From positions 32,001 through 96,000 of the IMG/VR virus record IMGVR_UViG_3300021185_003853: a stretch of DNA of 64,000 nucleotides; one strand, written 5' to 3'. The position numbers were made by a program, and so were the translations under genes. The stretch is from a virus. The notes beneath the pieces were generated by a model that saw only the letters and a list, made by a program, of their open reading frames with translations, was not told where the DNA came from and ran no database searches. Of this stretch, positions 1 through 64,000 are shown piece by piece (position 1 is the first letter of the stretch; each line of letters begins with the position of its first letter).

Positions 1-150
1 GCAGGTTCAACTCATACTGCTACGATAGAACTTGACGGCACATATGGCACTGACCTGACACTCAAACAATTCAATTCAACAGCAACTTACTCACTCACGC
101 AAAATTGTGTCACTGTTGGTGGTTGCTCTATCTCGGTGACTCAACAATGA
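1..150 (+). CDS. 3' end of a curlin-like (Gln/Thr-rich beta-repeat) protein, partial
   Basis: Frame 1 is open from base 1: AGSTHTATIELDGTYGTDLTLKQFNSTATYSLTQNCVTVGGCSISVTQQ*. It has curlin-type strands ending in Q. Its stop overlaps the cyclase start (ATGA 147-150). Confidence 0.55.
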   Translation, partial: AGSTHTATIELDGTYGTDLTLKQFNSTATYSLTQNCVTVGGCSISVTQQ

Positions 151-2174
151 CAAAGTGGTGGTCAGTTCTTCCAATTATTTTCATATTTTGTGCATTAAAA
201 GTCACAGAATCCTACTTTGTAAAATCGATAGAATATACATACTACGACCAGTTGCAACGTGGCCATCAAACTACTAAAGTGAATGACATTGTACTGGTAA
301 ACATAGATGAAAATGCAATTAAAAAGGAAGGACAATACCCTTGGCCAAGACAGACAGTCGCCAAATACATAAACAATGCACCGATCAACTCACTGCTAGT
401 CTCCACTATGATCTGGTCAGAGCCAGATCGCTTTGCAGGGGACAAGGAACTATCAAGATCCCTAAGTCAAAAAGCATTGGTATTAGCAAGCGCCCCTACT
501 CGCCAAACTACTACAACTGAGTTAGGGATATATGCCAATGTTTCGACATTCGGCAAACCGACAAGTACGCTGATTAACTACAGTGGGTTATTGACACCCA
601 TACAAGATCTCGCACAATATGCAATGGGAGTCGGCGCTGTGTCTGCTGAAGTCGATCAACCTTCAGGCGTTCTACGTAGAGTCCCATTAATCGTTAGCAT
701 TAATGGACAACCTTATCCTTCATTAGGACTTGATACTGTTCGTGTATTTTTAGGTGAACCATCATATACTATTAAGAACAATGAACTCGGAGTGGAGTGG
801 ATTCGTTTAGGTAAACAAGATCCTATTACAACCCAACCGACATCTGAACTGCCTGTTGCATTCTGGCATGACTTCGAACAGATATCTATTCTTGATCCAA
901 TGCCTGAGGGTAAGGTATTGATCTTCGGGGTGACTGCAGAAGGATATTCGAATCCTGTTCCGACACCAACAGGTCCTATGTATCCTCATGAGATTCAAGC
1001 ACAACAAATCTACACGCTGATGTCTGGTGTCGAGATACTACGACCCGACTATACAAGATTCCTCGAACTATTGATGATCCTTATTGCTTGTACGGGCATA
1101 CTAATCGCAGTTTATCGCTTGGGTACGATTGGTGCGTGTATCACAAGCATTGCATTGTTGGGTGCATCACCAGCGATAGGATATTATGCATGGACAAATA
1201 GTTACTTCTTCCTTGATATTATCTGGCCAACAGTTGCCGGGGTGGTCGTATTCGCACAAAGTTCATTCAACAAATACTACACGACTTACAAACTCAAAGA
1301 ACAAATCAAGAAACAATTTGGGACATACTTATCTCCTGCTATGGTGCAAAAATTACAAGATGATCCGTCATTGTTAAGGTTGGGTGGTGAGACAAGAAAT
1401 ATGACATTCCTGTTCTGTGACATTCGTGGATTCACTCCAATATCAGAACAATACAAAACAAACCCACAAGGATTGACGGAACTCGTCAATCGATTCCTGA
1501 CACCGATGACAGACATTATTATGGACAACGAAGGAACCATTGATAAGTACATGGGTGACTGCATTATGGCGTTTTGGAATGCCCCCTTAGACGTGCAGTA
1601 TCAGGAGTATATGGCGGTTAAAACGAGTGTAGAGATGTATCAGCACCTTGACATACTCAACGCAGAACTCGAAAGCGAAGGGTTATTGCCCATTAATATC
1701 GGTGTTGGTATCAATACAGGTGAAGTTGTTGTGGGTAATATGGGGTCAAATCAACGCTTTGATTACTCTGTATTGGGTGATGCTGTAAACCTAGCGGCAC
1801 GATTAGAAGGACAAACAAAGTCATATGGTGTCAAAACACTTATAGGTGAGGACACTAAAACACAGCTCAACGAACAATACTTTACTCTTGAGTTAGATAA
1901 TCTTGCTGTTAAGGGTAAGACAGAACCTGTTAAGATATACACTGTATTGACTGAAGCAATAGATGTTGAGATAGAAATGCATGAAGAGATGATGAGAGCA
2001 TATTACGCAAAACAATTCGATCAAGCGATAGCATTCTGTGAGGATCTAAAGAGATGCTTCAAAGGTGAAATTGCTGATTATTACAGAATGTGGCAAGACA
2101 GATGTAGGTCGCTAGAAAACACTCTAGACAAGGGTGAAGCGTGGGACGGCGTGTATCGAGCAACATCTAAATAA
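147..2174 (+). CDS. CHASE2-domain transmembrane class III adenylate cyclase
   Basis: CHASE2 motifs (DIVLVNIDE, GQYPWPR, GVLRRVPL), three TM helices, and a cyclase core (FCDIRGFT, IDKYMGDCIMAFW, GINTG, FDYSVLGDAVNLAARLE). The Lys/Asp pair indicates ATP specificity. Start moved to ATG 147 because of the ATGA overlap. Confidence 0.93.
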   Translation: MTKWWSVLPIIFIFCALKVTESYFVKSIEYTYYDQLQRGHQTTKVNDIVLVNIDENAIKKEGQYPWPRQTVAKYINNAPINSLLVSTMIWSEPDRFAGDKELSRSLSQKALVLASAPTRQTTTTELGIYANVSTFGKPTSTLINYSGLLTPIQDLAQYAMGVGAVSAEVDQPSGVLRRVPLIVSINGQPYPSLGLDTVRVFLGEPSYTIKNNELGVEWIRLGKQDPITTQPTSELPVAFWHDFEQISILDPMPEGKVLIFGVTAEGYSNPVPTPTGPMYPHEIQAQQIYTLMSGVEILRPDYTRFLELLMILIACTGILIAVYRLGTIGACITSIALLGASPAIGYYAWTNSYFFLDIIWPTVAGVVVFAQSSFNKYYTTYKLKEQIKKQFGTYLSPAMVQKLQDDPSLLRLGGETRNMTFLFCDIRGFTPISEQYKTNPQGLTELVNRFLTPMTDIIMDNEGTIDKYMGDCIMAFWNAPLDVQYQEYMAVKTSVEMYQHLDILNAELESEGLLPINIGVGINTGEVVVGNMGSNQRFDYSVLGDAVNLAARLEGQTKSYGVKTLIGEDTKTQLNEQYFTLELDNLAVKGKTEPVKIYTVLTEAIDVEIEMHEEMMRAYYAKQFDQAIAFCEDLKRCFKGEIADYYRMWQDRCRSLENTLDKGEAWDGVYRATSK

Positions 2175-2177
2175 CAC

Positions 2178-2234
2178 GACAAATATGACATATTGTACTT
2201 GAATTAAGGCATTACATGACAAATATGACGTATT
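2178..2234 (+). repeat. Direct repeat GACAAATATGAC(A/G)TATT, two copies 40 bp apart
   Basis: Copies at 2178-2194 and 2218-2234 match at 16/17 positions and lie just upstream of a consensus promoter. Confidence 0.7.
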
Positions 2235-2253
2235 AAATAAATGAAAAAACCGG

Positions 2254-2282
2254 TTGACATATACCTCAATTTGATGTATAAT
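2254..2282 (+). promoter_or_regulatory. Sigma70-type promoter for sleB-hemO-pcyX
   Basis: TTGACA (2254-2259), 17 bp spacer, TATAAT (2277-2282): perfect consensus in an intergenic region. Confidence 0.85.
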
Positions 2283-2311
2283 TCATTATAGAATGAAAAA
2301 AGGTATCTACT

Positions 2312-2902
2312 ATGAAATCTAAGTTGAAAGCTGCGCAGTTGATTATCGGTATTCTAGCGTTATTATTTATCTCTATTATTGTATTGATGTATCCTGTTAA
2401 ACACAATCAAGAGTTTTATGCTATTGAACAGGTTACAGTGCCTGAACAAAGCAAGCATCTTACACTTGATAATATTGAATGTATGGCACTAAACATCTAC
2501 CATGAATCACGAAATCAAACTCTAGGCGGACGACTTGCCGTAGGTTATGTTACTTTAAATCGTGTTAAGAGTAATAAGTATCCTGACACTATTTGCGGTG
2601 TCGTGAAACAAGCAAAAATAAACAAATGGTTCCTCGAAAGACACAACAAAAAAGTTCCCTCTAGAAACAAGTGTCAATTTTCTTGGTATTGCGATGGTAA
2701 GTCAGATCAACCATTAGAATCAAACGCATGGGAGGAAGCATATCTACTTGCTATCCATGTTATAAATATGTACGATACTATATCAGATCCCACAAAAGGT
2801 TCGATCATGTATCACAGCAATAAAGTGAAACCTTACTGGACAGATGCTTATAAACATCTTGTCACAATTGATGACCACATTTTTTATGGGAGTGTGAAAT
2901 GA
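2312..2902 (+). CDS. SleB-like cell wall hydrolase (Hydrolase_2) with N-terminal membrane anchor
   Basis: CMALNIYHESR (catalytic Glu), VTLNRV, YPDTICGVVKQ, CQFSWYCDG, DPTKGSIMYH, IDDHIFY. Confidence 0.9.
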   Translation: MKSKLKAAQLIIGILALLFISIIVLMYPVKHNQEFYAIEQVTVPEQSKHLTLDNIECMALNIYHESRNQTLGGRLAVGYVTLNRVKSNKYPDTICGVVKQAKINKWFLERHNKKVPSRNKCQFSWYCDGKSDQPLESNAWEEAYLLAIHVINMYDTISDPTKGSIMYHSNKVKPYWTDAYKHLVTIDDHIFYGSVK

Positions 2903-3450
2903 GTTTAAAAGAGTTAACTTGGGAAAATCACAAGTCGGCAGAACGCAAAAAGTTTGCTAGTATTCTAATGAGTGGTGATATAGATCCCTTGTTATATTAC
3001 AGATTTTTATGTAATCAATACTACATGTATATCATGTTAGAAGAAAATTTAAGAATGGCAGGATTCCCACCTAAGTTATGGGACATATTCAGAGCGCCAA
3101 AAATCCTTGAGGATATGGTCGAACTACAAGACGAATATGGATTCATATTTAAACCAAAAGCAGTATATCCACTCACACACAAATACTCGGCACACGTTGA
3201 GACATTGTTCCGTGAAAGACGATACGATGATTTGATTGCTCATATGTATGTTCGTCACTTTGGTGATATGTACGGCGGTGCGATGATTGCTAAGAAGGTT
3301 CCGGGTTCAGGTAAGATGTATGAGTTCGAGAACAAAGAAGAATTAAAAGTGCATCTACGTGAAATGCTTAACGATGATATGGGACCTGAAGCAAATGTAT
3401 GTTTCGAGTACGCAATTGCATTGTTTGAGGAGTTAGGCAAGGAATCATGA
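2899..3450 (+). CDS. hemO: Heme oxygenase (biliverdin-producing), phage HemO
   Basis: SLKELTWENHKSAE (proximal His) and AHMYVRHFGDMYGGAMI (distal helix). Coupled to a bilin reductase gene. Confidence 0.92.
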   Translation: MSLKELTWENHKSAERKKFASILMSGDIDPLLYYRFLCNQYYMYIMLEENLRMAGFPPKLWDIFRAPKILEDMVELQDEYGFIFKPKAVYPLTHKYSAHVETLFRERRYDDLIAHMYVRHFGDMYGGAMIAKKVPGSGKMYEFENKEELKVHLREMLNDDMGPEANVCFEYAIALFEELGKES

Positions 3451-4133
3451 GTTATGTTTGGGATTCGTTAGTCGATCTGCAGAATCATTTTATTGAGACA
3501 TTTGACTCAGTAGCAAAAGAATACAAAGAGTCAGGCATGGAACGATACAACCATGAAGGTTGGATTAATCGTGTATGGAGCAATGATGACTTTAGACGAG
3601 CGCATGTTGATGTTGTCGATGCCCGTGAGGAGAAAGGATTGTGGATGATGCATGTATGCGTATTCCCGCATCTAAGTTCAAACGCTCCTATCTATGGGTT
3701 TGATGTGATTGCTGGACATAAGTTGATGACTGGTGCATTTCATGACTATAGTCCTACAACACAAAAAGATCACCCAATGATTGATTATTTCAATGAACAG
3801 GTTGAACCCTTACAATGGAAACGTGAACGTGATTTGCCGCCTTGGGCGAAAGCAATCTTTAGTGACAAGATGATGGCGGCAAGTGCTGTTAAAGAGCATT
3901 CAGAGATCGATCAAGTTGTATCGACAGCAAAGAATACACTTGATTACTTTGTAAATAATGTGGGACAGTATAATCAAACTTCGAGGCGTAACCCGGTTGT
4001 GTTTGCTCAAAACAACTATGCGCATCACCAAAAACAAAATCCTCACACTCCCCGAGTGATGAAGACCCTAGGATTAAATTCAGACGATGTTGATTCGTTT
4101 ATTAAGAAGTGTTTGTTTCCAGAAGTGAAGTGA
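3447..4133 (+). CDS. pcyX: Ferredoxin-dependent bilin reductase, PcyX type (biliverdin to phycoerythrobilin)
   Basis: FRRAHVD, GLWMMHVCVFP, PIYGFDVI, AFHDYSP, LPPWAKAIFS, QKQNPHT. D55, H69, D86, N198 and H200 sit at the positions I recall for the characterised phage PcyX. Confidence 0.88.
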   Translation: MSYVWDSLVDLQNHFIETFDSVAKEYKESGMERYNHEGWINRVWSNDDFRRAHVDVVDAREEKGLWMMHVCVFPHLSSNAPIYGFDVIAGHKLMTGAFHDYSPTTQKDHPMIDYFNEQVEPLQWKRERDLPPWAKAIFSDKMMAASAVKEHSEIDQVVSTAKNTLDYFVNNVGQYNQTSRRNPVVFAQNNYAHHQKQNPHTPRVMKTLGLNSDDVDSFIKKCLFPEVK

Positions 4134-4188
4134 TCATTTATGATTGATTATACCGCATTTAAGGTGAAAATAAATCATAAATGATTGG

Positions 4189-4218
4189 TTGACATTGCAG
4201 TATTAGTTATGTTATAAT
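4189..4218 (+). promoter_or_regulatory. Sigma70-type promoter with extended -10
   Basis: TTGACA (4189-4194), 18 bp spacer, TG-n-TATAAT (4213-4218). A GAGG RBS precedes 4243. Confidence 0.8.
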
Positions 4219-4242
4219 GTATGTACAAAGCGAGGTATTATT

Positions 4243-4542
4243 ATGAAGTTAATGTTTTTGAAATTTTACGATGTGTATAACTGGATATTTGATCATAGCA
4301 AAAACCCATTAAGACATATCCCCGACCCATTATCACGCATGTGGATAATGACTGTCCTAGCATGGATGTGGTCAGTCGCATTCGGCATCTATATCGGAAG
4401 CGTGATCTACATGGGAGTCAGTTTAGCAGTACACTTTATATTGTTGTTTATGATTACATTTACTGCTGCAATATTCTTTGAGGCAGAACGTAAGCAATCA
4501 ACATGGTTGTTAAAGTTGAGAAAAGAGCAACAGTATAAATAA
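4243..4542 (+). CDS. Small membrane protein with two TM helices (NPLRHIPD motif)
   Basis: Own promoter and RBS; two hydrophobic segments. Confidence 0.75.
   Translation: MKLMFLKFYDVYNWIFDHSKNPLRHIPDPLSRMWIMTVLAWMWSVAFGIYIGSVIYMGVSLAVHFILLFMITFTAAIFFEAERKQSTWLLKLRKEQQYK
4534..4541 (+). promoter_or_regulatory. T4-type late (gp55) promoter
   Basis: Exact TATAAATA in front of a 190-nt non-coding stretch and dsbA. Confidence 0.65.
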
Positions 4543-4549
4543 AACATTC

Positions 4550-4705
4550 TATGAAACACACTAGTGTCCAGTTAAGTTTGGAACACATCTGATAAAGTGG
4601 CTAGTGGGTTTTTGATGGGGTGTGGTTACCTAGCAACAGAACAAACCATTTAATCAAAAGAGGATGTGGCTTAGTTCACCACGGCACGGATGCCAAACGA
4701 ACTAC
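4550..4705 (+). ncRNA. Candidate structured RNA (late sRNA or dsbA leader)
   Basis: Stems at 4554-4564/4601-4611 (10/11), 4610-4616/4653-4659, 4623-4627/4644-4648 and 4672-4677/4699-4704 (enclosing GGCA-CGGA-TGCC). No credible ORF. Confidence 0.45.
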
Positions 4706-4734
4706 TTTATTATTTTTTAACTTGGAACTTTATT

Positions 4735-4998
4735 ATGACAAATTCAATTATCATTCCATCATCTGATGCTGACAAGCAACGCATCAAGGGTGCGATGGAA
4801 GAAATCAGTAATGCATATACCCGTGTCGAAGCGGAACGTGACTTTATTAAAGAGGCAATCGTTGCTTTATCAGAAGATGTAGATATCCCGAAAAAATACT
4901 TATCTAAAATGGCGACAATGTATCACAAGAACAATGTGAGCGAAGTTGTTGCTGAAATCGAAGACATTGAGGCGCTGATCGAAACAATCAGCAGATAA
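4735..4998 (+). CDS. dsbA: T4 DsbA-like double-stranded DNA-binding protein
   Basis: Helical ~87 aa protein with MATMYHKNN, like T4 LALYHKDN. It sits in the T4 order dsbA-33-59-32. Start moved to ATG 4735. Confidence 0.8.
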   Translation: MTNSIIIPSSDADKQRIKGAMEEISNAYTRVEAERDFIKEAIVALSEDVDIPKKYLSKMATMYHKNNVSEVVAEIEDIEALIETISR

Positions 4999-5002
4999 TC
5001 AT

Positions 5003-5203
5003 ATGAGTGATGAAAAAGAACTTATTGACTTTTCAATCGATCTTGATGAACAAGGCAGATCAGGAATGAGTTGGAAGAACTTAAAACTGTATGGGAATGA
5101 AAGATATGATTACGGTGTGAAGCCACTTGAAGAGATCAATCTCGGTGATGATTCATACACTCCCAACGATCAAGTAAAGATTAAATTTGATGTAATGCCG
5201 TGA
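5003..5203 (+). CDS. Hypothetical acidic protein
   Basis: Tightly packed ORF in operon orientation. Confidence 0.6.
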   Translation: MSDEKELIDFSIDLDEQGRSGMSWKNLKLYGNERYDYGVKPLEEINLGDDSYTPNDQVKIKFDVMP

Positions 5204-5385
5204 AAAAGTGGTGGCGTATATGGGCAAAGTCTCTCGGGGAAAAAGTAGGAGAGACTGATAAGCAAGCAGATACTGTAGCAATGATCAGAACATTCTGGTG
5301 GTTGGTTCATATATCAACATGCTTCTTTATCATCCTAAACGCAATTGCAACACACGGTTGGAAATTAATAGGAATAGGAAATTGA
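5200..5385 (+). CDS. Hypothetical small membrane protein (WRIWAKSLGEK)
   Basis: GTG start overlaps the previous stop; one TM helix. Confidence 0.7.
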   Translation: MKKWWRIWAKSLGEKVGETDKQADTVAMIRTFWWLVHISTCFFIILNAIATHGWKLIGIGN

Positions 5386-5387
5386 GA

Positions 5388-5594
5388 ATGAAATTAATCG
5401 CAACGCATTTTAAAGAGGAAGCATCAGGTCGAGCAACAGCAGAGATCTATGAAGCGTCTAATGGATTTAGCATCAGGTACATTGACCCAGCAGGTCAAGT
5501 GTTAGCAACAGAAACCCACCCAGGCAAATCATTGCAATGGGTTGAAGATGCCGCTGAGAATTGGGCACTAGGAATAAAACTACTCAATGAATAA
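5388..5594 (+). CDS. Hypothetical protein (WVEDAAENWALG)
   Basis: ATG 5388 lies two bases after the previous stop; the ORF overlaps the gp33 start. Confidence 0.7.
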   Translation: MKLIATHFKEEASGRATAEIYEASNGFSIRYIDPAGQVLATETHPGKSLQWVEDAAENWALGIKLLNE

Positions 5595-5829
5595 ATTAGA
5601 TTCACAACTCAACTCTGAAAAGATTATGAAAGAGATATCTGGCATGATAGCACAAGGCGTTCCATACATTGATGCTATTGTTGAATATTGCGAGATTCAT
5701 TCTCTCGAGATTGAAGTGGCAGGTGAGATCATACGCAGAAGTCCTATCCTCAAAGCGAAGATACATGAGGAGGCAGAACATCTTAATTTAGTACAATCAG
5801 TAGTGAGGTTGCCCGCTGATGTACTCTGA
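5587..5829 (+). CDS. 33: Late transcription co-activator gp33
   Basis: YIDAIVEYCE..LEIE...ILKAKIHEEAEHLNL; synteny before gene 59. Confidence 0.85.
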   Translation: MNKLDSQLNSEKIMKEISGMIAQGVPYIDAIVEYCEIHSLEIEVAGEIIRRSPILKAKIHEEAEHLNLVQSVVRLPADVL

Positions 5830-6421
5830 TCGTGAAGCGTTTAATCTTTTTCAGTATTACATTGCTGTTAAGCAGCACTTTACAACTGACTATGACTTCT
5901 TCAAATATAATGGGAAGATGCGACTCAAGGAGTCATCTTTTGAAACTCGTAAGGACAAATTCTTCTTCCACAAACTGTCGAAGAAAGACGAACCCAAAAA
6001 CAGAATCCTAGCGAACTTAGTTGTCAATCCTAAAGCATGGATAGGCGATATAGTAGACAAGGAATCGTGTAATGAGGTTTACACTGAATGGGCAAAGCGT
6101 CAACAACAATTGCGCTATACGTTCAAGCAAGACCTAGCAGAACTTGATGATGACTTTGATAAGGAGTTCAAAGTAGTGAGTGGGCAAAACCCACACGTTA
6201 TTAACCTACACTTGCAACACCGGGTTAATTTGGAGACACTAGTGATCCTGGATGATCTACTATTGTGTTTCCGTTATTGGGAGAACCACGTAACTGATCG
6301 TGTACTTTTTCCTAATATAAATAAAAGTGTCAATAAATATCGACCGTTTATGATGAAAGAAGGTTATGAATTTGAAAAATTCCGTTCGATTTTGGTTGAC
6401 AAGTACGATGATATATGTTAA
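5819..6421 (+). CDS. 59: Helicase loader gp59
   Basis: YIAVKQHFTTDYDFFKYNGK, RKDKFFFHKL, NLETLVILD; located between 33 and 32. Confidence 0.9.
   Translation: MYSDREAFNLFQYYIAVKQHFTTDYDFFKYNGKMRLKESSFETRKDKFFFHKLSKKDEPKNRILANLVVNPKAWIGDIVDKESCNEVYTEWAKRQQQLRYTFKQDLAELDDDFDKEFKVVSGQNPHVINLHLQHRVNLETLVILDDLLLCFRYWENHVTDRVLFPNINKSVNKYRPFMMKEGYEFEKFRSILVDKYDDIC
6316..6323 (+). promoter_or_regulatory. Late promoter for gene 32 (inside gene 59)
   Basis: Exact TATAAATA about 180 bp upstream of gene 32. Confidence 0.55.
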
Positions 6422-6424
6422 AAT
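6396..6424 (+). promoter_or_regulatory. Sigma70-type promoter for gene 32
   Basis: TTGACA (6396-6401), 17 bp spacer, TG-n-TAAAAT (6419-6424). Confidence 0.7.
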
Positions 6425-6499
6425 ATGTCAAGTACGAATAATTATATAAACCTAATATATCGCACATAACGCAATACAACGTCAATACAGGAGCAACCT

Positions 6500-7474
6500 A
6501 TGACTAGCAATTTTGCATCACTAAAGAAGTCCCGTTCAGGGTCTTTCGACAAACTCAATTCTCAACTTCAAAAGATGAACACCTCTGGGGGTAACAACTC
6601 AAAGGATGATGATATGTGGAAGTTGGAAGTTGACAAAGCGGGTAACGGTTACGCTGTTCTTCGCTTCCTTCCTGCGCCATCAGGAGAAGATATGCCTTTC
6701 GTTCGTATCTGGGATCACGGATTCCAGGGTCCAGGCGGTTGGTACATCGAAAACTCTTTGACCACTCTAGGTCAAGATGATCCTGTTTCTGAATACAACA
6801 GCAAGTTATGGAATTCTGGTGTGGATTCCGACAAGGATGTAGCACGTAAACAGAAACGCCGTCTTAACTACATGGCGAATGTATATGTAGTAAAAGACCC
6901 TACCAATCCACAGAACGAAGGCAAAGTGTTTAAGTTCAAGTTTGGTAAGAAAATCTTTGATAAACTAAATGATGTTATGAATCCTCAGTTCCCTGATGAA
7001 GCACCTATCAACCCATTTGATTTTTGGGAAGGCGCTAACTTCAATCTGAAAGCACGTAATGTTGAAGGTTATCGAAACTATGATAAGTCAGATTTCTCTG
7101 CTCCTGCTGTTCTAACGAACTCGCAAGGTGTTGATTTATCTGATGAAGAAATGGAGGGTGTATGGGAACAACAACACTCTTTAGCAGAACTGATCGATCC
7201 TAAAAACTTCAAGTCATATGCTGAACTTCAAGCGAAGTTATATAAAGTATTGGCACTTGATGGCAGTGCTCACGCACCCAAAAATACTGCCGAGGACGAC
7301 AGTGGGGAGATGGATTTCACTCCGAAATTCAAAGCGCAAGAGGCAGCACCTGTCTCAACAGCGACTGCACCAGCGCAAGCGGCAGCAGAATCTCCTCTAG
7401 AATCTCGCTTTGCGGATAGCAGCAATGATGATGAAACGCTTGATTTCTTTAAGAATCTAGCGAATGATGATTAA
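6500..7474 (+). CDS. 32: Single-stranded DNA-binding protein gp32
   Basis: DKAGNGYAVLRFLPAP, HGFQGPGGWYIENSLTT, FGKKIFDK, NPFDFWEGANF, RNYDKS, acidic tail. Confidence 0.97.
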   Translation: MTSNFASLKKSRSGSFDKLNSQLQKMNTSGGNNSKDDDMWKLEVDKAGNGYAVLRFLPAPSGEDMPFVRIWDHGFQGPGGWYIENSLTTLGQDDPVSEYNSKLWNSGVDSDKDVARKQKRRLNYMANVYVVKDPTNPQNEGKVFKFKFGKKIFDKLNDVMNPQFPDEAPINPFDFWEGANFNLKARNVEGYRNYDKSDFSAPAVLTNSQGVDLSDEEMEGVWEQQHSLAELIDPKNFKSYAELQAKLYKVLALDGSAHAPKNTAEDDSGEMDFTPKFKAQEAAPVSTATAPAQAAAESPLESRFADSSNDDETLDFFKNLANDD

Positions 7475-7494
7475 TATGTTATCTTGAGATTCGG

Positions 7495-7530
7495 AAAGGG
7501 CGGGGTCAAGGATGGCCTCGCCTTTTTTTT
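7495..7530 (+). terminator. Rho-independent terminator between convergent genes, possibly bidirectional
   Basis: GGCGGGGTCA-AGGA-TGGCCTCGCC followed by T8, with AAA on the other side. Confidence 0.85.
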
Positions 7531-9694
7531 AAGCAGTGGCAGTTGCTACTAAAGCACCATTTGCTGGTGTTGCGGCCGCAAAGTTGTTTGTCGTGCTTTT
7601 ATTAATGACAGTATTATCGCCGCCTTTATTTACATTACCGCCACTATTAACAACCTGAACATTGCTTGTATCATTTGACCCTGTAGGACCGCCTCTTAAT
7701 CTTGTGCTTGCTTGAGTAGCAACACTTCCTTGACTTGTGCCGAGTATTTCATTCACCTTGCCCATTGCGATTGCTAATCCGTCAAGGTCTATATCAGGGT
7801 TATCAATCAAACCTTTTCCGAAATCAATCTCTGGGCCGTCAAAGAATCCTTCTCCTACCTTACCGCCTTTAGTCAACCCTTGAAGTAGCGGGATTGATTG
7901 ACCAAGTTTTGTTGCCATTCCTTCAAAATCAAGATCATTTGAATTGAACTTGATGCCAGAGAACTTAGTCATTGCTACAGCAATTCGTTCCAGCGCATTT
8001 GCTCCCTTTGTCAATCCCTCAGAGTTATCAGCAATGCCTTGAATTTGTGTGAACATATTATCTTCAGGATTTTTGCCGCCTGACAAGAAGTTTGCAATTG
8101 CTATGCCTACACCTTTAAATGCTGCACCAAATTGTGCTGACGAAAATGCTGATAATCCGTTTGAAATCCCTGTCATTGTGTTCTGAAACGCAGCACCATC
8201 AATTGCATTAATTGTTGTAAAATCAATTGATTCAATAGGCGCCAACATTTCCTTTAGACCCTCGAATGGGCCTTTTGCTTGCTGCGCTTCCTTACCTGTG
8301 AAGAATGAAACAATCATATTCTTCATGTTAGTCAAGCCTTCAGCGACTTTAGTAGCGCCTAATGATATTAGCATGGTAGCCATACCAGCACCTAAACCTG
8401 CCATACCTAACCCTAGGTTTGCAAAGTTGCTTCCGTCAATACCGTTGAATCCTTTTAACCCATCAGCGATATTAATCATGATACTTTTAAGGCCGGAACC
8501 GTCAGCGCCAACCAAACTTGCAACGCCGCCGCCCATTGCTATGCCCGATATGAAGCCGCCGAGACCTAAACCGATTGCAGTCGCACCTACTGCTGCTAAT
8601 CCTGCTACTGCAACGCCGCCAGGAACAGCGCCAAATATTGCCCCCGCTGCGAATAATCCCGTCAATCCTAACAATTGCCCGTCTGAGAATGCACTCAACC
8701 CCTCAGCAATATTTGTTGCAACTGTTTTAAATCCTGCGCCATCAAATCCCGCAAGTTCTGCTAATCCTCCGCCTGCTGCGATACCTCCAACGAATCCGCC
8801 AATACCTGCACCGATAGCAGTCATACCAACTGCCATTTTAAACGCACCACCTAACCCGCCAAATGCAGCGAACAATCCGCCAGCGGCAAGCATTCCACCT
8901 AATACTTTTGCAGTATCACCAGACATTGAACTGGCAAATGCCTCTAATCCTTTACCGACATTTTCTGCTTGAGTGGGAAAGTTAGATAAGTCAAGATTCA
9001 TAGCATCTATTGCTGTACTGGATGCTGCCAATCCACCAATAAACCCACCTATGCCTAAACCTATAGCAGTCATACCAACTGCTGCTAATCCTGATCTTTT
9101 CGCACCACCAAAGGCGCCAAACAGTGCACCAGTACCGAGCAATCCTGCAAGAGCTGCTCCGTTACTTAAATTAAATTTAGATAGACCCGTAGCAAGATTG
9201 CCCATTAATGAAACAAGGTGTTCGCCCGTTCCTAATTTACGTGCAGCTGCATCAGCGACTGCTAATCCTCCAATGAATCCGCCTATACCTGCACCAAGTG
9301 CTGCAAGACCCACACCTGCGCCAGCAAGTTTCATGAATAATCCTAAGCCGCCGCCGATACCCTTTTCGACTCCACGAGAAACGCCGCCACGGATTGTTGT
9401 GCCTTCTGAATCTGCAAGTCCTCTTACAGGCTTTTCTTTTGTAGAGAAAAACTTTGCAAAGAAACCTTTCTGTGCTGTCTCGCCTAATTTTTCATTTCTT
9501 ACAGCATCTTTTCTTTGCTCTGCCTGATTAGACATGAAGTTAAATAGCGTACTGTGAATAGAGTTTAAATGCGTGTTCGTTTGATCCAATGATTTGACCA
9601 TTGAATCTAATGCAGGTGTCAACGAGTTAAGCGTTTCCTTTGATAAGGTTACAACTTGTGGTGTGGGGCGTTTTTTAGGCGGTTTTTGTGCCAT
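7529..9694 (-). CDS. Tape-measure-like protein (gp29 analogue)
   Basis: 721 aa, Gly/Ala-rich, with the repeat GxxAIGxGIGGFIGG(L/I)A about every 80 aa. Lies downstream of 54-26-51. Confidence 0.65.
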   Translation of the reverse strand: MAQKPPKKRPTPQVVTLSKETLNSLTPALDSMVKSLDQTNTHLNSIHSTLFNFMSNQAEQRKDAVRNEKLGETAQKGFFAKFFSTKEKPVRGLADSEGTTIRGGVSRGVEKGIGGGLGLFMKLAGAGVGLAALGAGIGGFIGGLAVADAAARKLGTGEHLVSLMGNLATGLSKFNLSNGAALAGLLGTGALFGAFGGAKRSGLAAVGMTAIGLGIGGFIGGLAASSTAIDAMNLDLSNFPTQAENVGKGLEAFASSMSGDTAKVLGGMLAAGGLFAAFGGLGGAFKMAVGMTAIGAGIGGFVGGIAAGGGLAELAGFDGAGFKTVATNIAEGLSAFSDGQLLGLTGLFAAGAIFGAVPGGVAVAGLAAVGATAIGLGLGGFISGIAMGGGVASLVGADGSGLKSIMINIADGLKGFNGIDGSNFANLGLGMAGLGAGMATMLISLGATKVAEGLTNMKNMIVSFFTGKEAQQAKGPFEGLKEMLAPIESIDFTTINAIDGAAFQNTMTGISNGLSAFSSAQFGAAFKGVGIAIANFLSGGKNPEDNMFTQIQGIADNSEGLTKGANALERIAVAMTKFSGIKFNSNDLDFEGMATKLGQSIPLLQGLTKGGKVGEGFFDGPEIDFGKGLIDNPDIDLDGLAIAMGKVNEILGTSQGSVATQASTRLRGGPTGSNDTSNVQVVNSGGNVNKGGDNTVINKSTTNNFAAATPANGALVATATA

Positions 9695-9698
9695 TTAC

Positions 9699-9815
9699 TT
9701 AGTCCTTAAATTTACTATCGATCCAGCATTTACCATAGTAAAGGATACCTAGCCAGACGGTGAACAATACACCGTCAAGGTATGATAATGAATTCCACGC
9801 TTCAACAGGATCCAT
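9699..9815 (-). CDS. 38-aa membrane peptide, not in the ORF track
   Basis: MDPVEAWNSLSYLDGVLFTVWLGILYYGKCWIDSKFKD*; fills the gap between neighbours exactly. Confidence 0.65.
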   Translation of the reverse strand: MDPVEAWNSLSYLDGVLFTVWLGILYYGKCWIDSKFKD

Positions 9816-9816
9816 T

Positions 9817-10137
9817 TTATTTCTTCTTCATTGCTTGTGTGCCGAAGAAAGCAGCAACGATACCAGCAACAGCAACAAAGTATGTTGGTGCCATATCGCC
9901 TAATGTTTCTTGTGCTTGATCTAATCCTGCCATAGAAGCGCAAACAACTGCGAATGGATACAATAGCATACCTCCTAATGAAAACCATGCCATGTTACGC
10001 TGTGCATCACGCATAGCATCAGCATCTTCTAACTCTTTGCGCTTAAACTCAAGATACATTTGCTCTTCTGCGTCACTTACCTTACCATCGCCGTTTGAAT
10101 CAGCGGGATGATATACTTTAACTTGTTCGTCAGACAT
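9817..10137 (-). CDS. Membrane protein with EF-hand-like loop and two TM helices
   Basis: DSNGDGKVSDAE loop, two hydrophobic helices, basic C-terminus, GGAG RBS. Confidence 0.75.
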   Translation of the reverse strand: MSDEQVKVYHPADSNGDGKVSDAEEQMYLEFKRKELEDADAMRDAQRNMAWFSLGGMLLYPFAVVCASMAGLDQAQETLGDMAPTYFVAVAGIVAAFFGTQAMKKK

Positions 10138-10146
10138 TACATCTCC

Positions 10147-10323
10147 TTACATTGCGTTCTTTTCTTGTTGTTTAGAATCTTCAATAAACTGTAATAACAT
10201 ATCAAGGTAAATATCCCTCTCATATGGTATTATGTTTTCTATTTCGCTTATCTGATATTTATAATGTTGAGCCAGTGCAAACACGTTTTGATAATATAAT
10301 GCCAACGTGTTATGGACCAACAT
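10147..10323 (-). CDS. 51: Baseplate hub assembly protein gp51 (58 aa), not in the ORF track
   Basis: MLVHNTLAYYYQNVFALAQHYKYQISEIENIIPYERDIYLDML...; TAATG overlap with gene 26. Confidence 0.85.
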   Translation of the reverse strand: MLVHNTLALYYQNVFALAQHYKYQISEIENIIPYERDIYLDMLLQFIEDSKQQEKNAM

Positions 10324-11033
10324 TAAGTAAAAAAAGTGTCCATCCCCTCCATATTGAAGGTTTTGTCTTTTCCAGTATTATCTGTATAATTTACAGAGTA
10401 TTTCATTTTGGGACTTGTAGCAAAAAACTGTTGTAGCTGTTCCACTGTTGATGTTGTAAATTGCTCTACAAATTCTTCAATCTCCTTAGGAGAGAAGTCG
10501 CTAAAGCTATATACCTCATCAGTAGTGCTGTCAACTAATGTTTCGATACATGCTACCATCGTATTAAACAATATATTCGCCTCTGATTCACCTTCAACGT
10601 CTTGCAACCCAGCAAGTTCATTGATAGTAGGATATCTCATCATCATAAAGTATTGATCGTTTAGTTCAACTTTTTTTACGTGATCTGGGTCACGAGTTAT
10701 TTGTATTTCGTCAATATCAACCTTTAATTCTACTTCTTCTTCTGTGTCAGGATCTTGAATCGTAAATTTAATTTCATTGTTGACTGACTTTGCTCTGACC
10801 TGCAACATAATGTATTCAAGGTCAAATACTGACAGTGTATCAACGTCAACATCTTGACAACAATTGTTAACAATTTGTTTAACTGCAAGAACAATTTGTT
10901 CTATATCACCCGACTCACGAGCGATTAAAAGAACTTTTTCCTCTTTAACAGTGAAAGGTCTAAAGGTAATCTTTTTTTCCGTAGAAGGAACAGTGAGTTC
11001 GAATAACGGTTGATCAATCTTGGGTAATCCCAT
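10323..11033 (-). CDS. 26: Baseplate hub assembly chaperone gp26
   Basis: LPKI..P.FEL.VPS, FRPFTVKEEKVLL, FDLEYIMLQVRAKSVN, MRYP, FFATSPK. Confidence 0.9.
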   Translation of the reverse strand: MGLPKIDQPLFELTVPSTEKKITFRPFTVKEEKVLLIARESGDIEQIVLAVKQIVNNCCQDVDVDTLSVFDLEYIMLQVRAKSVNNEIKFTIQDPDTEEEVELKVDIDEIQITRDPDHVKKVELNDQYFMMMRYPTINELAGLQDVEGESEANILFNTMVACIETLVDSTTDEVYSFSDFSPKEIEEFVEQFTTSTVEQLQQFFATSPKMKYSVNYTDNTGKDKTFNMEGMDTFFT

Positions 11034-11053
11034 ATTATACTCCTATAAAATAA

Positions 11054-11809
11054 TCAAAATGGAAGCGTGTCTATCAATCTTCCTACATTGTTTGTTTGCG
11101 TAATCAAATCCTGAATGCTGTTTGGCTTTCTTATCTGTTTAATTTGTTGTGCTACACTATTTATAGATGATAAGAAACCAAGTAACCCTGTCTTACTATT
11201 AAATCCTGATACAATGCCGTCATCTGCACCTTCAACGCTGAATGAATCATATGCAAAGTTAACAGTAATGGTCATAACCTCTGCGCCATTTTCCCATGCA
11301 ACCTGAACACCGCCTACTGATACTGGGAATGCGCCATTAAATTTGTAGTTGTATGTTATTTGTTCTTGGTGATACGAATAAACAACAACTTCTAATGTTG
11401 AACTATAATCATCATGATAATTAAATTCATACAACCCACGACCATCAACAGAGTTTAAAGGACCTGATCCGTTTCCGTGATTGAAAACACTTTGATTCCA
11501 TTGATGAAATAACTTCTTAATTGCAAAATTAGAATCGACCATAAACACTAAGGGAACTGTTCCGTTTTCCATTGCAGTTGCACGCTTTTGAGATACCCCA
11601 TGCCCCTGTGTTTTGATGTCTGTTACATTCAGTTCGAGGTCAGGCAATTGAACAGATCGACAAAAGAAAGGAATGTCTCTAATGTTCATACCTTCATTAC
11701 CAGCCGAACTCAATGAGGCGGGCAACGAGAATCGTGCGAGGAATAAATTATTAAGTGCAACTCCGTGACGGTTGATTGTTGCACTGAAATCTGCTACATT
11801 AAATGGCAT
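11054..11809 (-). CDS. 54: Tail tube initiator, gp54-like (tail-tube fold)
   Basis: CRSVQLP, FHQW, YxDDY, GAFPVSVGGVQVAW, TVNFAY; synteny with 26 and 2. Confidence 0.7.
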   Translation of the reverse strand: MPFNVADFSATINRHGVALNNLFLARFSLPASLSSAGNEGMNIRDIPFFCRSVQLPDLELNVTDIKTQGHGVSQKRATAMENGTVPLVFMVDSNFAIKKLFHQWNQSVFNHGNGSGPLNSVDGRGLYEFNYHDDYSSTLEVVVYSYHQEQITYNYKFNGAFPVSVGGVQVAWENGAEVMTITVNFAYDSFSVEGADDGIVSGFNSKTGLLGFLSSINSVAQQIKQIRKPNSIQDLITQTNNVGRLIDTLPF

Positions 11810-11815
11810 TGTACG

Positions 11816-12415
11816 CTACCCCCTGATAGCACGTCTTGAATCCGCAAATACTTGCGCTTTTGATGCACCAACAAATCTTTCTGTCGGCAAAAATAATGCT
11901 ATATCCCACTCTGAGGGATACACATATAAAAATTTACTTGTTACTTGTGAGGTCAGATAACGCTTAACACAAGGTTTGAAAGGACCGTATTTTGCTGCTT
12001 TGTCCAATATCTGATATGATATTCTTAATTTTGTTGACTCATCATATTTTGTATTGTTAGCAGTATCATACAATGCGTCCATCAATTTAGCACGTAATTG
12101 TAAAGGCAGGTAGTGCATGTTTAATCCCATGAACCCACCAGGTACCTTCTTATACGGAAAGATCAACGGCAATCTATCATAGTACGGCAATGTTGCTTTG
12201 TGCTTTGCAACATATTCCATCATATACATGCCACCTACAAGAGGTTGAGACATCATTCGTTCTTTATCACTACCCTTGCCGAATAATTTATTCTCTGATA
12301 CATTCTTATATTGTTTTGCTGTGTCACGATACCAATTACGTGCCTTAGATGTGCGAGCAGGTATCTGTCCCGCTCGAACGCCTTTGGTTAGTATTTCATC
12401 AAATAGTGTAGACAT
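11816..12415 (-). CDS. 2: DNA end protector gp2
   Basis: KHKATLPYYDRLPLIF, GLNMHYLP, KPCVKRYL, EWDIALFLPTERF. Confidence 0.93.
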   Translation of the reverse strand: MSTLFDEILTKGVRAGQIPARTSKARNWYRDTAKQYKNVSENKLFGKGSDKERMMSQPLVGGMYMMEYVAKHKATLPYYDRLPLIFPYKKVPGGFMGLNMHYLPLQLRAKLMDALYDTANNTKYDESTKLRISYQILDKAAKYGPFKPCVKRYLTSQVTSKFLYVYPSEWDIALFLPTERFVGASKAQVFADSRRAIRG

Positions 12416-12859
12416 TTAGATCTTTACGATACCTGCTTCCATTAGAATGCCTCTGTTTCTTAGATGTTCAAATACAATATCATCCTTGCTTTGACCATGA
12501 TAAGGAACAGCGTGATGTTCTTCAATCATAATTTTTGTGACTGGCCGCCATGCATCTGTCTTTGCATCATAGACATCAAAGTCACCAAGGATACGACCGA
12601 ACTTACCTTTCATGTCCTCCCCTTTCTTACTAATTTGTGTACGTAACACAGGGTTAGGACCTAATAATTCTTTGAGACGTTGCTTTGCTGCCAATCCAAA
12701 TACTTTTTCTACTTTGTCTCGTGTACGTGATTCAGGAGTATCGATGCCCATGATTCTTACACGTTCTTTTTTCATCCAAACACCAAAACCTAGATCAATA
12801 TCTACATCTACAGTATCACCGTCAACAATTTTTACTACTTTACATTTATAATCATACAT
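12416..12859 (-). CDS. Staphylococcal nuclease (SNase)-family endonuclease
   Basis: VVKIVDGDTVD, RVRIMGIDTPE, GKFGRILG. Confidence 0.88.
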   Translation of the reverse strand: MYDYKCKVVKIVDGDTVDVDIDLGFGVWMKKERVRIMGIDTPESRTRDKVEKVFGLAAKQRLKELLGPNPVLRTQISKKGEDMKGKFGRILGDFDVYDAKTDAWRPVTKIMIEEHHAVPYHGQSKDDIVFEHLRNRGILMEAGIVKI

Positions 12860-12860
12860 A

Positions 12861-13310
12861 TTATTTTATTCCTAGATGGTCTTCGTGCATTATTTGAAAG
12901 CGATACCCTCTATCAATACAATATTCTTCTGCTGCTTTCCACTTTGCGCTATTGATACCCCAATCCTTTACTTCACGGATGTAACGCTTTGTGGGTTTGC
13001 TTCCTTTCTTTTTAATGACAGGCGGCCCGCATTGATACTTTGGTTTCACTTCTATTAAAATTTTTTCTTTCTTGTTATCTTTATTTATCATTTCTACATA
13101 GAAATCAGGAAAATATCTGTGCATCTTTCCATCAATAGGTGAACGATACGGAATAACAATTTCTTCACTATTCCATAGCAATACGCCAGGATGTTTATCA
13201 AGGTAGGACATTAATTTTAATTCCCATCCACTACGATAAATAATATTTGTCGAATCACCTCTATACTTCTCTGGGTGTCGAGGTTTAAATTTTCCTTGCA
13301 TCAAAGGCAT
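12861..13310 (-). CDS. 4: Head completion nuclease gp4 (TnsA-like)
   Basis: KYRGD..IIYRSGWE, WNSEEIVIPY, HRYFPDF, LIEVKP, AKWKAA. Confidence 0.93.
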   Translation of the reverse strand: MPLMQGKFKPRHPEKYRGDSTNIIYRSGWELKLMSYLDKHPGVLLWNSEEIVIPYRSPIDGKMHRYFPDFYVEMINKDNKKEKILIEVKPKYQCGPPVIKKKGSKPTKRYIREVKDWGINSAKWKAAEEYCIDRGYRFQIMHEDHLGIK

Positions 13311-13323
13311 TATACATTACTCA

Positions 13324-13355
13324 TATAAATAAAGTTATCACTTTATGTATTTATA
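13324..13355. promoter_or_regulatory. Pair of T4 late promoters for the divergent gene 4 and gene 48 operons
   Basis: TATAAATA on + at 13324-13331 and on - at 13348-13355. Confidence 0.85.
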
Positions 13356-13369
13356 CAGGACAAAAGTAA

Positions 13370-14449
13370 ATGGCAAGCGGTAACGAAACAGTTAATGCAT
13401 CAAAAAAAGATTCTAGCTTAGAGGTCTTAAGTTTTCCCAGTAACCTGGGCGTACACCAAATGATCTTAAAATTTTATGAATACGACTACTCTCGTGTGTC
13501 GAAAGGTAAAGGTGCTCATGGAGTAAAGGCATCTATCGCCTTGCCGTTGCCGCAAAATATTGTTGATCAATCTCGCCTTGAAGTTGGTGGCACACAGTTA
13601 GGTGTGCTTGGTGGGATTACTGCAGACATCTCAGGTGCTGCAAAGTCAGGCAATCTAGGTGCTAATGCACAAAAAGACATCAGTGCGTTCAAAAATGAAG
13701 ACGGATCATTTAAAGGTGCTACTGAAATGATGAGTGCCTTTGCAAACAATTTTAAAGATGTTATTGGTTCGGGCATGGATGCATCTGTTTATTTGTTGAA
13801 AGCAGGTGTGGGAAGCATTGCTCCACAGATAGGACAAGCATTATCAGCAACAAGTGGAGCAGCATTGAACCCACAAACAACGCTTGTATTTGATGGTGTT
13901 GATCTAAAAATTCATAACTTTGAATGGTTGTTGTCTCCTAAGAATGAAAAAGAACAAAAAGAATTAGATAAAATCATTCAGCTCATACAATACTATATTC
14001 ATCCTGACTACAAAAGTCCTGCGGCAGGGTTAGAGTCGTCAACATTCAGAAGTGTTAGTCGTGGACTATTAACATATCCTGCGCTTATGCAAGTAGAGTT
14101 AGTTGGTGTATCAGGCAATCTTAAAACAGTATTCAAGTCAGGTAAATATTTAATGGTCAATCAATTTGCTGTTGACTATACTCCACAAGGCATGGTATTG
14201 AATAAAGGCGGCACAGCATCAGTTATTCGTTGCTCGTTAAATACAACTGAAAGCGAAATTCATACTCGTGCTGACTATCGTTATGGCGAATTTGGTGCGT
14301 TAGGTGATGAATCAAATGATCTTTCTGATATTTTAACTGATGTATTAGATGGCGCAGCTGACATTGAGGACATCGTTCAAGGCGAAATCGACAGTCAACT
14401 TAGTGGTGCAGTTAGTGATCTCGCAGACAAATATAACGTAACTGCTTAG
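13370..14449 (+). CDS. 48: Baseplate tail tube cap gp48
   Basis: SIALPLP, ALNPQTTLVFDGVDLKIHNFEWLLSPKNEKE, LTYP, VDYTP. Confidence 0.85.
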   Translation: MASGNETVNASKKDSSLEVLSFPSNLGVHQMILKFYEYDYSRVSKGKGAHGVKASIALPLPQNIVDQSRLEVGGTQLGVLGGITADISGAAKSGNLGANAQKDISAFKNEDGSFKGATEMMSAFANNFKDVIGSGMDASVYLLKAGVGSIAPQIGQALSATSGAALNPQTTLVFDGVDLKIHNFEWLLSPKNEKEQKELDKIIQLIQYYIHPDYKSPAAGLESSTFRSVSRGLLTYPALMQVELVGVSGNLKTVFKSGKYLMVNQFAVDYTPQGMVLNKGGTASVIRCSLNTTESEIHTRADYRYGEFGALGDESNDLSDILTDVLDGAADIEDIVQGEIDSQLSGAVSDLADKYNVTA

Positions 14450-14458
14450 GAATAAATT

Positions 14459-15181
14459 ATGTATTTTAAATCTTTTCCGACAACCCTTTGGGACAAAAAA
14501 GAGATGGTAGACATCTCTAGACGTGCGACTATCCTTAATAAAGTTAAAGGTGATCCATATGGATTCGTTCCTTATACAGTTCAGGATGGCGATACGATAG
14601 AAATGATTGCATATCATTACTATGGCGATGCAGAATTGTCATGGTTGGTCCTACTTGCTAATAATATTATTGATCCTTATGAAGATTTTTTCAAAGAGAC
14701 AGGACAACTAGATCAATATATTACTAACAAATATCGTGAAGAATGGTATCAAGCAGCTATAGTTGATAATGTCTTAGGGCTGGTGCATCCTGTTACTAGG
14801 TTAGTATCAACTGATCCTGAATTAACGCTCGAACTATATGTTAGTTACACCGGCAATAGTAACTATAGGTATTGGAGTGAAGACGAAACCGTATTGAGAT
14901 GGACACAAAACCAAGTTATTCCATCAAGTACGGGCAATAAGTTCTTGGGTGAAGATGCTGCTCGAGCGTTTAAAACAATTAAATATTATTATTCAAAAAA
15001 TAATCCTAACATACAAATCTCGCCCGCCACACAAATAAAATATCCTTCAGGCGAGTTTGTTCCTAAGTATATTTACGACCATGAAGTAGAAGAGAACGAA
15101 AAGAAACGTAATATTAATTTAATTTCTGATATTTACGTCAATCAAATCATAGATGAGATGAAGACAGTTCTAAATGACTAA
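14459..15181 (+). CDS. 53: Baseplate wedge gp53
   Basis: MYFKSFP, LysM-like YTVQDGDTIEMIAYHYYG..WLVLLANNIIDP, ENEKKRNINLI. Confidence 0.88.
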   Translation: MYFKSFPTTLWDKKEMVDISRRATILNKVKGDPYGFVPYTVQDGDTIEMIAYHYYGDAELSWLVLLANNIIDPYEDFFKETGQLDQYITNKYREEWYQAAIVDNVLGLVHPVTRLVSTDPELTLELYVSYTGNSNYRYWSEDETVLRWTQNQVIPSSTGNKFLGEDAARAFKTIKYYYSKNNPNIQISPATQIKYPSGEFVPKYIYDHEVEENEKKRNINLISDIYVNQIIDEMKTVLND

Positions 15182-16661
15182 AGCAAAGATCGCACCCCAT
15201 GCAGGATACGTTGACGTTTCGAAACTTTTAATCGTTTCGCACGAGAGCGGGAAGTCAGTCGATATAAAAGCAAACTACGTCTCGATCCACATGACCGAAA
15301 ACTTATACAATCCTTTCGTAGATGGATACATTGATATTGCGGACACTTACGGAATGATATACCCCACCGCTTCTGAACGATCAGACGATAATTTTTTTCA
15401 AATACGAGGCGAAGAGTATCTACATATAGAGTACTACGACTACAAATCTTTCGATGATGCATCAGAACTCAAAAAAGAAACTTATTTTATATACGCTATC
15501 GAAGAGATAGAGATGCTTGATCGTAAGAAAGAGACAGGTTTACAATACAGACTCTTCTTTACATCACCACAAAAAGTATTTTCTGATACAAAACTTATAA
15601 GCAAAGCATATAGAAACATGTCATGTAGTGAGATAGTACAAAGCATATACGATGAATACTATACAAACACAACAAACGATCTATGTAAACACAAAGATAA
15701 TAACGGAAATATATTAAATATAAAGAAAGATCTTATAATAGAAGAGACAAAAGCAAAGTATACAATCGTAATACCTAACCTTTCACCAGAGAAAGCAATA
15801 CAGTTTATAGGTAAACGAGCGTATAGCGAAAAAAATTCAAGCAGTTTCTTCATGTTTTTCGAGACGAGAGACAATTTTTATTTTTGCACCACAGAATACC
15901 TTGTAGAAAAGAATCGATTAAAATCAATTGAGCAGGGGGAACGATTTGAGTATTCTTCAGGTAAAGATGACAATTCTCCTGATGGACAAGAACGTGCGAT
16001 GAACATCATATCGAATGGCACTTTCCCCTCAATCAACTCGATGGAAGCGATTAAGAAACAAGCGTATTCACGTAGAATCAGCGAGATAGATCTAGCGAAT
16101 CGAGACATCAATCACTTCTATTATCAATACAAAGATAACTATACAGGGTATGAGAACATTGATAAGCGACCACAGTTGCAGAACTCTAAAGCGTTTATAA
16201 CACAAACGACTGGAGATGTCAACCATATAGATGATACGTATGTGTTTAAGGACTATGCAGGTATCGGTGAAGCGTATCAGAAACAAGCGAATCATGATAG
16301 ACAGTATCCATATTATAAGGAAACATTAAGTACGAAACCTGTGTTTGCATATCACTTTGCAAAGAATACTATGACAGGATCTATTAAAGGAAGGAATAAG
16401 ATGTTTCCTGGATCTTTAATCAATGTTGATATACCTGAGTATGCAGTTACATCTATGAAAAATAATATTCCTTTAGATAAGTACTTTGGCGGTACACAGA
16501 TGGTTGTATCATTAAGCCATGTTATAGTAAATAATGAATGGAATAGTTCTATATCATTTACGAAAGCATTACGTGGAGGAGGGAGTGCACCTAACGCCCC
16601 TGGATCGAATGCATCTGCTGTAAGTGAAGAGAAACCAACAGGACAGAGTGAGACATCATAA
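15174..16661 (+). CDS. Baseplate hub protein, gp27-like
   Basis: Located between 53 and 5; motifs IRGEE, IPNLSP, FMFFETRDNFYF, SLSH. Confidence 0.6.
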   Translation: MTKAKIAPHAGYVDVSKLLIVSHESGKSVDIKANYVSIHMTENLYNPFVDGYIDIADTYGMIYPTASERSDDNFFQIRGEEYLHIEYYDYKSFDDASELKKETYFIYAIEEIEMLDRKKETGLQYRLFFTSPQKVFSDTKLISKAYRNMSCSEIVQSIYDEYYTNTTNDLCKHKDNNGNILNIKKDLIIEETKAKYTIVIPNLSPEKAIQFIGKRAYSEKNSSSFFMFFETRDNFYFCTTEYLVEKNRLKSIEQGERFEYSSGKDDNSPDGQERAMNIISNGTFPSINSMEAIKKQAYSRRISEIDLANRDINHFYYQYKDNYTGYENIDKRPQLQNSKAFITQTTGDVNHIDDTYVFKDYAGIGEAYQKQANHDRQYPYYKETLSTKPVFAYHFAKNTMTGSIKGRNKMFPGSLINVDIPEYAVTSMKNNIPLDKYFGGTQMVVSLSHVIVNNEWNSSISFTKALRGGGSAPNAPGSNASAVSEEKPTGQSETS

Positions 16662-18352
16662 TGGCAGGATTAAAACAATTTACACATTTTGTAGGATATG
16701 TAGTTGATCGTGAAGATGGTCAGAACTTAGGTCGTGTTAAAGTTAAAGCATTAGGATTCCATGATCTTGATTCAAAGGTTATATGTGCTGATGACTTACC
16801 TTGGGCACCTGTTGTTGATGGTACGTATGGCGCTGTATCAACTGTTCCATTAATAGGCGATTGGGTATTAGGTGCGTTTCTCGATGGTGCTGATGCTCAA
16901 CATCCTATTGTCTTGGGTTGTATCCCAGGCTATAACTCGCAGGCTCCTTCTGGAACGGAAACAAATGGAACCGAAGTTGCTGAATACGCAAATGATCCTA
17001 ATCTATTTGGTAAGTTTCCTTTACATCCTGTATTAGGTGGAGAAGGTGTTGATCAATTAGAAGGTTTATTATCTGCAGCGACTGCTACACGTAGAGATGA
17101 TAACGATTTAAAAGATTCAATTGAACGTAAGCATACAGAAGAAGTTGCGATGCGTCCGGAACGTGATCTTGATAATCGTGTGTTATCGTCTACGGATGAT
17201 CAGAACTATATCTTAATGACTGACTCAGATGGCGGACATATACAAATAGTTCATCATAAAGGTACTGTGATACAAATCAATGAAGAAGGCGATGTATTGA
17301 TTAAGACTCGTGGCGGTATGCAGAATATGGTTGATGGTGGCCTTGTTGAACAGATCGATGGCGACTACAATACAATGATTGGACAAGATTATACATTAAA
17401 AGTTGACAACAACGGAAAGATGTATTTCCGCAACGATCTTGACATTGAATGTGAGAACTTTAGTTTAACAGTGCGTGGCGATACATTAATTAATACGAAA
17501 GGCACACATGTACAGAAATCATTTGGTAACATGATGATTAACTCTGGCGATGATATGGATATAGTGTCTGAAAAGAAATTAAAAATTCAATCACTTGATC
17601 TCACAACAATACAATCTGATAATCATGGTATCTACTTATATGCAACGGGTGCGCAGAATAAGATTGATATGACATCAGGTTCGTTGAAAATGACTACAGA
17701 AATTAAACCGAATACTGCGATACCTGATTTCACGGAAGCGGATACGCATGAATTAGGCACTATCGATATACAAAGTGCGAACAATATGTTTATCGAAACG
17801 AAAGGAACTCCTGCAGATTCACCGCCTAGCACTGCAGAGACTGAGGACTCAGACGGTTACATAGACATTAAGTCATCAGGAGGCCTACGCTTAGAAACAA
17901 CGGGTGGAAATATTACAGCGATATCATCTAATGATACATTCATGACAACACAAGAGAATTTAAGTCTCACATCAGGGGGCATATCAGATATAGCGTCTGT
18001 AGGTAACATAGCTATAGCAACACCAGAACAAGTTCATGTTCGTGGCTCAACAACTTATATTGATGATATTGTTCGTATGGCAGAAGGTGGTGCTGATACA
18101 CATAATGCTGTTGATGGGCGAGTTAAACAAAATTTCCCTGCGTCTTCCACTGAAGCAATGATTAGTTCGCTTACACGTAAGAATGTCGATGATGAAGATG
18201 ATCTACAAAAGGCAAATGCAGCAGGTGGGTTAGCACCTATGCCGCCTGACAATCAGGGTGTGGGTGGATACAAGGTGCCTGATTCAATACCTATAATACC
18301 GAACCCGGGTAATACAAGTGGTTCACAAGGAGTAGCAGAAGAAGATGAGTAA
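16661..18352 (+). CDS. 5: Baseplate central spike gp5 (OB fold and beta-helix, no lysozyme domain)
   Basis: LGRVKVKALGFH, DLPWA, GDWVLGAFLDGADAQHPIVLG, HHKGT, then repetitive beta strands. Confidence 0.88.
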   Translation: MAGLKQFTHFVGYVVDREDGQNLGRVKVKALGFHDLDSKVICADDLPWAPVVDGTYGAVSTVPLIGDWVLGAFLDGADAQHPIVLGCIPGYNSQAPSGTETNGTEVAEYANDPNLFGKFPLHPVLGGEGVDQLEGLLSAATATRRDDNDLKDSIERKHTEEVAMRPERDLDNRVLSSTDDQNYILMTDSDGGHIQIVHHKGTVIQINEEGDVLIKTRGGMQNMVDGGLVEQIDGDYNTMIGQDYTLKVDNNGKMYFRNDLDIECENFSLTVRGDTLINTKGTHVQKSFGNMMINSGDDMDIVSEKKLKIQSLDLTTIQSDNHGIYLYATGAQNKIDMTSGSLKMTTEIKPNTAIPDFTEADTHELGTIDIQSANNMFIETKGTPADSPPSTAETEDSDGYIDIKSSGGLRLETTGGNITAISSNDTFMTTQENLSLTSGGISDIASVGNIAIATPEQVHVRGSTTYIDDIVRMAEGGADTHNAVDGRVKQNFPASSTEAMISSLTRKNVDDEDDLQKANAAGGLAPMPPDNQGVGGYKVPDSIPIIPNPGNTSGSQGVAEEDE

Positions 18353-20258
18353 TTGTCCAACTAGTTTACCATTAAGTCAATTAACTGATACTGATGAATT
18401 TAAAAATATTTTATCAGGCGAAGATCTATTAAACTTAACAGATCCCACAAAGCAATTGAATCAAGCATTGTTGTCTGTGACTACGGATACGATAAATGAT
18501 AAATTAAATGATCAGAAGACGAAGCAATCTCCATCCGCATATACGTTTGATCAGTTTGAAGATGACTATCCTACACTAGCTAAAAAGATACAAGACGATG
18601 ATATTAGTCTTGGTGAAGTCGCTATATTCGCAACTGAAACAGGTGCCACCCTGCAATCCCCCTTGAATAGTGCGTTTGACGATCCTGTAGATGGCGTTGA
18701 TACTGAAGGAGTAACGACTGGGGATACTATTAAGGCGGGGCAAGTATCATTAGATTTTCGTGCATGGACTCCAGGATCTTATCCTACGGCACAAATTGCT
18801 GGTGCATTAGCATTGTTAGATACATTCCTTGATGATAATATAGGGTCATCATTATCGGGGGGTCAATGTGCCGCCTTTGCTGCTTTGGGTAATTCTTTAC
18901 AAAGTTTATTACAATCTATGAAAGCAAAGGCAGATTCACTTGATAGCATACCTGGATTGGATCTTAAGAAGTTTACATTAAGTGAAATTTTATCAGGAGA
19001 AGTGATAAAGGTCAAGTTAAAATTAGAAATGATTGGTAAATTAATTAAGGATACTGTAGAGAAAGTTATTGAAAAGGTTAAGAATCAAGCAAAGTCACTC
19101 GTTGCTTCACTTAAAGATCTTCCTAATTCATTACAAGCACAGTTAAATAAGGCACAAGCGAAGGTTGCGGCATTCACATCTGACAAGAATAAGAACGGTG
19201 TGATGGATGGAATTGATAAAATGATTGCGAATGTTGGATCAATGTTCGAAAAATTAACCCCTGCTGTATTGGGTTTATTGTTGTTTCGTTTCTGTCAAGT
19301 AACAAGTGCTATACAAAATGCAAGTGAAACTCCTTTAAAATCATTGATGAATACAGTGAATGGCATTCAAGAAACACAAAAAATCATGAAGAGTGAGAGT
19401 GCAAAGGCAACAAAAACCGCTGTAGAGTCAGGTGCTAACCGCATGGATGCTGATGACGTTGAAAAACAAAAGGAAAAAGCGCAAACAGAAATGCGTGAAC
19501 GTAGTACGAAACTTGATGATCTCGTTGAAGGACACAAGTCTCTATACGGTGAAGGTGATGGTGTCGGTCAATTGAATACTGATAGAACGATTAATAATGA
19601 TTCATTAGTATACGATTTCATGAAGTCATATCCACGACCGAAGAGATCAAAGGATTTGCCTAAGGAATTAAGACCCTATGTTTCTAAGCTAGGTAACGAT
19701 ACATCTATTACTGGCGGTATTGGACCCATCAAATTTAAGGGAGGATCACAGATTGCGACTACACAATTACGTAAGAATGGTGATGATACTGGTGCTCCGG
19801 GCCCGGGTTGGACTCTAGTACAAACGAAACTATGGGTACAGATACTAGATATGGCAAATCAATTAGATGAAGATATACTTGTAATCAAAGGGTTCGATTA
19901 TGAATCTAAATCTAAATATCGTAAGAAAGGACAAATAGTAACTATAGAATTACCCTCTGATGATATAACTACACAATTAAGATATCTTATTGCCGCTTCC
20001 CGTGCAGGACTTAAAGGAATTCTTCTAGGCACGAACCCAGGAAGAATTACTGTAGGTAATTCTGCTCGTGGTGGATGGTTAAGTAAAACTTTACAAAAAG
20101 AATATGATGATTTATTTAAAGGTGCTACTGCGGATGAACGTGTTGAGTCATTCACTGCAGGAAAGGATAATACATCTATATTCGCATTAAGAAGTGCTTT
20201 AAAAGATCATAAGCGTGATGCATGGTATCCTAGAGTTGCCGTCAAGAATGATAAATAA
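18345..20258 (+). CDS. Baseplate-associated coiled-coil protein with possible degenerate peptidase M15-like C-terminal domain
   Basis: Between 5 and 25; helical middle region; C-terminal pattern resembles M15A without the zinc ligands. Confidence 0.5.
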   Translation: MSNCPTSLPLSQLTDTDEFKNILSGEDLLNLTDPTKQLNQALLSVTTDTINDKLNDQKTKQSPSAYTFDQFEDDYPTLAKKIQDDDISLGEVAIFATETGATLQSPLNSAFDDPVDGVDTEGVTTGDTIKAGQVSLDFRAWTPGSYPTAQIAGALALLDTFLDDNIGSSLSGGQCAAFAALGNSLQSLLQSMKAKADSLDSIPGLDLKKFTLSEILSGEVIKVKLKLEMIGKLIKDTVEKVIEKVKNQAKSLVASLKDLPNSLQAQLNKAQAKVAAFTSDKNKNGVMDGIDKMIANVGSMFEKLTPAVLGLLLFRFCQVTSAIQNASETPLKSLMNTVNGIQETQKIMKSESAKATKTAVESGANRMDADDVEKQKEKAQTEMRERSTKLDDLVEGHKSLYGEGDGVGQLNTDRTINNDSLVYDFMKSYPRPKRSKDLPKELRPYVSKLGNDTSITGGIGPIKFKGGSQIATTQLRKNGDDTGAPGPGWTLVQTKLWVQILDMANQLDEDILVIKGFDYESKSKYRKKGQIVTIELPSDDITTQLRYLIAASRAGLKGILLGTNPGRITVGNSARGGWLSKTLQKEYDDLFKGATADERVESFTAGKDNTSIFALRSALKDHKRDAWYPRVAVKNDK

Positions 20259-20281
20259 TATATAAACCCAGGAATAAGTAA

Positions 20282-20689
20282 ATGGCATTAACACCTAACA
20301 GTATATCACGAATAGTGGCAGCGGATTTTCATAAGGACATGACGATTGTTCCTGGGAAAGAAGATTTAGCACGTAAGATGAATGAGCAAGCAGTTAAAGA
20401 ATCTATACGCAATATAGTATTAACGAATAAAGGAGAGCGTCCGTTTCAACCTGAGTTGGGTTGTAATGTACGTAAGATGTTATTTGATAATGCAACACCT
20501 CAAACATTTGACTTAGTTGAAACTGTGATATATGATGCTATTGATCTATATGAACCCCGATGTGAATTAATAGGGGTTGACGTAACGGGTGATATAGATA
20601 GCAATGCGATTAATATATCGATTGTGTTTCGATTGATAAATACTGATACTCCAACTAAGTTTAACATAATCCTCGACAGGGTAAGATAA
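20282..20689 (+). CDS. 25: Baseplate wedge/sheath initiator gp25
   Basis: NEQAVKESIRNIVLTNKGERPFQPELG, YEPR. Confidence 0.93.
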   Translation: MALTPNSISRIVAADFHKDMTIVPGKEDLARKMNEQAVKESIRNIVLTNKGERPFQPELGCNVRKMLFDNATPQTFDLVETVIYDAIDLYEPRCELIGVDVTGDIDSNAINISIVFRLINTDTPTKFNIILDRVR

Positions 20690-20692
20690 GAA

Positions 20693-22447
20693 ATGGCAAA
20701 GATTGCACCATATAATAAACTTGATTTCACACAAATTAAAGCGAACCTACTCGCTCATTTACAGAATCAAGATCAATTCAAGGGATTCGATTTCGAAGGA
20801 TCGAACATGAATGTGCTAGTTGATTTACTAGCGTATAACACATATAGTAATATGACTTATTATAATATGACGTTAGGAGAAACATTCCTCGATTCCGCAC
20901 AGTTAAAAAACAGTGTTGTATCTCATGCAAAAGAATTAAATTATTTACCACGTTCTAGACGTTCAGCAGGGGCATTATTATCATTACGTATTACTGCATC
21001 TCAGGCAGGTAATACATTTACAATACCTCGTGGAACATCTTTCCTAGGTAGATGTGGTAATGTGTCATATAATTTTATCACAAATAAGACATATAATGCA
21101 ACTCGTGAAGGACAAACTGCCAACGTATTTGTAGCGAATGATGTTGCTGTATTTGAAGGTCGTACTATAGTTGAAGTGCTTGATTATCAGAATACTGTAT
21201 TATCTAATTCGTTTATTGATACACGATCTATTCGTTTGTTTGTAAACGGTGAAGAGTATAGATACGCTACAGGTATATTCGGAGTTGTTGAGAATGATAA
21301 AGTATTCTATTTACAACCAGAGTTAAATGATAAGTATTCGATACAATTTGGTCAAACATTATTCGGGTATCAACCAACTGCAACCGATGTGATAGAAGTT
21401 CAGTATCGTGTATGTTCTGGGACTCAATCAAATGGTGTGAAAGCGTTTTCTGTTGATGCGGGAGCAATAGGAGCAACTAGCGTGATTGCGACTCCTGTTG
21501 GAAACTCGATAGGCGGCGCAGATGCTGAATCAGTGGAATCGGTAAGGGAGTTTGCCCCTAAGGCGTTTCAGGTTCAGGATCGTGCTGTGACTGCCAACGA
21601 TTACGAAGTTTTGCTTAAGACACAGTTTCCCGAAATAGAAAACATTAGTGTGTTTGGTGGTGATGAAGCAACGCCTCCTCAATATGGTCGTGTGATTGTT
21701 GCGGTTGATGTACAGGGTCGTGATGGTGCTGCTGCAACTGAAATGGCATTATATAAAGATTATATTAAGAGTAAGAGTCCGTTAGCAATCGAACCAATTT
21801 TTCAAGAAGCAAAATTCTTATATGCTAAAACGAATGTCGTAGTATCTTTTGATCGTAATAATATTCTTACATCTGTTGCGGGATTAGAAGCATTAGTTCG
21901 TGATGCATTGACTACGTATTCAAGTACAAATTTAAATAAGTTTGGTGCGACATTAGGTTCATCTGATTTAAGTTATTCATTATCATTAGCAAATGAAGCA
22001 ATCACATCTGTATCAGTAACAACAGATCCTATTATTGATTATAAACCTGTATTGAATGCAAATGAAAGTCCTACGTTTAACTTTAATCAAGAGTTATTAA
22101 AACCTTATCCATATAACGACACTAGTGGATTAACAGATTACAAACCATGTATTTCATCTACACGATTCACGATTGATAATACAATTGTTGAATTACAGGA
22201 TGATGGTAATGGTGTTATACAAGCGATTGTATCTAGTGATGCATTACGTTCTGTGTATAAGAAAAACTTAGGTACCGTGAATTATGATACAGGCGAAATC
22301 ATTTTGAAGGATTTACGCATACGTAATTTTGAAGGTGCCGCAATTCAAATTACTGTTAAGACAAAAACTCGTGACTTTACATCACCGAAGGATCGTATCT
22401 TTAGAATAAGACAAAGTGATACTACAGTAACAACAAGGGCAGTTTAA
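20693..22447 (+). CDS. 6: Baseplate wedge gp6
   Basis: LDFTQIK, DFEGSNMNVLVDLLAYNT, FLDSA, QDRAVTANDY, PPQYGRV, GTVNYDTG. Confidence 0.93.
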   Translation: MAKIAPYNKLDFTQIKANLLAHLQNQDQFKGFDFEGSNMNVLVDLLAYNTYSNMTYYNMTLGETFLDSAQLKNSVVSHAKELNYLPRSRRSAGALLSLRITASQAGNTFTIPRGTSFLGRCGNVSYNFITNKTYNATREGQTANVFVANDVAVFEGRTIVEVLDYQNTVLSNSFIDTRSIRLFVNGEEYRYATGIFGVVENDKVFYLQPELNDKYSIQFGQTLFGYQPTATDVIEVQYRVCSGTQSNGVKAFSVDAGAIGATSVIATPVGNSIGGADAESVESVREFAPKAFQVQDRAVTANDYEVLLKTQFPEIENISVFGGDEATPPQYGRVIVAVDVQGRDGAAATEMALYKDYIKSKSPLAIEPIFQEAKFLYAKTNVVVSFDRNNILTSVAGLEALVRDALTTYSSTNLNKFGATLGSSDLSYSLSLANEAITSVSVTTDPIIDYKPVLNANESPTFNFNQELLKPYPYNDTSGLTDYKPCISSTRFTIDNTIVELQDDGNGVIQAIVSSDALRSVYKKNLGTVNYDTGEIILKDLRIRNFEGAAIQITVKTKTRDFTSPKDRIFRIRQSDTTVTTRAV

Positions 22448-25419
22448 TGCAATACAGACCATCAACGATAGCGCCGACTATACCCGAGCAGTTCCCAGAT
22501 CACTATCGTGAAGATGGTCCTGATCTTGTTGAGTTCGTTAAACAGTATTATGAATATCTTGACGAAACAAATGATCGAAACTTTGCAGGATTACGTGACA
22601 TTGATTCGACATTAGAAAGTTTCCTAAAGTATTATAAGAACAAATATTTACACAATCTTCCTTTTGTAAATAAAGCACTTGAGGATATACCTTTCCTTGT
22701 TAAAAACATTGGCGATTTATATCGCAGTAAAGGTACGTCAGAAGCACTCGAACTGTTATTCAAAATGTTCTACAAAACGGAAGTTGAAACATACTTTCCG
22801 GCGTCTTCTATTCTGTCATTGTCTGATTCGAAATGGGCATTCTCTACATTCATTGAGTTCCTTCCTGTACAGGATGTATCAATCTTCCCTGTGAAGAAAG
22901 GAGATAGAATTGAAGGTGATACATCAAAAGCAACCGCATTCGTTGACGAAATTGTATTTTATAATATTGATGGTGTACTAGTTCCTGTAACGTACATATC
23001 AAACGTATACGGAAAGTTCACAAACGATGACGGATTACGTATAGAAAGAGATGGTGTTGTTACATATCCTGGTAAATTGATATACGGATCTATTGAATCG
23101 ACAACTGTATTAACTAGAGATGCAACAGCAAATAATGTAGTAGGTAACAAATTAAAAATTGTTTCAAGCAGAACAGGTGTTGATGGCGAAGCAACAGTTC
23201 GAACAGTATCCGATATTCCAACGGGTGTTGTTGATTGGCAATTATTGGATAGTGGTTGGGGATATGCAGTTCCTGAAGGATCAACACAGAGTGGGAGTAA
23301 TTATACAGTAGGTCCTAACTCAGTTGATACAGAAAACGAAATATTGACATCGACACAAGTATTGATTGTTGCAGGAGATGAAGTACCTGATCTTGTTCCT
23401 GGTACAACTGTCATCGCCATCAATACACCTGTAAACGAAGTTTCAAATGGATCATCAACACCAGTAGCAAATAAGCGATTTGATGGTATTGGAAAAGTTA
23501 TCGCATACGAACATCCAATCATTTATGTGTACGCATTTCCCGAATCGACAACAACTGATTTCGCAGATGGTGCATTTGTCGTAAGAAATACTGTTACAGG
23601 TCTTGAAGAGGATTGGCCTTTTGCCCCAGCCGTCATTAATCCAAGAGCACAGGTTCAGGTCGGTGGTGTAGGTACGGTTGAAATATCATCGATGACACGA
23701 TATAATGATTCAGCATCATTTTCGTTTGAAAAGTTTTCGAATGCCGAAACAGTATCATTCCTAGATGACATTATAAGTTTCTTTCTTTCGAAGCCGCTAG
23801 ATGCATTTAATTATAATATGGGCGGGAGAATTAATCCTAATAATAAAGATACTAAAATTCAAGATGCCCTGGGTGTAACGACAACGACTATTGGATCAAT
23901 CGATGAGATCAGAGTCGAAAGTTCGGGTGATAGTTATAAGAACAATGTGAGAACACGATTACGAAACCCAACAATCTTTCCTCACGATTTAGGATTGATT
24001 GGATTGACATTTGATGTGACTAACTTCATCATTCAAGAAGGCGACATAATTGAACAAGATATTCAAATTGAAGATTTGACACGAGACAGCGAAGGTGCGT
24101 TTATAAACTCTGGTCAACAAATAACACATACGACAAGAGGACGATTTGTTCGTAGGGAAGGAAACATTTTCTATTTCCAACCATTAAGTTATTATCCCTT
24201 TAGTATTGATGGCACATCAATTACATTCAAGGGTAGAGCATTGACCGTAGAATCAGTATCTAGATTACCAGAAAATACTGCTGGCGGTAATGCTGTCGTT
24301 GAAGGTGAGGCAGAATATTTGTCAGGACAGATAACAGAAATTGATATTGCAAGATCAGGTTTCAGATATACGTCAGGTGAAACTGTTGACTTAGTTGGCA
24401 ACGATGAGGATGATGAAGACAAATATCAACAAATAGTTGCCAAGGCAAAAATTGATGTTGGGGGAATGGGAGAAACGGCAGGTAACTGGGTAACTACAAC
24501 GTCACACCTTTCTGATAACAATAGATTCATTCACGATAATTATTATTATCAACAATATTCATATGATGTATCGACTATACTAGATCCTCCGGTGTATGAA
24601 AAAACAGTAAAAGATATAACGCATGTTGCAGGGACTAAGTTATTCGGCACACCTCTGATTGCTACGATTGATGATATTCGCCCAGAAATTGATGCGAGTG
24701 TTGGTCAGACAGAAACAATATTAAAAATTATTGTTGCACGACTCGAGGTAATTACTAACGCAATTTATGAAGTGTTAATCATAAATACTCAAGGTACTAC
24801 TTTGCAATCTAGAGCGCCGCTATTGTATGATGTTATTCGTGAGGATGACCCTTCAGGCATACCTTATGCCACTCTTGACCCAGATGGGTTAACTGGATTA
24901 ACTCAAATTCAACTTTTAACTTTGTGGAACCTCAGCACTTTAACTTCAACTGGATATCCTGAGGTTGATGCCCGACTAGATGCACTGTCTGATCATATAA
25001 CCGACAATGTATTGTCTGTTGAAAATGGGTTTCAAGGTGTTTATGGATACGCAGTACAGTTGTTTAATTACGACTATTCGCTTGTTGAACCTAGCGATGA
25101 TTATCCTGATGGATTCTCTCCGTTAATGTTAGAAGCGGATACAACAGATCCTAGCGCATATGAAACACTTACACAAATTACTGTTGGCCCAGGAGATTTT
25201 GTCGTAGGAACAACTTACCAGATTGTTGATCTCGGAAATCTTGCAGGCAGTAGTCCACAATGGAATGATGCTGCGGATACAGGAGCACAAACTTATTCGC
25301 AAGGATCAGTATTTAGAGCAAATAATGACGGATCTTTATTGACAAATGCGGTTGTTATTCCTGCACTCATGGCATCAATTGTCGAAACAGGTACTGATAC
25401 AGTAGTCGGATTTGATTAA
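22447..25419 (+). CDS. 7: Baseplate wedge gp7-like protein
   Basis: FVKQYYEYL, LVKNIGDLYRSKGT..LELLFKMFY, IHDNYYYQQYSY, HVAGTKLFG; located between 6 and 8. Confidence 0.75.
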   Translation: MQYRPSTIAPTIPEQFPDHYREDGPDLVEFVKQYYEYLDETNDRNFAGLRDIDSTLESFLKYYKNKYLHNLPFVNKALEDIPFLVKNIGDLYRSKGTSEALELLFKMFYKTEVETYFPASSILSLSDSKWAFSTFIEFLPVQDVSIFPVKKGDRIEGDTSKATAFVDEIVFYNIDGVLVPVTYISNVYGKFTNDDGLRIERDGVVTYPGKLIYGSIESTTVLTRDATANNVVGNKLKIVSSRTGVDGEATVRTVSDIPTGVVDWQLLDSGWGYAVPEGSTQSGSNYTVGPNSVDTENEILTSTQVLIVAGDEVPDLVPGTTVIAINTPVNEVSNGSSTPVANKRFDGIGKVIAYEHPIIYVYAFPESTTTDFADGAFVVRNTVTGLEEDWPFAPAVINPRAQVQVGGVGTVEISSMTRYNDSASFSFEKFSNAETVSFLDDIISFFLSKPLDAFNYNMGGRINPNNKDTKIQDALGVTTTTIGSIDEIRVESSGDSYKNNVRTRLRNPTIFPHDLGLIGLTFDVTNFIIQEGDIIEQDIQIEDLTRDSEGAFINSGQQITHTTRGRFVRREGNIFYFQPLSYYPFSIDGTSITFKGRALTVESVSRLPENTAGGNAVVEGEAEYLSGQITEIDIARSGFRYTSGETVDLVGNDEDDEDKYQQIVAKAKIDVGGMGETAGNWVTTTSHLSDNNRFIHDNYYYQQYSYDVSTILDPPVYEKTVKDITHVAGTKLFGTPLIATIDDIRPEIDASVGQTETILKIIVARLEVITNAIYEVLIINTQGTTLQSRAPLLYDVIREDDPSGIPYATLDPDGLTGLTQIQLLTLWNLSTLTSTGYPEVDARLDALSDHITDNVLSVENGFQGVYGYAVQLFNYDYSLVEPSDDYPDGFSPLMLEADTTDPSAYETLTQITVGPGDFVVGTTYQIVDLGNLAGSSPQWNDAADTGAQTYSQGSVFRANNDGSLLTNAVVIPALMASIVETGTDTVVGFD

Positions 25420-25424
25420 TAGTA

Positions 25425-25432
25425 TATAAATA
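25425..25432 (+). promoter_or_regulatory. T4 late promoter
   Basis: Intergenic TATAAATA before gene 8. Confidence 0.85.
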
Positions 25433-25458
25433 AAACAAACACTTAGGAAAACTTTTAC

Positions 25459-27120
25459 ATGGCAAAGGTTGTAACTGAAAATTTTAGAGTTGAATCAACA
25501 AATGAGTTCGTAGATTCATTTGCGAACGCTAACGGCAATAATTATTACATTATGGCATCTTCAGTTAGTGAAGATTCAACCATCGCTAACACTCAAAAAG
25601 ATATTAGAGAGTTTCAGCGTAAAGTGGTGTTCGGCAATAAGATTGACTCGAGCAATGTTAGATACATGTTTAACATTAAACCATGGGTGACAGGAACTGT
25701 ATATGACATATTCGATGATACTCAAGACATGAGTACAAAGAATTTTTACGTGACCGTTCTCGATGGCACAATCAACGAAACATCATATAAGGTTTACAAG
25801 TGCTTGAGAAACAATAACAATTCGCCTTCTGTCGATACGCCTCCTACTGCTGAGTTAGAGTCTGGGTATGAGGTAACGTCAGGTGACGGATATGTATGGA
25901 AATATTTGTTCGATGTGCCTCCTGCGCAATACTTATTGTTTGGCACATCAAAATTCTTACCCTTTATTCCTAACTCTGCTGTTACTGCTGCTGCAACACA
26001 AAGTATTAGTGATATTTTGATAACTGATGTCGATGCTGGCGCATTTAAACCATACCTCATAGGAGAAGATGGTACGCCCACAAAAGCAACAATTGCATCA
26101 GTATCTTCGGACATTATTGTTGATCAATATCAATTACAGTTAACGTGTTCTAGGGTGCCGAAAAATGCGACAAACGCTTACACTAACATGTATGTGAGAA
26201 CTACCTCTGGACACATATTTGATATTGTCGAAAGTTCCATACCTGCTAATGTTGATTCAACAACAAACAAAACTCTTAACATATTTGTTAAGACGCCGAT
26301 AAATCTAAATAATGAAGCTGGGTTATCAGGCGGTGCTTGTTTTATTGTTCCTAAAGTTTATATAACTGAACCTGACGACTCGACAGGAACTCAGGCCATT
26401 GCGTATGGCGTATTAAGCAATGAGGGTACATTGACGTCTATTAACTTTAAGACAAAAGGCTCAGGTTATACATTTGCGAGCGCAGAAATTAAGGCGCCAC
26501 CTGCAGTGCAGTTTTCAGATACATCTGTTAGAACTATTGTATCGCCGTCAGGTGGACACGGATCAGATCCTGTGCATGAATTGTTTATGAGTAAAGTAGG
26601 AACGGTTACTAGTTTCGTTACTGATACAAATACAAGCATTCCTGATTCAAATCAATATACAAAAATAGGTCTTGTCAAAAATCCTACATTCAGAGATGAC
26701 ACATATCCTGCTGATTTTGATAACAGGGTGCTGGTTTCTATAGACGAAGCATTGGACGCATCACAGGTTGTTGTCGGCAGTATTGTTAAGCAAGCGTCAT
26801 CTTATGATATTGACGGAAATCCTATAGGCACAGAGGTTGTTGGGACTGTTCATGAAATTATCACATCTCACAATAATCAAACAGGTTTATATATTGTTGA
26901 TAATGTTGGCGCATATAATAAAGAATTTGAGGCAGGCGCCTTTCAAATATTTGCCGTCGAAGGAGATGCAAACACATCCTATCAAGGCGCCATAAACACT
27001 GTTAGCACACGACATAAATATAATAAGTATTCCGGAGAAGTAATGCACTTTGTTGACTTTGATCCGATCACACGAACCGCTACATCTAAAGAAAAAGTAA
27101 AACTTATTTTCGACTTTTAG
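25459..27120 (+). CDS. 8: Baseplate wedge gp8-like protein
   Basis: WVTGTVYD, YKVYKCL.NN, DGYVWKYLF, SPSGGHGSDPVHEL, IGLVKNP, EKVKLIFDF. Confidence 0.85.
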   Translation: MAKVVTENFRVESTNEFVDSFANANGNNYYIMASSVSEDSTIANTQKDIREFQRKVVFGNKIDSSNVRYMFNIKPWVTGTVYDIFDDTQDMSTKNFYVTVLDGTINETSYKVYKCLRNNNNSPSVDTPPTAELESGYEVTSGDGYVWKYLFDVPPAQYLLFGTSKFLPFIPNSAVTAAATQSISDILITDVDAGAFKPYLIGEDGTPTKATIASVSSDIIVDQYQLQLTCSRVPKNATNAYTNMYVRTTSGHIFDIVESSIPANVDSTTNKTLNIFVKTPINLNNEAGLSGGACFIVPKVYITEPDDSTGTQAIAYGVLSNEGTLTSINFKTKGSGYTFASAEIKAPPAVQFSDTSVRTIVSPSGGHGSDPVHELFMSKVGTVTSFVTDTNTSIPDSNQYTKIGLVKNPTFRDDTYPADFDNRVLVSIDEALDASQVVVGSIVKQASSYDIDGNPIGTEVVGTVHEIITSHNNQTGLYIVDNVGAYNKEFEAGAFQIFAVEGDANTSYQGAINTVSTRHKYNKYSGEVMHFVDFDPITRTATSKEKVKLIFDF

Positions 27121-27137
27121 AGGAAAGAGTAAACTAA

Positions 27138-30100
27138 ATGGGTATTAACACAAATCTAAACACAGCTCCTTACAATGATGACTTTGATGCTGACAAGCAA
27201 TACATTCGTGTGTTGTTTAAACCAGCACGGGCAGTTCAAGCAAGAGAGATGACACAACTACAATCAATCCTTCAAAATCAGATAGAAAGGTTTGGTAATA
27301 ATATTTACCAAGAAGGAACAATCATTGAAGGTGTGAACCCAACGGTTGATAAAAATGTCAATTTTGTCAAGATTAATGATCAATCAGGTATTGATGACTT
27401 AACAATTTATGCATCGACAGATGATGTTTCGTATTTCATCGAAGGCCTTTCTTCAGGACTTACTGCAAGAATCGTTGCTGGGGCAAATGGATTCCAGAGT
27501 GATGCGCCTGACTTGAAAACATTTTTTGTAAAGTATTTGCAATCAGTTGCAAACCAAGCTGGCACAGACGTTAAGCAATTTATTTCTGGTGAACTATTAA
27601 GTGTTACAAGAGAAGAAGATGGCGTAACGACAGCTGTTGCAACTGTCACAGCAAACGATGGGACTGATCATGTCGGAGAATCTTTAGCTGTTCAAGTAAC
27701 TGATGGAGTAATCTATCAGCATGGACACTTTAATTATGTTGCACCGCAACTTATCATCGCATCAAAGTATGATATTATTCCTGCTGATATCTCAGTAGGT
27801 TTTAACATCAATGAATCAATCGTTGACTCGGCACTAGACAATACATTGCTGGACAATGCCCAAGGATTTAACAATTTTAATGCTCCTGGTGCCGATAGAT
27901 TAAAACTAGAACCTAAGTTGGCAGTATATGATACTGCAACAAGACCTGAATCATTCTTTGCATTATTGAGAATCGAAAAGGGACAGACAGTATTTGTTCG
28001 TGGCGATACACAGTTTAACTCCATTAAAAAAGAACTTGCAAAAAGAACACAAGATGAGTCGGGCAGTTATGTTGTTAGTGGGTTACCTATCACAACAGAA
28101 AAAGATTCAGATGGGAAGTTTCAGGCTGTTATTGGTGCAGGACGGGCATATGCGTTCGGGTTCGAGATAAACAACATAGGTAAAACACGACTAGAGATTG
28201 AGCCCAGTGCAACAACAAGCACAAAATCTTTACAATCAACAGGTGTTGAGTATGGCGGATATCTGACAGTAGATGTATCATCAGCAGGCACTGACGTTGA
28301 ATCATTTAATTTCTCTGATAGATATAAATTGTGCAATTCGGCACAGCAAGACATAGGCACATGTTCAATACGAAACATTGAACCCGTAGGCAATGATAAG
28401 TTAAGAATTTATGTATATGCAGTGCAAAAAAATGAAAATGAACAAACTACTGATATAGCATTTATTTACAAAAATGCGACAACAAAAACTGCTGTATTAT
28501 CCGGCAACATCGTTGATGCGAATAAAGGATTGGCTATATTTGATACAGGCCGCCAAGGCATGAAGTCGGTTTCTAGTGTCGTATACACAGAAAGACAAAG
28601 AAAATATTACCCTATACCTGTTTCGTCATCATCTCCTATTCTGATTCCTGTTGAGGTTAACGGGCAAGTAACGACATCACCTATCACACAAGGCGGAGCT
28701 TTTGCAATTGACATTTCTGGGGAATATGTCGGCGCAACGATCGTAGAATCAGTCGCATCACCTAACACAGGTATCAGCATAACATTCCCAGCAGGTAAGA
28801 CCCTACAATATATCTATTACAATGCGAACATTAGTGGTGTTACACAAGACACATTAACAGCAATTGATGTTTGGGTTACTACTAGTCATTCTGCGATAAA
28901 TAATTTTGCTTCTTTAGGTCTTCCTAATGCTGTTGTACTTAATCAGGTTAAGGATAGTGAAGGAAAGGATGTCACGAGCAAGTTTGCATTACAAAGAAAT
29001 CAAAATGATGCATATTACGGGCTATCTTATCTTACGCTTAAATCAGGTGAAACGCTTGGTGCGGCAACTGCAACGATAAGTGCAAACTTCACTGTTCTTC
29101 AAAGAACTGTTAATGGTGGGTATATAACGCCGAATAGTTATAGCAATATTACTGATGTTTCTGAAAAACTTACATCATATACTGGCAGGAACGGAAAAAC
29201 GTATAATCTTTTAAATTCGTTTGATTTCAGACCTTATGCAGATACAACAGTTCAATACCTGACTGAAGAGGCGGGCGCTGCATCAGTCAACATTTCATCT
29301 TTACAACTTGACACTTTAGGATCTGCAATTCCTGTGTCATCGAATTCTACTATACTTGCAACACAAGAATATTATTTGGGCAGAATAGACAAACTTGCAA
29401 TTGACAAAACACAACAGTTTGTGATTGTAAAGGGTCAACCTGCTGATAACCCAGGAAAAGTTGTTAACGATTCTGTGTTCGGCATAGCAGACATTTTTGT
29501 GCCTGGTGTTAATATGTCTGTGTCAAAAGCAAATCCGATAAGAGTTGAAAGAAACACAATTAAAAATTACACTATGAAAGACATTGAATCAATTGAAAAA
29601 AGAGTTGATAGGGTTTTCGATGTGCTATCATTGAGTTTGCTTGAATCACAAACAAAAGATATGTTCATTCCCGATGCAAGCGGAAACAATAGATTTAAGA
29701 ATGGCATCTTAGTAGATCAATTCAAAGACCTTAGAGTTGCGGATATCACTGACGGAGACTTCAAAGCGTCAATTGAATCAGTGCAGAAATATCTTGCTCC
29801 TGCAGTGACTCAGTTCCCTATTGATCTTAAAGTTGATAGCGCAACATCATCAAATGTTGTGTCGTATGACGATGTGACAACGCTATCAAGTTCTAGTAGA
29901 GAAACATTGCTTTCACAGGAATATGCAACAAGTTTCAGAAACTGTGCATCAAACTTTTATAATTACAACGGCACAGTTTTAATGGAACCTAAATTTGATG
30001 CTGGGTATGATGTTATTGAAAACCCTGCGGTCACAATAGATATCGATCTTGCTGGTGCTGTGCTTAGTGCAGTAGACACTATTCAACAATTCGTTCCGTT

Positions 30101-32423
30101 AACATCGACAACGCAAACAAATAGTGTTCAGTCAGAGTTTAATCAACAAGGAAACTTTTCTGTAGCGAGTATAACAGATTCATTCTTGACTGAAACTTTG
30201 ACTAGCGACACATTTAATACGACACAAAATTTAGGTTCATTCGTAACAGATTTTTCAATGACACCCTTCATGAATTCTAAAGTCATTAAAATCGGGGTTT
30301 CAGGATTACGACCAAACACAAGACATTATTTCTACTTTGATGAGAAACCTGTTTCTGCTCATGTTGCTCCTGGCGGCATTATAGAAAATGGCATTTCACG
30401 AAGCATTAAAGCTTCTGACATCTCTGCAATAGGGTCCAGAGGTGCTGCTGTTAAGTCAGATCAATACGGAAGATTATTTGCAGTATTCCAATTGCCCGGA
30501 CAAACATTCTTAGTAGGTGAAGCAGATCTGGTTATCTCAGATGCTGATCAATTCAATAGTATTGAATCAGCAGGAACATCTTCTGCTAAAGAAACTTATC
30601 GTGCGTATGGATTTACTGTGAACAGAACTGCAATAGGATCAGATGTCAGATCCGTTGACTTCGATATTGAATCAGACACATTCAGCACATCAAGAGAACT
30701 TAGAGTTTGGAATCCTCCACCAAGAAGAAGAGGCGGAGATCCATTAGCGCAAACTTTCGCAATTCAACCTGCGCAAGCAGAATATGCATCGTACATCTTT
30801 ACCGATAAACTTGATTTGTGGTTTAAGAAGAAATCACCTGCTTCACGAAGAAACGGAGTCACTGTCCAATTGCGTGAAGTTGAAAACGGGTATCCTACTG
30901 CTAAAATAGTGACATTTGGTATGAAACATGTTGACTGGAGTGAAATATCAATATCTGATGATGCATCATCAGCAACTACTGTTGTTTTTGATAATCCAGT
31001 CAAACTTGAAGTCGGGAAAGAATATGCAATTGTTGTTGTTCCTGATGCAACTGATCCTGATTATTTCATATGGACGGCAAAGGTCGGAGAGAATAGCATC
31101 AATGACGATAGTGTTCAGGTTTCATCTGACTGGGGTTCAGGTGTATTGTTTACATCAACAAACAACCAAGCATGGGAATCATATCAAAACGAAGACGTCA
31201 AATTTAAGTTGTACAAGATTCCGTTTTCCACAAATCCAGGACACATTGATCTTGTTGCTAATGACATGGAATTCATTGACATTAATCCTGATACACGCAA
31301 CGGCAACTTTATTGTTGATGAGTATGCTTATGTGTCATTATCAGGCAATACATTCTCAGGAAACTTAACATCTGAAAGAAAGATTAATGTTCCTAGTAGT
31401 TTAAGCGACTTTTCTATTGTTCAGGGTGACTTGGTCATTGTTGAAAAACAAGGAAGCACGCATGTGTCAACTGTTAAATCTTTGACAACTGTAGCATCAA
31501 ATCGTGTTATTGTTCTTTCAGATTTGCCGCCATTTACTGCAGGGCCATTGACAATATCGCTAGGTGTCGGAGGTAAAGTAACATACTTCAACCAAAACAA
31601 AGGCAATGCAGTGCATATCAAAGAAAGTACATCAAGAACTTCTGCGCAATATACAGCGTCAGCAACTGTTACAGGTGCAACGTCTGGGGCAACAGGAGAA
31701 ATCGTTTCTTTATCAAGCGCAAATGTGTCTTATATTCAACCTTTCGTTATGCAACAAAATACATTGCGAACTTCTAGTGAATTGACACTATTTAAAAATA
31801 CAGCAGCATTTGATACTGCAAACTTGTCGCCTGGCCAAGGTGTTCCTTTACACTCAAACCTTTTCTTGACAGGTGAACAAAGATCAATTCCGTCAAAACA
31901 ATTACTGCTCGCTGACACTGCAGGTAATCAAATTGATAGGTTTAGATTGAGACTAGATTTATCTAATAATGAATACAAATACGTAACACCTGTTATTGAT
32001 AATGCACTTGCACAACTTCAGGCATACAATTATACGATGTCGAATACTATAGGTAACACATCTAAATATGTTTCTAAGAAAGTTGTGTTGCAAGCGGGAT
32101 ACCCGGGACAGGGGTTGAAGGTTATTCTGTCCGCATTCCGACCAACAGGTACGAGCGTAGATGTTCAAGCACGATTCTTATATCCGTCTGATCCTGAAAA
32201 TTATTCCGATTGGGTTTCATTGACGAATAACAATCCTGATTTATATTCATCATCTGCAAACATAAAAGATTTTCGTGAATTTGATTATTCGTTTACTGAA
32301 GCAGCGACTCCTTTAGAATATGATGCATTTCAAATCAAGATTATTATGAAACACGATGATGCAAACGCAAGCACAGGTCTGTTCCCACTTGTTCATGATT
32401 ACAGAGCGATAGCGTTGACATAA
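27138..32423 (+). CDS. Large virion structural protein, VrlC/DUF4815-like
   Basis: NLNTAPYNDDFD..YIRVLFKP.RAVQAREMTQLQSILQNQI, APGADRLK, YTMKDI, RFKNGILVD, DPLAQTF. Confidence 0.82.
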   Translation: MGINTNLNTAPYNDDFDADKQYIRVLFKPARAVQAREMTQLQSILQNQIERFGNNIYQEGTIIEGVNPTVDKNVNFVKINDQSGIDDLTIYASTDDVSYFIEGLSSGLTARIVAGANGFQSDAPDLKTFFVKYLQSVANQAGTDVKQFISGELLSVTREEDGVTTAVATVTANDGTDHVGESLAVQVTDGVIYQHGHFNYVAPQLIIASKYDIIPADISVGFNINESIVDSALDNTLLDNAQGFNNFNAPGADRLKLEPKLAVYDTATRPESFFALLRIEKGQTVFVRGDTQFNSIKKELAKRTQDESGSYVVSGLPITTEKDSDGKFQAVIGAGRAYAFGFEINNIGKTRLEIEPSATTSTKSLQSTGVEYGGYLTVDVSSAGTDVESFNFSDRYKLCNSAQQDIGTCSIRNIEPVGNDKLRIYVYAVQKNENEQTTDIAFIYKNATTKTAVLSGNIVDANKGLAIFDTGRQGMKSVSSVVYTERQRKYYPIPVSSSSPILIPVEVNGQVTTSPITQGGAFAIDISGEYVGATIVESVASPNTGISITFPAGKTLQYIYYNANISGVTQDTLTAIDVWVTTSHSAINNFASLGLPNAVVLNQVKDSEGKDVTSKFALQRNQNDAYYGLSYLTLKSGETLGAATATISANFTVLQRTVNGGYITPNSYSNITDVSEKLTSYTGRNGKTYNLLNSFDFRPYADTTVQYLTEEAGAASVNISSLQLDTLGSAIPVSSNSTILATQEYYLGRIDKLAIDKTQQFVIVKGQPADNPGKVVNDSVFGIADIFVPGVNMSVSKANPIRVERNTIKNYTMKDIESIEKRVDRVFDVLSLSLLESQTKDMFIPDASGNNRFKNGILVDQFKDLRVADITDGDFKASIESVQKYLAPAVTQFPIDLKVDSATSSNVVSYDDVTTLSSSSRETLLSQEYATSFRNCASNFYNYNGTVLMEPKFDAGYDVIENPAVTIDIDLAGAVLSAVDTIQQFVPLTSTTQTNSVQSEFNQQGNFSVASITDSFLTETLTSDTFNTTQNLGSFVTDFSMTPFMNSKVIKIGVSGLRPNTRHYFYFDEKPVSAHVAPGGIIENGISRSIKASDISAIGSRGAAVKSDQYGRLFAVFQLPGQTFLVGEADLVISDADQFNSIESAGTSSAKETYRAYGFTVNRTAIGSDVRSVDFDIESDTFSTSRELRVWNPPPRRRGGDPLAQTFAIQPAQAEYASYIFTDKLDLWFKKKSPASRRNGVTVQLREVENGYPTAKIVTFGMKHVDWSEISISDDASSATTVVFDNPVKLEVGKEYAIVVVPDATDPDYFIWTAKVGENSINDDSVQVSSDWGSGVLFTSTNNQAWESYQNEDVKFKLYKIPFSTNPGHIDLVANDMEFIDINPDTRNGNFIVDEYAYVSLSGNTFSGNLTSERKINVPSSLSDFSIVQGDLVIVEKQGSTHVSTVKSLTTVASNRVIVLSDLPPFTAGPLTISLGVGGKVTYFNQNKGNAVHIKESTSRTSAQYTASATVTGATSGATGEIVSLSSANVSYIQPFVMQQNTLRTSSELTLFKNTAAFDTANLSPGQGVPLHSNLFLTGEQRSIPSKQLLLADTAGNQIDRFRLRLDLSNNEYKYVTPVIDNALAQLQAYNYTMSNTIGNTSKYVSKKVVLQAGYPGQGLKVILSAFRPTGTSVDVQARFLYPSDPENYSDWVSLTNNNPDLYSSSANIKDFREFDYSFTEAATPLEYDAFQIKIIMKHDDANASTGLFPLVHDYRAIALT

Positions 32424-32620
32424 TGAATACTGCAAATACGTTTACACGAGCAGAAACGTCAGCGTTAGTTAATACAGACGATGCTGCATACAGGGCAGCA
32501 AAGTTGAGATCAAAAAAAGAAAACGAATATCAACAACTGATTCAAAAAGTTGAAAAACTAGAAACATGTGTTGAAAATTTAAAACTTAGAATAGAAGAGA
32601 TAGAAAGCAATGGCGATTAG
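32423..32620 (+). CDS. Small coiled-coil protein
   Basis: ALVNTD..AY motif; coupled to both neighbours. Confidence 0.7.
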   Translation: MNTANTFTRAETSALVNTDDAAYRAAKLRSKKENEYQQLIQKVEKLETCVENLKLRIEEIESNGD

Positions 32621-34070
32621 TTATACAGCATTACAAACTACTGATACATTCCAGGAATGGTTTGATAAGACTAATGAGATCGGCGATAATTTATCTGACA
32701 ATGCAGTTTGTTATGGCGGCGCATCAGGTGATAATCGTGGTTCTGGCGGCGTTCTTATTGAAGGTCCTTTGGTCACTGAAAATACAACTGTAGGTGTTCA
32801 AACAAATATCCTTACGCCGAACACAGGCACTACAATTAAACTCGATGCCAATACAGTTGAGTTCTCTGAACAGCAAATGATATTTACTCCTGCCGAAGGT
32901 AAAAACGACACGATACAATTCGTGAAAGGCACGACCGCTTCAGCGAATAATAAGATATGGAAAATAGGTCCTGTTGATAATCACACTGACCTAGACATTG
33001 TTGGTCGAAACGCAGACAATAATAGTGCTGATGCAATCTTTACAATTAGAAGGTCGGATGGCGAAACACTCGGTTTGATAACAGGAACTGACATTAAACT
33101 CGATACTGAATTGTTAAAAGATGATGTCGCTGCTAATACAGCCAATCAATGGGCAACAACTCGCCAAATTTCAATATCAGGTATGGTAACAGGCACTGCA
33201 GTAGATATTGATGGAACAGGTAACATTGAAATCGCTAACACAACTGTTGACTTCAGTACTGTAGAATCTGGTGTCCAAGTGTTGACGATTGGTGATGGAT
33301 TGGTAACATTTACTCCGGTCGGAGGAAGCGCCAGCACTGCGGCAGATCCTAATATCAAACACTATGTACCTAATCCTGTCGCAACGACCACATCAAACTC
33401 TGCTGGCACCTTGATTGAAGATTTACAATTTGATGAGTTTGGTCACGTTGAATCTGTGACAACCCTTGATGCAGATAGTCGATATCTATTGCGGAATCCT
33501 ACCGCAGATGCAAATAGATCGAAACTTGACGGTTCCGGGTTTGTTGTTGAATCTGCAACAAAAATATCTTTCCAAAAAGGAAATGAAACAGCAAATACTA
33601 ACGCCGAAGGGTTTCTGCAATCCTCAGGCAATGATGATTTTATCGTCAGTTCAGGCGGCATGGACAATTTTAAGATACGGTCGGACAATAAAGTTTTCAT
33701 CCAGAATAGGACGGGCACTAGCAAATTTGAATTTCAAACGAGTAACGGCAACTTTATTGCGAGCGGTGATATTACAGCATTCGGTAGCGCATCCGATAAA
33801 TCGTTAAAAGAAAATATTGAACCTATTGAAAATGCTCTTGAAAAGGTTGATGCGATTAACGGTTACACATTTAATTATATTGATGCGCCAGAAAAAGGAA
33901 GGGTGCCTGGTGTGATCGCTCAAGAATTAGAGCAAGTTTTACCTGAAGCAGTGTATGAAACTGAAGATGGGAAAAAAGCAGTTCGATATGATAACACTGT
34001 TGCATTACTCATTGAAGCGATTAAAGAACTAAAACAACAGGTCGAAGATCTGAAATCAACTAAAGGATAG
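32610..34070 (+). CDS. Tail fibre with C-terminal intramolecular chaperone (peptidase S74)
   Basis: N-terminal TDTFQEWFDKTN. C-terminal GDITAFGSASDKSLKENI...GVIAQELEQVLPEAV...LLIEAIKEL. Confidence 0.85.
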   Translation: MAISYTALQTTDTFQEWFDKTNEIGDNLSDNAVCYGGASGDNRGSGGVLIEGPLVTENTTVGVQTNILTPNTGTTIKLDANTVEFSEQQMIFTPAEGKNDTIQFVKGTTASANNKIWKIGPVDNHTDLDIVGRNADNNSADAIFTIRRSDGETLGLITGTDIKLDTELLKDDVAANTANQWATTRQISISGMVTGTAVDIDGTGNIEIANTTVDFSTVESGVQVLTIGDGLVTFTPVGGSASTAADPNIKHYVPNPVATTTSNSAGTLIEDLQFDEFGHVESVTTLDADSRYLLRNPTADANRSKLDGSGFVVESATKISFQKGNETANTNAEGFLQSSGNDDFIVSSGGMDNFKIRSDNKVFIQNRTGTSKFEFQTSNGNFIASGDITAFGSASDKSLKENIEPIENALEKVDAINGYTFNYIDAPEKGRVPGVIAQELEQVLPEAVYETEDGKKAVRYDNTVALLIEAIKELKQQVEDLKSTKG

Positions 34071-34080
34071 AATCGCTCAC

Positions 34081-36216
34081 ATGCCTATTAAGCCATATGT
34101 AGATGCAGATGATGTTTTAGCAACCTTTGATCCCGCATCGTCTTTAAAAATGTCTGAAATAAAGGCAGAATTTACGGGCGATAGTACTCCTTCTTTAGGT
34201 GAGTATTTTCGTGAAGGTGATAATGTAAGGTCGCATGATTTTCTTCACACATATAAAGGTGCATATTATTTAGGTTTTTATGCTGTAATAAATTCCGGCA
34301 ATAGCGCCAAAATGGATATTAAGTATCATATACCAGGTGTTACCGCTGCAGGAGCAATAACAACACTATCTGCACAAAGTGTACAACCTGGCGGCACATT
34401 GACGTATGGTGACAATTCACAATATCAGTTTAAAATTAGTACCGAATTTATGGATGGGTCATCTACTAGGTATGGCATTAAACTTAGAATTGTTAAAAAT
34501 ATTGCTATTCCTACTAAAGCATCAGGTAAACCTGTACCAATCTCATTCAGTGATTTTTATGGAACAGAAAAAGCAACCGCCGTCCCATTAGACGCACAGA
34601 AATTAACAATCACTGTGCCGGTTAATTTTGGACATGCTTATGACGGATATAATTTAAAAGACGAGCTTGAACGATACAGCGCATGGGATGATCCCAATGT
34701 GATTGTGAGTGAAGTTGTTTTGAATATAGATAGCGGAACTGTATTGGGATCAACAAACACTTCTGTCGCAGGCCTTACTATTGCAAATTTGCCTGACCAA
34801 TTAAAGGTTACAGTTAATCTTAATGTAGGCGCCATTATTTACGGATGCGGCGGAGACGGAGGTGATGTTCCGGTAAATAATCCGATGTTTGATGCTGCTG
34901 CGAAAGAACTAGCTAAAGGTAAACCTGGCGGGCCCGCAGTAAAAATAGATCATCCTGTAGGTAAAGTTTATTTTAATATGGAAGATAGAACTGCGTTTAA
35001 CAAAAATTCATATTCAATACTTGGCGGTGGCGGTGGCGGCGCTGCGGGATATACTACTGACTCAAATGGCACGGCATATGGAAGCGGCGGTGGTGGCGGC
35101 GCAGGCGGCGGCAAAGGTGGCAATTGTCGATCCGGTGGGAGTGTAGTTCAAATGACTGATGCTGGGCATCGTTCTGATTTTCAGGAATGGAAAGGTCTGC
35201 CCGGAATCTCTTCTAGACGCAACACAAATCCTGATGATGCATTCTATGTAGAACCCAAAGAATCAATTTGTGGCGGCGCCGGAGGAAGTGTTGTAAGAAA
35301 CCTTAAAAGAAATGGCAAGATTGATTGGTATTACAAAGATAACTTGTCTACCACTAACGGACAAACTGTAGAGCAAGTTTTGCGAGCATTTCACGGAGGG
35401 CAGGCAGACAACAGTAAAGTGGGCGCAGGAAATAATATTGATGTTCCTATTCCAAATCTCGCTGGTAGTGCTTTCGTAAGACATAATTATTCAGGTAAGC
35501 ATACAAGAGTTTTTGTCATTGTGGACGGGCGCATTAAATATGCAGATGTTGGCAGCAGAAACAACTGGGTCTATACTGCCAACAATGGTTACGGGCTGCA
35601 ACTGTATGCTCAAGCCATAGGTACCCATATATCTCACAGCAACGGGCAATTTTCGCATAAATGGATGGAATATAGATTGAATAGAAAAAATGTACCGATA
35701 AGCCCAACATCATATACAACAAACTTTACTGTAAGCACAGGGGCGAATGGTGGAGTGATTCCTGCGTACAATTCTCCTGTCGGGACCGGCATAGGAAGGA
35801 ATCATTGGTCTGGAACAACTGTTGTAGAAGAAGCTATCGATATCTCAAATATTGATTTATCCGATATTAATTTTGGTGGGCCAGGGTCGGGAAGGCCTTT
35901 ATTTGACCTCAATCACATATCTGATGAAAACTTAAAGCAAAATATTAACAATGTTAGTGGTGCTCTAGATAAAGTTTGTAGCTTGGATGGTGTCACATTT
36001 AATTATAAACATGACGATAAGGAATCTGCTGGTGTGATTGCTCAACAGGTGGAGAAAGTATTGCCTTCAGCTGTGTTAATTAACAATACTAGTGATGAGG
36101 AATATAAAACAGTAGAATATCATCAGTTATCAGCATTATTCATTGAATCAATTAAAGAACTCAAAACACAAAACGAGGAATTAAGATTGATGATTAAGGA
36201 TTTAAAGGAGAAATAA
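34081..36216 (+). CDS. Glycine-rich adhesin-like fibre protein with a peptidase S74 domain
   Basis: SLGEYFR...ISFSDFYG N-terminus, polyglycine tracts, C-terminal SDENLK...GVIAQQVEKVLP. Confidence 0.72.
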   Translation: MPIKPYVDADDVLATFDPASSLKMSEIKAEFTGDSTPSLGEYFREGDNVRSHDFLHTYKGAYYLGFYAVINSGNSAKMDIKYHIPGVTAAGAITTLSAQSVQPGGTLTYGDNSQYQFKISTEFMDGSSTRYGIKLRIVKNIAIPTKASGKPVPISFSDFYGTEKATAVPLDAQKLTITVPVNFGHAYDGYNLKDELERYSAWDDPNVIVSEVVLNIDSGTVLGSTNTSVAGLTIANLPDQLKVTVNLNVGAIIYGCGGDGGDVPVNNPMFDAAAKELAKGKPGGPAVKIDHPVGKVYFNMEDRTAFNKNSYSILGGGGGGAAGYTTDSNGTAYGSGGGGGAGGGKGGNCRSGGSVVQMTDAGHRSDFQEWKGLPGISSRRNTNPDDAFYVEPKESICGGAGGSVVRNLKRNGKIDWYYKDNLSTTNGQTVEQVLRAFHGGQADNSKVGAGNNIDVPIPNLAGSAFVRHNYSGKHTRVFVIVDGRIKYADVGSRNNWVYTANNGYGLQLYAQAIGTHISHSNGQFSHKWMEYRLNRKNVPISPTSYTTNFTVSTGANGGVIPAYNSPVGTGIGRNHWSGTTVVEEAIDISNIDLSDINFGGPGSGRPLFDLNHISDENLKQNINNVSGALDKVCSLDGVTFNYKHDDKESAGVIAQQVEKVLPSAVLINNTSDEEYKTVEYHQLSALFIESIKELKTQNEELRLMIKDLKEK

Positions 36217-36876
36217 ATGGGATCACATACTCCAGGCTCGAGTTGGAGCACTGGCAGCGGCGGTGGTAGCACCACTGACTTTGACGGCCTTGGTTCGCTT
36301 GACCTCGCTCTAGTTTCTTTCAATACCTCTACAGAATTTTATCCAGATTATCCTAGTTATGTCCCTGAAAAGGGCGACAGAGATGTTCATGCAGGAGGGT
36401 ATGGCGGATCGTTCTTAAATAACACAGCACCCGTAGTTGATATGCTTGGTACGGGGCAAATATCATCTTGGTATGGCGGCACAGCTGGTGATCCTGATCC
36501 TCATGAACAAAACGGATCAGGAAACCCCAATCCGACTTCATCAAATAGTTTAGCGGGTTTAAACACAAAAACGAGAATAAAGTACGTTGATAATGCTCTC
36601 GGAGGCGCAGGCGGCGGCGGCGGGGGATACGGCTTTACAGGCGGCAAAACATTTGTTCATGTTAATGGCGTAGAACAAGGTCGATCGATAGTGACTACCG
36701 CCCCTGAACTAATATCTGGAGGCTCAGCAGGAGCAGCCTTTGCTGTCAACGATGCAGGACACTTGGATGCCGAATATTCAAACGTAGCTGCAATCAACAA
36801 AAGTTCATTCGGCAGAATCGAAGGTCCTTTAACAGACCTTACCGGAAGTATTATCAACCTTCGAATAGGATCTTGA
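36217..36876 (+). CDS. Glycine-rich protein resembling the C-terminal part of a gp38-like adhesin
   Basis: GGYGG, GGAGGGGGGYG, GGSAGAAF; directly abuts the previous stop, with a GGAG RBS. Confidence 0.6.
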   Translation: MGSHTPGSSWSTGSGGGSTTDFDGLGSLDLALVSFNTSTEFYPDYPSYVPEKGDRDVHAGGYGGSFLNNTAPVVDMLGTGQISSWYGGTAGDPDPHEQNGSGNPNPTSSNSLAGLNTKTRIKYVDNALGGAGGGGGGYGFTGGKTFVHVNGVEQGRSIVTTAPELISGGSAGAAFAVNDAGHLDAEYSNVAAINKSSFGRIEGPLTDLTGSIINLRIGS

Positions 36877-36912
36877 TGCAAGGTTGTATCGAAACACGCT
36901 TGTAGGCGTATA

Positions 36913-36920
36913 TATAAATA
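36913..36920 (+). promoter_or_regulatory. T4 late promoter
   Basis: Intergenic TATAAATA before 36953. Confidence 0.85.
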
Positions 36921-36952
36921 AACATTATACTTAAAAGGAAAGGCACAACCAG

Positions 36953-39900
36953 ATGGCAATAAAATTTAGTCAACTACCAGCAACCACAACGCTTGCGAAC
37001 AATGATTTGTTTGCCGTAACATCGACAAGTGAAAATACTTCAGTAAGTATTTCGTTCGCTAGCCTTAAAAATATAATGGTTGACGCTTCAACATTCACGG
37101 ATAATGTGAATGATGTCGTGAGTGCATTGAACTCATATACGGCCGCAGGAACATCACCCGCATTAAACGCAGGAACACTTGGCGGATTTGATAGTGCGCA
37201 TCATTTAAATTGGGATAACCTAACAGGTGTTCCGACTGTTCTGTCTAACATGAAAAATGTGCCATTAGATTTACATGATTTTGATAATAGTAAAGACGGC
37301 GGCGGGTTTATTAAAATTGTTTCTGATGGAATTACAACTTCATTAGCATTTGATCTTGTCGATCAAGGTGTGACACAATCCACGACTGCTGTTACAACCG
37401 ATTATGTGTCTGAAGGCACTCAAAATTTATACTACACCGATGATAGAGTAGAAGAATATTTTGATTCTAATTTTGCCACGTTTTTCAACAGCTATAGTAC
37501 AACATTCGATCAAGGTGAAGTGACTGATAGTTATTATGATACTGTAGGATTCGCACCTTCAGGTACCCTTAGTGCAACGGGCTTGGGCAGAGTTATCAGG
37601 ATTAGAAGCCAAGGACAGATTCCAGGCATGTCTGCTGATTATGTAAAAAGAGATCAGTCAGGCAGATTTGCGTCTTATCAACCAAATAAAGTCGTTCGAT
37701 TATACGGCGCAGATTTGCCATCAAGAGAAGACCTAACAAATCAATTAAACGTGACTGGTGAAACAGTCGGGTTTACAGCTGTGAGTGATGGCAATGCAGG
37801 CATTACTCCTGCGTTTGACTCTGCTAATGTTGATGTTGCCACTAATACGATCACATTTACCAGTCCTCATGGTCTTGTGACAGGCAATGATATTGTCTAT
37901 AATTCTGGTCAAGGTACTGCTTTAGGTAATCTGACAAGCGGCGCAGCGTATTATGTTATTAAAATTAGTGAAACCGTTATTCAATTGGCTGATAGTTATG
38001 CAAATTCTGGCGCAGCTGGCGGCAGTGCAACGCCACGAACAATCACTACTCAAGGTACAGGAACAACTCATACAATAACCCCTATTGTTGTAAATAATCC
38101 ATATCAAAGATTTACATATAGAGTGTGTGAATTTGATATGAACACTGGGCAAGTTGCGCCTGCAGCAACACCTGTTTCTATTAACGTAAGTGTTCCTGCA
38201 ACAACTGATCCCGCAAATGTCACAACATTCTTGCAAGAAGATCGTGATGCGCTATTGAAATCCTTTAGCGTTGAAAATTTTGTAAAATTAAATTTTACTC
38301 ACGTTATTGAGCTTGCAGTTGCTGACGGCGTATCTCCTAATCGAGGACTTGCTGTTTATAGGTCAATAGCACAAGTAAATACTGTTGATTCAACTTTGCA
38401 AGGTGTGAGTAAACTTGTTGCTGTTTTAGGTCCTAAAGATTTAGTTAACGATTCATGGATCGATTATTACACTGATGATATTTTAGATTATTCACTTAAA
38501 GATCAAGACGATAATTCATATATTCCTGAAAATACTGTACACTTTAAACCATTTAGTGAAGGCGCTGATTCCGAACGAGGTTGGGTAGACGCAACAATTG
38601 AAAGTGTACAATTCGAAGATGAAATTAATGAATCGTTAAGTACCTTCATTGATGTTACGCTGAAATCAAGCGTTAAAATGAACTCAGGTGAAGTTAACGG
38701 TGTTTGGATCTCACATAATGATACAAATGCAATCCAGACAGGCATTCTAAACAATGCAGGTCGTGGGCAAAAAGCAGTTAGGTTAAATCCTAAAAATTAT
38801 GTCGTCTCGGGAATAACTGTTCCTGCAAACTTCAGTGTCGAAGGATTTTCATATAATACAAAATTAACCAAGTTGCCTTGGTCAGGGTGGAACGGATCAA
38901 CAACCGCATCCTCATCAAAAATAATTACTGTTCAAAGCGAGACGGTCGGCACACGAACAGTTACAAATTCAAGTTTTGTAGGATTTGATATTGACGGCAA
39001 TGCTGTAAACTCAATAGCGTTCGATGACACAACATTTAAAGGCAAAAACTCTGCGATTGATTGTGGGCAAGGGTCTACTGGCGTATTGCTTGACAAAATC
39101 AGAATGACCAGTCCTATCGGCGGCGGAATTTATGCACCAGATTCAAAAAACCTTAAAGTTGTTTCATCAGAAATGGTAAATAGTGGTGTCACGGATAGAC
39201 ATGTTTTCTCGCCACTTGTCGCTGACGGCGGAGAAAATACATCAATTTCATCTAATAGATTTGAAAACTTCTCAGATAGTTTAGATGCATCTGTAACAAA
39301 CAAGGGGGTTATTGAAGGCAATATTATTTCAAATTGTGGTTCAGGTTTACTGATGTATGGGTCAAGATTTATGATCACAAGTCCTAACGTATTGACAGGA
39401 CCTGCAGGTGAATTCTTGCCACAACCTGATAGTTATAATTCAGAGTTTGATTCAATTAATATTGATCTCACATCTGCATCTATTGGTATTCCTATTACTG
39501 ATTTCAATTCAGGTCCGTTTAAATATCAAGAAAACGGTGAAGTGTATGATCTTAGTACATCACCCCCTACATATAAAATATTTGCTATTAAGAAATCATC
39601 TCTCGGGGAAGAGTCAATTTGGATTGAAGATTTGCGACCACCAGAAAGTGATGCTGCAGACAAACAAACAATCGTAAATGTTTTCAATGCTGGCGCTGGT
39701 GGTGCAGCTATTAATACTGGAAGTGACACGATACCTTTACCAGATCACGATTTAGTTACGGGCGATCCTGTTGTCTATAATGAAAATGACGGAACGTACA
39801 CATCATTAACAGACGGTACAACGTATTTCGTTAATGTTGTAGGGACTGGTAATGATATGATTAAATTGTACGACACTCAAGTAAATGCGCTTGCTGGCGG

Positions 39901-40624
39901 TAGTGGCGGCCGAGTAAATCTTGGTGCTGTAGGGGGTGCTAGCAATAATGGAGCAAATCATACATTGACACGAAGTGCATATGTTGAAATGCGACCTGGC
40001 TCTGAAGGTGACAATCCTCCTTCTGAGGGCGGATTCCAGTGGACAATACCATCTGCATCAGTACGCAGAATGAAAATTGCTGGTCAGCAATATACTGTTG
40101 ATTACATGAAAAATCCGAATAATACAATTTATCATACTTCTGGTGACCCTGATAACGATATACCACTCGGCACACCTTCAACCACCGTAGGTGATGCGGA
40201 TCATGTTGGTTTAGGTTGGTCAGCATCAGTAACACAATATGTACTCAACGGCATCATTCAAAATGACCCGAGTGATCCTGCTATTTGGAGTGCGCAATAT
40301 AACGACAACGGAAAAGATTATGCTAACTATACAGTTAAAGTTTCTGATTATAAATACTTAGCAGTAGGCCGTAAAGTTCGACCAACAGCAGCAGGCGCAA
40401 CAGCACATGACAACTTCAGTGCAGGTGACAATACTGTCGTTCCACCTCCTGCAGATTTTGGCGTCATTGAAAGCATTTCAGGGTCTGAAACATTAAAAGA
40501 AGTTGTAATAAAATGGGAAAATGCAAATCCTGTTGTTAATGCAAGCCAAACAGCAGCGGTAGGATCAAGTGGAACATTAGAAGCAGAAAATAGTTTTGTA
40601 ATCGCAACCGGAAGGATTAAATAA
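36953..40624 (+). CDS. Virion protein with parallel beta-helix (pectin-lyase-like) region
   Basis: KFSQLP N-terminus, FDIDGN..., ISSNRFEN..., IEGNIISNCGSGL, and two HGL-x-TG modules. Confidence 0.7.
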   Translation: MAIKFSQLPATTTLANNDLFAVTSTSENTSVSISFASLKNIMVDASTFTDNVNDVVSALNSYTAAGTSPALNAGTLGGFDSAHHLNWDNLTGVPTVLSNMKNVPLDLHDFDNSKDGGGFIKIVSDGITTSLAFDLVDQGVTQSTTAVTTDYVSEGTQNLYYTDDRVEEYFDSNFATFFNSYSTTFDQGEVTDSYYDTVGFAPSGTLSATGLGRVIRIRSQGQIPGMSADYVKRDQSGRFASYQPNKVVRLYGADLPSREDLTNQLNVTGETVGFTAVSDGNAGITPAFDSANVDVATNTITFTSPHGLVTGNDIVYNSGQGTALGNLTSGAAYYVIKISETVIQLADSYANSGAAGGSATPRTITTQGTGTTHTITPIVVNNPYQRFTYRVCEFDMNTGQVAPAATPVSINVSVPATTDPANVTTFLQEDRDALLKSFSVENFVKLNFTHVIELAVADGVSPNRGLAVYRSIAQVNTVDSTLQGVSKLVAVLGPKDLVNDSWIDYYTDDILDYSLKDQDDNSYIPENTVHFKPFSEGADSERGWVDATIESVQFEDEINESLSTFIDVTLKSSVKMNSGEVNGVWISHNDTNAIQTGILNNAGRGQKAVRLNPKNYVVSGITVPANFSVEGFSYNTKLTKLPWSGWNGSTTASSSKIITVQSETVGTRTVTNSSFVGFDIDGNAVNSIAFDDTTFKGKNSAIDCGQGSTGVLLDKIRMTSPIGGGIYAPDSKNLKVVSSEMVNSGVTDRHVFSPLVADGGENTSISSNRFENFSDSLDASVTNKGVIEGNIISNCGSGLLMYGSRFMITSPNVLTGPAGEFLPQPDSYNSEFDSINIDLTSASIGIPITDFNSGPFKYQENGEVYDLSTSPPTYKIFAIKKSSLGEESIWIEDLRPPESDAADKQTIVNVFNAGAGGAAINTGSDTIPLPDHDLVTGDPVVYNENDGTYTSLTDGTTYFVNVVGTGNDMIKLYDTQVNALAGGSGGRVNLGAVGGASNNGANHTLTRSAYVEMRPGSEGDNPPSEGGFQWTIPSASVRRMKIAGQQYTVDYMKNPNNTIYHTSGDPDNDIPLGTPSTTVGDADHVGLGWSASVTQYVLNGIIQNDPSDPAIWSAQYNDNGKDYANYTVKVSDYKYLAVGRKVRPTAAGATAHDNFSAGDNTVVPPPADFGVIESISGSETLKEVVIKWENANPVVNASQTAAVGSSGTLEAENSFVIATGRIK

Positions 40625-40630
40625 AAAAAT

Positions 40631-43600
40631 ATGTCTAGTTTAACGAATATTAATAATAACACAAGGGTAGTCAATGTAGGTAGAACAACCCCAGTTGCTC
40701 CAGGTCAACAACCTGCATCAAAATCAATTCCTGTTGTTCTGGCTACTGATCAAACCGCTATTCCTGTTGTTGAGCAGAATAAAGTTCAATCAGAAGTTTC
40801 ATTATCTTTGTTGGGTATTCCTCGATCAGAAGTTGCCTTAGGTATTTTTGCAGACGTTAATACTTACGATGTAAACCCATCAGAATGGTCATCGAGTCCT
40901 CAATACTACATTTCGGGTGATATTGGCGGTCATGGTATTAAACATTTGCCGACTGAAGCGGGTGCGCTTGTTGAAGCACCTCGTGATGAAAGTGCTGTAC
41001 TGACTTCAAAGCGTTTCTTCAGATATCAACCAGGTCGTGTATCTGCGGCAACATTCGGCATCAAGTCATCTATTTCAACTGCTGATTACGCAAGAAATCC
41101 TGCTATTCGCAAATATGGCATCTTTGATAACTTTGACGGATATTATTGGGAAACAAAACAGTCAGGTAAAGGTGATAACTTTAATGTTGTGCGTAGAACA
41201 CAATCTTTAATGCACTTTCCACCTTCGCCGTTTGGTTTAACTAATGAGGTTTTACGTAAACCCAACCCTGCTGCAGACGATGAACCTATACCGTACAATC
41301 AAACAGATGATTATCGCATCATCGGTAAGGAAGGAAAAGAATTAAAAACAGATGTACTTGAGCGTGATAGACAAGTATTAAGTGATAATATCCTTAGTAT
41401 CGCTAAAAACGCATTCAATAATCTATTAACTGCATCTGGTGGCACCAACGACTTCGCTGATTTTTATAATAACACTAATGGTAATGGTAATAATAGTGCC
41501 AACGAAGGCCTTGCCACTCCTTATGACAGATACGAATTTAAACAAAAGTGTCATCGTGACGTTCAATTTGCTCTTAAGATGATGTTGATGGATCTTGAAT
41601 GGGGCGGTGATGCACATACAAGAATCAATACAAAAAATTATCAAACAGGACTTTTCAACTCGTATTTTCCAAATACCGCCACCGGCACTCCTGTACCTCC
41701 GGGGCAATTTGAACTTGATTTGCATACTAATGCAAGAGCGATTGCTGTCGGTTTGCCGGGATTGACTTCACCGGGTGTAAGTAAGATCGGAGCATTATAC
41801 GACTTTTTAGTTAAAGTTTCTGGAACAAACAATAAAGGATTCTTTAACAGAATAGTTGCTGGCGTATCGGCAACCAATGCGTATCCGCCAATCACAGGCA
41901 CCAATGCTTCATTAACAACGCTAAGCTATGGGTCAAAGAGTAAAGTTGATACGCTCATTGATACAAGAAAGCATTATTGGTCGTATTTTGTATCGTCATT
42001 TGTATTTGTGAATAATGATCCCGATAACACTGCCACTAAACAAACATACAAATTTAATGCATTTGCAAATTATCTTCCTGAAGGTTACAATGCTTCGTTG
42101 ATAGGTAAAGAATTAAGTGGGTCAAATTATCCTTATGCATTGAACGAGTCAATAGACGGTGTTCCGCTTGCTGACGCTGCTGACGTTCTTGCTGTAAATG
42201 AATTTTACAGAAACATAAAATATAAATGTGCTCGAGATCTCGAATACATTGTCAACGGGTATAAGGATGATATTGTTGGCGGCGGTAATGCTCAGACCCT
42301 TTACAACGCATCAATGTATTATAAAGCTGCGGGGTTATCAATCTTTACACAGGAAGACAGTGATATTCCTCGTGAAGTTGCGAAACATAATCATCTAAAA
42401 CAATGGATACAATCAGATTTTGAGGATTCAGATATTACAGGATTTGATTTACCTGTCACATCACCAGAAATTGTTAAGTTAAACTCTTTGTATGGCATCA
42501 TAGATTCCAACTTCGTTAGAGAAACAAAAGAAGGTGTTGAGTTAGGTAGTCGTGGATTCGCAGGTAACCTGATTGCATTTAGAGACGGATTGTTGATGAC
42601 ACATGCAGCCGTCAATGACCCTAGCATGCTGAAAGACGCTAAACAAATAAGAACAACTGTTAAAGAACAATTTGATGATAGTCAACCTACATGCTTTAAG
42701 TTGGCAACAGGTAACGTGACTTTCGGGCAAAATGTTAAGGTTCTAACAACAGGAAATGAAACGCAAATTAGTGACGGAAACAACTTCACTTCAGATACAA
42801 CAGGCAATGTTGTCGAAACTGTTGTTGCTGAATACGGAGGCATTTATAAGGTCAGTCGTGTTTACGGTCCTACAGGCAGTGAATTTACTCTACAGGATCA
42901 AGACGGAAATGATATCTATGCTATGAGAGGTTCTGCTGATAGTGGCACTCTTATCACAGATACAATTGTTATTGAAACTGTTGTTGCGTTTATTGGCGAT
43001 GTTGTATACAATCCTGCTGAATATAGATTGGCAACTGGCATCCGTGCAGAAAGAACGATTCAATCGTATGACGGCACCGATGATACTATTCAATACACAG
43101 AAAATACAGACCCATTCCCGAAAGGTATGCAATGGCCGTATCGATATTCATCATCTGCGCAATTAGGTGATGCGACTGCTAAGTTTATTGGGCACATCGA
43201 TACCTCTTTGAGTCCTAATGATGCTACTGAAATAGGTACAATTCGTCAACAATATGATGAAATTAATTTTACACCTGAATATATTAACTGGATTAAGAAT
43301 AATGTTAAACCAGAATATTGGGGTGTTTACGAATATCGTGTGCCACGGTCAAGATTCAGTCATGACAAATTAGACGGCAAAACGTCTAAGAGAGTTTACA
43401 GCGATTTAGCAACAGGTAATACTGGTATTGTTCGTCCGGGCATGGAAGTGCTAGACGAAGACGGCATCTGGACAGATGCTGTATCAGAATATGATTTTGA
43501 CTTCACTAAAGTAACGATGCTTAAAATTGAGTTCTCGTGGTATGGTGCGGTAGGTGCATTGTTCCTTGCTTATGTTCCAATCGGTAACGGCGAAGCACGA

Positions 43601-44905
43601 TGGGTAAGAGTACATCACCTAAGAGCATCGAATCAGTTGAAGATCGCATCTCTTGGTAACGCAACACTACCAATCACATACAATGTATATGGCGGAGGAT
43701 CGCCAGCAGCATTTGGTGACGGAGAGGTTGCAACGCATACTTACGGAAGTTCACAGAGCCACCATATTGTAAAATACGGTGCTTCATACTACATCGATGG
43801 TGGTGACCGTGGCACTGTTCGTCTGTACAGCCATAATAATAATAGCCCCGTTGCTGCATATGGCAAGAAATGGGAAATGGGACAAGCAATCACCAGCGGC
43901 GTTCTTAATTTGAATGGGCAAACTCAAACATCGGGTGGCGAAGCATTGCCAATGCTAGCTGGCGGCAATAATGATTTGTCGTTACAATACTTTATGGGTG
44001 CAGAGTTAAAGACTAACAGTGCTCTTGATGCAGGCATTAAAGTTGTTTGGGTCGATACTGCTACTGATAGATTGTATTTCTCAAGAAATCCTATAGGAAC
44101 TGGTGTTACATTGATTCCTGATCGTGGTGAACTTGTTTACGGATTAGAGACAAAAGATTTCATTCTAAGCACTGTTGAAGGAAACCCTGTACGTAACAGA
44201 GTACAAGTGTACCCAACAAAGTTATCAAGTGCAAATCTTAACTCTGGTCCTGTTCGATTAACTATGAAAAGAACTCCGATATTCCAGACCCTTACAACTA
44301 TTGATTCAAGTTCAGCGCTCGCAATAGGATCAGATCCTTATATTGTAAGTGCTTCTAATGACCCATTGAACGTAGCAGAAACGAATACATATTTACAAAA
44401 CGGCGAATCAATTTACGGATGGTTCCAGGGAGTTATCGGCGCAATTGACGAAGAAACAATTTTCGGCAGATTGTATAAGAAAACAAATAGTTATTATTTT
44501 GAAGTTTTGCAATCATTTGGTGATACAATCACGCTCAATGCTGATGGCAAATTTCTTCCTGATGTGAGGTATGTGAGAAACCCCTCAGGTGAAATTACCG
44601 GCCTTGTTGCCGACACAGTAACAAAAACAGAAGTTCCTTTGCAGGATACATTGACATCAATTAAAGTGTTTGATAATCCTGTTACACCCATTCCGGGTAC
44701 AGGTGCCAATGTCGCTACGCTATACTTAGCACAAAATGGAACAGAGCAGTTAGATCTCGATACGTATTTTGATTATAATAAAGAATATCTATCCTACCCA
44801 CTAACAGATGAAGCGGAAACATTGTATTTTGTTGTTGATAAAGATACAGCAGCAGATGCTACCCCGAATGAAATAGCAATAGGATTGACATGGGAAGAAC
44901 AATAG
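40631..44905 (+). CDS. Large virion protein (FRYQPG/WYGA family) with two inserted phycobiliprotein-like KCxRD repeats
   Basis: Paralogue of the next gene; KCHRD at Cys307 and KCARD at Cys533. Confidence 0.72.
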   Translation: MSSLTNINNNTRVVNVGRTTPVAPGQQPASKSIPVVLATDQTAIPVVEQNKVQSEVSLSLLGIPRSEVALGIFADVNTYDVNPSEWSSSPQYYISGDIGGHGIKHLPTEAGALVEAPRDESAVLTSKRFFRYQPGRVSAATFGIKSSISTADYARNPAIRKYGIFDNFDGYYWETKQSGKGDNFNVVRRTQSLMHFPPSPFGLTNEVLRKPNPAADDEPIPYNQTDDYRIIGKEGKELKTDVLERDRQVLSDNILSIAKNAFNNLLTASGGTNDFADFYNNTNGNGNNSANEGLATPYDRYEFKQKCHRDVQFALKMMLMDLEWGGDAHTRINTKNYQTGLFNSYFPNTATGTPVPPGQFELDLHTNARAIAVGLPGLTSPGVSKIGALYDFLVKVSGTNNKGFFNRIVAGVSATNAYPPITGTNASLTTLSYGSKSKVDTLIDTRKHYWSYFVSSFVFVNNDPDNTATKQTYKFNAFANYLPEGYNASLIGKELSGSNYPYALNESIDGVPLADAADVLAVNEFYRNIKYKCARDLEYIVNGYKDDIVGGGNAQTLYNASMYYKAAGLSIFTQEDSDIPREVAKHNHLKQWIQSDFEDSDITGFDLPVTSPEIVKLNSLYGIIDSNFVRETKEGVELGSRGFAGNLIAFRDGLLMTHAAVNDPSMLKDAKQIRTTVKEQFDDSQPTCFKLATGNVTFGQNVKVLTTGNETQISDGNNFTSDTTGNVVETVVAEYGGIYKVSRVYGPTGSEFTLQDQDGNDIYAMRGSADSGTLITDTIVIETVVAFIGDVVYNPAEYRLATGIRAERTIQSYDGTDDTIQYTENTDPFPKGMQWPYRYSSSAQLGDATAKFIGHIDTSLSPNDATEIGTIRQQYDEINFTPEYINWIKNNVKPEYWGVYEYRVPRSRFSHDKLDGKTSKRVYSDLATGNTGIVRPGMEVLDEDGIWTDAVSEYDFDFTKVTMLKIEFSWYGAVGALFLAYVPIGNGEARWVRVHHLRASNQLKIASLGNATLPITYNVYGGGSPAAFGDGEVATHTYGSSQSHHIVKYGASYYIDGGDRGTVRLYSHNNNSPVAAYGKKWEMGQAITSGVLNLNGQTQTSGGEALPMLAGGNNDLSLQYFMGAELKTNSALDAGIKVVWVDTATDRLYFSRNPIGTGVTLIPDRGELVYGLETKDFILSTVEGNPVRNRVQVYPTKLSSANLNSGPVRLTMKRTPIFQTLTTIDSSSALAIGSDPYIVSASNDPLNVAETNTYLQNGESIYGWFQGVIGAIDEETIFGRLYKKTNSYYFEVLQSFGDTITLNADGKFLPDVRYVRNPSGEITGLVADTVTKTEVPLQDTLTSIKVFDNPVTPIPGTGANVATLYLAQNGTEQLDLDTYFDYNKEYLSYPLTDEAETLYFVVDKDTAADATPNEIAIGLTWEEQ

Positions 44906-47900
44906 ATGCCAAGACAGGTCAAAATTGGATTTGATAAGGTACCATCACCTCCAGTAAAAACGTATCATCAACTTACCGACATTTTCGGTACGCCGCTAGA
45001 AGATCTAGCAGGCAACCCTCTTGTTACAGAAGAAAATTCTGTAATATCTACCTTCGCACAGGCAAACAATTCATTATCGAGTTTTGTTGCTAATAAAGAA
45101 TCGTCAGAAAGCATTCCTATAGCAGAGAAATTTGGCACTGACTCAGAGGTAAGTACTACACTCCTAGGTGTGACTCGTGCCGAAGAACAGTTGAGTTTAT
45201 TTGCCGATGTATCGACATATGGATTAGATGCATCTAATTGGAATTATTATACTGTAGGTCAAGGCAATTATCCTGTGCAATGGTATAGTAGAAAACATCC
45301 CGTTTTCGGCAAACGAGGTTTTGCGGCATTTAAAGAAGAGACAAATGAGCAGGCATTGTACCTGAAATCTTTTCCTACGCAATTTCGTTATCCTCGTCAT
45401 CCGAGCAAATCAACTGACACCTTCTCTCCGACAAGTGATTTCGGTAAATACATAAGATTTATTGCTTTAGGAAGATGGCTATTTGAAATATGGAAAGATG
45501 TAGATCCTGTATTTGCTGAAAACAACTTCTTGACAGATTGCTTGACTATTATCAGCTCATCAAAACAGCATATCCCAATAACAAAGCAATCATGGAACAT
45601 GACTCCTGCGGGCGGATTTGCGTCTGAAGCACAATTCCATAATATAGTATACACATCAGATTCAAATAATGGCGATGACGATATACAAATTGCGATGGAT
45701 CAAATTGAAAAATGGACTCTGTTCTATTTCAGAATAAGAAATGAAACAGACACATATCCAAAATATGTGATTAATAACGGAGATGGATCAACGACAACAT
45801 ATCCTGTATTCAATCTTGAGGTGTTTACAAATAATCCTATCCCAAATGTAGGACAATACTTGTATATTCGTGACTATGTAAGCGCTGAAGTAACACGTCC
45901 AGGAGGATCTTCAATAAACTCTTCAATAGGAGTTTTAGAAAGTCGAAAAACATTTAGGTATCAACCTGGTCGTGTATCAGGATTCACATTCGGATTAAGG
46001 TTAAAGAATAATCCGGGGTCATCGGCGGACAAAATTGAATGGGGTTGTGCAAACCAGACAGATCAATATATGTTCCAGATTTCAGGTACAAAATTTAATA
46101 TTGTTCGCAGGTCAACTATTGCGATTCCTAATGATGTTGTTGAAGAAGAAGGCGGCATGAACCTTGTTCCTGCTTCAGATTTCCAGACGGATGAACCAGA
46201 AGTCCCGCCAAGTCGTGATAACTCAAAACCTATGTACACTCTCACAATTCCTCGTGACAAATGGAACGGAGATAGATTAGACGGAAGTGGTCCCTCAGGG
46301 CATATCATTAATCCTGAAAATGTTACAATGTACAAAATTGAATATTCATGGTATGGTGCAATTGGCGCAAAATTCTATGCATATGTTCCGATAGGTGGTG
46401 ATGAATGCAGATGGGTACGTCTACACACATTTGTAATCGAAAACAAATTACCTAATCCTGTTTTAGAGAACGCTGATTTTAAATTCAGATATGTGCTTTA
46501 TAATAACGTAACCGAGAATTTAACTGAACCTACGTTCATTTACAAATATGGGTCGTCATATTATATCGATGGAGGTGATGAAGGAAGTATTACTCTAAAT
46601 TCAGTCACATCAGGTACAAGAACATTTGTAAACCCTAATAATACTGGCGCAATTATGGCGCTTCACCCCAAAGATTTAATATTTAACTCTTCAACAGATA
46701 CGATATATGGCGGAACGGCTAACAATAAAAAAATATATCCGTTGACACTATCTGTATTTTCAAGTGATAATGTGCGTATTGATGTGAGTAAGGTTAAAGT
46801 TAGTCCTGATGGTCAACACGGCACAAAGTCGGTTGATCTTATAGCAGGCACTGCGTTCGAAAAAGATATTAAATTTACGATAACTGATAGAAGCCTTATA
46901 AATTTAACTGGTGATAGCCCGTCTTCATTTGATGTGCTAGACACAAACGCAAAGATTATCGGAGACGGTCTTTATAACATTTATACCGGCACTCTTTTCA
47001 ACGCATTAAATGAAGTAAACACGACAAAGGCTGAGATACTGAGAAGAGAACAATATCGATTAGGTGCTGACACAATAGGTGAAGCGGTAAGGCTTGTTGA
47101 CGACACAAGTATTAATATTAATCCCACTGTAGACACAACAGTTTTCAATGCTAAACTTACTTCATATAGGAGTATAGTTGCATCTGACACTCCTATTCGA
47201 ACTAATAGATTTAAAATACACTTCTTGAATCCCACAAAACGTGACTCGAGATATTCTTATTTTCATTGGGCTGATTTCGCAATAGGTGTTACTGGTGAAG
47301 CGCCGACAACAACTGTTGAGAATACTCAAGCCGGACAACAAGGATATCTAAAATTTGGTGCATATGATCGTGTTTATCACGATACTATTCCTGAATCAGA
47401 TTATGATAATAATTATTATTTTGATATTAATAAGCAATTAATGGTTGAATGGACGAATCAACATCATGTTAATTCATTAAGAGATGTTGCTGATCTGCGT
47501 GAAGTAGAAGGAGCCCATGGCACCCGTCTCGAGCAAGATTATCGTATTCGGGGCACTGATCTACCTATGAGCAGAAAATTGTCTACTGGAAGAGTTAGCA
47601 CAAAAGGTGTGCTAGGATGTGTTAAAGGTGAAGTGAGGGTTATAGAGTACCCGATATCTTTAATTGATGATCAAAATGTTCCCGTAAATGCTGACTTGAG
47701 GGTCGTCTTCAGTACTGCCGCATTTCCTCCTGTAACACAAAATACACTAGGAATTGCTGAATTAGGATTTAATGAGACAGGGTCGGGATATGTATTCATG
47801 ACTGCGCCTGCTGTGCAGATAATAGACGGCGCACAGGTGTATGTTGCATATATCAAAAAACTAAACGGTGCGGCATCAGTAGCCGATTTTGCATTAACAG

Positions 47901-48502
47901 GAAGTTCGACAACTTATGATCAGTCAACTCATGTCACATCAATTCAAGCAAAAGTTATTACACTAGAAGATGATAATAAAATTTCGAGTTCTGATAACGC
48001 AAAAGATTTTGTAGTACAGGACGTATATAGATTTAATATTCAGCCTTTGTATTTGTTTGTTGCAATGAAGTCAAACGCTCGAATAAATAATATCATCGTT
48101 GAAGAAATTACATCAACTGAAAGAACGTCACATGTACCTAACTTTATAGGTACTACTAATGATATAGGATTTGATGATACATCGAACATAACAATAGAAA
48201 AAGATGTGTTGACATCACATACCTTGTCACCTTCAAATTTTGTTCCTAAAGATGGATTATCAGGAATAAAGTTTGATATTAACACAAGCAATCCTGTTGC
48301 AGACGAAAAAGAAAAATTATATTCATTTTATGTGGGGCAAAACGAAGCTGTGAAATTTGGATTACAAGAAATATTTGATATTGATCGTGCTTACTTGACG
48401 AGCGGATTATATAACAATGAGGCATTATATTTCAATGCGGTTCCCGTAGGCGATAATACGTCTGCTGATGTTCAAATGACATTAACAGTTAAGGAGCAGT
48501 AA
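44906..48502 (+). CDS. Large virion protein (FRYQPG/WYGA family), paralogue of 40631-44905
   Basis: Shares FADV.TY, FRYQPGRVS, VTM.KIE.SWYGA.GA, KYG.SYYIDGGD and a C-terminal EQ with the previous gene. Confidence 0.72.
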   Translation: MPRQVKIGFDKVPSPPVKTYHQLTDIFGTPLEDLAGNPLVTEENSVISTFAQANNSLSSFVANKESSESIPIAEKFGTDSEVSTTLLGVTRAEEQLSLFADVSTYGLDASNWNYYTVGQGNYPVQWYSRKHPVFGKRGFAAFKEETNEQALYLKSFPTQFRYPRHPSKSTDTFSPTSDFGKYIRFIALGRWLFEIWKDVDPVFAENNFLTDCLTIISSSKQHIPITKQSWNMTPAGGFASEAQFHNIVYTSDSNNGDDDIQIAMDQIEKWTLFYFRIRNETDTYPKYVINNGDGSTTTYPVFNLEVFTNNPIPNVGQYLYIRDYVSAEVTRPGGSSINSSIGVLESRKTFRYQPGRVSGFTFGLRLKNNPGSSADKIEWGCANQTDQYMFQISGTKFNIVRRSTIAIPNDVVEEEGGMNLVPASDFQTDEPEVPPSRDNSKPMYTLTIPRDKWNGDRLDGSGPSGHIINPENVTMYKIEYSWYGAIGAKFYAYVPIGGDECRWVRLHTFVIENKLPNPVLENADFKFRYVLYNNVTENLTEPTFIYKYGSSYYIDGGDEGSITLNSVTSGTRTFVNPNNTGAIMALHPKDLIFNSSTDTIYGGTANNKKIYPLTLSVFSSDNVRIDVSKVKVSPDGQHGTKSVDLIAGTAFEKDIKFTITDRSLINLTGDSPSSFDVLDTNAKIIGDGLYNIYTGTLFNALNEVNTTKAEILRREQYRLGADTIGEAVRLVDDTSININPTVDTTVFNAKLTSYRSIVASDTPIRTNRFKIHFLNPTKRDSRYSYFHWADFAIGVTGEAPTTTVENTQAGQQGYLKFGAYDRVYHDTIPESDYDNNYYFDINKQLMVEWTNQHHVNSLRDVADLREVEGAHGTRLEQDYRIRGTDLPMSRKLSTGRVSTKGVLGCVKGEVRVIEYPISLIDDQNVPVNADLRVVFSTAAFPPVTQNTLGIAELGFNETGSGYVFMTAPAVQIIDGAQVYVAYIKKLNGAASVADFALTGSSTTYDQSTHVTSIQAKVITLEDDNKISSSDNAKDFVVQDVYRFNIQPLYLFVAMKSNARINNIIVEEITSTERTSHVPNFIGTTNDIGFDDTSNITIEKDVLTSHTLSPSNFVPKDGLSGIKFDINTSNPVADEKEKLYSFYVGQNEAVKFGLQEIFDIDRAYLTSGLYNNEALYFNAVPVGDNTSADVQMTLTVKEQ

Positions 48503-51500
48503 TGGCTATATACACAGGTCTTAATGTATCATTACACCTAAATGATTTAAATAATTCTAGCGAGTCTTTAAGAAACTTGGGAATGGATCGCAAGGATTTT
48601 GATCATATTCGTGGGCTCAGTAATGTTTTAGAGACAAGGAACCAGCTTCATTTGCTAGGAAACCTTGACGTTGATCAACAAAAACAAACATATCTAATGT
48701 ATCGATCAGCAACCAGTATGAGTGCAGAATTAGATAATATTGATGACACGAACAAGCCGTTACCTTACGATATTCGCATCAATAATCAGTTACGTGCTGG
48801 CGCAATAAAATATAAGTATTTAGACGGATCAAATACAATTAAAAGTGCTGATATTTCGACAAGTCGTGTATCTTCGTGGTCGCAGATAGGTGACGGGCCG
48901 ATCTTTTACGGCGCTGATGTAAATATTAATCCTTATGATGGATCTGATGCTTCAACAGGCGATCCCAACAAAAGCATTTTAAAATTAAAAGATATCGTAT
49001 TTAAAGGCGAATTTTCTCCTAAACGATTTGCCGCTGAAGTTCCTACGCACACGGTCACTGTAAATGTAAACGGAGTTGATCGTGAATTATATGCTATGCG
49101 CAACATTCCTATGCGATTTGAAGGTAATTTTTCTAGTGCAAAAGTTACATATTCAATTGATAATGCATCTATTGCGCCGACAGTTTTATTTGTAGATCCT
49201 CAAAATTTTGATCCGCAGTTAGAGATTGCCGTAACAGGTCCTACGAGTACACTAAATCATACCGCTGAAGTAACAAACATCAAAGGCGGCGATAAATTTA
49301 TTGATATTTACTATAGACCTGATGGGTTAAAAAAGTTAACATTGCCTGCTATGCAACTGTTTGATTTCCCTGCAATAGAGTTAAGGAATTTAAATTCAAT
49401 ATCTGTTGCAAATAATAAATTAGAAAATATGCCCGATTGGTTTGCTATCAGCGGAGGCAACCTTACTGGGCATACACAGGCATTAACAACAGTTACAATG
49501 TCAGGTAATCCGCTATATAAATCTTCTGATGTTGCCAACACACAATTGCAAAAACTGCCCAGGTCAGTGCAAACATTAAATATACATGGATGCTTTTCTG
49601 ATTCAACTCCTATTGATATAAGCCAATTAAAACAAGGTGGAGGATCAACAACTTTAGTCGACTCGAATTTAAAATATTTCAGGTTTAGTGGATGGAATAA
49701 TAATAAAAGAGTTGACATGAAAGATACAGGCACAACACCAAAGGTCAATGTTTCTACGATTCTGAATTATCAAGTCAGATATCATCCGTATACTCGTTTA
49801 AGTTATAGTGCAGCAGGCGCACCAAATTTGAACAGCTTAGATCTTTATGGAATGAATATAAATTCAGCAGAGCAAGCAAATGGATCAACAACATCAACGA
49901 TCACAATTGCTTCTTCAGGCATTCAAACTATAAACATGGACTATAATGCTATAGACGTAATAGACGTCTCGGGTAAACAAGAACTTACATCTTATACACA
50001 CAGACATAATCACAATAGTGCAAACAATAATATAGAAACATTGTTTACTGGATGTGTTGCGTTATCTTCTTTAGATTTTGAAAATTCGAGTGTGACAGGA
50101 AACTTAGACAGTATTTTCACGGGACTTCCTGAACTATCATTACTAGATTTGCGAAACACTAGATTGACGGGAAAGATGACCGCTAACGCTTTCGCCGGAA
50201 CGAAATTACAAGAATTTAGCTGTACAAATGGCCAATTTGTTACTGCAGCCGGCCAAAACAACTTTTTCGGCAACGACCATATCCCTATAGCAAATGAACC
50301 TCCCGGAGCAGTAGGGTCAGATTATGCTGGTGGTTATTATGCAGGAACAATTGTTGATAACAGCAACGAAGAGTATTGGTTAGTTGTTTCAGATAAAAGT
50401 CACGAAGTCATACGTTCACGATATGCAATTCTTGGAGGTAACGGAACTTCTGGGTCAACAGATGCAAGGACTGGCTTAGATAATACTACTGTTGAATTTA
50501 ATACCTCAGATTATGAAGCAGCGAGTTATGCTTTGGGATTGAGTGTTACAGATGGCGATACAACATACGATGATTGGTATATTCCGTCAAAAAGTGAACT
50601 TGAAATGATGTATCGGAATTTCAAACCGACATCAACACCTAATGACACATCAAGCGGGAACAATCCTCATTCTAGGCCAACATATACGACAACCTATAAT
50701 GATAACCCGATAAATCCCACACAAACGCCTTTCAGTGCTTTTCAGACAGGTGGCGCACAAGCATTTTCAACGCCTGCGCCTCAACAATATGTGTCTAACT
50801 TCAATTTCTCTTCAGGGACAACTGGGTGGACAGGGTTTAATGGCGCAACAATATCTGTGCCACAAGGAAGCAGTAATAAGATTCGTGTAGCGCAAGATTC
50901 TGCCGGAACTGCCGCATCAGGAACGCCAAGTGCAACCGATGCAGTTGCCGGTAACGCAGGTGTATTCCAGACGGTAACTCTACCTGCTGGGACATATGAT
51001 TTTGATTTTGAATTTGCTGCTTCTAGAGCAACAATCCCTTCTGGGTCATTTGTTTCTGGTGAGACATATGAAATTGTAAGTTTAGGAATTGCACCAACAT
51101 TTAATAATATTACATATTCAAGCATCAATCAAACCAATGATAGAATCACGCTAGGTTCTGGGCACGGATTAACTAACGGAACAATTGTTACATTTAGTCA
51201 TGTTTCAGGTGTCACAGAAAGTTTTACAAATTTAGCTACTGGGACAAATTACAGGGTTGTTGATACAGCGGCCGCTTCTATTAAATTAGAACCTGTCGGT
51301 GGCGGTGGCGCAATTGATATTGCTCAATCTGCAGATGTGACTCATGCATATACAATTACTGCCGGTGACGGAACTGATTATACGTTTGATGCAGGAACGG
51401 ATCGATCTGCTGCTGCAACCGGAACAACAGATCCTGACATTATCATACTTTTAGGTGATACAGCAACATTTGATTTAACCGCTTTGGCAGGCGCTCATCC

Positions 51501-52920
51501 TTTGTATATAAAAACAGCATTAGGTTCAGGCACAACAAATCAAATAACAGATGCAACTGTAACAGGTCAAGGCACGGACAATGTCTCATTCACTCCAACA
51601 TCAGCAGGACAATATTTTTATCAATGTTCTGCTCATCCTGATATGGAGGGAACAATTACTGTACTGCAAAGAACAGGAACATTTGGTATTGCTGTTGATC
51701 TTGCAGAGAATTGGAGTGATATTGGTGCAAGTACTGTTGCTGTGGGAGCAAACTTCGATGCTTCAGGGTCATATGCTACAGGAACTACTCTTTACGGTGC
51801 ATCTGTTGCACTCGCAAGTAGCAACGACCTTTATGAGCATTATGTGTACGGATTAATATCACCAGGAACTGACCCTGATGCTTCAACCATAGGAAATTCA
51901 GTTGCAAGCTATTCATATGATGTTATAAACGATACTGCTACGATTTCAGGTAATGGGACTACTTCTGCAAGCACATTTACTGTTGATGCGCAAGCAACAT
52001 ATGTTGTAAGTTTAAAATCATTTGCATTTGATCTTGATGTCACAAAAATATCAATTCGAAGCAGAGAAGGATATTATTGGACATCAACTAGCTCATCAGC
52101 TGTTAATACTCAGGGTATTGCACAAAACTTCGACAATGGTGAACAGGTTGATGTGCATAAAGATCACAGATATTTGGTGCGCCCAGTTAGGCGAGTAAGT
52201 AAAAACTCTGACGTATCTGCTGAGCAACAAGGCACATCATTAACATTCCAACCTGTTCAATCAACTTTGGTTAATTTTACGCTTGAAGGTCAAGGAAGAA
52301 ATGCATCGACAGGGCCTAATGTACGAGGCAAGATGCCTAATACTGCATATCTTGCACAAATACAAACCTTTAGTTTGACCAATACGCAAATCGAAGGAAT
52401 TATTCCTGATTTCAGCAACTCTCTGAACTTGAATAAGTTGATTTTAAGCAATAACAATTTTACAGGTCCTTTTGCAATTAACAATCCTTCAGTGGCGCAA
52501 GTTGAAATTCAAAATAACAACTTGACAGGGATAGGGTCACTATTTGCTGCAAATATGTGGAAATTGCATGGTCAGGATAACGATTTTGAAAATGCTGTGC
52601 CGTCTTTCGTAGCGTGTCAAGATATATCTGATATAAATTTAAGCAGGAATCAGTTTACTGGGTATTTGGCAGGGTCTTTGTCCACAAACCTCGAATTGAA
52701 AAAATTAAATTTATCAGAGAATGCATTAACAGAGGGTGCTGCACAGAGAATATTCGAAGACATGATGACAAACTGGACTGCTAATACACGAGATGGAGTG
52801 ACTGTAAATCTATCGGGCAATCCTCAAGTGAGAGAATCTAGATTAATTAAAAACGCAACCACAGGCGGAATTATACGAGAGTTAAGATCTGTTGGTTGGA
52901 CAATATTGCTCAACGCATAG
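48502..52920 (+). CDS. Mosaic leucine-rich-repeat protein with nested DUF1566-like, CBM-like and cupredoxin domains
   Basis: LRRs (LxxLxLxxNxL) at both ends; split DUF1566-like motifs DWYIPSKSEL...YYWTST...VRPVRR; YQCSAHPDMEG. Confidence 0.75.
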   Translation: MAIYTGLNVSLHLNDLNNSSESLRNLGMDRKDFDHIRGLSNVLETRNQLHLLGNLDVDQQKQTYLMYRSATSMSAELDNIDDTNKPLPYDIRINNQLRAGAIKYKYLDGSNTIKSADISTSRVSSWSQIGDGPIFYGADVNINPYDGSDASTGDPNKSILKLKDIVFKGEFSPKRFAAEVPTHTVTVNVNGVDRELYAMRNIPMRFEGNFSSAKVTYSIDNASIAPTVLFVDPQNFDPQLEIAVTGPTSTLNHTAEVTNIKGGDKFIDIYYRPDGLKKLTLPAMQLFDFPAIELRNLNSISVANNKLENMPDWFAISGGNLTGHTQALTTVTMSGNPLYKSSDVANTQLQKLPRSVQTLNIHGCFSDSTPIDISQLKQGGGSTTLVDSNLKYFRFSGWNNNKRVDMKDTGTTPKVNVSTILNYQVRYHPYTRLSYSAAGAPNLNSLDLYGMNINSAEQANGSTTSTITIASSGIQTINMDYNAIDVIDVSGKQELTSYTHRHNHNSANNNIETLFTGCVALSSLDFENSSVTGNLDSIFTGLPELSLLDLRNTRLTGKMTANAFAGTKLQEFSCTNGQFVTAAGQNNFFGNDHIPIANEPPGAVGSDYAGGYYAGTIVDNSNEEYWLVVSDKSHEVIRSRYAILGGNGTSGSTDARTGLDNTTVEFNTSDYEAASYALGLSVTDGDTTYDDWYIPSKSELEMMYRNFKPTSTPNDTSSGNNPHSRPTYTTTYNDNPINPTQTPFSAFQTGGAQAFSTPAPQQYVSNFNFSSGTTGWTGFNGATISVPQGSSNKIRVAQDSAGTAASGTPSATDAVAGNAGVFQTVTLPAGTYDFDFEFAASRATIPSGSFVSGETYEIVSLGIAPTFNNITYSSINQTNDRITLGSGHGLTNGTIVTFSHVSGVTESFTNLATGTNYRVVDTAAASIKLEPVGGGGAIDIAQSADVTHAYTITAGDGTDYTFDAGTDRSAAATGTTDPDIIILLGDTATFDLTALAGAHPLYIKTALGSGTTNQITDATVTGQGTDNVSFTPTSAGQYFYQCSAHPDMEGTITVLQRTGTFGIAVDLAENWSDIGASTVAVGANFDASGSYATGTTLYGASVALASSNDLYEHYVYGLISPGTDPDASTIGNSVASYSYDVINDTATISGNGTTSASTFTVDAQATYVVSLKSFAFDLDVTKISIRSREGYYWTSTSSSAVNTQGIAQNFDNGEQVDVHKDHRYLVRPVRRVSKNSDVSAEQQGTSLTFQPVQSTLVNFTLEGQGRNASTGPNVRGKMPNTAYLAQIQTFSLTNTQIEGIIPDFSNSLNLNKLILSNNNFTGPFAINNPSVAQVEIQNNNLTGIGSLFAANMWKLHGQDNDFENAVPSFVACQDISDINLSRNQFTGYLAGSLSTNLELKKLNLSENALTEGAAQRIFEDMMTNWTANTRDGVTVNLSGNPQVRESRLIKNATTGGIIRELRSVGWTILLNA

Positions 52921-52929
52921 GTATCATAA

Positions 52930-54066
52930 ATGGCAATCGGATTTGCAAAAACATCAAACTTATTCGAATCGCAAGATTCAAATTCTGCGACTAAAATATT
53001 TAACAATCTTGCAGGAGAAGGCATTTCTTCTGATATTGCGTTATTTACGAATAACTTACGCACAGTAACTGAACTTGATTACACAAATTTCAAAGCAAGT
53101 GCGCAATCTTTTCCTTCTCCAGATGAGGTTTTTTATACTGTAGGAAATGCTGCCGCATACGAGTTTATAGTCATTCCTTCTAGCGACTTCGGCAAAGTTC
53201 CGTTTAGTAATAATTCGATCATATATGTTGTACAGAATAATAGTATTAAAACTTCGTATATAGTTGACGACAGCAATGGCATCGATAGGTTCAGACTTTA
53301 TGCTTGGAACGGCACAACAAAAGGTGCTGTCGCATCATGGGACGATTTTAAGGATCTTGCAACCAAAAAGTTTTTTAGGCCAGATCCTGTCACATTTGCT
53401 AACATAACCAATTACTCTAAAGATCGCATAACAATGAACGATGAGTCAACATCTTTAGAGAATCCGTATTCATTACCAGAAGAGTTACAAACTAGCAATA
53501 GAGATCGGTCACAACAAGTAACATTTCTAAAAACTCTTACGCCACAAAGTTTGAATAGTCGAATTGATAGTGCAATAGAGAGTTTTCAGTATAAAGAATC
53601 AAGAAGTATACTTACACACAGAAAGGCTATACTTAATAAATTATTGAACGTGGGCGGCACTTTGCAAATAGCAAATGATGCTGGCTTAGTGCTAGGCACT
53701 ACAGCAACCAATGACACGATGCCAGGATTATATATCATGGCTGATGGCGTTAAGGAAAGAGCGTTTTCTGACACGAACAACCCATGGGTTGTAGGGACTG
53801 AAGATTTGATTTCTTATGATACTGATGACACTGTGCTCGCAACAGAAAGTTTTATAAAAACTGCTTCGACAACACAAGATGCACAAGTGTTCAATCTGCT
53901 TTATAAGGGTCCCAATCCACACATAATAACAACAAACGCTTCAGGTGTCAGGACAACCAATGGTTCAAAAGTAGTCGACTCAACATGGACACATAAAGCG
54001 AAAGTTGAAATTAATGGCGAAGCATATTATATATTACTAACCGATCAAGCAAGCACCTTTACTTAA
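52930..54066 (+). CDS. Hypothetical virion protein
   Basis: 378 aa ORF in the late operon; N-terminus related to its neighbours. Confidence 0.7.
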   Translation: MAIGFAKTSNLFESQDSNSATKIFNNLAGEGISSDIALFTNNLRTVTELDYTNFKASAQSFPSPDEVFYTVGNAAAYEFIVIPSSDFGKVPFSNNSIIYVVQNNSIKTSYIVDDSNGIDRFRLYAWNGTTKGAVASWDDFKDLATKKFFRPDPVTFANITNYSKDRITMNDESTSLENPYSLPEELQTSNRDRSQQVTFLKTLTPQSLNSRIDSAIESFQYKESRSILTHRKAILNKLLNVGGTLQIANDAGLVLGTTATNDTMPGLYIMADGVKERAFSDTNNPWVVGTEDLISYDTDDTVLATESFIKTASTTQDAQVFNLLYKGPNPHIITTNASGVRTTNGSKVVDSTWTHKAKVEINGEAYYILLTDQASTFT

Positions 54067-56612
54067 TCCATTAATATCCAATAATCTTTGTAGGTGCTTG
54101 CGCCTGTTTTCTCTTTTAACAGCAACCCTTTACTTGCTGTTGCTGCTGTAGGAGAACTGACCTCTGTTGTATCTGCCTGTTCAATATTGATACCGGTTAT
54201 TTCAAAGTCTCCGCCTATGGATAAATGCGGATGCGATGCAACTGTTGATAGTCCCAAGTCAGTTCCTGCAAAAGGTGGTGCAGTATTTAATGGGATAATA
54301 CACAATTCTTTATCGCCGGTTGACGGATCGCTTCCGGGATCATTCGCATCTTTTACAAATATTAATGTTCTTGAAGCAGGCAAACTGCCAATAAGTCCTG
54401 TTGATAATGTAATTGACGGAGGATTTGTTGCACTATTTACGCTAGAAACTCGAGTCGTATTTGTCCCTGAAACTATTCCCGGGAGTTGTACGAAATCACC
54501 GCTACTACCTGAAGTAATATTACTCACATCTGTTAAGAATATTTGCGTGGCGCCAGAATTTGCTGTAACAGCGACTTCTTTTCCGTAAACACCTTCACAT
54601 TGTGCAGACGTTGAATGATCAGATAGCCCACGATGAGCATATACAAGACACCAATTGTACGCATCACTATTAAATGTTTCGTTTCCTATAGGATTTGACG
54701 TAACTACAACAGTATCCATGCCTTGTGAGGTAGTAATACTAACGATATCTACTAATTTCCTGCATGTATTTTGCGTAGTGTTTAATGTTATCAGAAGATC
54801 ATCCGGACGCATATCACTTGAGTTGTATTGGTGTCCTGTATAGGGTGTTGTAACCGTAGCATCTCCAGTCCATGAGTTACCCGCTTCTTTTAAAAAATGA
54901 TTAGTCTCTGTAGCTGATGATAAATTGCGATCAAATTGATGTTGAAAGATGCCCAACAATCCTTTTGGCTTAACAACAAAATAATTTTGCGATTGGCCGA
55001 TTGGCATGGCTCCTGCGATAGCAGCCAGATCTTCGACCATCGACCCCTTAAAGGGTTCCGTGATAATAATATTATCTCTTACTTCATGTACTTGAAAATA
55101 GTAGTAGTGAGTGCCATCGGCAAAAGCAGGCAACAATATATCACCTTCTTCAACAAATGTTGCTGATGTGACAAACGTCTTTCCGCCTAAATATGTAAAG
55201 GGATAATTTGCACCGCTATTTTTAACATAATCATTTACAGAGGTTGTCGGCGCATAATCAATGTACACGGGTTTTTCGTTCTGTAGATACTGATCAGTCT
55301 TTTTCAATCTACCGCTGATTCTATTTCTTTTGAAATGATCAAATGTGTTCACCTTTGCTACGCTATCAGGTGTCAATTGCGGCGTTTTATACCAATAGTT
55401 AAAAGGTGTGGTGCTTGCGGAAGTTTCAGCTGTATCATGTATGTTGAAAAAGAATTTTAACGGGCCATATGTAGTCACATCAGTTTTAAAGTTTGAGCTG
55501 CTTCCGTCTGACATTCCCGGAATAAGAGTGTGGTCTCCCCCAAATTGCTCTGGACGTGGGTACCATACAGTTAGTCGTATTCTATTCGTTTGTCCTTTGG
55601 CTTTACTGCCAAATGGGTTAAAGTCGACACGTAAATCATCTTCACCTATATTCCATGTAAATCCCAATCCCGCCCCGGCAGATACATCATTTAACCCTGA
55701 TCCTGGTCCGTCAATTTTTTCAATATCGATTGTGTTAGCAGAGTGATTTACATCTATTATTTTGTATGTGCTAGACCCCTGAGTTATTTTCATTCCTTCC
55801 CATGCATATTGCATAGATGTGGAAGTGATTTGAATTCCGGTCAGCTGGTTTGCATTATTGGCAATACCGACTTCTAGTTCGAGCATCACCTCATCAAGAC
55901 CTTCACCTGATACACGCTTTATAGTTTCCCATGCTGAGGTTGATTCATTGTATTCTTCGAATAAGCAAAATGCATTAGTAATAATTGATAAATCATTATT
56001 ATGATATGCTGAAAAATGTCCTTCCCAGCACAGAGCGCCAAAAGATGATGTAAATGTCGGATGCAATGGTCCACTGAATGCAAATCTGCCGTCAATCCAA
56101 TAATCTTCATCCGTTAATATTCTTCCTGCTGCATTTGTTGTATCGAAAATATCATCAGCAGTAATAGTATGGCCCGTATCGCTAGCCCACTGTTCAATAA
56201 ACAGCCTACCTGCCGCATCTTTTAATGCTTCGGGGGGAACAACAAATGCATTCGGGCCCGTACCGCCTAAGTGATATGCGGGATCACCTAACACAACTTT
56301 CTTTGTTTGGATTATGTCTTTAATTGTGATCAACGGCTCAACAGGTGCAGGAACACCTATAGTGAGTCCGCCAGTATTAGGATCAGTTACAATTGGAGTA
56401 TATAACACTTCGGTGTTTGCAAGAGGCGCTAAATCTTCAGCAAATACATTTGTAGTTTTTAATCCGTTGATTACTGTTAGATCTGATGGCGTAAATGTTT
56501 GCCCAGGTGTAAAGTCATCTAGGATATTTGCCAATGCCTTTGATTTATTTGTAAGATCTGATAGATTTCTATCTGCTCTTAATCCGAACCTTGTATATTT
56601 TGAAATTGCCAT
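54063..56612 (-). CDS. Hypothetical virion protein on the opposite strand, possible PA14-like segment
   Basis: 849 aa ORF with its own late promoter and GAGG RBS; GLRADRNLSDL N-terminus; GALCWEGHF...RIRLTVWY. Confidence 0.75.
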   Translation of the reverse strand: MAISKYTRFGLRADRNLSDLTNKSKALANILDDFTPGQTFTPSDLTVINGLKTTNVFAEDLAPLANTEVLYTPIVTDPNTGGLTIGVPAPVEPLITIKDIIQTKKVVLGDPAYHLGGTGPNAFVVPPEALKDAAGRLFIEQWASDTGHTITADDIFDTTNAAGRILTDEDYWIDGRFAFSGPLHPTFTSSFGALCWEGHFSAYHNNDLSIITNAFCLFEEYNESTSAWETIKRVSGEGLDEVMLELEVGIANNANQLTGIQITSTSMQYAWEGMKITQGSSTYKIIDVNHSANTIDIEKIDGPGSGLNDVSAGAGLGFTWNIGEDDLRVDFNPFGSKAKGQTNRIRLTVWYPRPEQFGGDHTLIPGMSDGSSSNFKTDVTTYGPLKFFFNIHDTAETSASTTPFNYWYKTPQLTPDSVAKVNTFDHFKRNRISGRLKKTDQYLQNEKPVYIDYAPTTSVNDYVKNSGANYPFTYLGGKTFVTSATFVEEGDILLPAFADGTHYYYFQVHEVRDNIIITEPFKGSMVEDLAAIAGAMPIGQSQNYFVVKPKGLLGIFQHQFDRNLSSATETNHFLKEAGNSWTGDATVTTPYTGHQYNSSDMRPDDLLITLNTTQNTCRKLVDIVSITTSQGMDTVVVTSNPIGNETFNSDAYNWCLVYAHRGLSDHSTSAQCEGVYGKEVAVTANSGATQIFLTDVSNITSGSSGDFVQLPGIVSGTNTTRVSSVNSATNPPSITLSTGLIGSLPASRTLIFVKDANDPGSDPSTGDKELCIIPLNTAPPFAGTDLGLSTVASHPHLSIGGDFEITGINIEQADTTEVSSPTAATASKGLLLKEKTGASTYKDYWILMD

Positions 56613-56645
56613 TCTTTTCCTCGAGAGTAGGACTTGTGTTTATAT

Positions 56646-56657
56646 TATTTATAAATA
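56646..56657. promoter_or_regulatory. Palindromic bidirectional late promoter
   Basis: TATTTATAAATA gives TATAAATA on + (56650-56657) and on - (56646-56653), between divergent genes. Confidence 0.85.
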
Positions 56658-56683
56658 CTAATTAACATTGATTGGAGAAACTA

Positions 56684-57073
56684 ATGGCTGTTAAGGCAAA
56701 TATAACTATAGATCAAGGCACAGATTTTGATGCAACCATAGATTTAACAACACCTGAAGGTTTGCCTGTGAACTTAACAGGATTTACTGTTGCTTCACAG
56801 ATGAGAAAAAATTACGCATCAGCGACTGAAACGACAACATTTCAAGCATCACACAATAATTTAGCAGGGCAAATAGTCGTGCAACTTCCTAAAGATGATT
56901 ATGTGACGGGTGCAGGAACTGAGTCAGAGAAAACGCATCTTGGCACTAATTCACTTGAACCAGGAAGATATTTATATGATGTCGAAATAACATCTCCTGT
57001 TGCTGACGGATCAAAAACAAGTCGTGTTGTTCAAGGAACAGCAACTGTGACTGCAGGCATAACAAGGATTTAA
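56684..57073 (+). CDS. Small Ig-like (BppU-N-like) virion protein
   Basis: NITIDQGTDF, NLTG..VASQMRK, LEPGRYLYDVEI, RVVQG. Start moved to ATG 56684, after GGAG. Confidence 0.75.
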   Translation: MAVKANITIDQGTDFDATIDLTTPEGLPVNLTGFTVASQMRKNYASATETTTFQASHNNLAGQIVVQLPKDDYVTGAGTESEKTHLGTNSLEPGRYLYDVEITSPVADGSKTSRVVQGTATVTAGITRI

Positions 57074-57074
57074 C

Positions 57075-57299
57075 ATGAGTGATATAAAAGCAACTCTGAC
57101 ACCATCAAATCGATTATTAGTAACAAACTACTCAGTTGGAGGCAGTGTTGCTAGTGTCACTCTTAGTAACTTAATTGACGTAGATGCAACAGGTCTTGCT
57201 GACGGAGCACTTCTGATCTATAACGCATCAACAACCCAGTGGGAAGCATCAGTTGAGTTAGATAACGAAAGCACTGTGCTTGAAGGAGGCACTTTCTAA
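57075..57299 (+). CDS. Small virion/fibre-associated protein
   Basis: LSNLIDVD..DGALLIYN..QWEA..LEGGTF motif; coupled to the next gene. Confidence 0.7.
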   Translation: MSDIKATLTPSNRLLVTNYSVGGSVASVTLSNLIDVDATGLADGALLIYNASTTQWEASVELDNESTVLEGGTF

Positions 57300-59158
57300 T
57301 GAGCACTATTAAATTAAGACGATCATCACTAACAGGCACACCTATTGTCGGTACGCTCGGCGAAGGCGAAATCGCATATTCTTTTTTAGCAAATAATGGG
57401 TCGAATGGCGGTGACATTTTATACATTGGTACAACTGATGATGCATCATCTTTATCTGTGCCGATAGGCGGTAAATATTTTACTGACCTGTTAGGAGCAT
57501 CGGCAGGAACATTGCCTGCAAGTAAAGCAATTATAACAGACGCAAACTCTCGTGTCAACGAAATAAAAATCGGTGACACCACAAACCATTTACAATTCAT
57601 TGCAACAACCGGTGAAACTGCCGCTCTAAATTTAACAATTAGCGCAGGTGGATTAAATTTCTCTGGCGGCAATCTTGTGTCGGATGGCACCGCAACAATT
57701 ACTGGTTTGCCCACTCCCACAAATGATTCTGATGTTGCAACAAAAGGATATGTCACAACTGTTGCATCAGGTCTTAATATCTCTGCCGGAGGACAATCAG
57801 GAACGGTTGATGGAGGTCAAACTTTCTCATTTGCTGGCGATCAGGGTGTAACAGCAATATTCGATGACGCTACTGATACTTTAACAATTGGATTGCAGCA
57901 AGTTCTGGACACAGATGCAGATGTTGCATTCGGATCAGTCACGGTTGGTGAAACATCGGATAGGATAAAAATTAGCAATGATACTGTCGAGCAAGTAGAA
58001 CCGCAAATCTACGTAGAATTTGACGGGTCAGACACTAGTGTTGTGGACTTAACAACAAATACGTTTACTGTTAACAATCATGGATTATCAGATAACGATG
58101 TTGTCACCTATACTCACGCTGGGACAGGTTCAGCATTTGATGCATTGACTCCAGGAACTTCTTACTATGTTGTGAACTCGGATATCAACACATTTAAATT
58201 ATCTGCTCAACTGGGCGGATCGATTCAAGATATTCATTCACAAGCAACTGGTGGCGGAACATCAGATGTAATAAAAACTGCTTCAAATCCTCTCAATTTA
58301 TTTGCGACAACTGATCAAATCACATTAGGTTCAAGTGTTAATAGTACAGTTGCAATTCAAGATAATCTAACAGTCGGCGGAAACGCAATAATCACTGGCG
58401 ACTTAACTGTAAACGGAACAAGCACCACTGTTAATTCAACGGTTGTTCAAGTTGATGATCCTATACTCGAACTTGGCACAAACTCAGTTGATTATGACGG
58501 ATTAGGTCGTGGCGTCAAGTTCAATTATAGCGAAAGTGGAAATAAAGTCGGTTTCTTCGGTTATGATGTTAAAAACGCTGCTGACGACACATCAGACGGT
58601 TCAGGTAAATTTAGATTTTTGACTGATGCAACAAATGTTGATGCTAATAATTTAGGTGGAACTGTAGGAACCATTATAGCAAATGTTGAGGGTGACGTTA
58701 CAGGTAATGCTGATACCGCAAGTGCATTTGATAGTGACAGATCTATAACAATAACAGGTGCCGTAGAAAGCGGTGCTGATGCCGGTTCGGGTTTTGTTTC
58801 AGGTGCTGTTACATGGGATGGTTCTGGCGCATTAACGATTGACACAAGATTAACATCATCAGTCGGTTCACTTTTAGGATCTTATGTTGAAAATGTGACG
58901 ATCCCGGGAACATACGATGGCTCATCTGTTTTCACTGCAGTAACTGGAGGTAGTGCGATTGTTGTTGATAGTATCAACAGTCAAACTTCAGGTAACAGAA
59001 TAAGTGTTGATGTTAATACGGCGACAACAAGAGCAAACGCAACAGGTATCACAAAAGCAGAATTAGGTGTTGCATCGTTTAGTGCTACATCATTCAGTGT
59101 TACTGATGGGTGGGTTGATCTGAATATCGTAGACGGCGGGTCATACGGCACTGGATAA
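57299..59158 (+). CDS. Fibre-like virion protein
   Basis: IKLRRS..LGEGEIAY N-terminus, PTNDSDVATKGYV, GDLTVNGT.TTVNST, DGGSY C-terminus. Confidence 0.75.
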   Translation: MSTIKLRRSSLTGTPIVGTLGEGEIAYSFLANNGSNGGDILYIGTTDDASSLSVPIGGKYFTDLLGASAGTLPASKAIITDANSRVNEIKIGDTTNHLQFIATTGETAALNLTISAGGLNFSGGNLVSDGTATITGLPTPTNDSDVATKGYVTTVASGLNISAGGQSGTVDGGQTFSFAGDQGVTAIFDDATDTLTIGLQQVLDTDADVAFGSVTVGETSDRIKISNDTVEQVEPQIYVEFDGSDTSVVDLTTNTFTVNNHGLSDNDVVTYTHAGTGSAFDALTPGTSYYVVNSDINTFKLSAQLGGSIQDIHSQATGGGTSDVIKTASNPLNLFATTDQITLGSSVNSTVAIQDNLTVGGNAIITGDLTVNGTSTTVNSTVVQVDDPILELGTNSVDYDGLGRGVKFNYSESGNKVGFFGYDVKNAADDTSDGSGKFRFLTDATNVDANNLGGTVGTIIANVEGDVTGNADTASAFDSDRSITITGAVESGADAGSGFVSGAVTWDGSGALTIDTRLTSSVGSLLGSYVENVTIPGTYDGSSVFTAVTGGSAIVVDSINSQTSGNRISVDVNTATTRANATGITKAELGVASFSATSFSVTDGWVDLNIVDGGSYGTG

Positions 59159-59188
59159 ATATAATTGTATTATACAAGGCGATCATAG

Positions 59189-62100
59189 ATGTCAACTATT
59201 AAATTAAAAAATAGCATTGTTCCAGGCGAACGGCCAGTTGTTGCTCCTTTAGACGATGAAACTAATGAGCTGATTCTCGGAGAAATTGCAATCAATACGC
59301 ATGACGGTAAAATGTTCATGCGTAAAGATCAAGACGGCACTATCTCTTTGCAAGAGGTAGGGCAGCGTGATATTGCTGAAAATGTTTTCTATGTTTCTAA
59401 AATAGGTGACGATTCGAATGATGGTAAAACTATCGGCACAGCATTTGCATCAATTGAACAAGCGTTATTGAGAGCAACACCTATAACAGTCACATTTGAT
59501 GTTCGTTCAGGTGCAACAATTGATATTGATGTTGCAACTAACACTATTCATTTGCCCGGTCATGTTTTTGACGATGGTGATGAAGTCATATATAGAGAAA
59601 ATCTAGGATCTTATTCTTCATTAACAAATGGACAACAATACTTCATAAGAAAGTATCCTAATCCATCAAACCTGGAAATTCTTCGAGAAAAGGTTCAACT
59701 GTATACAACTAGAAATGGCGCAATATCAGGACTATCTGCAGATTTAGTTACACTTGCAGTTTCAGGTTTAGGTAATGCGCATTCCTTAACACGAGACACA
59801 AAGCAAACCACAATCTTTGTTAAAAGTGGGACGTACACTTTAAATAATGTTGTTCGTGGCACTGCACCAATGGGTGGCATTGTTGTTCCTAAAAATGTTT
59901 CAATTGTAGGTGATAACTTAAGAACAACAAGAGTCAAAGGGTTACATGCAGGAAACGATCTTTTTTATGTTCAAAATGCGTCTTATATAACAAACCTAAC
60001 ATTTGAAGGTATGCAAAGAGATGCCTCGCAACCTCGAGATCCTGCTGCTGTTTCATTCCCACCTATTGCGTTACAAGAAGGCGGTGTTGCTAATCCGATT
60101 TCAACAAGTCCTTATATAGAAAATTGTACAGCGTTTAATACGACTGCAACAGGCATGTTGATTGACGGAAGTTTGACTACAGGATTAAGATCAATGGTAT
60201 CTGATTCGTTTACGCAAATCAATGCTGGCGGTACAGGTGTTCACATCGTTAATCGTGGGTATGCTCAACTTGTCTCCATCTTTACTGTTTCATGTGATCA
60301 CGCTGTATTATGTGAATCAGGCGGACAATGCTCATTAACAAACTCAAACGCATCGTTTGGTAATTTTGGATTAAAGGCAACTGGTGCATCTGAGTCATTG
60401 TATAGAGGTGTTATTAACGCTAACGCAGTTCCGTTTGCCGACTATCTTGAAATAACAACACCAACACCTCCTAAATACGGAGATGCATTCTTGGTCAATG
60501 ATGTTGATCGACAACTGATTTCAAAATGCTCTCGTGACACAGGATTAATTGTAGATGCGGTTGCTCAAGATTTAGTATTGCAAACCAATTTCAAATCTAT
60601 CTACGCAGGTATCGCATATCAACGTAAAAATGCATTAGCAGATGCACAAATGGTTGAAGATACAGCAAACGCATTGCTTGAAACAAAACGCCTTGTAGGA
60701 TTGTTAGAAAATGTCATTCCTGTAAAAACAACAAGTGATATAAGTTTTGATGTCATAACAGACATTATTAAGTTTGGTACGGTTATCGATAATGCGGGTC
60801 TAGGTACTGCGACAGAACCAGAATCAACATTAGTAAACGGAGCATCCTCAGTCGGAACTGTTCCTGCATTGACATTTGTTGATGTGCTGAATCGAGGTTC
60901 TGGTTTTGAAGATGCAAAAGACAGATTAAAAACCAACAGATCATTTTTGCAAGAAGAAATAACAGCATACATTGCTGTTAATCATCCAAGTTTGACGTAC
61001 AACACAAATAAATGCAAAAGAGATGTTGGGTATATAATCGATGCACTACAATATGATTTGATGTATGGCGGAAATTCTGCAACAACTACCGCTGCTGAAA
61101 GTTATTTTGTGGGTGCAACATCGCAACTTGGCGCAGGGCAAAAAACAGCAACTGTAGATGCTTATGGTCGATTAGCAGATGTCTGTCAGCAAGTAATTTT
61201 AGGGACAACTGTTACTAAGTCAACAGGCAATAATGATGTTCAAGATATTTCAGGTTCTTCGGGTAGTGCATCAGCAGGCACAGCTGCACACGATTTAGTT
61301 GAAATTATCAAAGGTGTTATTGATGACGGAGACCTTGAAGCGTTACCTACAACGGTTCTTCCTGCATTTCCTACCACAGGAACTAACGCAGACGCAAAAA
61401 TAGAAATAGATGGCAACAGACGTGCATTGAGAAATGCGACAACTGATTGGGTTATAATCAATACAGGATCAACTGATGATGGTAGCGGAAACGGTGATGG
61501 TAATGTATACTACACTGTTGAAGGAATACAATCATCTCTTGACTTCACAGGAACTGATTTCAATGGTAACAATTTACCCGTATTTAATTCAAGTGGCGTA
61601 CAAACAGGAACTGACACAATTCAAATAGCGAGTCATGGGTGGAAGCAAGGTCAACCTGTCAAATTCACAAAAGGGTTGACCGCCGGTCCTGGAGGATTGG
61701 TTGACGGTACAGTATATTTCATTAAGTATGTGACTGATGACAGTTTCAAACTTGCTACCGACTCAAATGATATAGATAATAGTATTCAGGTTCTATCGAC
61801 ACAAGGTACAGGTAATCACACACTGACGCCTAAGTTCTTTTATAACACAACAAAATGTCAAAGAGACGTAGGACTAATCCTTGATGCTGTTAAAGATGAT
61901 GTATTGTTAGGCACAAACTTTAACGCTGTGTATACCGGTATTGCATATCAACGTGCGAGCGCATATACTACAGTTACAAACTCAAATCAAAAGAATCCTA
62001 CAATCGCTTCAATGTTGGATACAAAACGTCTTGTTGGTCAATTGTCTGATATTTCATCGGATCCAGATGTCCTCGCAAGAGCGAATCATGCGTTTGATGA

Positions 62101-63127
62101 AATTATACACATCTTCGAAGACGGAACTGTAAGTGTTTCAGAACCCGGAGACGGTGTTGCAGATGCATTATTCTTACCTAACACGTTAAATGCAAGTGCT
62201 GCTATTGTCACATCAAAAGACGAATTGATTGCAAATAGATTAGCGTTACAGGATTTTGTGATAAATGAAGTTACAACAAACCATTCTGGTATCTTAACTA
62301 GTCCTAATTACAATGAAACAAAGTGTAGGAGAGATGTTGGGTACATAGTTGATGCATTGTGTTATGATTTACTATACAACACAAATTCAGCGACATTGCG
62401 AGTCGCAGAAAGTTATTATATTATTAATGATGCAGGACAAACAGTTGCACAGTTAGGAAATGACCCAGCAACTGTCGATGCAACTGAAGCAGTATACACT
62501 GCATTAAAAAATGAACTTGCAAACGTGATAACTGATTCAGGAGCAACAGCAACTGCTCAGGCGCTGATGGATCAAATTATTGGGTACATAGATTCTTCTG
62601 CATTTGAATTAGATGAACTAACTGAATTATCGACAACAGGTGTTGTTGTTAAATTCATCGCAGGTCAGACGGCGATAACAGATAACAGATCACAAATTCA
62701 AGCAACATCAGGACAAGGAATCGATGTATATCGTGTTACGCCACTTGAAGATGTGCGTGATGCATTTGTTTCAGGCCATGGCGTAAACTTCAGAAAACGA
62801 AGTTTGATCGCCGCTAGTTCGATGACATTCGAGTATGTCGGAACAGGCATTGAGATACAAGGTCTAACAGACGCAGGTGCAAATACGGATGATTTATATA
62901 ACAGACCTCGAACAAATGACTTCCCGAAAACGGAAAATGAAGTTATATTTGACGAGGACACAAACTTAGGTGCTGTTTATTTCACATCCACAGATCATAA
63001 AGGTGATTTTAGAATCGGATCTGAAATGCGCATAAATAGAACTGCGGGTAGAATCGAAGGAAATACTTTCGACAGATCATTATTCTCAGTTATGACACCA
63101 TACATATTAGCAATCGAAGGCAATTAA
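59189..63127 (+). CDS. Virion protein with beta-helix region and four phycobiliprotein-like KCxRD repeats
   Basis: LGEIAINTHDGK, YVSKIGDDSNDG, SIVGDNLR, SPYIENCT, FTQIN.GG.G, FTSTDHKGDFRIG. KCxRD cysteines at residues 447, 609, 890 and 1046. Confidence 0.78.
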   Translation: MSTIKLKNSIVPGERPVVAPLDDETNELILGEIAINTHDGKMFMRKDQDGTISLQEVGQRDIAENVFYVSKIGDDSNDGKTIGTAFASIEQALLRATPITVTFDVRSGATIDIDVATNTIHLPGHVFDDGDEVIYRENLGSYSSLTNGQQYFIRKYPNPSNLEILREKVQLYTTRNGAISGLSADLVTLAVSGLGNAHSLTRDTKQTTIFVKSGTYTLNNVVRGTAPMGGIVVPKNVSIVGDNLRTTRVKGLHAGNDLFYVQNASYITNLTFEGMQRDASQPRDPAAVSFPPIALQEGGVANPISTSPYIENCTAFNTTATGMLIDGSLTTGLRSMVSDSFTQINAGGTGVHIVNRGYAQLVSIFTVSCDHAVLCESGGQCSLTNSNASFGNFGLKATGASESLYRGVINANAVPFADYLEITTPTPPKYGDAFLVNDVDRQLISKCSRDTGLIVDAVAQDLVLQTNFKSIYAGIAYQRKNALADAQMVEDTANALLETKRLVGLLENVIPVKTTSDISFDVITDIIKFGTVIDNAGLGTATEPESTLVNGASSVGTVPALTFVDVLNRGSGFEDAKDRLKTNRSFLQEEITAYIAVNHPSLTYNTNKCKRDVGYIIDALQYDLMYGGNSATTTAAESYFVGATSQLGAGQKTATVDAYGRLADVCQQVILGTTVTKSTGNNDVQDISGSSGSASAGTAAHDLVEIIKGVIDDGDLEALPTTVLPAFPTTGTNADAKIEIDGNRRALRNATTDWVIINTGSTDDGSGNGDGNVYYTVEGIQSSLDFTGTDFNGNNLPVFNSSGVQTGTDTIQIASHGWKQGQPVKFTKGLTAGPGGLVDGTVYFIKYVTDDSFKLATDSNDIDNSIQVLSTQGTGNHTLTPKFFYNTTKCQRDVGLILDAVKDDVLLGTNFNAVYTGIAYQRASAYTTVTNSNQKNPTIASMLDTKRLVGQLSDISSDPDVLARANHAFDEIIHIFEDGTVSVSEPGDGVADALFLPNTLNASAAIVTSKDELIANRLALQDFVINEVTTNHSGILTSPNYNETKCRRDVGYIVDALCYDLLYNTNSATLRVAESYYIINDAGQTVAQLGNDPATVDATEAVYTALKNELANVITDSGATATAQALMDQIIGYIDSSAFELDELTELSTTGVVVKFIAGQTAITDNRSQIQATSGQGIDVYRVTPLEDVRDAFVSGHGVNFRKRSLIAASSMTFEYVGTGIEIQGLTDAGANTDDLYNRPRTNDFPKTENEVIFDEDTNLGAVYFTSTDHKGDFRIGSEMRINRTAGRIEGNTFDRSLFSVMTPYILAIEGN

Positions 63128-63128
63128 A

Positions 63129-63473
63129 ATGGCACAATTAAATACGTTTAAGTCAGTACAACATAAATTCAAATTATCTTCAGCGGGAGATTCTGATAAA
63201 TTAGTTTACAAAGCACCGTTCGGATATACAGCAATTGTTCTGAATGCACAATGTGCAAATATTGGTGCGGCAGATAGAACTGTCACATTTAAACTGAAAA
63301 AAGGAACAACAGAATCTATATTGGTTGATGAATTGGTTATCCCGCCAAACGATGCTGCTAACTTAGCAACAGGTAAATTAGTTCTACAAACAGGTGATGA
63401 ATTAATCGGGTTTGCTAGCGATGCAAATGATTTAGATTTAACATTAAGTTTCTTGGAAACATTAGATGCGTAG
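63129..63473 (+). CDS. Small beta-sandwich virion protein
   Basis: VYKAP.GYTAIVL..QCAN, IPPNDA, GKLVLQTGD, LSFLE. Confidence 0.72.
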   Translation: MAQLNTFKSVQHKFKLSSAGDSDKLVYKAPFGYTAIVLNAQCANIGAADRTVTFKLKKGTTESILVDELVIPPNDAANLATGKLVLQTGDELIGFASDANDLDLTLSFLETLDA

Positions 63474-64000
63474 ATTTGCGAGTAATTATCTTTCAGGTCG
63501 TGTAAAAACCACGCCACGAAGCGAAGTTACTGCTGATCGATATGACTATTTAGGTCTAGATCAAGCAGAACCTAATTTCGGTTTACCAATTTCGCCCAAT
63601 AATGGGGCAAATTGCTTCCTTATGTCAACCGGTGGAACCGGCGATAGATTTTTCGTGGGATTGGGCACCGATCTTGCTTTAGAAGATGCAGGTAACAATC
63701 AATTCAAAATAGGTATTAGTGGAGAAGCAACATCAACGATTACACAAACATCTATAAACGCATCTTCATTGCAATTAACAAGTAATGTAGGTGCAACAAC
63801 AGATCGCCCGATACAAATCACAAGCACACAGGACATTACTGAAACTGAAGTCACTTCGGGTAATTTTGTTGCAGGCGAAACATATAGAATAACTGTTTAT
63901 GGTAGTGATGGCGACACAAACTGGGACGCAATAGATGAAACTAGCCAAGCAAATAAATCATATCAAGTCGGCACATTGTTTAAGGCAGGCGCAGGACAGG
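63466..64000 (+). CDS. Virion protein, 5' part (runs off the window)
   Basis: Open from ATG 63466: MRRFASNYLSGRVK...DRYDYLGLDQAEPNFGLP...GNFVAGETYRI. Confidence 0.75.
   Translation, partial: MRRFASNYLSGRVKTTPRSEVTADRYDYLGLDQAEPNFGLPISPNNGANCFLMSTGGTGDRFFVGLGTDLALEDAGNNQFKIGISGEATSTITQTSINASSLQLTSNVGATTDRPIQITSTQDITETEVTSGNFVAGETYRITVYGSDGDTNWDAIDETSQANKSYQVGTLFKAGAGQ

Follow-up and report, generated by a model that had tools for sequence, protein, structure and literature searches.

Divergent phycobiliprotein-like domains in virion structural proteins of cyanophages

Two adjacent, predicted globin-fold domains, each carrying a Lys-Cys-x-Arg-Asp motif, make up an insertion of about 410 amino acids (aa) in a virion structural protein encoded in the tail module of a marine cyanobacterial virus known from a metagenomic sequence. 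These domains, together with related repeats in a second protein of the same phage, are with little doubt true, if divergent, phycobiliprotein homologues, phycocyanin alpha being the nearest in sequence. They belong to a large, unannotated family whose units measure ~140-165 aa each. The window that we analysed consists of 64,000 nucleotides (positions 32,001 to 96,000 of IMG/VR record IMGVR_UViG_3300021185_003853); all coordinates below refer to it, and each of the features described lies on its + strand.

Results

The open reading frame (ORF) bearing the insertion, P0001 (40631..44905; 1424 aa), encodes a phrog_1645-type virion structural protein (profile match, E = 5.6e-26) and is the orthologue of S-TIM5 gp120, whose product label is "virion structural protein". 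The adjoining ORF P0002 (44906..48502; 1198 aa) is a paralogue devoid of the unit and has its orthologous scaffold in S-TIM5 gp119, likewise of phrog_1645; S-TIM5 itself, unlike the source phage, has no unit anywhere in its genome. As determined by BLASTP, gp120 is collinear with two parts of P0001: (i) an N-terminal scaffold part (aa 14-232; 40670..41326), to which gp120 residues 5-226 align with 52% identity and which is partly shared by the paralogue, and (ii) a C-terminal scaffold part (aa 887-1424; 43289..44905), common to gp120 and the paralogue. Between them lie the two-domain cassette (aa ~233-645; 41327..42565), missing in both S-TIM5 gp120 and the paralogue, and a beta-rich part (aa ~646-886; 42566..43288) which has no counterpart in the paralogue and whose start is common to gp120. 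Since gp120 resumes at an RDGL...DPSL motif, located at aa ~648 of P0001, the net insertion amounts to ~410 aa (aa ~233-645) and comprises no more than the two CxRD domains; the beta-rich part of ~240 aa, or at least its start, belongs to the orthologous scaffold.

The two paralogues align with each other over P0001 aa 123-190 versus 343-403 and aa 889-1067 versus 437-566 (BLASTP), leaving ~700 aa in P0001 against ~35-45 aa in P0002. This agrees with the initial annotation, which had opposed about 700 to about 45 aa and had described the paralogue as lacking the KCxRD insertion; indeed, 44906-48502 contains no CxRD. When the scaffold (paralogue aa 320-700) was looked up in the ESM Atlas, only unnamed viral clusters were returned, so its place in the virion rests on the tail-fibre gene neighbourhood. 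The insert-bearing form of the scaffold was found only in metagenomes, and a tblastn search of the cassette against 50,697 phage records gave no match. The cassette is an acquisition of the source phage lineage and of about 60 metagenomic relatives.

Unit 1 (aa 236-406; 41336..41848), delimited by its predicted structure and by hhalign as a phycobiliprotein-like globin domain, contains the motif K306-C307-H-R309-D310 (41546..41560), equivalent to Cys84/Arg86/Asp87, with the Cys307 codon at 41549 (KCHRDVQFALKMMLMDLEWGG). In unit 2 (aa ~437-633; 41939..42529), a second and more derived globin-fold domain in which a beta-containing loop precedes the Cys helix, the motif is K532-C533-A-R535-D536 (42224..42238), with the Cys533 codon at 42227 (KCARDLEYIVNGYKDDIVGGGN). 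Both motifs thus lie in ORF 40631-44905 where they had been annotated, and KCARD had rightly been equated with the alpha-phycocyanin site, the alignments placing the same letters at Cys84 of C-phycocyanin alpha. P0001 has three cysteines in 1424 aa, two of them within K-C-x-R-D. At both sites the motif is invariant in the 51 full-length homologues (51/51 each), down to ~28% identity over the insert; the cysteine, far from varying among homologues, is fixed together with Arg and Asp.

The second unit-bearing protein of the source phage, encoded by P0003 (59189..63127; 1312 aa), carries four complete units plus one half unit, with Cys codons at 60527, 61013, 61856 and 62324. The CxRD that had been noted in six of six source-phage copies is kept in all six as K-C-x-R-D. 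Among 548 units retrieved by HMM from other viral contigs, C is found in 94%, R in 93% and D in 98%, for a mean column identity of 13%. The cysteine is replaced by F, W, Y or T in ~6% of units, and an Asp at Cys+14 is invariant in the units, which is not so in phycobiliproteins.

The relationship that had been proposed between the P0001 domains and the repeats of the ORF starting at 59189 was upheld through independent profiles. An HMM of phage KCxRD units from other viral contigs, built without source-phage sequences, matched P0001 with E = 3.6e-17 (unit 1, 4e-5; unit 2, 2.5e-10), and hhalign gave 97.7% for unit 1 and 97.9% for unit 2 against the viral-contig units, and 98.9% for unit 2 against unit 1. 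The idea of a module moving between different virion proteins was also borne out, since the unit is present not only in the phrog_1645 scaffold but also in ORF 59189-63127, which is fibre-like with a beta-helix, and, in T4-like cyanophages, in giant proteins of the gp7 baseplate-wedge and "short tail fiber" types.

Overall, 1,656 representative proteins contain the unit, in up to 37 copies, and the longest arrays lie on contigs of roughly 350 kb; odd numbers of motifs per open frame (3, 5, 7, 9, 11, 13) are common. All 194-203 matching records among the 50,697 phage records are cyanophages, and every named BFVD match comes from a Synechococcus phage; no units were found in Pelagibacter phage HTVC008M, which shares its family with the T4-like cyanophages. 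A cluster look-up of the representatives returned "hypothetical protein" only, and we found no literature on phycobiliprotein-like domains in phage structural proteins. A peptide pattern for the B-type unit retrieved no relative from 185,579 species genomes, the pattern being too narrow to show absence from cells.

With regard to sequence kinship, the three proteins matched nothing in Pfam or in a PDB sequence search, the six units had only chance-level matches in Pfam, and PF00502 had no match at E up to 1-10, whether in these proteins, in the six units or across the entire phage record. The six source-phage units alone reached PDB sequences over 23 residues (E = 0.056). When a profile of 146 units was searched against all PDB sequences, 41 of the 42 matches were phycobiliproteins, the best being phycocyanin alpha (E = 7.7e-5; residues 33-103) with the motif cysteine on Cys84. 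By hhalign, the unit profile scored 94.6% against CpcA and 93.2% over 97 columns against CpcA plus CpcB, and the P0001 unit-1 profile scored 94.4% over CpcA 78-161; for unit 2, the match to CpcA was limited to the motif.

Two AlphaFold models, one of the P0001 insert (pLDDT 83.8) and one of P0003 aa 547-703 (pLDDT 91.6), were compared with 48,161 PDB representative chains. Phycobiliproteins ranked first for both, and the ranking was graded alike in the two separate models: the top nine chains were allophycocyanin, ApcE, phycoerythrin and photocobilin (Z 10.1-12.7), followed by sensor globins (Z 8-10) and haemoglobins (Z ~6). Residues 1-171 of the insert model, corresponding to unit 1, were aligned to phycobiliprotein residues ~28-161 with Z 11.6-13.5 and an rmsd of 2.4-2.8 A over 124-134 residues of 160-aa chains, values to be read in the light of the fact that helical models can reach Z ~13 in VIA-align through arrangement alone. 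The P0003 model likewise matched phycobiliproteins, and unit 2 (residues 202-398) found its best match in the RsbR non-heme globin (Z 9.8 and 7.9). Foldseek also listed phycobiliproteins first for the models, with weak E-values (0.05-1, all above 0.001) that we set aside, so that the fold reading draws on the ranking and Z-scores from VIA-align and on sequence profiles obtained independently. As unit 1 aligns structurally only from phycobiliprotein residue ~28 onwards (range ~27-34), the X-Y hairpin that serves alpha-beta pairing appears to be missing; alignments of the P0003 unit sometimes start at residue 14, with high rmsd. The cysteine was placed in the pocket from the sequence alignments and the alignment ranges.

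The same phage encodes, ~37 kb upstream of P0001, a heme oxygenase (2899..3450) and a ferredoxin-dependent bilin reductase (3447..4133) whose gene overlaps the heme oxygenase stop. Of 15 other contig fragments that bear units, one has this pair; among the isolates checked, the two genes occur together in P-HM2, and S-PM2 lacks both. In P-SSM2 both genes are present and units are absent, hence phage bilin genes are not solely for these domains. No CpeT lyase was detected in the source record, which is 67% complete, or in the 15 long unit-bearing contigs, which are fragments and lack psbA as well. Among five isolates, CpeT is found in P-HM2 and S-PM2 and is absent in P-SSM2, P-SSP7 and S-TIM5. 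Phage bilin synthesis genes and CpeT, carried also by phages of Prochlorococcus, a host devoid of phycobilisomes, are usually explained as support for the host antenna only.

In some cyanophages light is required for adsorption independently of host photosynthesis; S-PM2, P-HM1 and P-HM2 adsorb only in the light, while P-SSM2, P-SSP7 and P-GSP1 adsorb in the dark (PMC6628666, PMC7112961). We counted 10 units in S-PM2, 4 in P-HM2 and 4 in P-HM1, and none in the genomes of P-SSM2, P-SSP7 and P-GSP1. The presence of units therefore tracks the failure to adsorb in the dark, across about four independent lineages only.

Discussion

The phage units share with phycobiliproteins (CpcA, PF00502) a globin-like fold with helices A, B, E, F', F, G and H, the K-C-x-R-D-x-G-Y...G-G sequence on helix E with its cysteine at Cys84, and an equal domain length of ~140-165 aa. 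They differ in that phycobiliproteins are free subunits of 160-170 aa, whereas the phage units are embedded, or arrayed in tandem, in giant virion proteins, are not scored by PF00502, apparently lack the X-Y hairpin (unit 1) and possess the extra invariant Asp at Cys+14. Assembly into rings and rods and the carriage of pigment characterise phycobiliproteins, pigment being only predicted for the phage units. Other distant phycobiliprotein kin outside the antenna include the photoglobins/photocobilins, with photocobilin chains among the top fold matches of the units, and BBAG-1/-3, which keep CXRD and attach bilin without a lyase, as described in a study that used the RsbR globin as outgroup (Rockwell, Martin and Lagarias 2023, PMC10151467). 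The BBAGs are small cellular proteins adjoining heme oxygenase/reductase genes, whereas the phage units sit in structural proteins, ~37 kb from such genes in the source phage. In ApcE, as in the phage units, the domain forms part of a large multidomain protein and contains a loop insertion; ApcE differs in being a cellular antenna component with a single such domain and a bilin Cys that is not the Cys84 equivalent. Bilin attachment in ApcE is autocatalytic.

In phycobiliproteins the bilin is linked to the motif cysteine through a thioether bond, and its propionate and pyrrole nitrogens are bound by the Arg and Asp. Because the Cys-x-Arg-Asp triad of helix E is kept, each unit most likely binds a linear tetrapyrrole, and we lean, with moderate confidence, towards the joint reading that the units are phycobiliprotein homologues and bind bilin. 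The earlier designation of a bilin-binding display module hence stands as to mobility and as to phycobiliprotein kinship, in sequence and in fold; bilin binding itself is what we infer. On this reading P0001 is a late virion protein whose gene lies, in a TIM5-like cyanophage, among those for the tail fibres and baseplate; the ~410-aa cassette of two globin-fold domains occupies a variable site of its scaffold. The tetrapyrrole would come from the host or from the phage enzymes (heme oxygenase and bilin reductase). Its attachment would take place inside the infected cell and ahead of assembly, either autocatalytically, as in the BBAG globins, or with the help of a lyase from the host or the phage, and the host-recognition apparatus of the resulting virion would be pigmented. 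We know of no report of coloured cyanophage particles. More speculatively, the chromophore might render adsorption light-dependent: the bilin-loaded units would act as a photoreceptor of the virion, absorbed light switching the conformation of the fibre or baseplate and thereby licensing adsorption, a proposal that we consider unlikely and put forward only tentatively.

The units could also derive from phycobiliproteins and yet be free of pigment, serving as a helical building block or spacer in which the triad is kept for folding, for domain contacts or for another ligand, e.g. a host surface component. Tandem arrays as long as 37 per protein are typical of structural repeats, and the missing lyase gene in the source record and the 15 contigs, the replaced cysteine in ~6% of units and the units' own Asp at Cys+14 are all compatible with such a role. 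A spacer, however, has no obvious need for three bilin-binding residues conserved at 93-98% against 13% column identity elsewhere, and a pigment role better explains why, among isolates, only phages of pigment-making hosts have units; we grant this explanation a minor but real chance. It is very improbable that the cysteines serve covalent cross-linking, through disulfides between units or fibre subunits and with no chromophore. Extracellular virion proteins could become oxidised, and two of the three cysteines of P0001 do fall in the motifs, but the common odd numbers of motifs per frame speak against pairing, a disulfide leaves the co-conservation of Arg and Asp unexplained, and homology places the cysteine in the ligand cleft of helix E.

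The likeness to phycobiliproteins might, lastly, be convergent or an artefact, a chance motif combined with a generic helical bundle that the predictor shaped into a globin. The short, marginal PDB match of the six source-phage units alone, the weak Foldseek E-values and the Z-scores of ~13 often reached by helical models are what one would cite in its favour. Its probability is nonetheless next to negligible, given that the deeper profile widens the match to 70-97 columns (E = 7.7e-5; hhalign 93-95%), that two separate models yield the same order (phycobiliproteins, then bilin-binding photocobilins, then sensor globins, then haemoglobins), and that the unit has the length of a phycobiliprotein domain. 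We thus retain divergent phycobiliprotein homologues that probably bind bilin as our preferred reading.

The module is mobile, being found as a cassette in a scaffold that is without it in the type phage S-TIM5 and as units in a second, unrelated protein of the source phage. New small fluorescent tags that bind bilin, as smURFP does, may be obtained from the family. Virion proteins with an attachment motif are a possible phage-own substrate for the phage bilin genes, and the units in fibre and baseplate proteins of just those phages that adsorb only in the light provide a concrete candidate for the basis of light-dependent adsorption, so that pigment carriage and light sensing by a virus particle are now open to test. 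If the photoreceptor reading were true, it would explain why S-PM2, P-HM1 and P-HM2 adsorb only in the light, independently of host photosynthesis; it would also account for the bilin synthesis genes and CpeT lyase of cyanophages, and the otherwise unexplained position of CpeT beside fibre genes would make sense. The P0001 insertion would then represent a light-sensing module that can be grafted into unrelated scaffolds, in a lineage other than the T4-like cyanophages.

Results

A two-domain insert in a virion structural protein

P0001 (40631-44905, + strand; 1424 aa) and its adjacent paralogue P0002 (44906-48502, + strand; 1198 aa) are the orthologues of gp120 and gp119 of S-TIM5, respectively, which are annotated as virion structural proteins, and both match phrog_1645. 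TIM5-like cyanophages are the nearest cultured relatives of this phage, the window representing bases 32001-96000 of its 114-kb IMG/VR record. Since the ORF upstream of P0001 (34081-36216) carries a tail-fibre C-terminal domain at its end, and P0003 (59189-63127, + strand) matches tail-fibre PHROGs, the P0001 gene sits within a host-recognition block.

The two motifs that the initial annotation had placed at codons 41549 (Cys307) and 42227 (Cys533) of P0001 were confirmed at these positions; P0001 has three cysteines in total, two of them within K-C-x-R-D, and CxRD is absent from P0002. BLASTP of the paralogues also bore out the claim that ~700 aa of P0001 stand opposite ~35-45 aa of P0002. 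S-TIM5 gp120 is collinear with P0001 aa 14-232 and aa 887-1424, and an RDGL...DPSL motif found directly past residue 226 in gp120 lies at aa ~648 in P0001. Judged from this collinearity and the position of the motif, the net insertion in P0001 is placed at aa ~233-645 (~410 aa), which is the length difference between P0001 and gp120. It holds two CxRD-bearing domains, hereafter units (unit 1, aa 236-406; unit 2, aa ~437-633).

Kinship with the P0003 repeats

The insert had been proposed to be homologous to the repeats of P0003, a claim that withstood the comparison chosen to refute it. Scanning IMG/VR for units yielded at least 570 stretches, from which 80 loci were kept, whose open frames carry up to 13 CxRD per 2,100 aa with a period of 140-165 aa. 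An HMM built from these foreign units only matched exactly two window ORFs, P0003 (E 5e-123) and P0001 (E 3.6e-17; unit 1, 4e-5; unit 2, 2.5e-10). Profile-profile probabilities against the foreign units were 97.7% for unit 1 and 97.9% for unit 2, and 98.9% for one unit against the other, while pairwise BLAST aligned unit 2 with three P0003 units at E 1e-5 to 1e-7.

The four complete units of P0003 alternate between two types (units 1 and 3, 36% identity over 150 aa; units 2 and 4, 47% over 100 aa), a pattern that suggests that a two-unit cassette was duplicated. The second complete unit is immediately followed by a half unit (window 61301-61456, P0003 aa 705-756) consisting of the N-terminal helices of the profile only (iE 6e-5).

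Relationship to phycobiliproteins

Among 177,635 PDB sequences, phycocyanin alpha was the top match of a profile of the six window units, albeit over only 23 residues (E 0.056). With a profile of 146 diverse units, phycocyanin alpha was matched at E 7.7e-5 over CpcA residues 33-103, the unit Cys aligned on Cys84 of CpcA, and 41 of the 42 PDB matches were phycobiliproteins. In hhalign against cpcBA loci taken from cyanobacterial genomes, the unit profile gave 94.6% with CpcA and 93.2% over 97 columns with CpcA plus CpcB, and the family profile of P0001 unit 1 alone gave 94.4% over CpcA 78-161.

The AlphaFold model of P0001 aa 236-700, built on a 51-sequence alignment, reached a pLDDT of 83.8 and a pTM of 0.86. 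In Foldseek the highest-ranked matches were allophycocyanin, phycoerythrin and phycocyanin, with weak E-values, and VIA-align superposed 124-134 residues (chain residues ~28-161) at Z 11.6-13.5 and rmsd 2.4-2.8 Å. In an unbiased comparison with 48,161 representatives, the nine leading matches were to allophycocyanin, ApcE, phycoerythrin and photocobilin; sensor globins ranked next, ahead of haemoglobins. The part of the model that corresponds to unit 2 (residues 202-398) reached Z 9.8 with the RsbR non-heme globin. Modelling one P0003 unit separately on the alignment of 146 units (pLDDT 91.6) led to the same order of matches. As the units are phycobiliprotein-like in sequence and fold but gave no score with Pfam PF00502, we class them with the bilin-binding globins, as a divergent family that is new and lies outside PF00502.

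Conservation of the attachment triad

A search with P0001 aa 190-900 recovered 60 metagenomic proteins with the insert (lowest identity 28%). In keeping with the initial claim that CxRD is retained despite high divergence, K306, C307, R309, D310, K532, C533, R535 and D536 were all invariant in an alignment of 51 full-length insert-bearing homologues, a set without HMM selection bias. In 548 HMM-found units of the foreign loci, Cys was retained in 94%, Arg in 93% and Asp in 98%, figures somewhat inflated as the HMM itself favours the motif. Where the Cys is lost (~6% of these units), F, W, Y or T stands instead and the Asp is retained; such units are possibly non-covalent binders or pigment-free. 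In the 146-unit alignment, an Asp at Cys+14 is invariant and a Tyr at Cys+30 nearly so, both lying outside the pattern by which the units were selected; phycobiliproteins, in contrast, lack this Asp.

The insert in this virion protein is thus a cassette of two domains, both homologous to phycobiliproteins and both retaining the full attachment triad, and the same module is present in other scaffolds.

Distribution

At E <= 0.001, the unit occurs in 1,656 of 1.84 billion representative proteins, with 37 matched stretches in one protein of 5,984 aa; those representatives looked up were annotated 'hypothetical protein' throughout. The 194-203 matches in 50,697 phage records all belong to Synechococcus or Prochlorococcus phages, in proteins annotated as 'tail fiber', 'short tail fiber', 'gp7 baseplate wedge' or 'structural protein', and every named BFVD match is a Synechococcus phage. 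The unit profile found zero units in S-TIM5 and in Pelagibacter phage HTVC008M, which is assigned to one family with the T4-like cyanophages. A caveat concerns the contigs that carry the longest arrays: they measure 50-176 kb at a rated completeness of 14-49%, which implies genomes of about 350 kb. In 15 of these incomplete contigs neither psbA nor cpeT was found, and one of the 15 has the heme oxygenase and reductase pair.

Bilin genes

The phage encodes a heme oxygenase (2899-3450) and a ferredoxin-dependent bilin reductase (3447-4133) in overlapping genes, which with a cell-wall hydrolase gene (PF07486) form three consecutive overlapping genes at 2312-4133. The one unit-bearing IMG/VR contig with the same pair has it at almost the same contig position. 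At 105-2174 the phage encodes a protein that combines a CHASE2 sensor domain with an adenylate/guanylate cyclase catalytic domain. P-SSM2 has both bilin genes yet no units, so the link between the two is not exclusive.

CpeT was not found in the 67%-complete record of this phage. Among isolates, cpeT is present in the unit-bearing S-PM2 and P-HM2 and absent from the unit-less P-SSM2, P-SSP7 and S-TIM5. In S-PM2 (LN828717, 3409-16724) it is upstream of the unit-bearing ORF S-PM2d218 (3,779 aa) at a distance of 1.4 kb, and the interval contains tRNAs and a 2OG-Fe(II) oxygenase; in P-HM2 (2863-3267 of the extracted locus) it is flanked by gp5 and fibre genes. Because distant globin relatives bearing CXRD attach bilins lyase-free (Rockwell et al. 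2023, PMC10151467), a missing lyase is not fatal to the proposal that the units bind bilin.

Discussion

Our literature search found no description of phycobiliprotein-like domains in phage structural proteins. Adsorption of P-HM1 and P-HM2 fails in darkness, while P-SSM2, P-SSP7 and P-GSP1 adsorb without light (Liu et al. 2019, PMC6628666; also PMC7112961), and S-PM2 adsorption is described as light-dependent without need of host photosynthesis (Jia et al. 2010, as cited in PMC6628666). Liu et al. (2019, PMC6628666) left the mechanism undecided between host receptors and tail fibres. By profile, S-PM2 has 10 units and P-HM2 and P-HM1 4 each, while P-SSM2, P-SSP7 and P-GSP1 have none. Units are thus found in 3/3 light-requiring versus 0/3 dark-adsorbing phages, amounting to only ~4 independent cases, as P-HM1 and P-HM2 belong to a single species and the two podoviruses to related lineages; we regard this correlation as a lead and not as a test. 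We infer that the unit domains of P0001 bind bilin and, more speculatively, pigment carried on the units might gate adsorption by light.

Follow-up and report, generated by a model that had tools for sequence, protein, structure and literature searches.

The DNA analysed here, referred to as the window, comprises 64,000 nucleotides (positions 32,001 to 96,000) of the 114-kb record IMGVR_UViG_3300021185_003853, which derives from an uncultured, marine, T4-like phage. The phage has a baseplate hub whose nearest relatives are found in Sinorhizobium phages, and psbA was not found in its 114-kb record. The features of interest are a pair of bilin-synthesis genes near the start of the window and, 56 kb away and not clustered with them, a gene for a large fibre-like protein, P0001 (Table 1).

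Table 1. Genes and repeat units of the window (position 1 is its first nucleotide)
Feature	Coordinates	Strand	Details
hemO, heme oxygenase (HO)	2899..3450	+	PF01126, E 2e-14; PDB heme oxygenases, E 3e-9
pcyX, ferredoxin-dependent bilin reductase (FDBR; phycoerythrobilin synthase)	3447..4133	+	PF05996, E 4e-18
Two more divergent KCxRD units	41423..42577	+	Both within ORF 40631-44905 (1424 aa, structural, neighbouring); Cys codons 41549 and 42227
P0001, tail-fibre-like virion protein	59189..63127	+	1312 aa; from the ORF list and translation
A1, truncated unit	60461..60886	+	Residues 425-566; Cys447 (codon 60527)
B1, full unit, predicted phycobiliprotein-type globin	60887..61363	+	Residues 567-725; Cys609 (codon 61013)
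A2, truncated unit	61790..62185	+	Residues 868-999; Cys890 (codon 61856); repeat HMM match at 880-952
B2, full unit	62186..62629	+	Residues 1000-1147; Cys1046 (codon 62324); repeat HMM positions 2-138, E 1e-26

The presence of hemO-pcyX in the same window as the fibre gene was confirmed by the Pfam matches. The two genes overlap by 4 nt, and the reductase is a true PcyX, with an E value of 2e-71 to PDB 5OWG versus 1e-11 to PcyA. In several independent contigs hemO-pcyX is adjoined by gp32. The search of the rest of the genome for bilin lyases yielded neither CpcS/CpeS nor CpeT in the 67%-complete, 114-kb record.

P0001 lies in a block of structural genes, with large structural ORFs on both sides and baseplate genes upstream. 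It matches the PHROG tail-fibre families 17885, 5342, 4527 and 9851 (E 1e-62 to 1e-26), and tblastn leads from it to tail-fibre or baseplate proteins of P-SSM2, P-SSM5 and S-SRM01. Residues ~257-426 and the C-terminus are common to cyanophage tail-fibre proteins, and the phycobiliprotein-like modules are located between these regions. Judged by its sequence, P0001 appears to be a virion protein of this T4-like phage, either tail-fibre or baseplate-distal, and is presumably present in the particle. P0001 matched no Pfam family at E<=1 and nothing in a single-sequence search of the PDB, and megablast of its gene against phage records gave no match.

Layout of the repeat units

The original prediction described a 1312-residue protein with four helical repeats centred on CxRD. 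The protein, the four motif copies and the positions of their Cys codons were all recovered, and the peptide quoted as an example corresponds to residues 575-628. The four copies are not, however, four equal repeats: two of the units are full and two are truncated. They form two A+B modules in tandem, which make up the middle of P0001 (residues 425-720 and 868-1150) and are 40% identical (BLASTP E 1e-41). The A units are devoid of the upstream helix: A1 starts at the Cys helix, and positions 42-111 of the repeat HMM fall on its residues 445-513. In a model of the A+B module, A1 is predicted to form four helices (14-40, 44-56, 62-82 and 86-105). The structural matches of an A-type unit alone are generic four-helix bundles only, and its relation to the globin core follows from its sequence similarity to the B unit. 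B2 was retrieved at E 8.5e-32 in a profile search of the phage's own genome.

A six-frame scan of the window showed that CxRD with the extended motif occurs in open frames at six sites only, four in P0001 and two in ORF 40631-44905, where the KCxRD units have profile E values of 6e-11 and 3e-5. A second internal repeat considered in P0001 (residues ~100-205 versus 780-870) received no support from BLASTP and was discarded.

Predicted fold and sequence kinship

The structure of the B unit was modelled with AF2 from an alignment of 142 diverse units, without templates, and the model of B1 reached a pLDDT of 97.5 and a pTM of 0.92. In a Foldseek search against the PDB, all of its ~50 top matches were phycobiliproteins (TM 0.60-0.67, E about 1e-2). 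An independent VIA all-against-all search ranked allophycocyanin 8or7_A first (Z 14.4, rmsd 2.0 Å over 121 residues), followed by phycoerythrin 5aqd_M (Z 13.9) and the bilin domain of ApcE, 4xxi_A (Z 13.3), with globin sensors (Z about 11), photocobilin 8j2w (Z 10.9) and haemoglobins (Z 6-7) at lower ranks. Residues 1-146 of the model superpose on residues 31-159 of phycobiliprotein chains with an rmsd of 2.0-2.4 Å. The modelled B unit thus has a phycobiliprotein-type globin core, as the original prediction had anticipated, and it resembles phycobiliproteins more closely than ordinary globins. The N-terminal X-Y helices of phycobiliproteins (residues 1-30), which serve in forming the alpha-beta heterodimer and in (alpha-beta)3 assembly, have no counterpart in the unit, and hhalign begins at template column 46. 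This indicates that the surface used for alpha-beta pairing is missing.

The likeness to phycocyanin noted in the original prediction was borne out by the repeat profile. With the profile of the 142 units, phycocyanin alpha chains ranked first among the PDB sequences and made up 15 of the 19 matches (best E 0.045), with the Cys of the unit placed on Cys84. Alignment of the repeat with 51 cyanobacterial alpha and beta chains by hhalign gave Prob 83% and P 8.8e-6 over 93 columns, versus P values of 0.03-0.85 for 20 column-shuffled controls; against beta chains alone Prob was 13%. Membership of PF00502 (gathering score 22.2 bits) was split. This family gave no match at E<=10 in the whole 114-kb record, P0001 itself being under the threshold; a precomputed match exists for 17 of 75 relatives, and in all six relatives that were rechecked the repeat units scored above the gathering threshold, at 27.9-38.6 bits. 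The kinship of P0001 with the Pfam family is therefore by transitivity only. Taken alone, the sequence statistics are marginal for a database-wide search; the repeats of the phage are probably homologues of phycobiliproteins.

Conservation and distribution of the candidate bilin site

The unit was found in about 1700 copies in giant phage fibre proteins, with up to ~30 copies per protein, where collagen-like, lectin-like and chitin-binding modules stand beside it. Copies that are otherwise ~25-35% identical retain Cys-x-Arg-Asp at 94-98%, the Cys itself at ~95%. The motif is present in all four units of P0001 and is aligned to Cys84/Arg86/Asp87 by both HMMER and hhalign. In B1 the candidate site consists of Cys609, Arg611, Asp612, Tyr639 and Thr655, and the corresponding five residues of the unit fall by hhalign on phycocyanin alpha positions 84, 86, 87, 110 and 129. 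In phycocyanin the bilin is hydrogen-bonded by Asp87 and Tyr129 (PMC12692400). Phycobiliproteins bind their bilin at CXRD, as do BBAG-1 and BBAG-3, two bilin biosynthesis-associated globins (BBAGs) that need no lyase for attachment (PMC10151467).

The Cys is conserved as a block with the other four residues. Among 1498 non-redundant copies of the unit, those that bear the Cys keep the Arg at 97%, the Asp at 100%, Tyr639 at 99.6% and Thr655 at 91%. In the 74 copies without the Cys, replaced there mostly by Phe, Tyr, Trp, Ser or Thr, these values drop to 43%, 64%, 66% and 38%, respectively (p 1e-27 to 1e-39), while the fold residues Asp623, Tyr604 and Asn629 are unchanged. By this pattern of co-loss, Cys, Arg, Asp, Tyr and Thr are one cooperative, co-conserved site, a result that does not identify the ligand as a bilin.

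Of 50,697 cultured phage records searched, 250 contain the unit; 249 of these are cyanophages and the other is a marine virus. The T4-like cyanophages among them include S-PM2, S-WAM2, S-CAM1, S-RSM4, P-HM1 and P-HM2 (gp7-like), and P-SSM2. It is common in cyanophages, and also in fragments of large uncultured phages without visible FDBR, HO, CpeT or psbA.

Co-occurrence of the unit with bilin-synthesis genes is often seen across fragments, though it is not strict. In its favour, 12 of 42 PcyX-bearing fragments contain the unit, all 12 without psbA, and a small gene-order-aware comparison within the gp32 lineage found it in three of four fragments with an FDBR versus none of four without. Against it, FDBR and HO were found in only one of 50 fragments, 2.6 Mb in all, whose units are most closely related to this one, and most of these fragments are too short to include a cassette 40-56 kb away; psbA and CpeT were found in none of these mostly short fragments. 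CpeT was likewise absent from 69 records, 50 of them repeat-bearing. A search for lineage-matched loci anchored on the baseplate hub retrieved six close loci, and one FDBR-bearing fragment carries no unit along 61 kb on the fibre-gene side. The unit is also absent from the complete genome of Pelagibacter phage Mosig, the closest cultured phage with PcyX and HO. The proposal that the repeats are the missing apoprotein for HemO and PcyX was not supported, given a complete genome of this kind without such a domain.

Possible ligands of the fibre units

The reading that we favour, tentatively and with slightly less than even confidence, is that the fibre units belong to the bilin-binding globins (phycobiliprotein/BBAG superfamily), as a branch specific to phages, and bind bilin. 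The unit would take up the bilin during cytoplasmic assembly through a thioether to the Cys. In this phage the pigment would be phycoerythrobilin, which the phage HemO and PcyX would produce from host heme. Attachment would probably be autocatalytic, like that of BBAG-1 and BBAG-3, given that no lyase gene was found in the record.

Phycobiliproteins (PF00502: CpcA/B, ApcA/B, CpeA/B and the ApcE bilin domain) were compared with the phage units by sequence and predicted fold. Shared features are the globin core, Cys84-x-Arg86-Asp87 on the equivalent helix, the helix and Pro ahead of CxRD, the Y..GG after it, and hydroxyl residues where phycobiliproteins have Tyr110 and Tyr129. Phycobiliproteins are, however, free subunits of ~165 residues, whereas the phage units are tandem domains inside a 1312-residue fibre protein (up to ~30 copies in relatives), with Asp623 and Asn629 as extra invariants, no X-Y helices, no lyase gene and a Pfam score below threshold in P0001.

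BBAG-1 and BBAG-3 of non-photosynthetic bacteria resemble the phage units, by description, in having CXRD. They are phycobiliprotein paralogues from outside photosynthesis, accompanied by HO and by a PcyA/PcyX-branch FDBR, with lyase-free attachment (Rockwell et al. 2023, PMC10151467). This phage would have to rely on attachment of that kind. BBAGs are single-domain, soluble and encoded beside the FDBR, in contrast with the phage domains, which reside in a structural protein whose gene is 56 kb away from hemO-pcyX.

Cultured T4-like cyanophages have fibre, baseplate and "structural" proteins that share the repeat unit and the flanking fibre regions with P0001. Those phages have psbA and bilin-rich cyanobacterial hosts, whereas the present phage, without psbA in 114 kb, makes its own phycoerythrobilin through PcyX. 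What is new from this phage is a PcyX-encoding, psbA-less carrier of the unit. To our knowledge, every phycobiliprotein or bacterial paralogue described so far is a soluble pigment carrier, and our literature search found no paper on such domains in phage fibres.

A serious alternative, although we would not expect it to prevail, is that the units, although derived from a bilin-binding globin, now serve only as rigid helical spacer beads, the Cys, Arg, Asp, Tyr and Thr forming an internal polar network for folding or for chain-to-chain packing with no chromophore. It accords with the presence of the unit in many phages with no bilin genes, lyase or psbA detectable in the sampled DNA, with its use as a multi-copy building block beside other fibre modules, and with the existence of Mosig. 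Asp623 and Asn629, invariants foreign to phycobiliproteins, and the truncated A units, which have lost one globin wall, point the same way. A spacer would not, however, be expected to keep exactly the ligand triad of phycobiliproteins and to lose it as a block once the Cys is gone while the fold residues stay; a free Cys would be an unusual invariant if its role were purely structural, and the hosts of all cultured carriers are rich in bilins.

It is rather improbable that the site binds another ligand, such as a host tetrapyrrole (e.g., biliverdin) or a host-surface molecule touched on adsorption, with HemO and PcyX serving some unrelated end such as iron release or the manipulation of host signalling. 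The unit and hemO-pcyX do not strictly co-occur, and the related globin fold of photocobilin 8j2w binds biliverdin together with B12. The literature leaves open the acceptor of the phycoerythrobilin made by phage HemO/PcyX and proposes that the cassette acts together with phytochromes or BBAGs, or in the metabolism of heme or iron (PMC11480375). Against another ligand, the unit conserves no His that could bind heme, the CXRD of known relatives is specific to thioether-linked bilins (PMC10151467), and receptor binding is ill-suited to a unit that recurs internally 30 times along the shaft of a fibre. Globin-coupled sensors and photocobilins or photoglobins, which share a related helical globin fold (Z 10-11, under the phycobiliproteins), bind heme or B12 with biliverdin, have no CXRD, and use His ligands that are not conserved in the phage unit.

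That the likeness is convergent or an artefact, with KCxRDxGY on a generic helical bundle drawing profiles and AlphaFold to a memorised fold, is very improbable: single-search statistics are weak (PDB profile, Foldseek, hhalign to beta chains alone) and helical models often reach Z 13-14 through chance arrangement, but the match covers the whole domain at 2.0-2.4 Å and above other globins, hhalign extends past the motif with clean shuffled controls, relatives pass the PF00502 cut-off, and the model came from diverse units and no templates.

If the units bind bilin as favoured above, each would take one up and the fibre would consequently carry chromophores. It is possible, though on balance doubtful, that the fibres of this phage, of many cyanophages and of large uncultured phages carry covalent bilins, making the particle pigmented and light-responsive; we know of no report of coloured cyanophage preparations. 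Light-gated adsorption, domain stabilisation and photoprotection are candidate roles for such a pigment. A phycobiliprotein fold with an intact candidate chromophore site, repeated along virion fibres, would equip a virus particle with a photoreceptor-type module. Even without bound pigment, the units are a large unannotated domain family, of ~1000 protein clusters, derived from bilin-binding globins.

A pigmented fibre, if real, would explain why phages of non-photosynthetic hosts carry bilin-synthesis genes and why the adsorption of some cyanophages depends on light. Both the use of phage phycoerythrobilin outside cyanobacterial hosts and light-only adsorption become testable by simple assays. 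A light-induced change in the tail fibre is one proposed explanation of light-only cyanophage adsorption (bioRxiv 10.1101/167650). P-HM1 and P-HM2, cyanophages that adsorb only in light, both carry the unit.

Repeat organization of the tail-fibre-like protein

The 1312-aa protein P0001 was matched by several PHROG tail-fibre families (E values of 1e-62 to 1e-26), chiefly over residues ~257 to 426, and tblastn linked it to myoviruses of Synechococcus and Prochlorococcus, the matches being tail-fibre, baseplate, and structural proteins. The window carries gp32, gp59, baseplate, and tail-tube genes of a T4-like phage. No Pfam domain was found in P0001, and a search of the PDB with P0001 as a single sequence returned no relative. 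The original prediction had described four helical repeats centered on CxRD motifs. The four motifs are located exactly at the positions claimed, but they belong to a two-part module that is tandemly duplicated (residues 425 to 720 versus 868 to 1150; 40% identical, E = 1e-41), each copy pairing a full B unit (~150 aa) with an A unit that is truncated and starts with the Cys helix. A second, neighboring structural protein contains two additional and more divergent units, which retain Asp at +14 and Tyr at +30.

Features of the window
Feature	Position	Strand	Basis or remark
CHASE2 sensor fused to class III adenylate/guanylate cyclase, 689 aa	105-2174	+	PF05226, E 3e-30; PF00211, E 2e-19
Cell-wall hydrolase	2312-2902		
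hemO	2899-3450		Part of the hemO-pcyX cassette
FDBR (ferredoxin-dependent bilin reductase), PcyX	3447-4133		5OWG, E 2e-71, vs PcyA, 1e-11
Small adjacent ORFs	12416-13310	-	Staphylococcal-nuclease domain, PF00565; TnsA-like endonuclease N-terminal, PF08722
Two divergent KCxRD units (KCHRD, KCARD)	41423-41899, 42101-42577	+	In 1424-aa structural ORF 40631-44905; profile matches, E 6e-11 and 3e-5
P0001, 1312 aa	59189-63127	+	ORF translation

Probable relationship of the unit to phycobiliproteins

The fold was predicted from an alignment of 142 diverse units taken from the window and 80 IMG/VR loci. For the first full unit (B1), AlphaFold2 without templates gave a six-helix model with the Cys on the third helix (pLDDT, 97.5; pTM, 0.92). 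The top ~50 Foldseek matches of this model in the PDB were all phycobiliproteins (TM, 0.60 to 0.67; probability, 1.0), with E values of only ~1e-2. An independent VIA-align run against 48,161 representative chains placed far-red allophycocyanin first (Z = 14.4; rmsd of 2.0 Å over 121 residues; chain residues 31 to 159), followed by phycoerythrin (Z = 13.9; 140 residues) and the bilin domain of ApcE (Z = 13.3), whereas globin-coupled sensors and photocobilin scored lower (Z of ~11) and ordinary hemoglobins reached only 6 to 7. Both rankings indicate that the modeled unit is a globin core of the phycobiliprotein type that lacks the X-Y helices of those proteins. In the model of a whole A+B module (pLDDT, 84.5), the phycobiliprotein match is confined to B; A forms a four-helix bundle resembling generic bundles, and the linker between A and B is disordered.

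When all PDB sequences were searched with a profile built from the 142 units, 19 matches were obtained at E ≤ 10, 15 of them phycocyanin alpha chains (best E = 0.045), with profile positions 7 to 61 aligned to alpha residues 38 to 103 and the repeat Cys on Cys84. With templates drawn from the cpcA/cpcB loci of 80 cyanobacterial genomes, hhalign aligned the units to the alpha and beta chains together over 93 columns (Prob, 83%; P = 8.8e-6) and to the alpha or beta chain alone with Prob of 86% or 13%, respectively; 20 column-shuffled controls gave P values of 0.03 to 0.85. Precomputed PF00502 matches were present in 17 of 75 relatives of P0001, and all six relatives rescanned scored above the gathering threshold (27.9 to 38.6 versus 22.2 bits) on stretches coinciding with repeat units; no PF00502 match was detected in P0001 itself. 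Taken together, these lines make homology of the unit to the superfamily of phycobiliproteins and bilin biosynthesis-associated globins (BBAG) very likely.

Conservation and the candidate chromophore site

One A+B module matched 1,016 proteins at E ≤ 1e-3 among 1.84 billion cluster representatives, many of them giants (2,000 to 6,400 aa) in which as many as 32 stretches matched. In the ~1,700 unit copies extracted by a local HMM from the best 150 of these proteins (median spacing, 153 aa), conservation was 94% for Cys609, 94% for Arg611, 98% for Asp612, 99% for Asp623, 97% for Tyr639, 87% for Thr655, and 83% for Tyr604. The structural inference of the original prediction, a globin resembling phycobiliproteins whose bilin site is intact, is well supported. 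Some repeat proteins (P0187, P0188, P0191, P0195, P0200, and BFVD matches) also contain chitin-binding (PF02839, ChiC_BD), collagen triple-helix, or ConA-like lectin modules, which is consistent with modular host-binding fibres.

The Cys is absent from 74 of 1,498 non-redundant copies, where Phe, Ser, Tyr, Thr, or Ala mostly takes its place. Retention in copies with and without the Cys was 97% versus 43% for Arg611, 100% (1424/1424) versus 64% for Asp612, 99.6% versus 66% for Tyr639, and 91% versus 38% for Thr655 (P of 1e-27 to 1e-39, for copies that are not fully independent phylogenetically). Asp623, Tyr604, Asn629, and Gly627 were the same in both sets, which speaks against misalignment or general decay. 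The joint loss of these residues indicates that Cys, Arg, Asp, Tyr, and Thr are one cooperative site separate from the fold residues; the co-loss does not itself give the identity of the ligand.

The five residues fall on positions 84, 86, 87, 110, and 129 of phycocyanin alpha in the hhalign alignment. In a C-phycocyanin structure, Asp87 and Tyr129 form hydrogen bonds to the alpha-chain bilin (PMC12692400). CXRD is a recognized chromophore motif in phycobiliproteins, BBAG-1, and BBAG-3, the latter two attaching bilin without lyases (PMC10151467). Covalent bilin binding by the unit may be given a little short of an even chance, and a structural role without pigment, though less probable, is a serious contender.

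Bilin genes, distribution, and proposed function

The hemO and pcyX genes reported in the original prediction are both real, the reductase being a PcyX. The cassette adjoins gp59 and gp32, a site shared by several independent contigs, and lies 56 kb from the fibre gene. No psbA, CpeT, or CpeS was found in the 114-kb record (67% complete). The baseplate hub is nearest to Sinorhizobium phages, gp32 is equally near to cyanophages and phiN3, and the nearest cultured PcyX carrier has a Pelagibacter host; we infer that the host of this phage is probably not a cyanobacterium.

The evidence on the proposal that the repeats are the acceptor for HemO/PcyX points both ways. In favor of a link, the unit is present in 12 of 42 PcyX-bearing IMG/VR fragments and in 10 of the 12 that are at least 50 kb, none with psbA; against it, the unit is absent from Pelagibacter phage Mosig, whose genome is complete and encodes heme oxygenase (HO), PcyX, and ferrochelatase. 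Given these co-occurrence data, the pairing cannot be universal or obligatory. Within the gp32 lineage, counting only fragments that reach far enough in the right direction, the unit occurs in three of four fragments with an FDBR (G000, G004, and G007, not G099) and in none of four without (G093, G094, G096, and G097), a contrast that is suggestive in a sample too small for significance.

The closest relatives of the unit (L002 to L081) lie on fragments of genomes put at ~350 to 370 kb by CheckV completeness (e.g., 65,910 bases, 18%). The 50 fragments bearing them (2.6 Mb), many from genomes of an estimated ~360 kb, rule out tight clustering of the unit with the bilin cassette: only one (G058) encodes FDBR and HO, most being too short for a cassette 40 to 56 kb away, and none carries psbA or CpeT.

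A fibre chromophorylated with bilin supplied by HemO/PcyX would fit this biology and is plausible, though unproven. The acceptor of the PcyX product is left open in the PcyX literature (PMC11480375), and our literature search returned no paper describing phage domains that resemble phycobiliproteins. The unit has 250 carriers in a set of 50,697 cultured phage records, and 249 of them are cyanophages, which speaks for a link; many cultured cyanophages also have tail proteins with its fold in BFVD. Here the unit occurs in a psbA-less, PcyX-encoding phage. The carriers include P-HM1 and P-HM2, whose light-dependent adsorption was tentatively ascribed to a light-induced change in host receptors or tail fibres (bioRxiv 10.1101/167650).

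The neighborhood of the HO and PcyX-like genes in Mosig (MT647606.1, 35653-44330) differs from the gp59/gp32 site of the window: ferrochelatase and four 2OG-Fe(II) oxygenase genes precede them, and neck and tail-sheath-stabilizer genes directly follow. In the window, the CHASE2-cyclase gene lies just upstream of the cell-wall hydrolase and hemO-pcyX. The small PF00565 and PF08722 ORFs, located between tail-tube and baseplate genes, may represent an inserted endonuclease of homing or mobile type.
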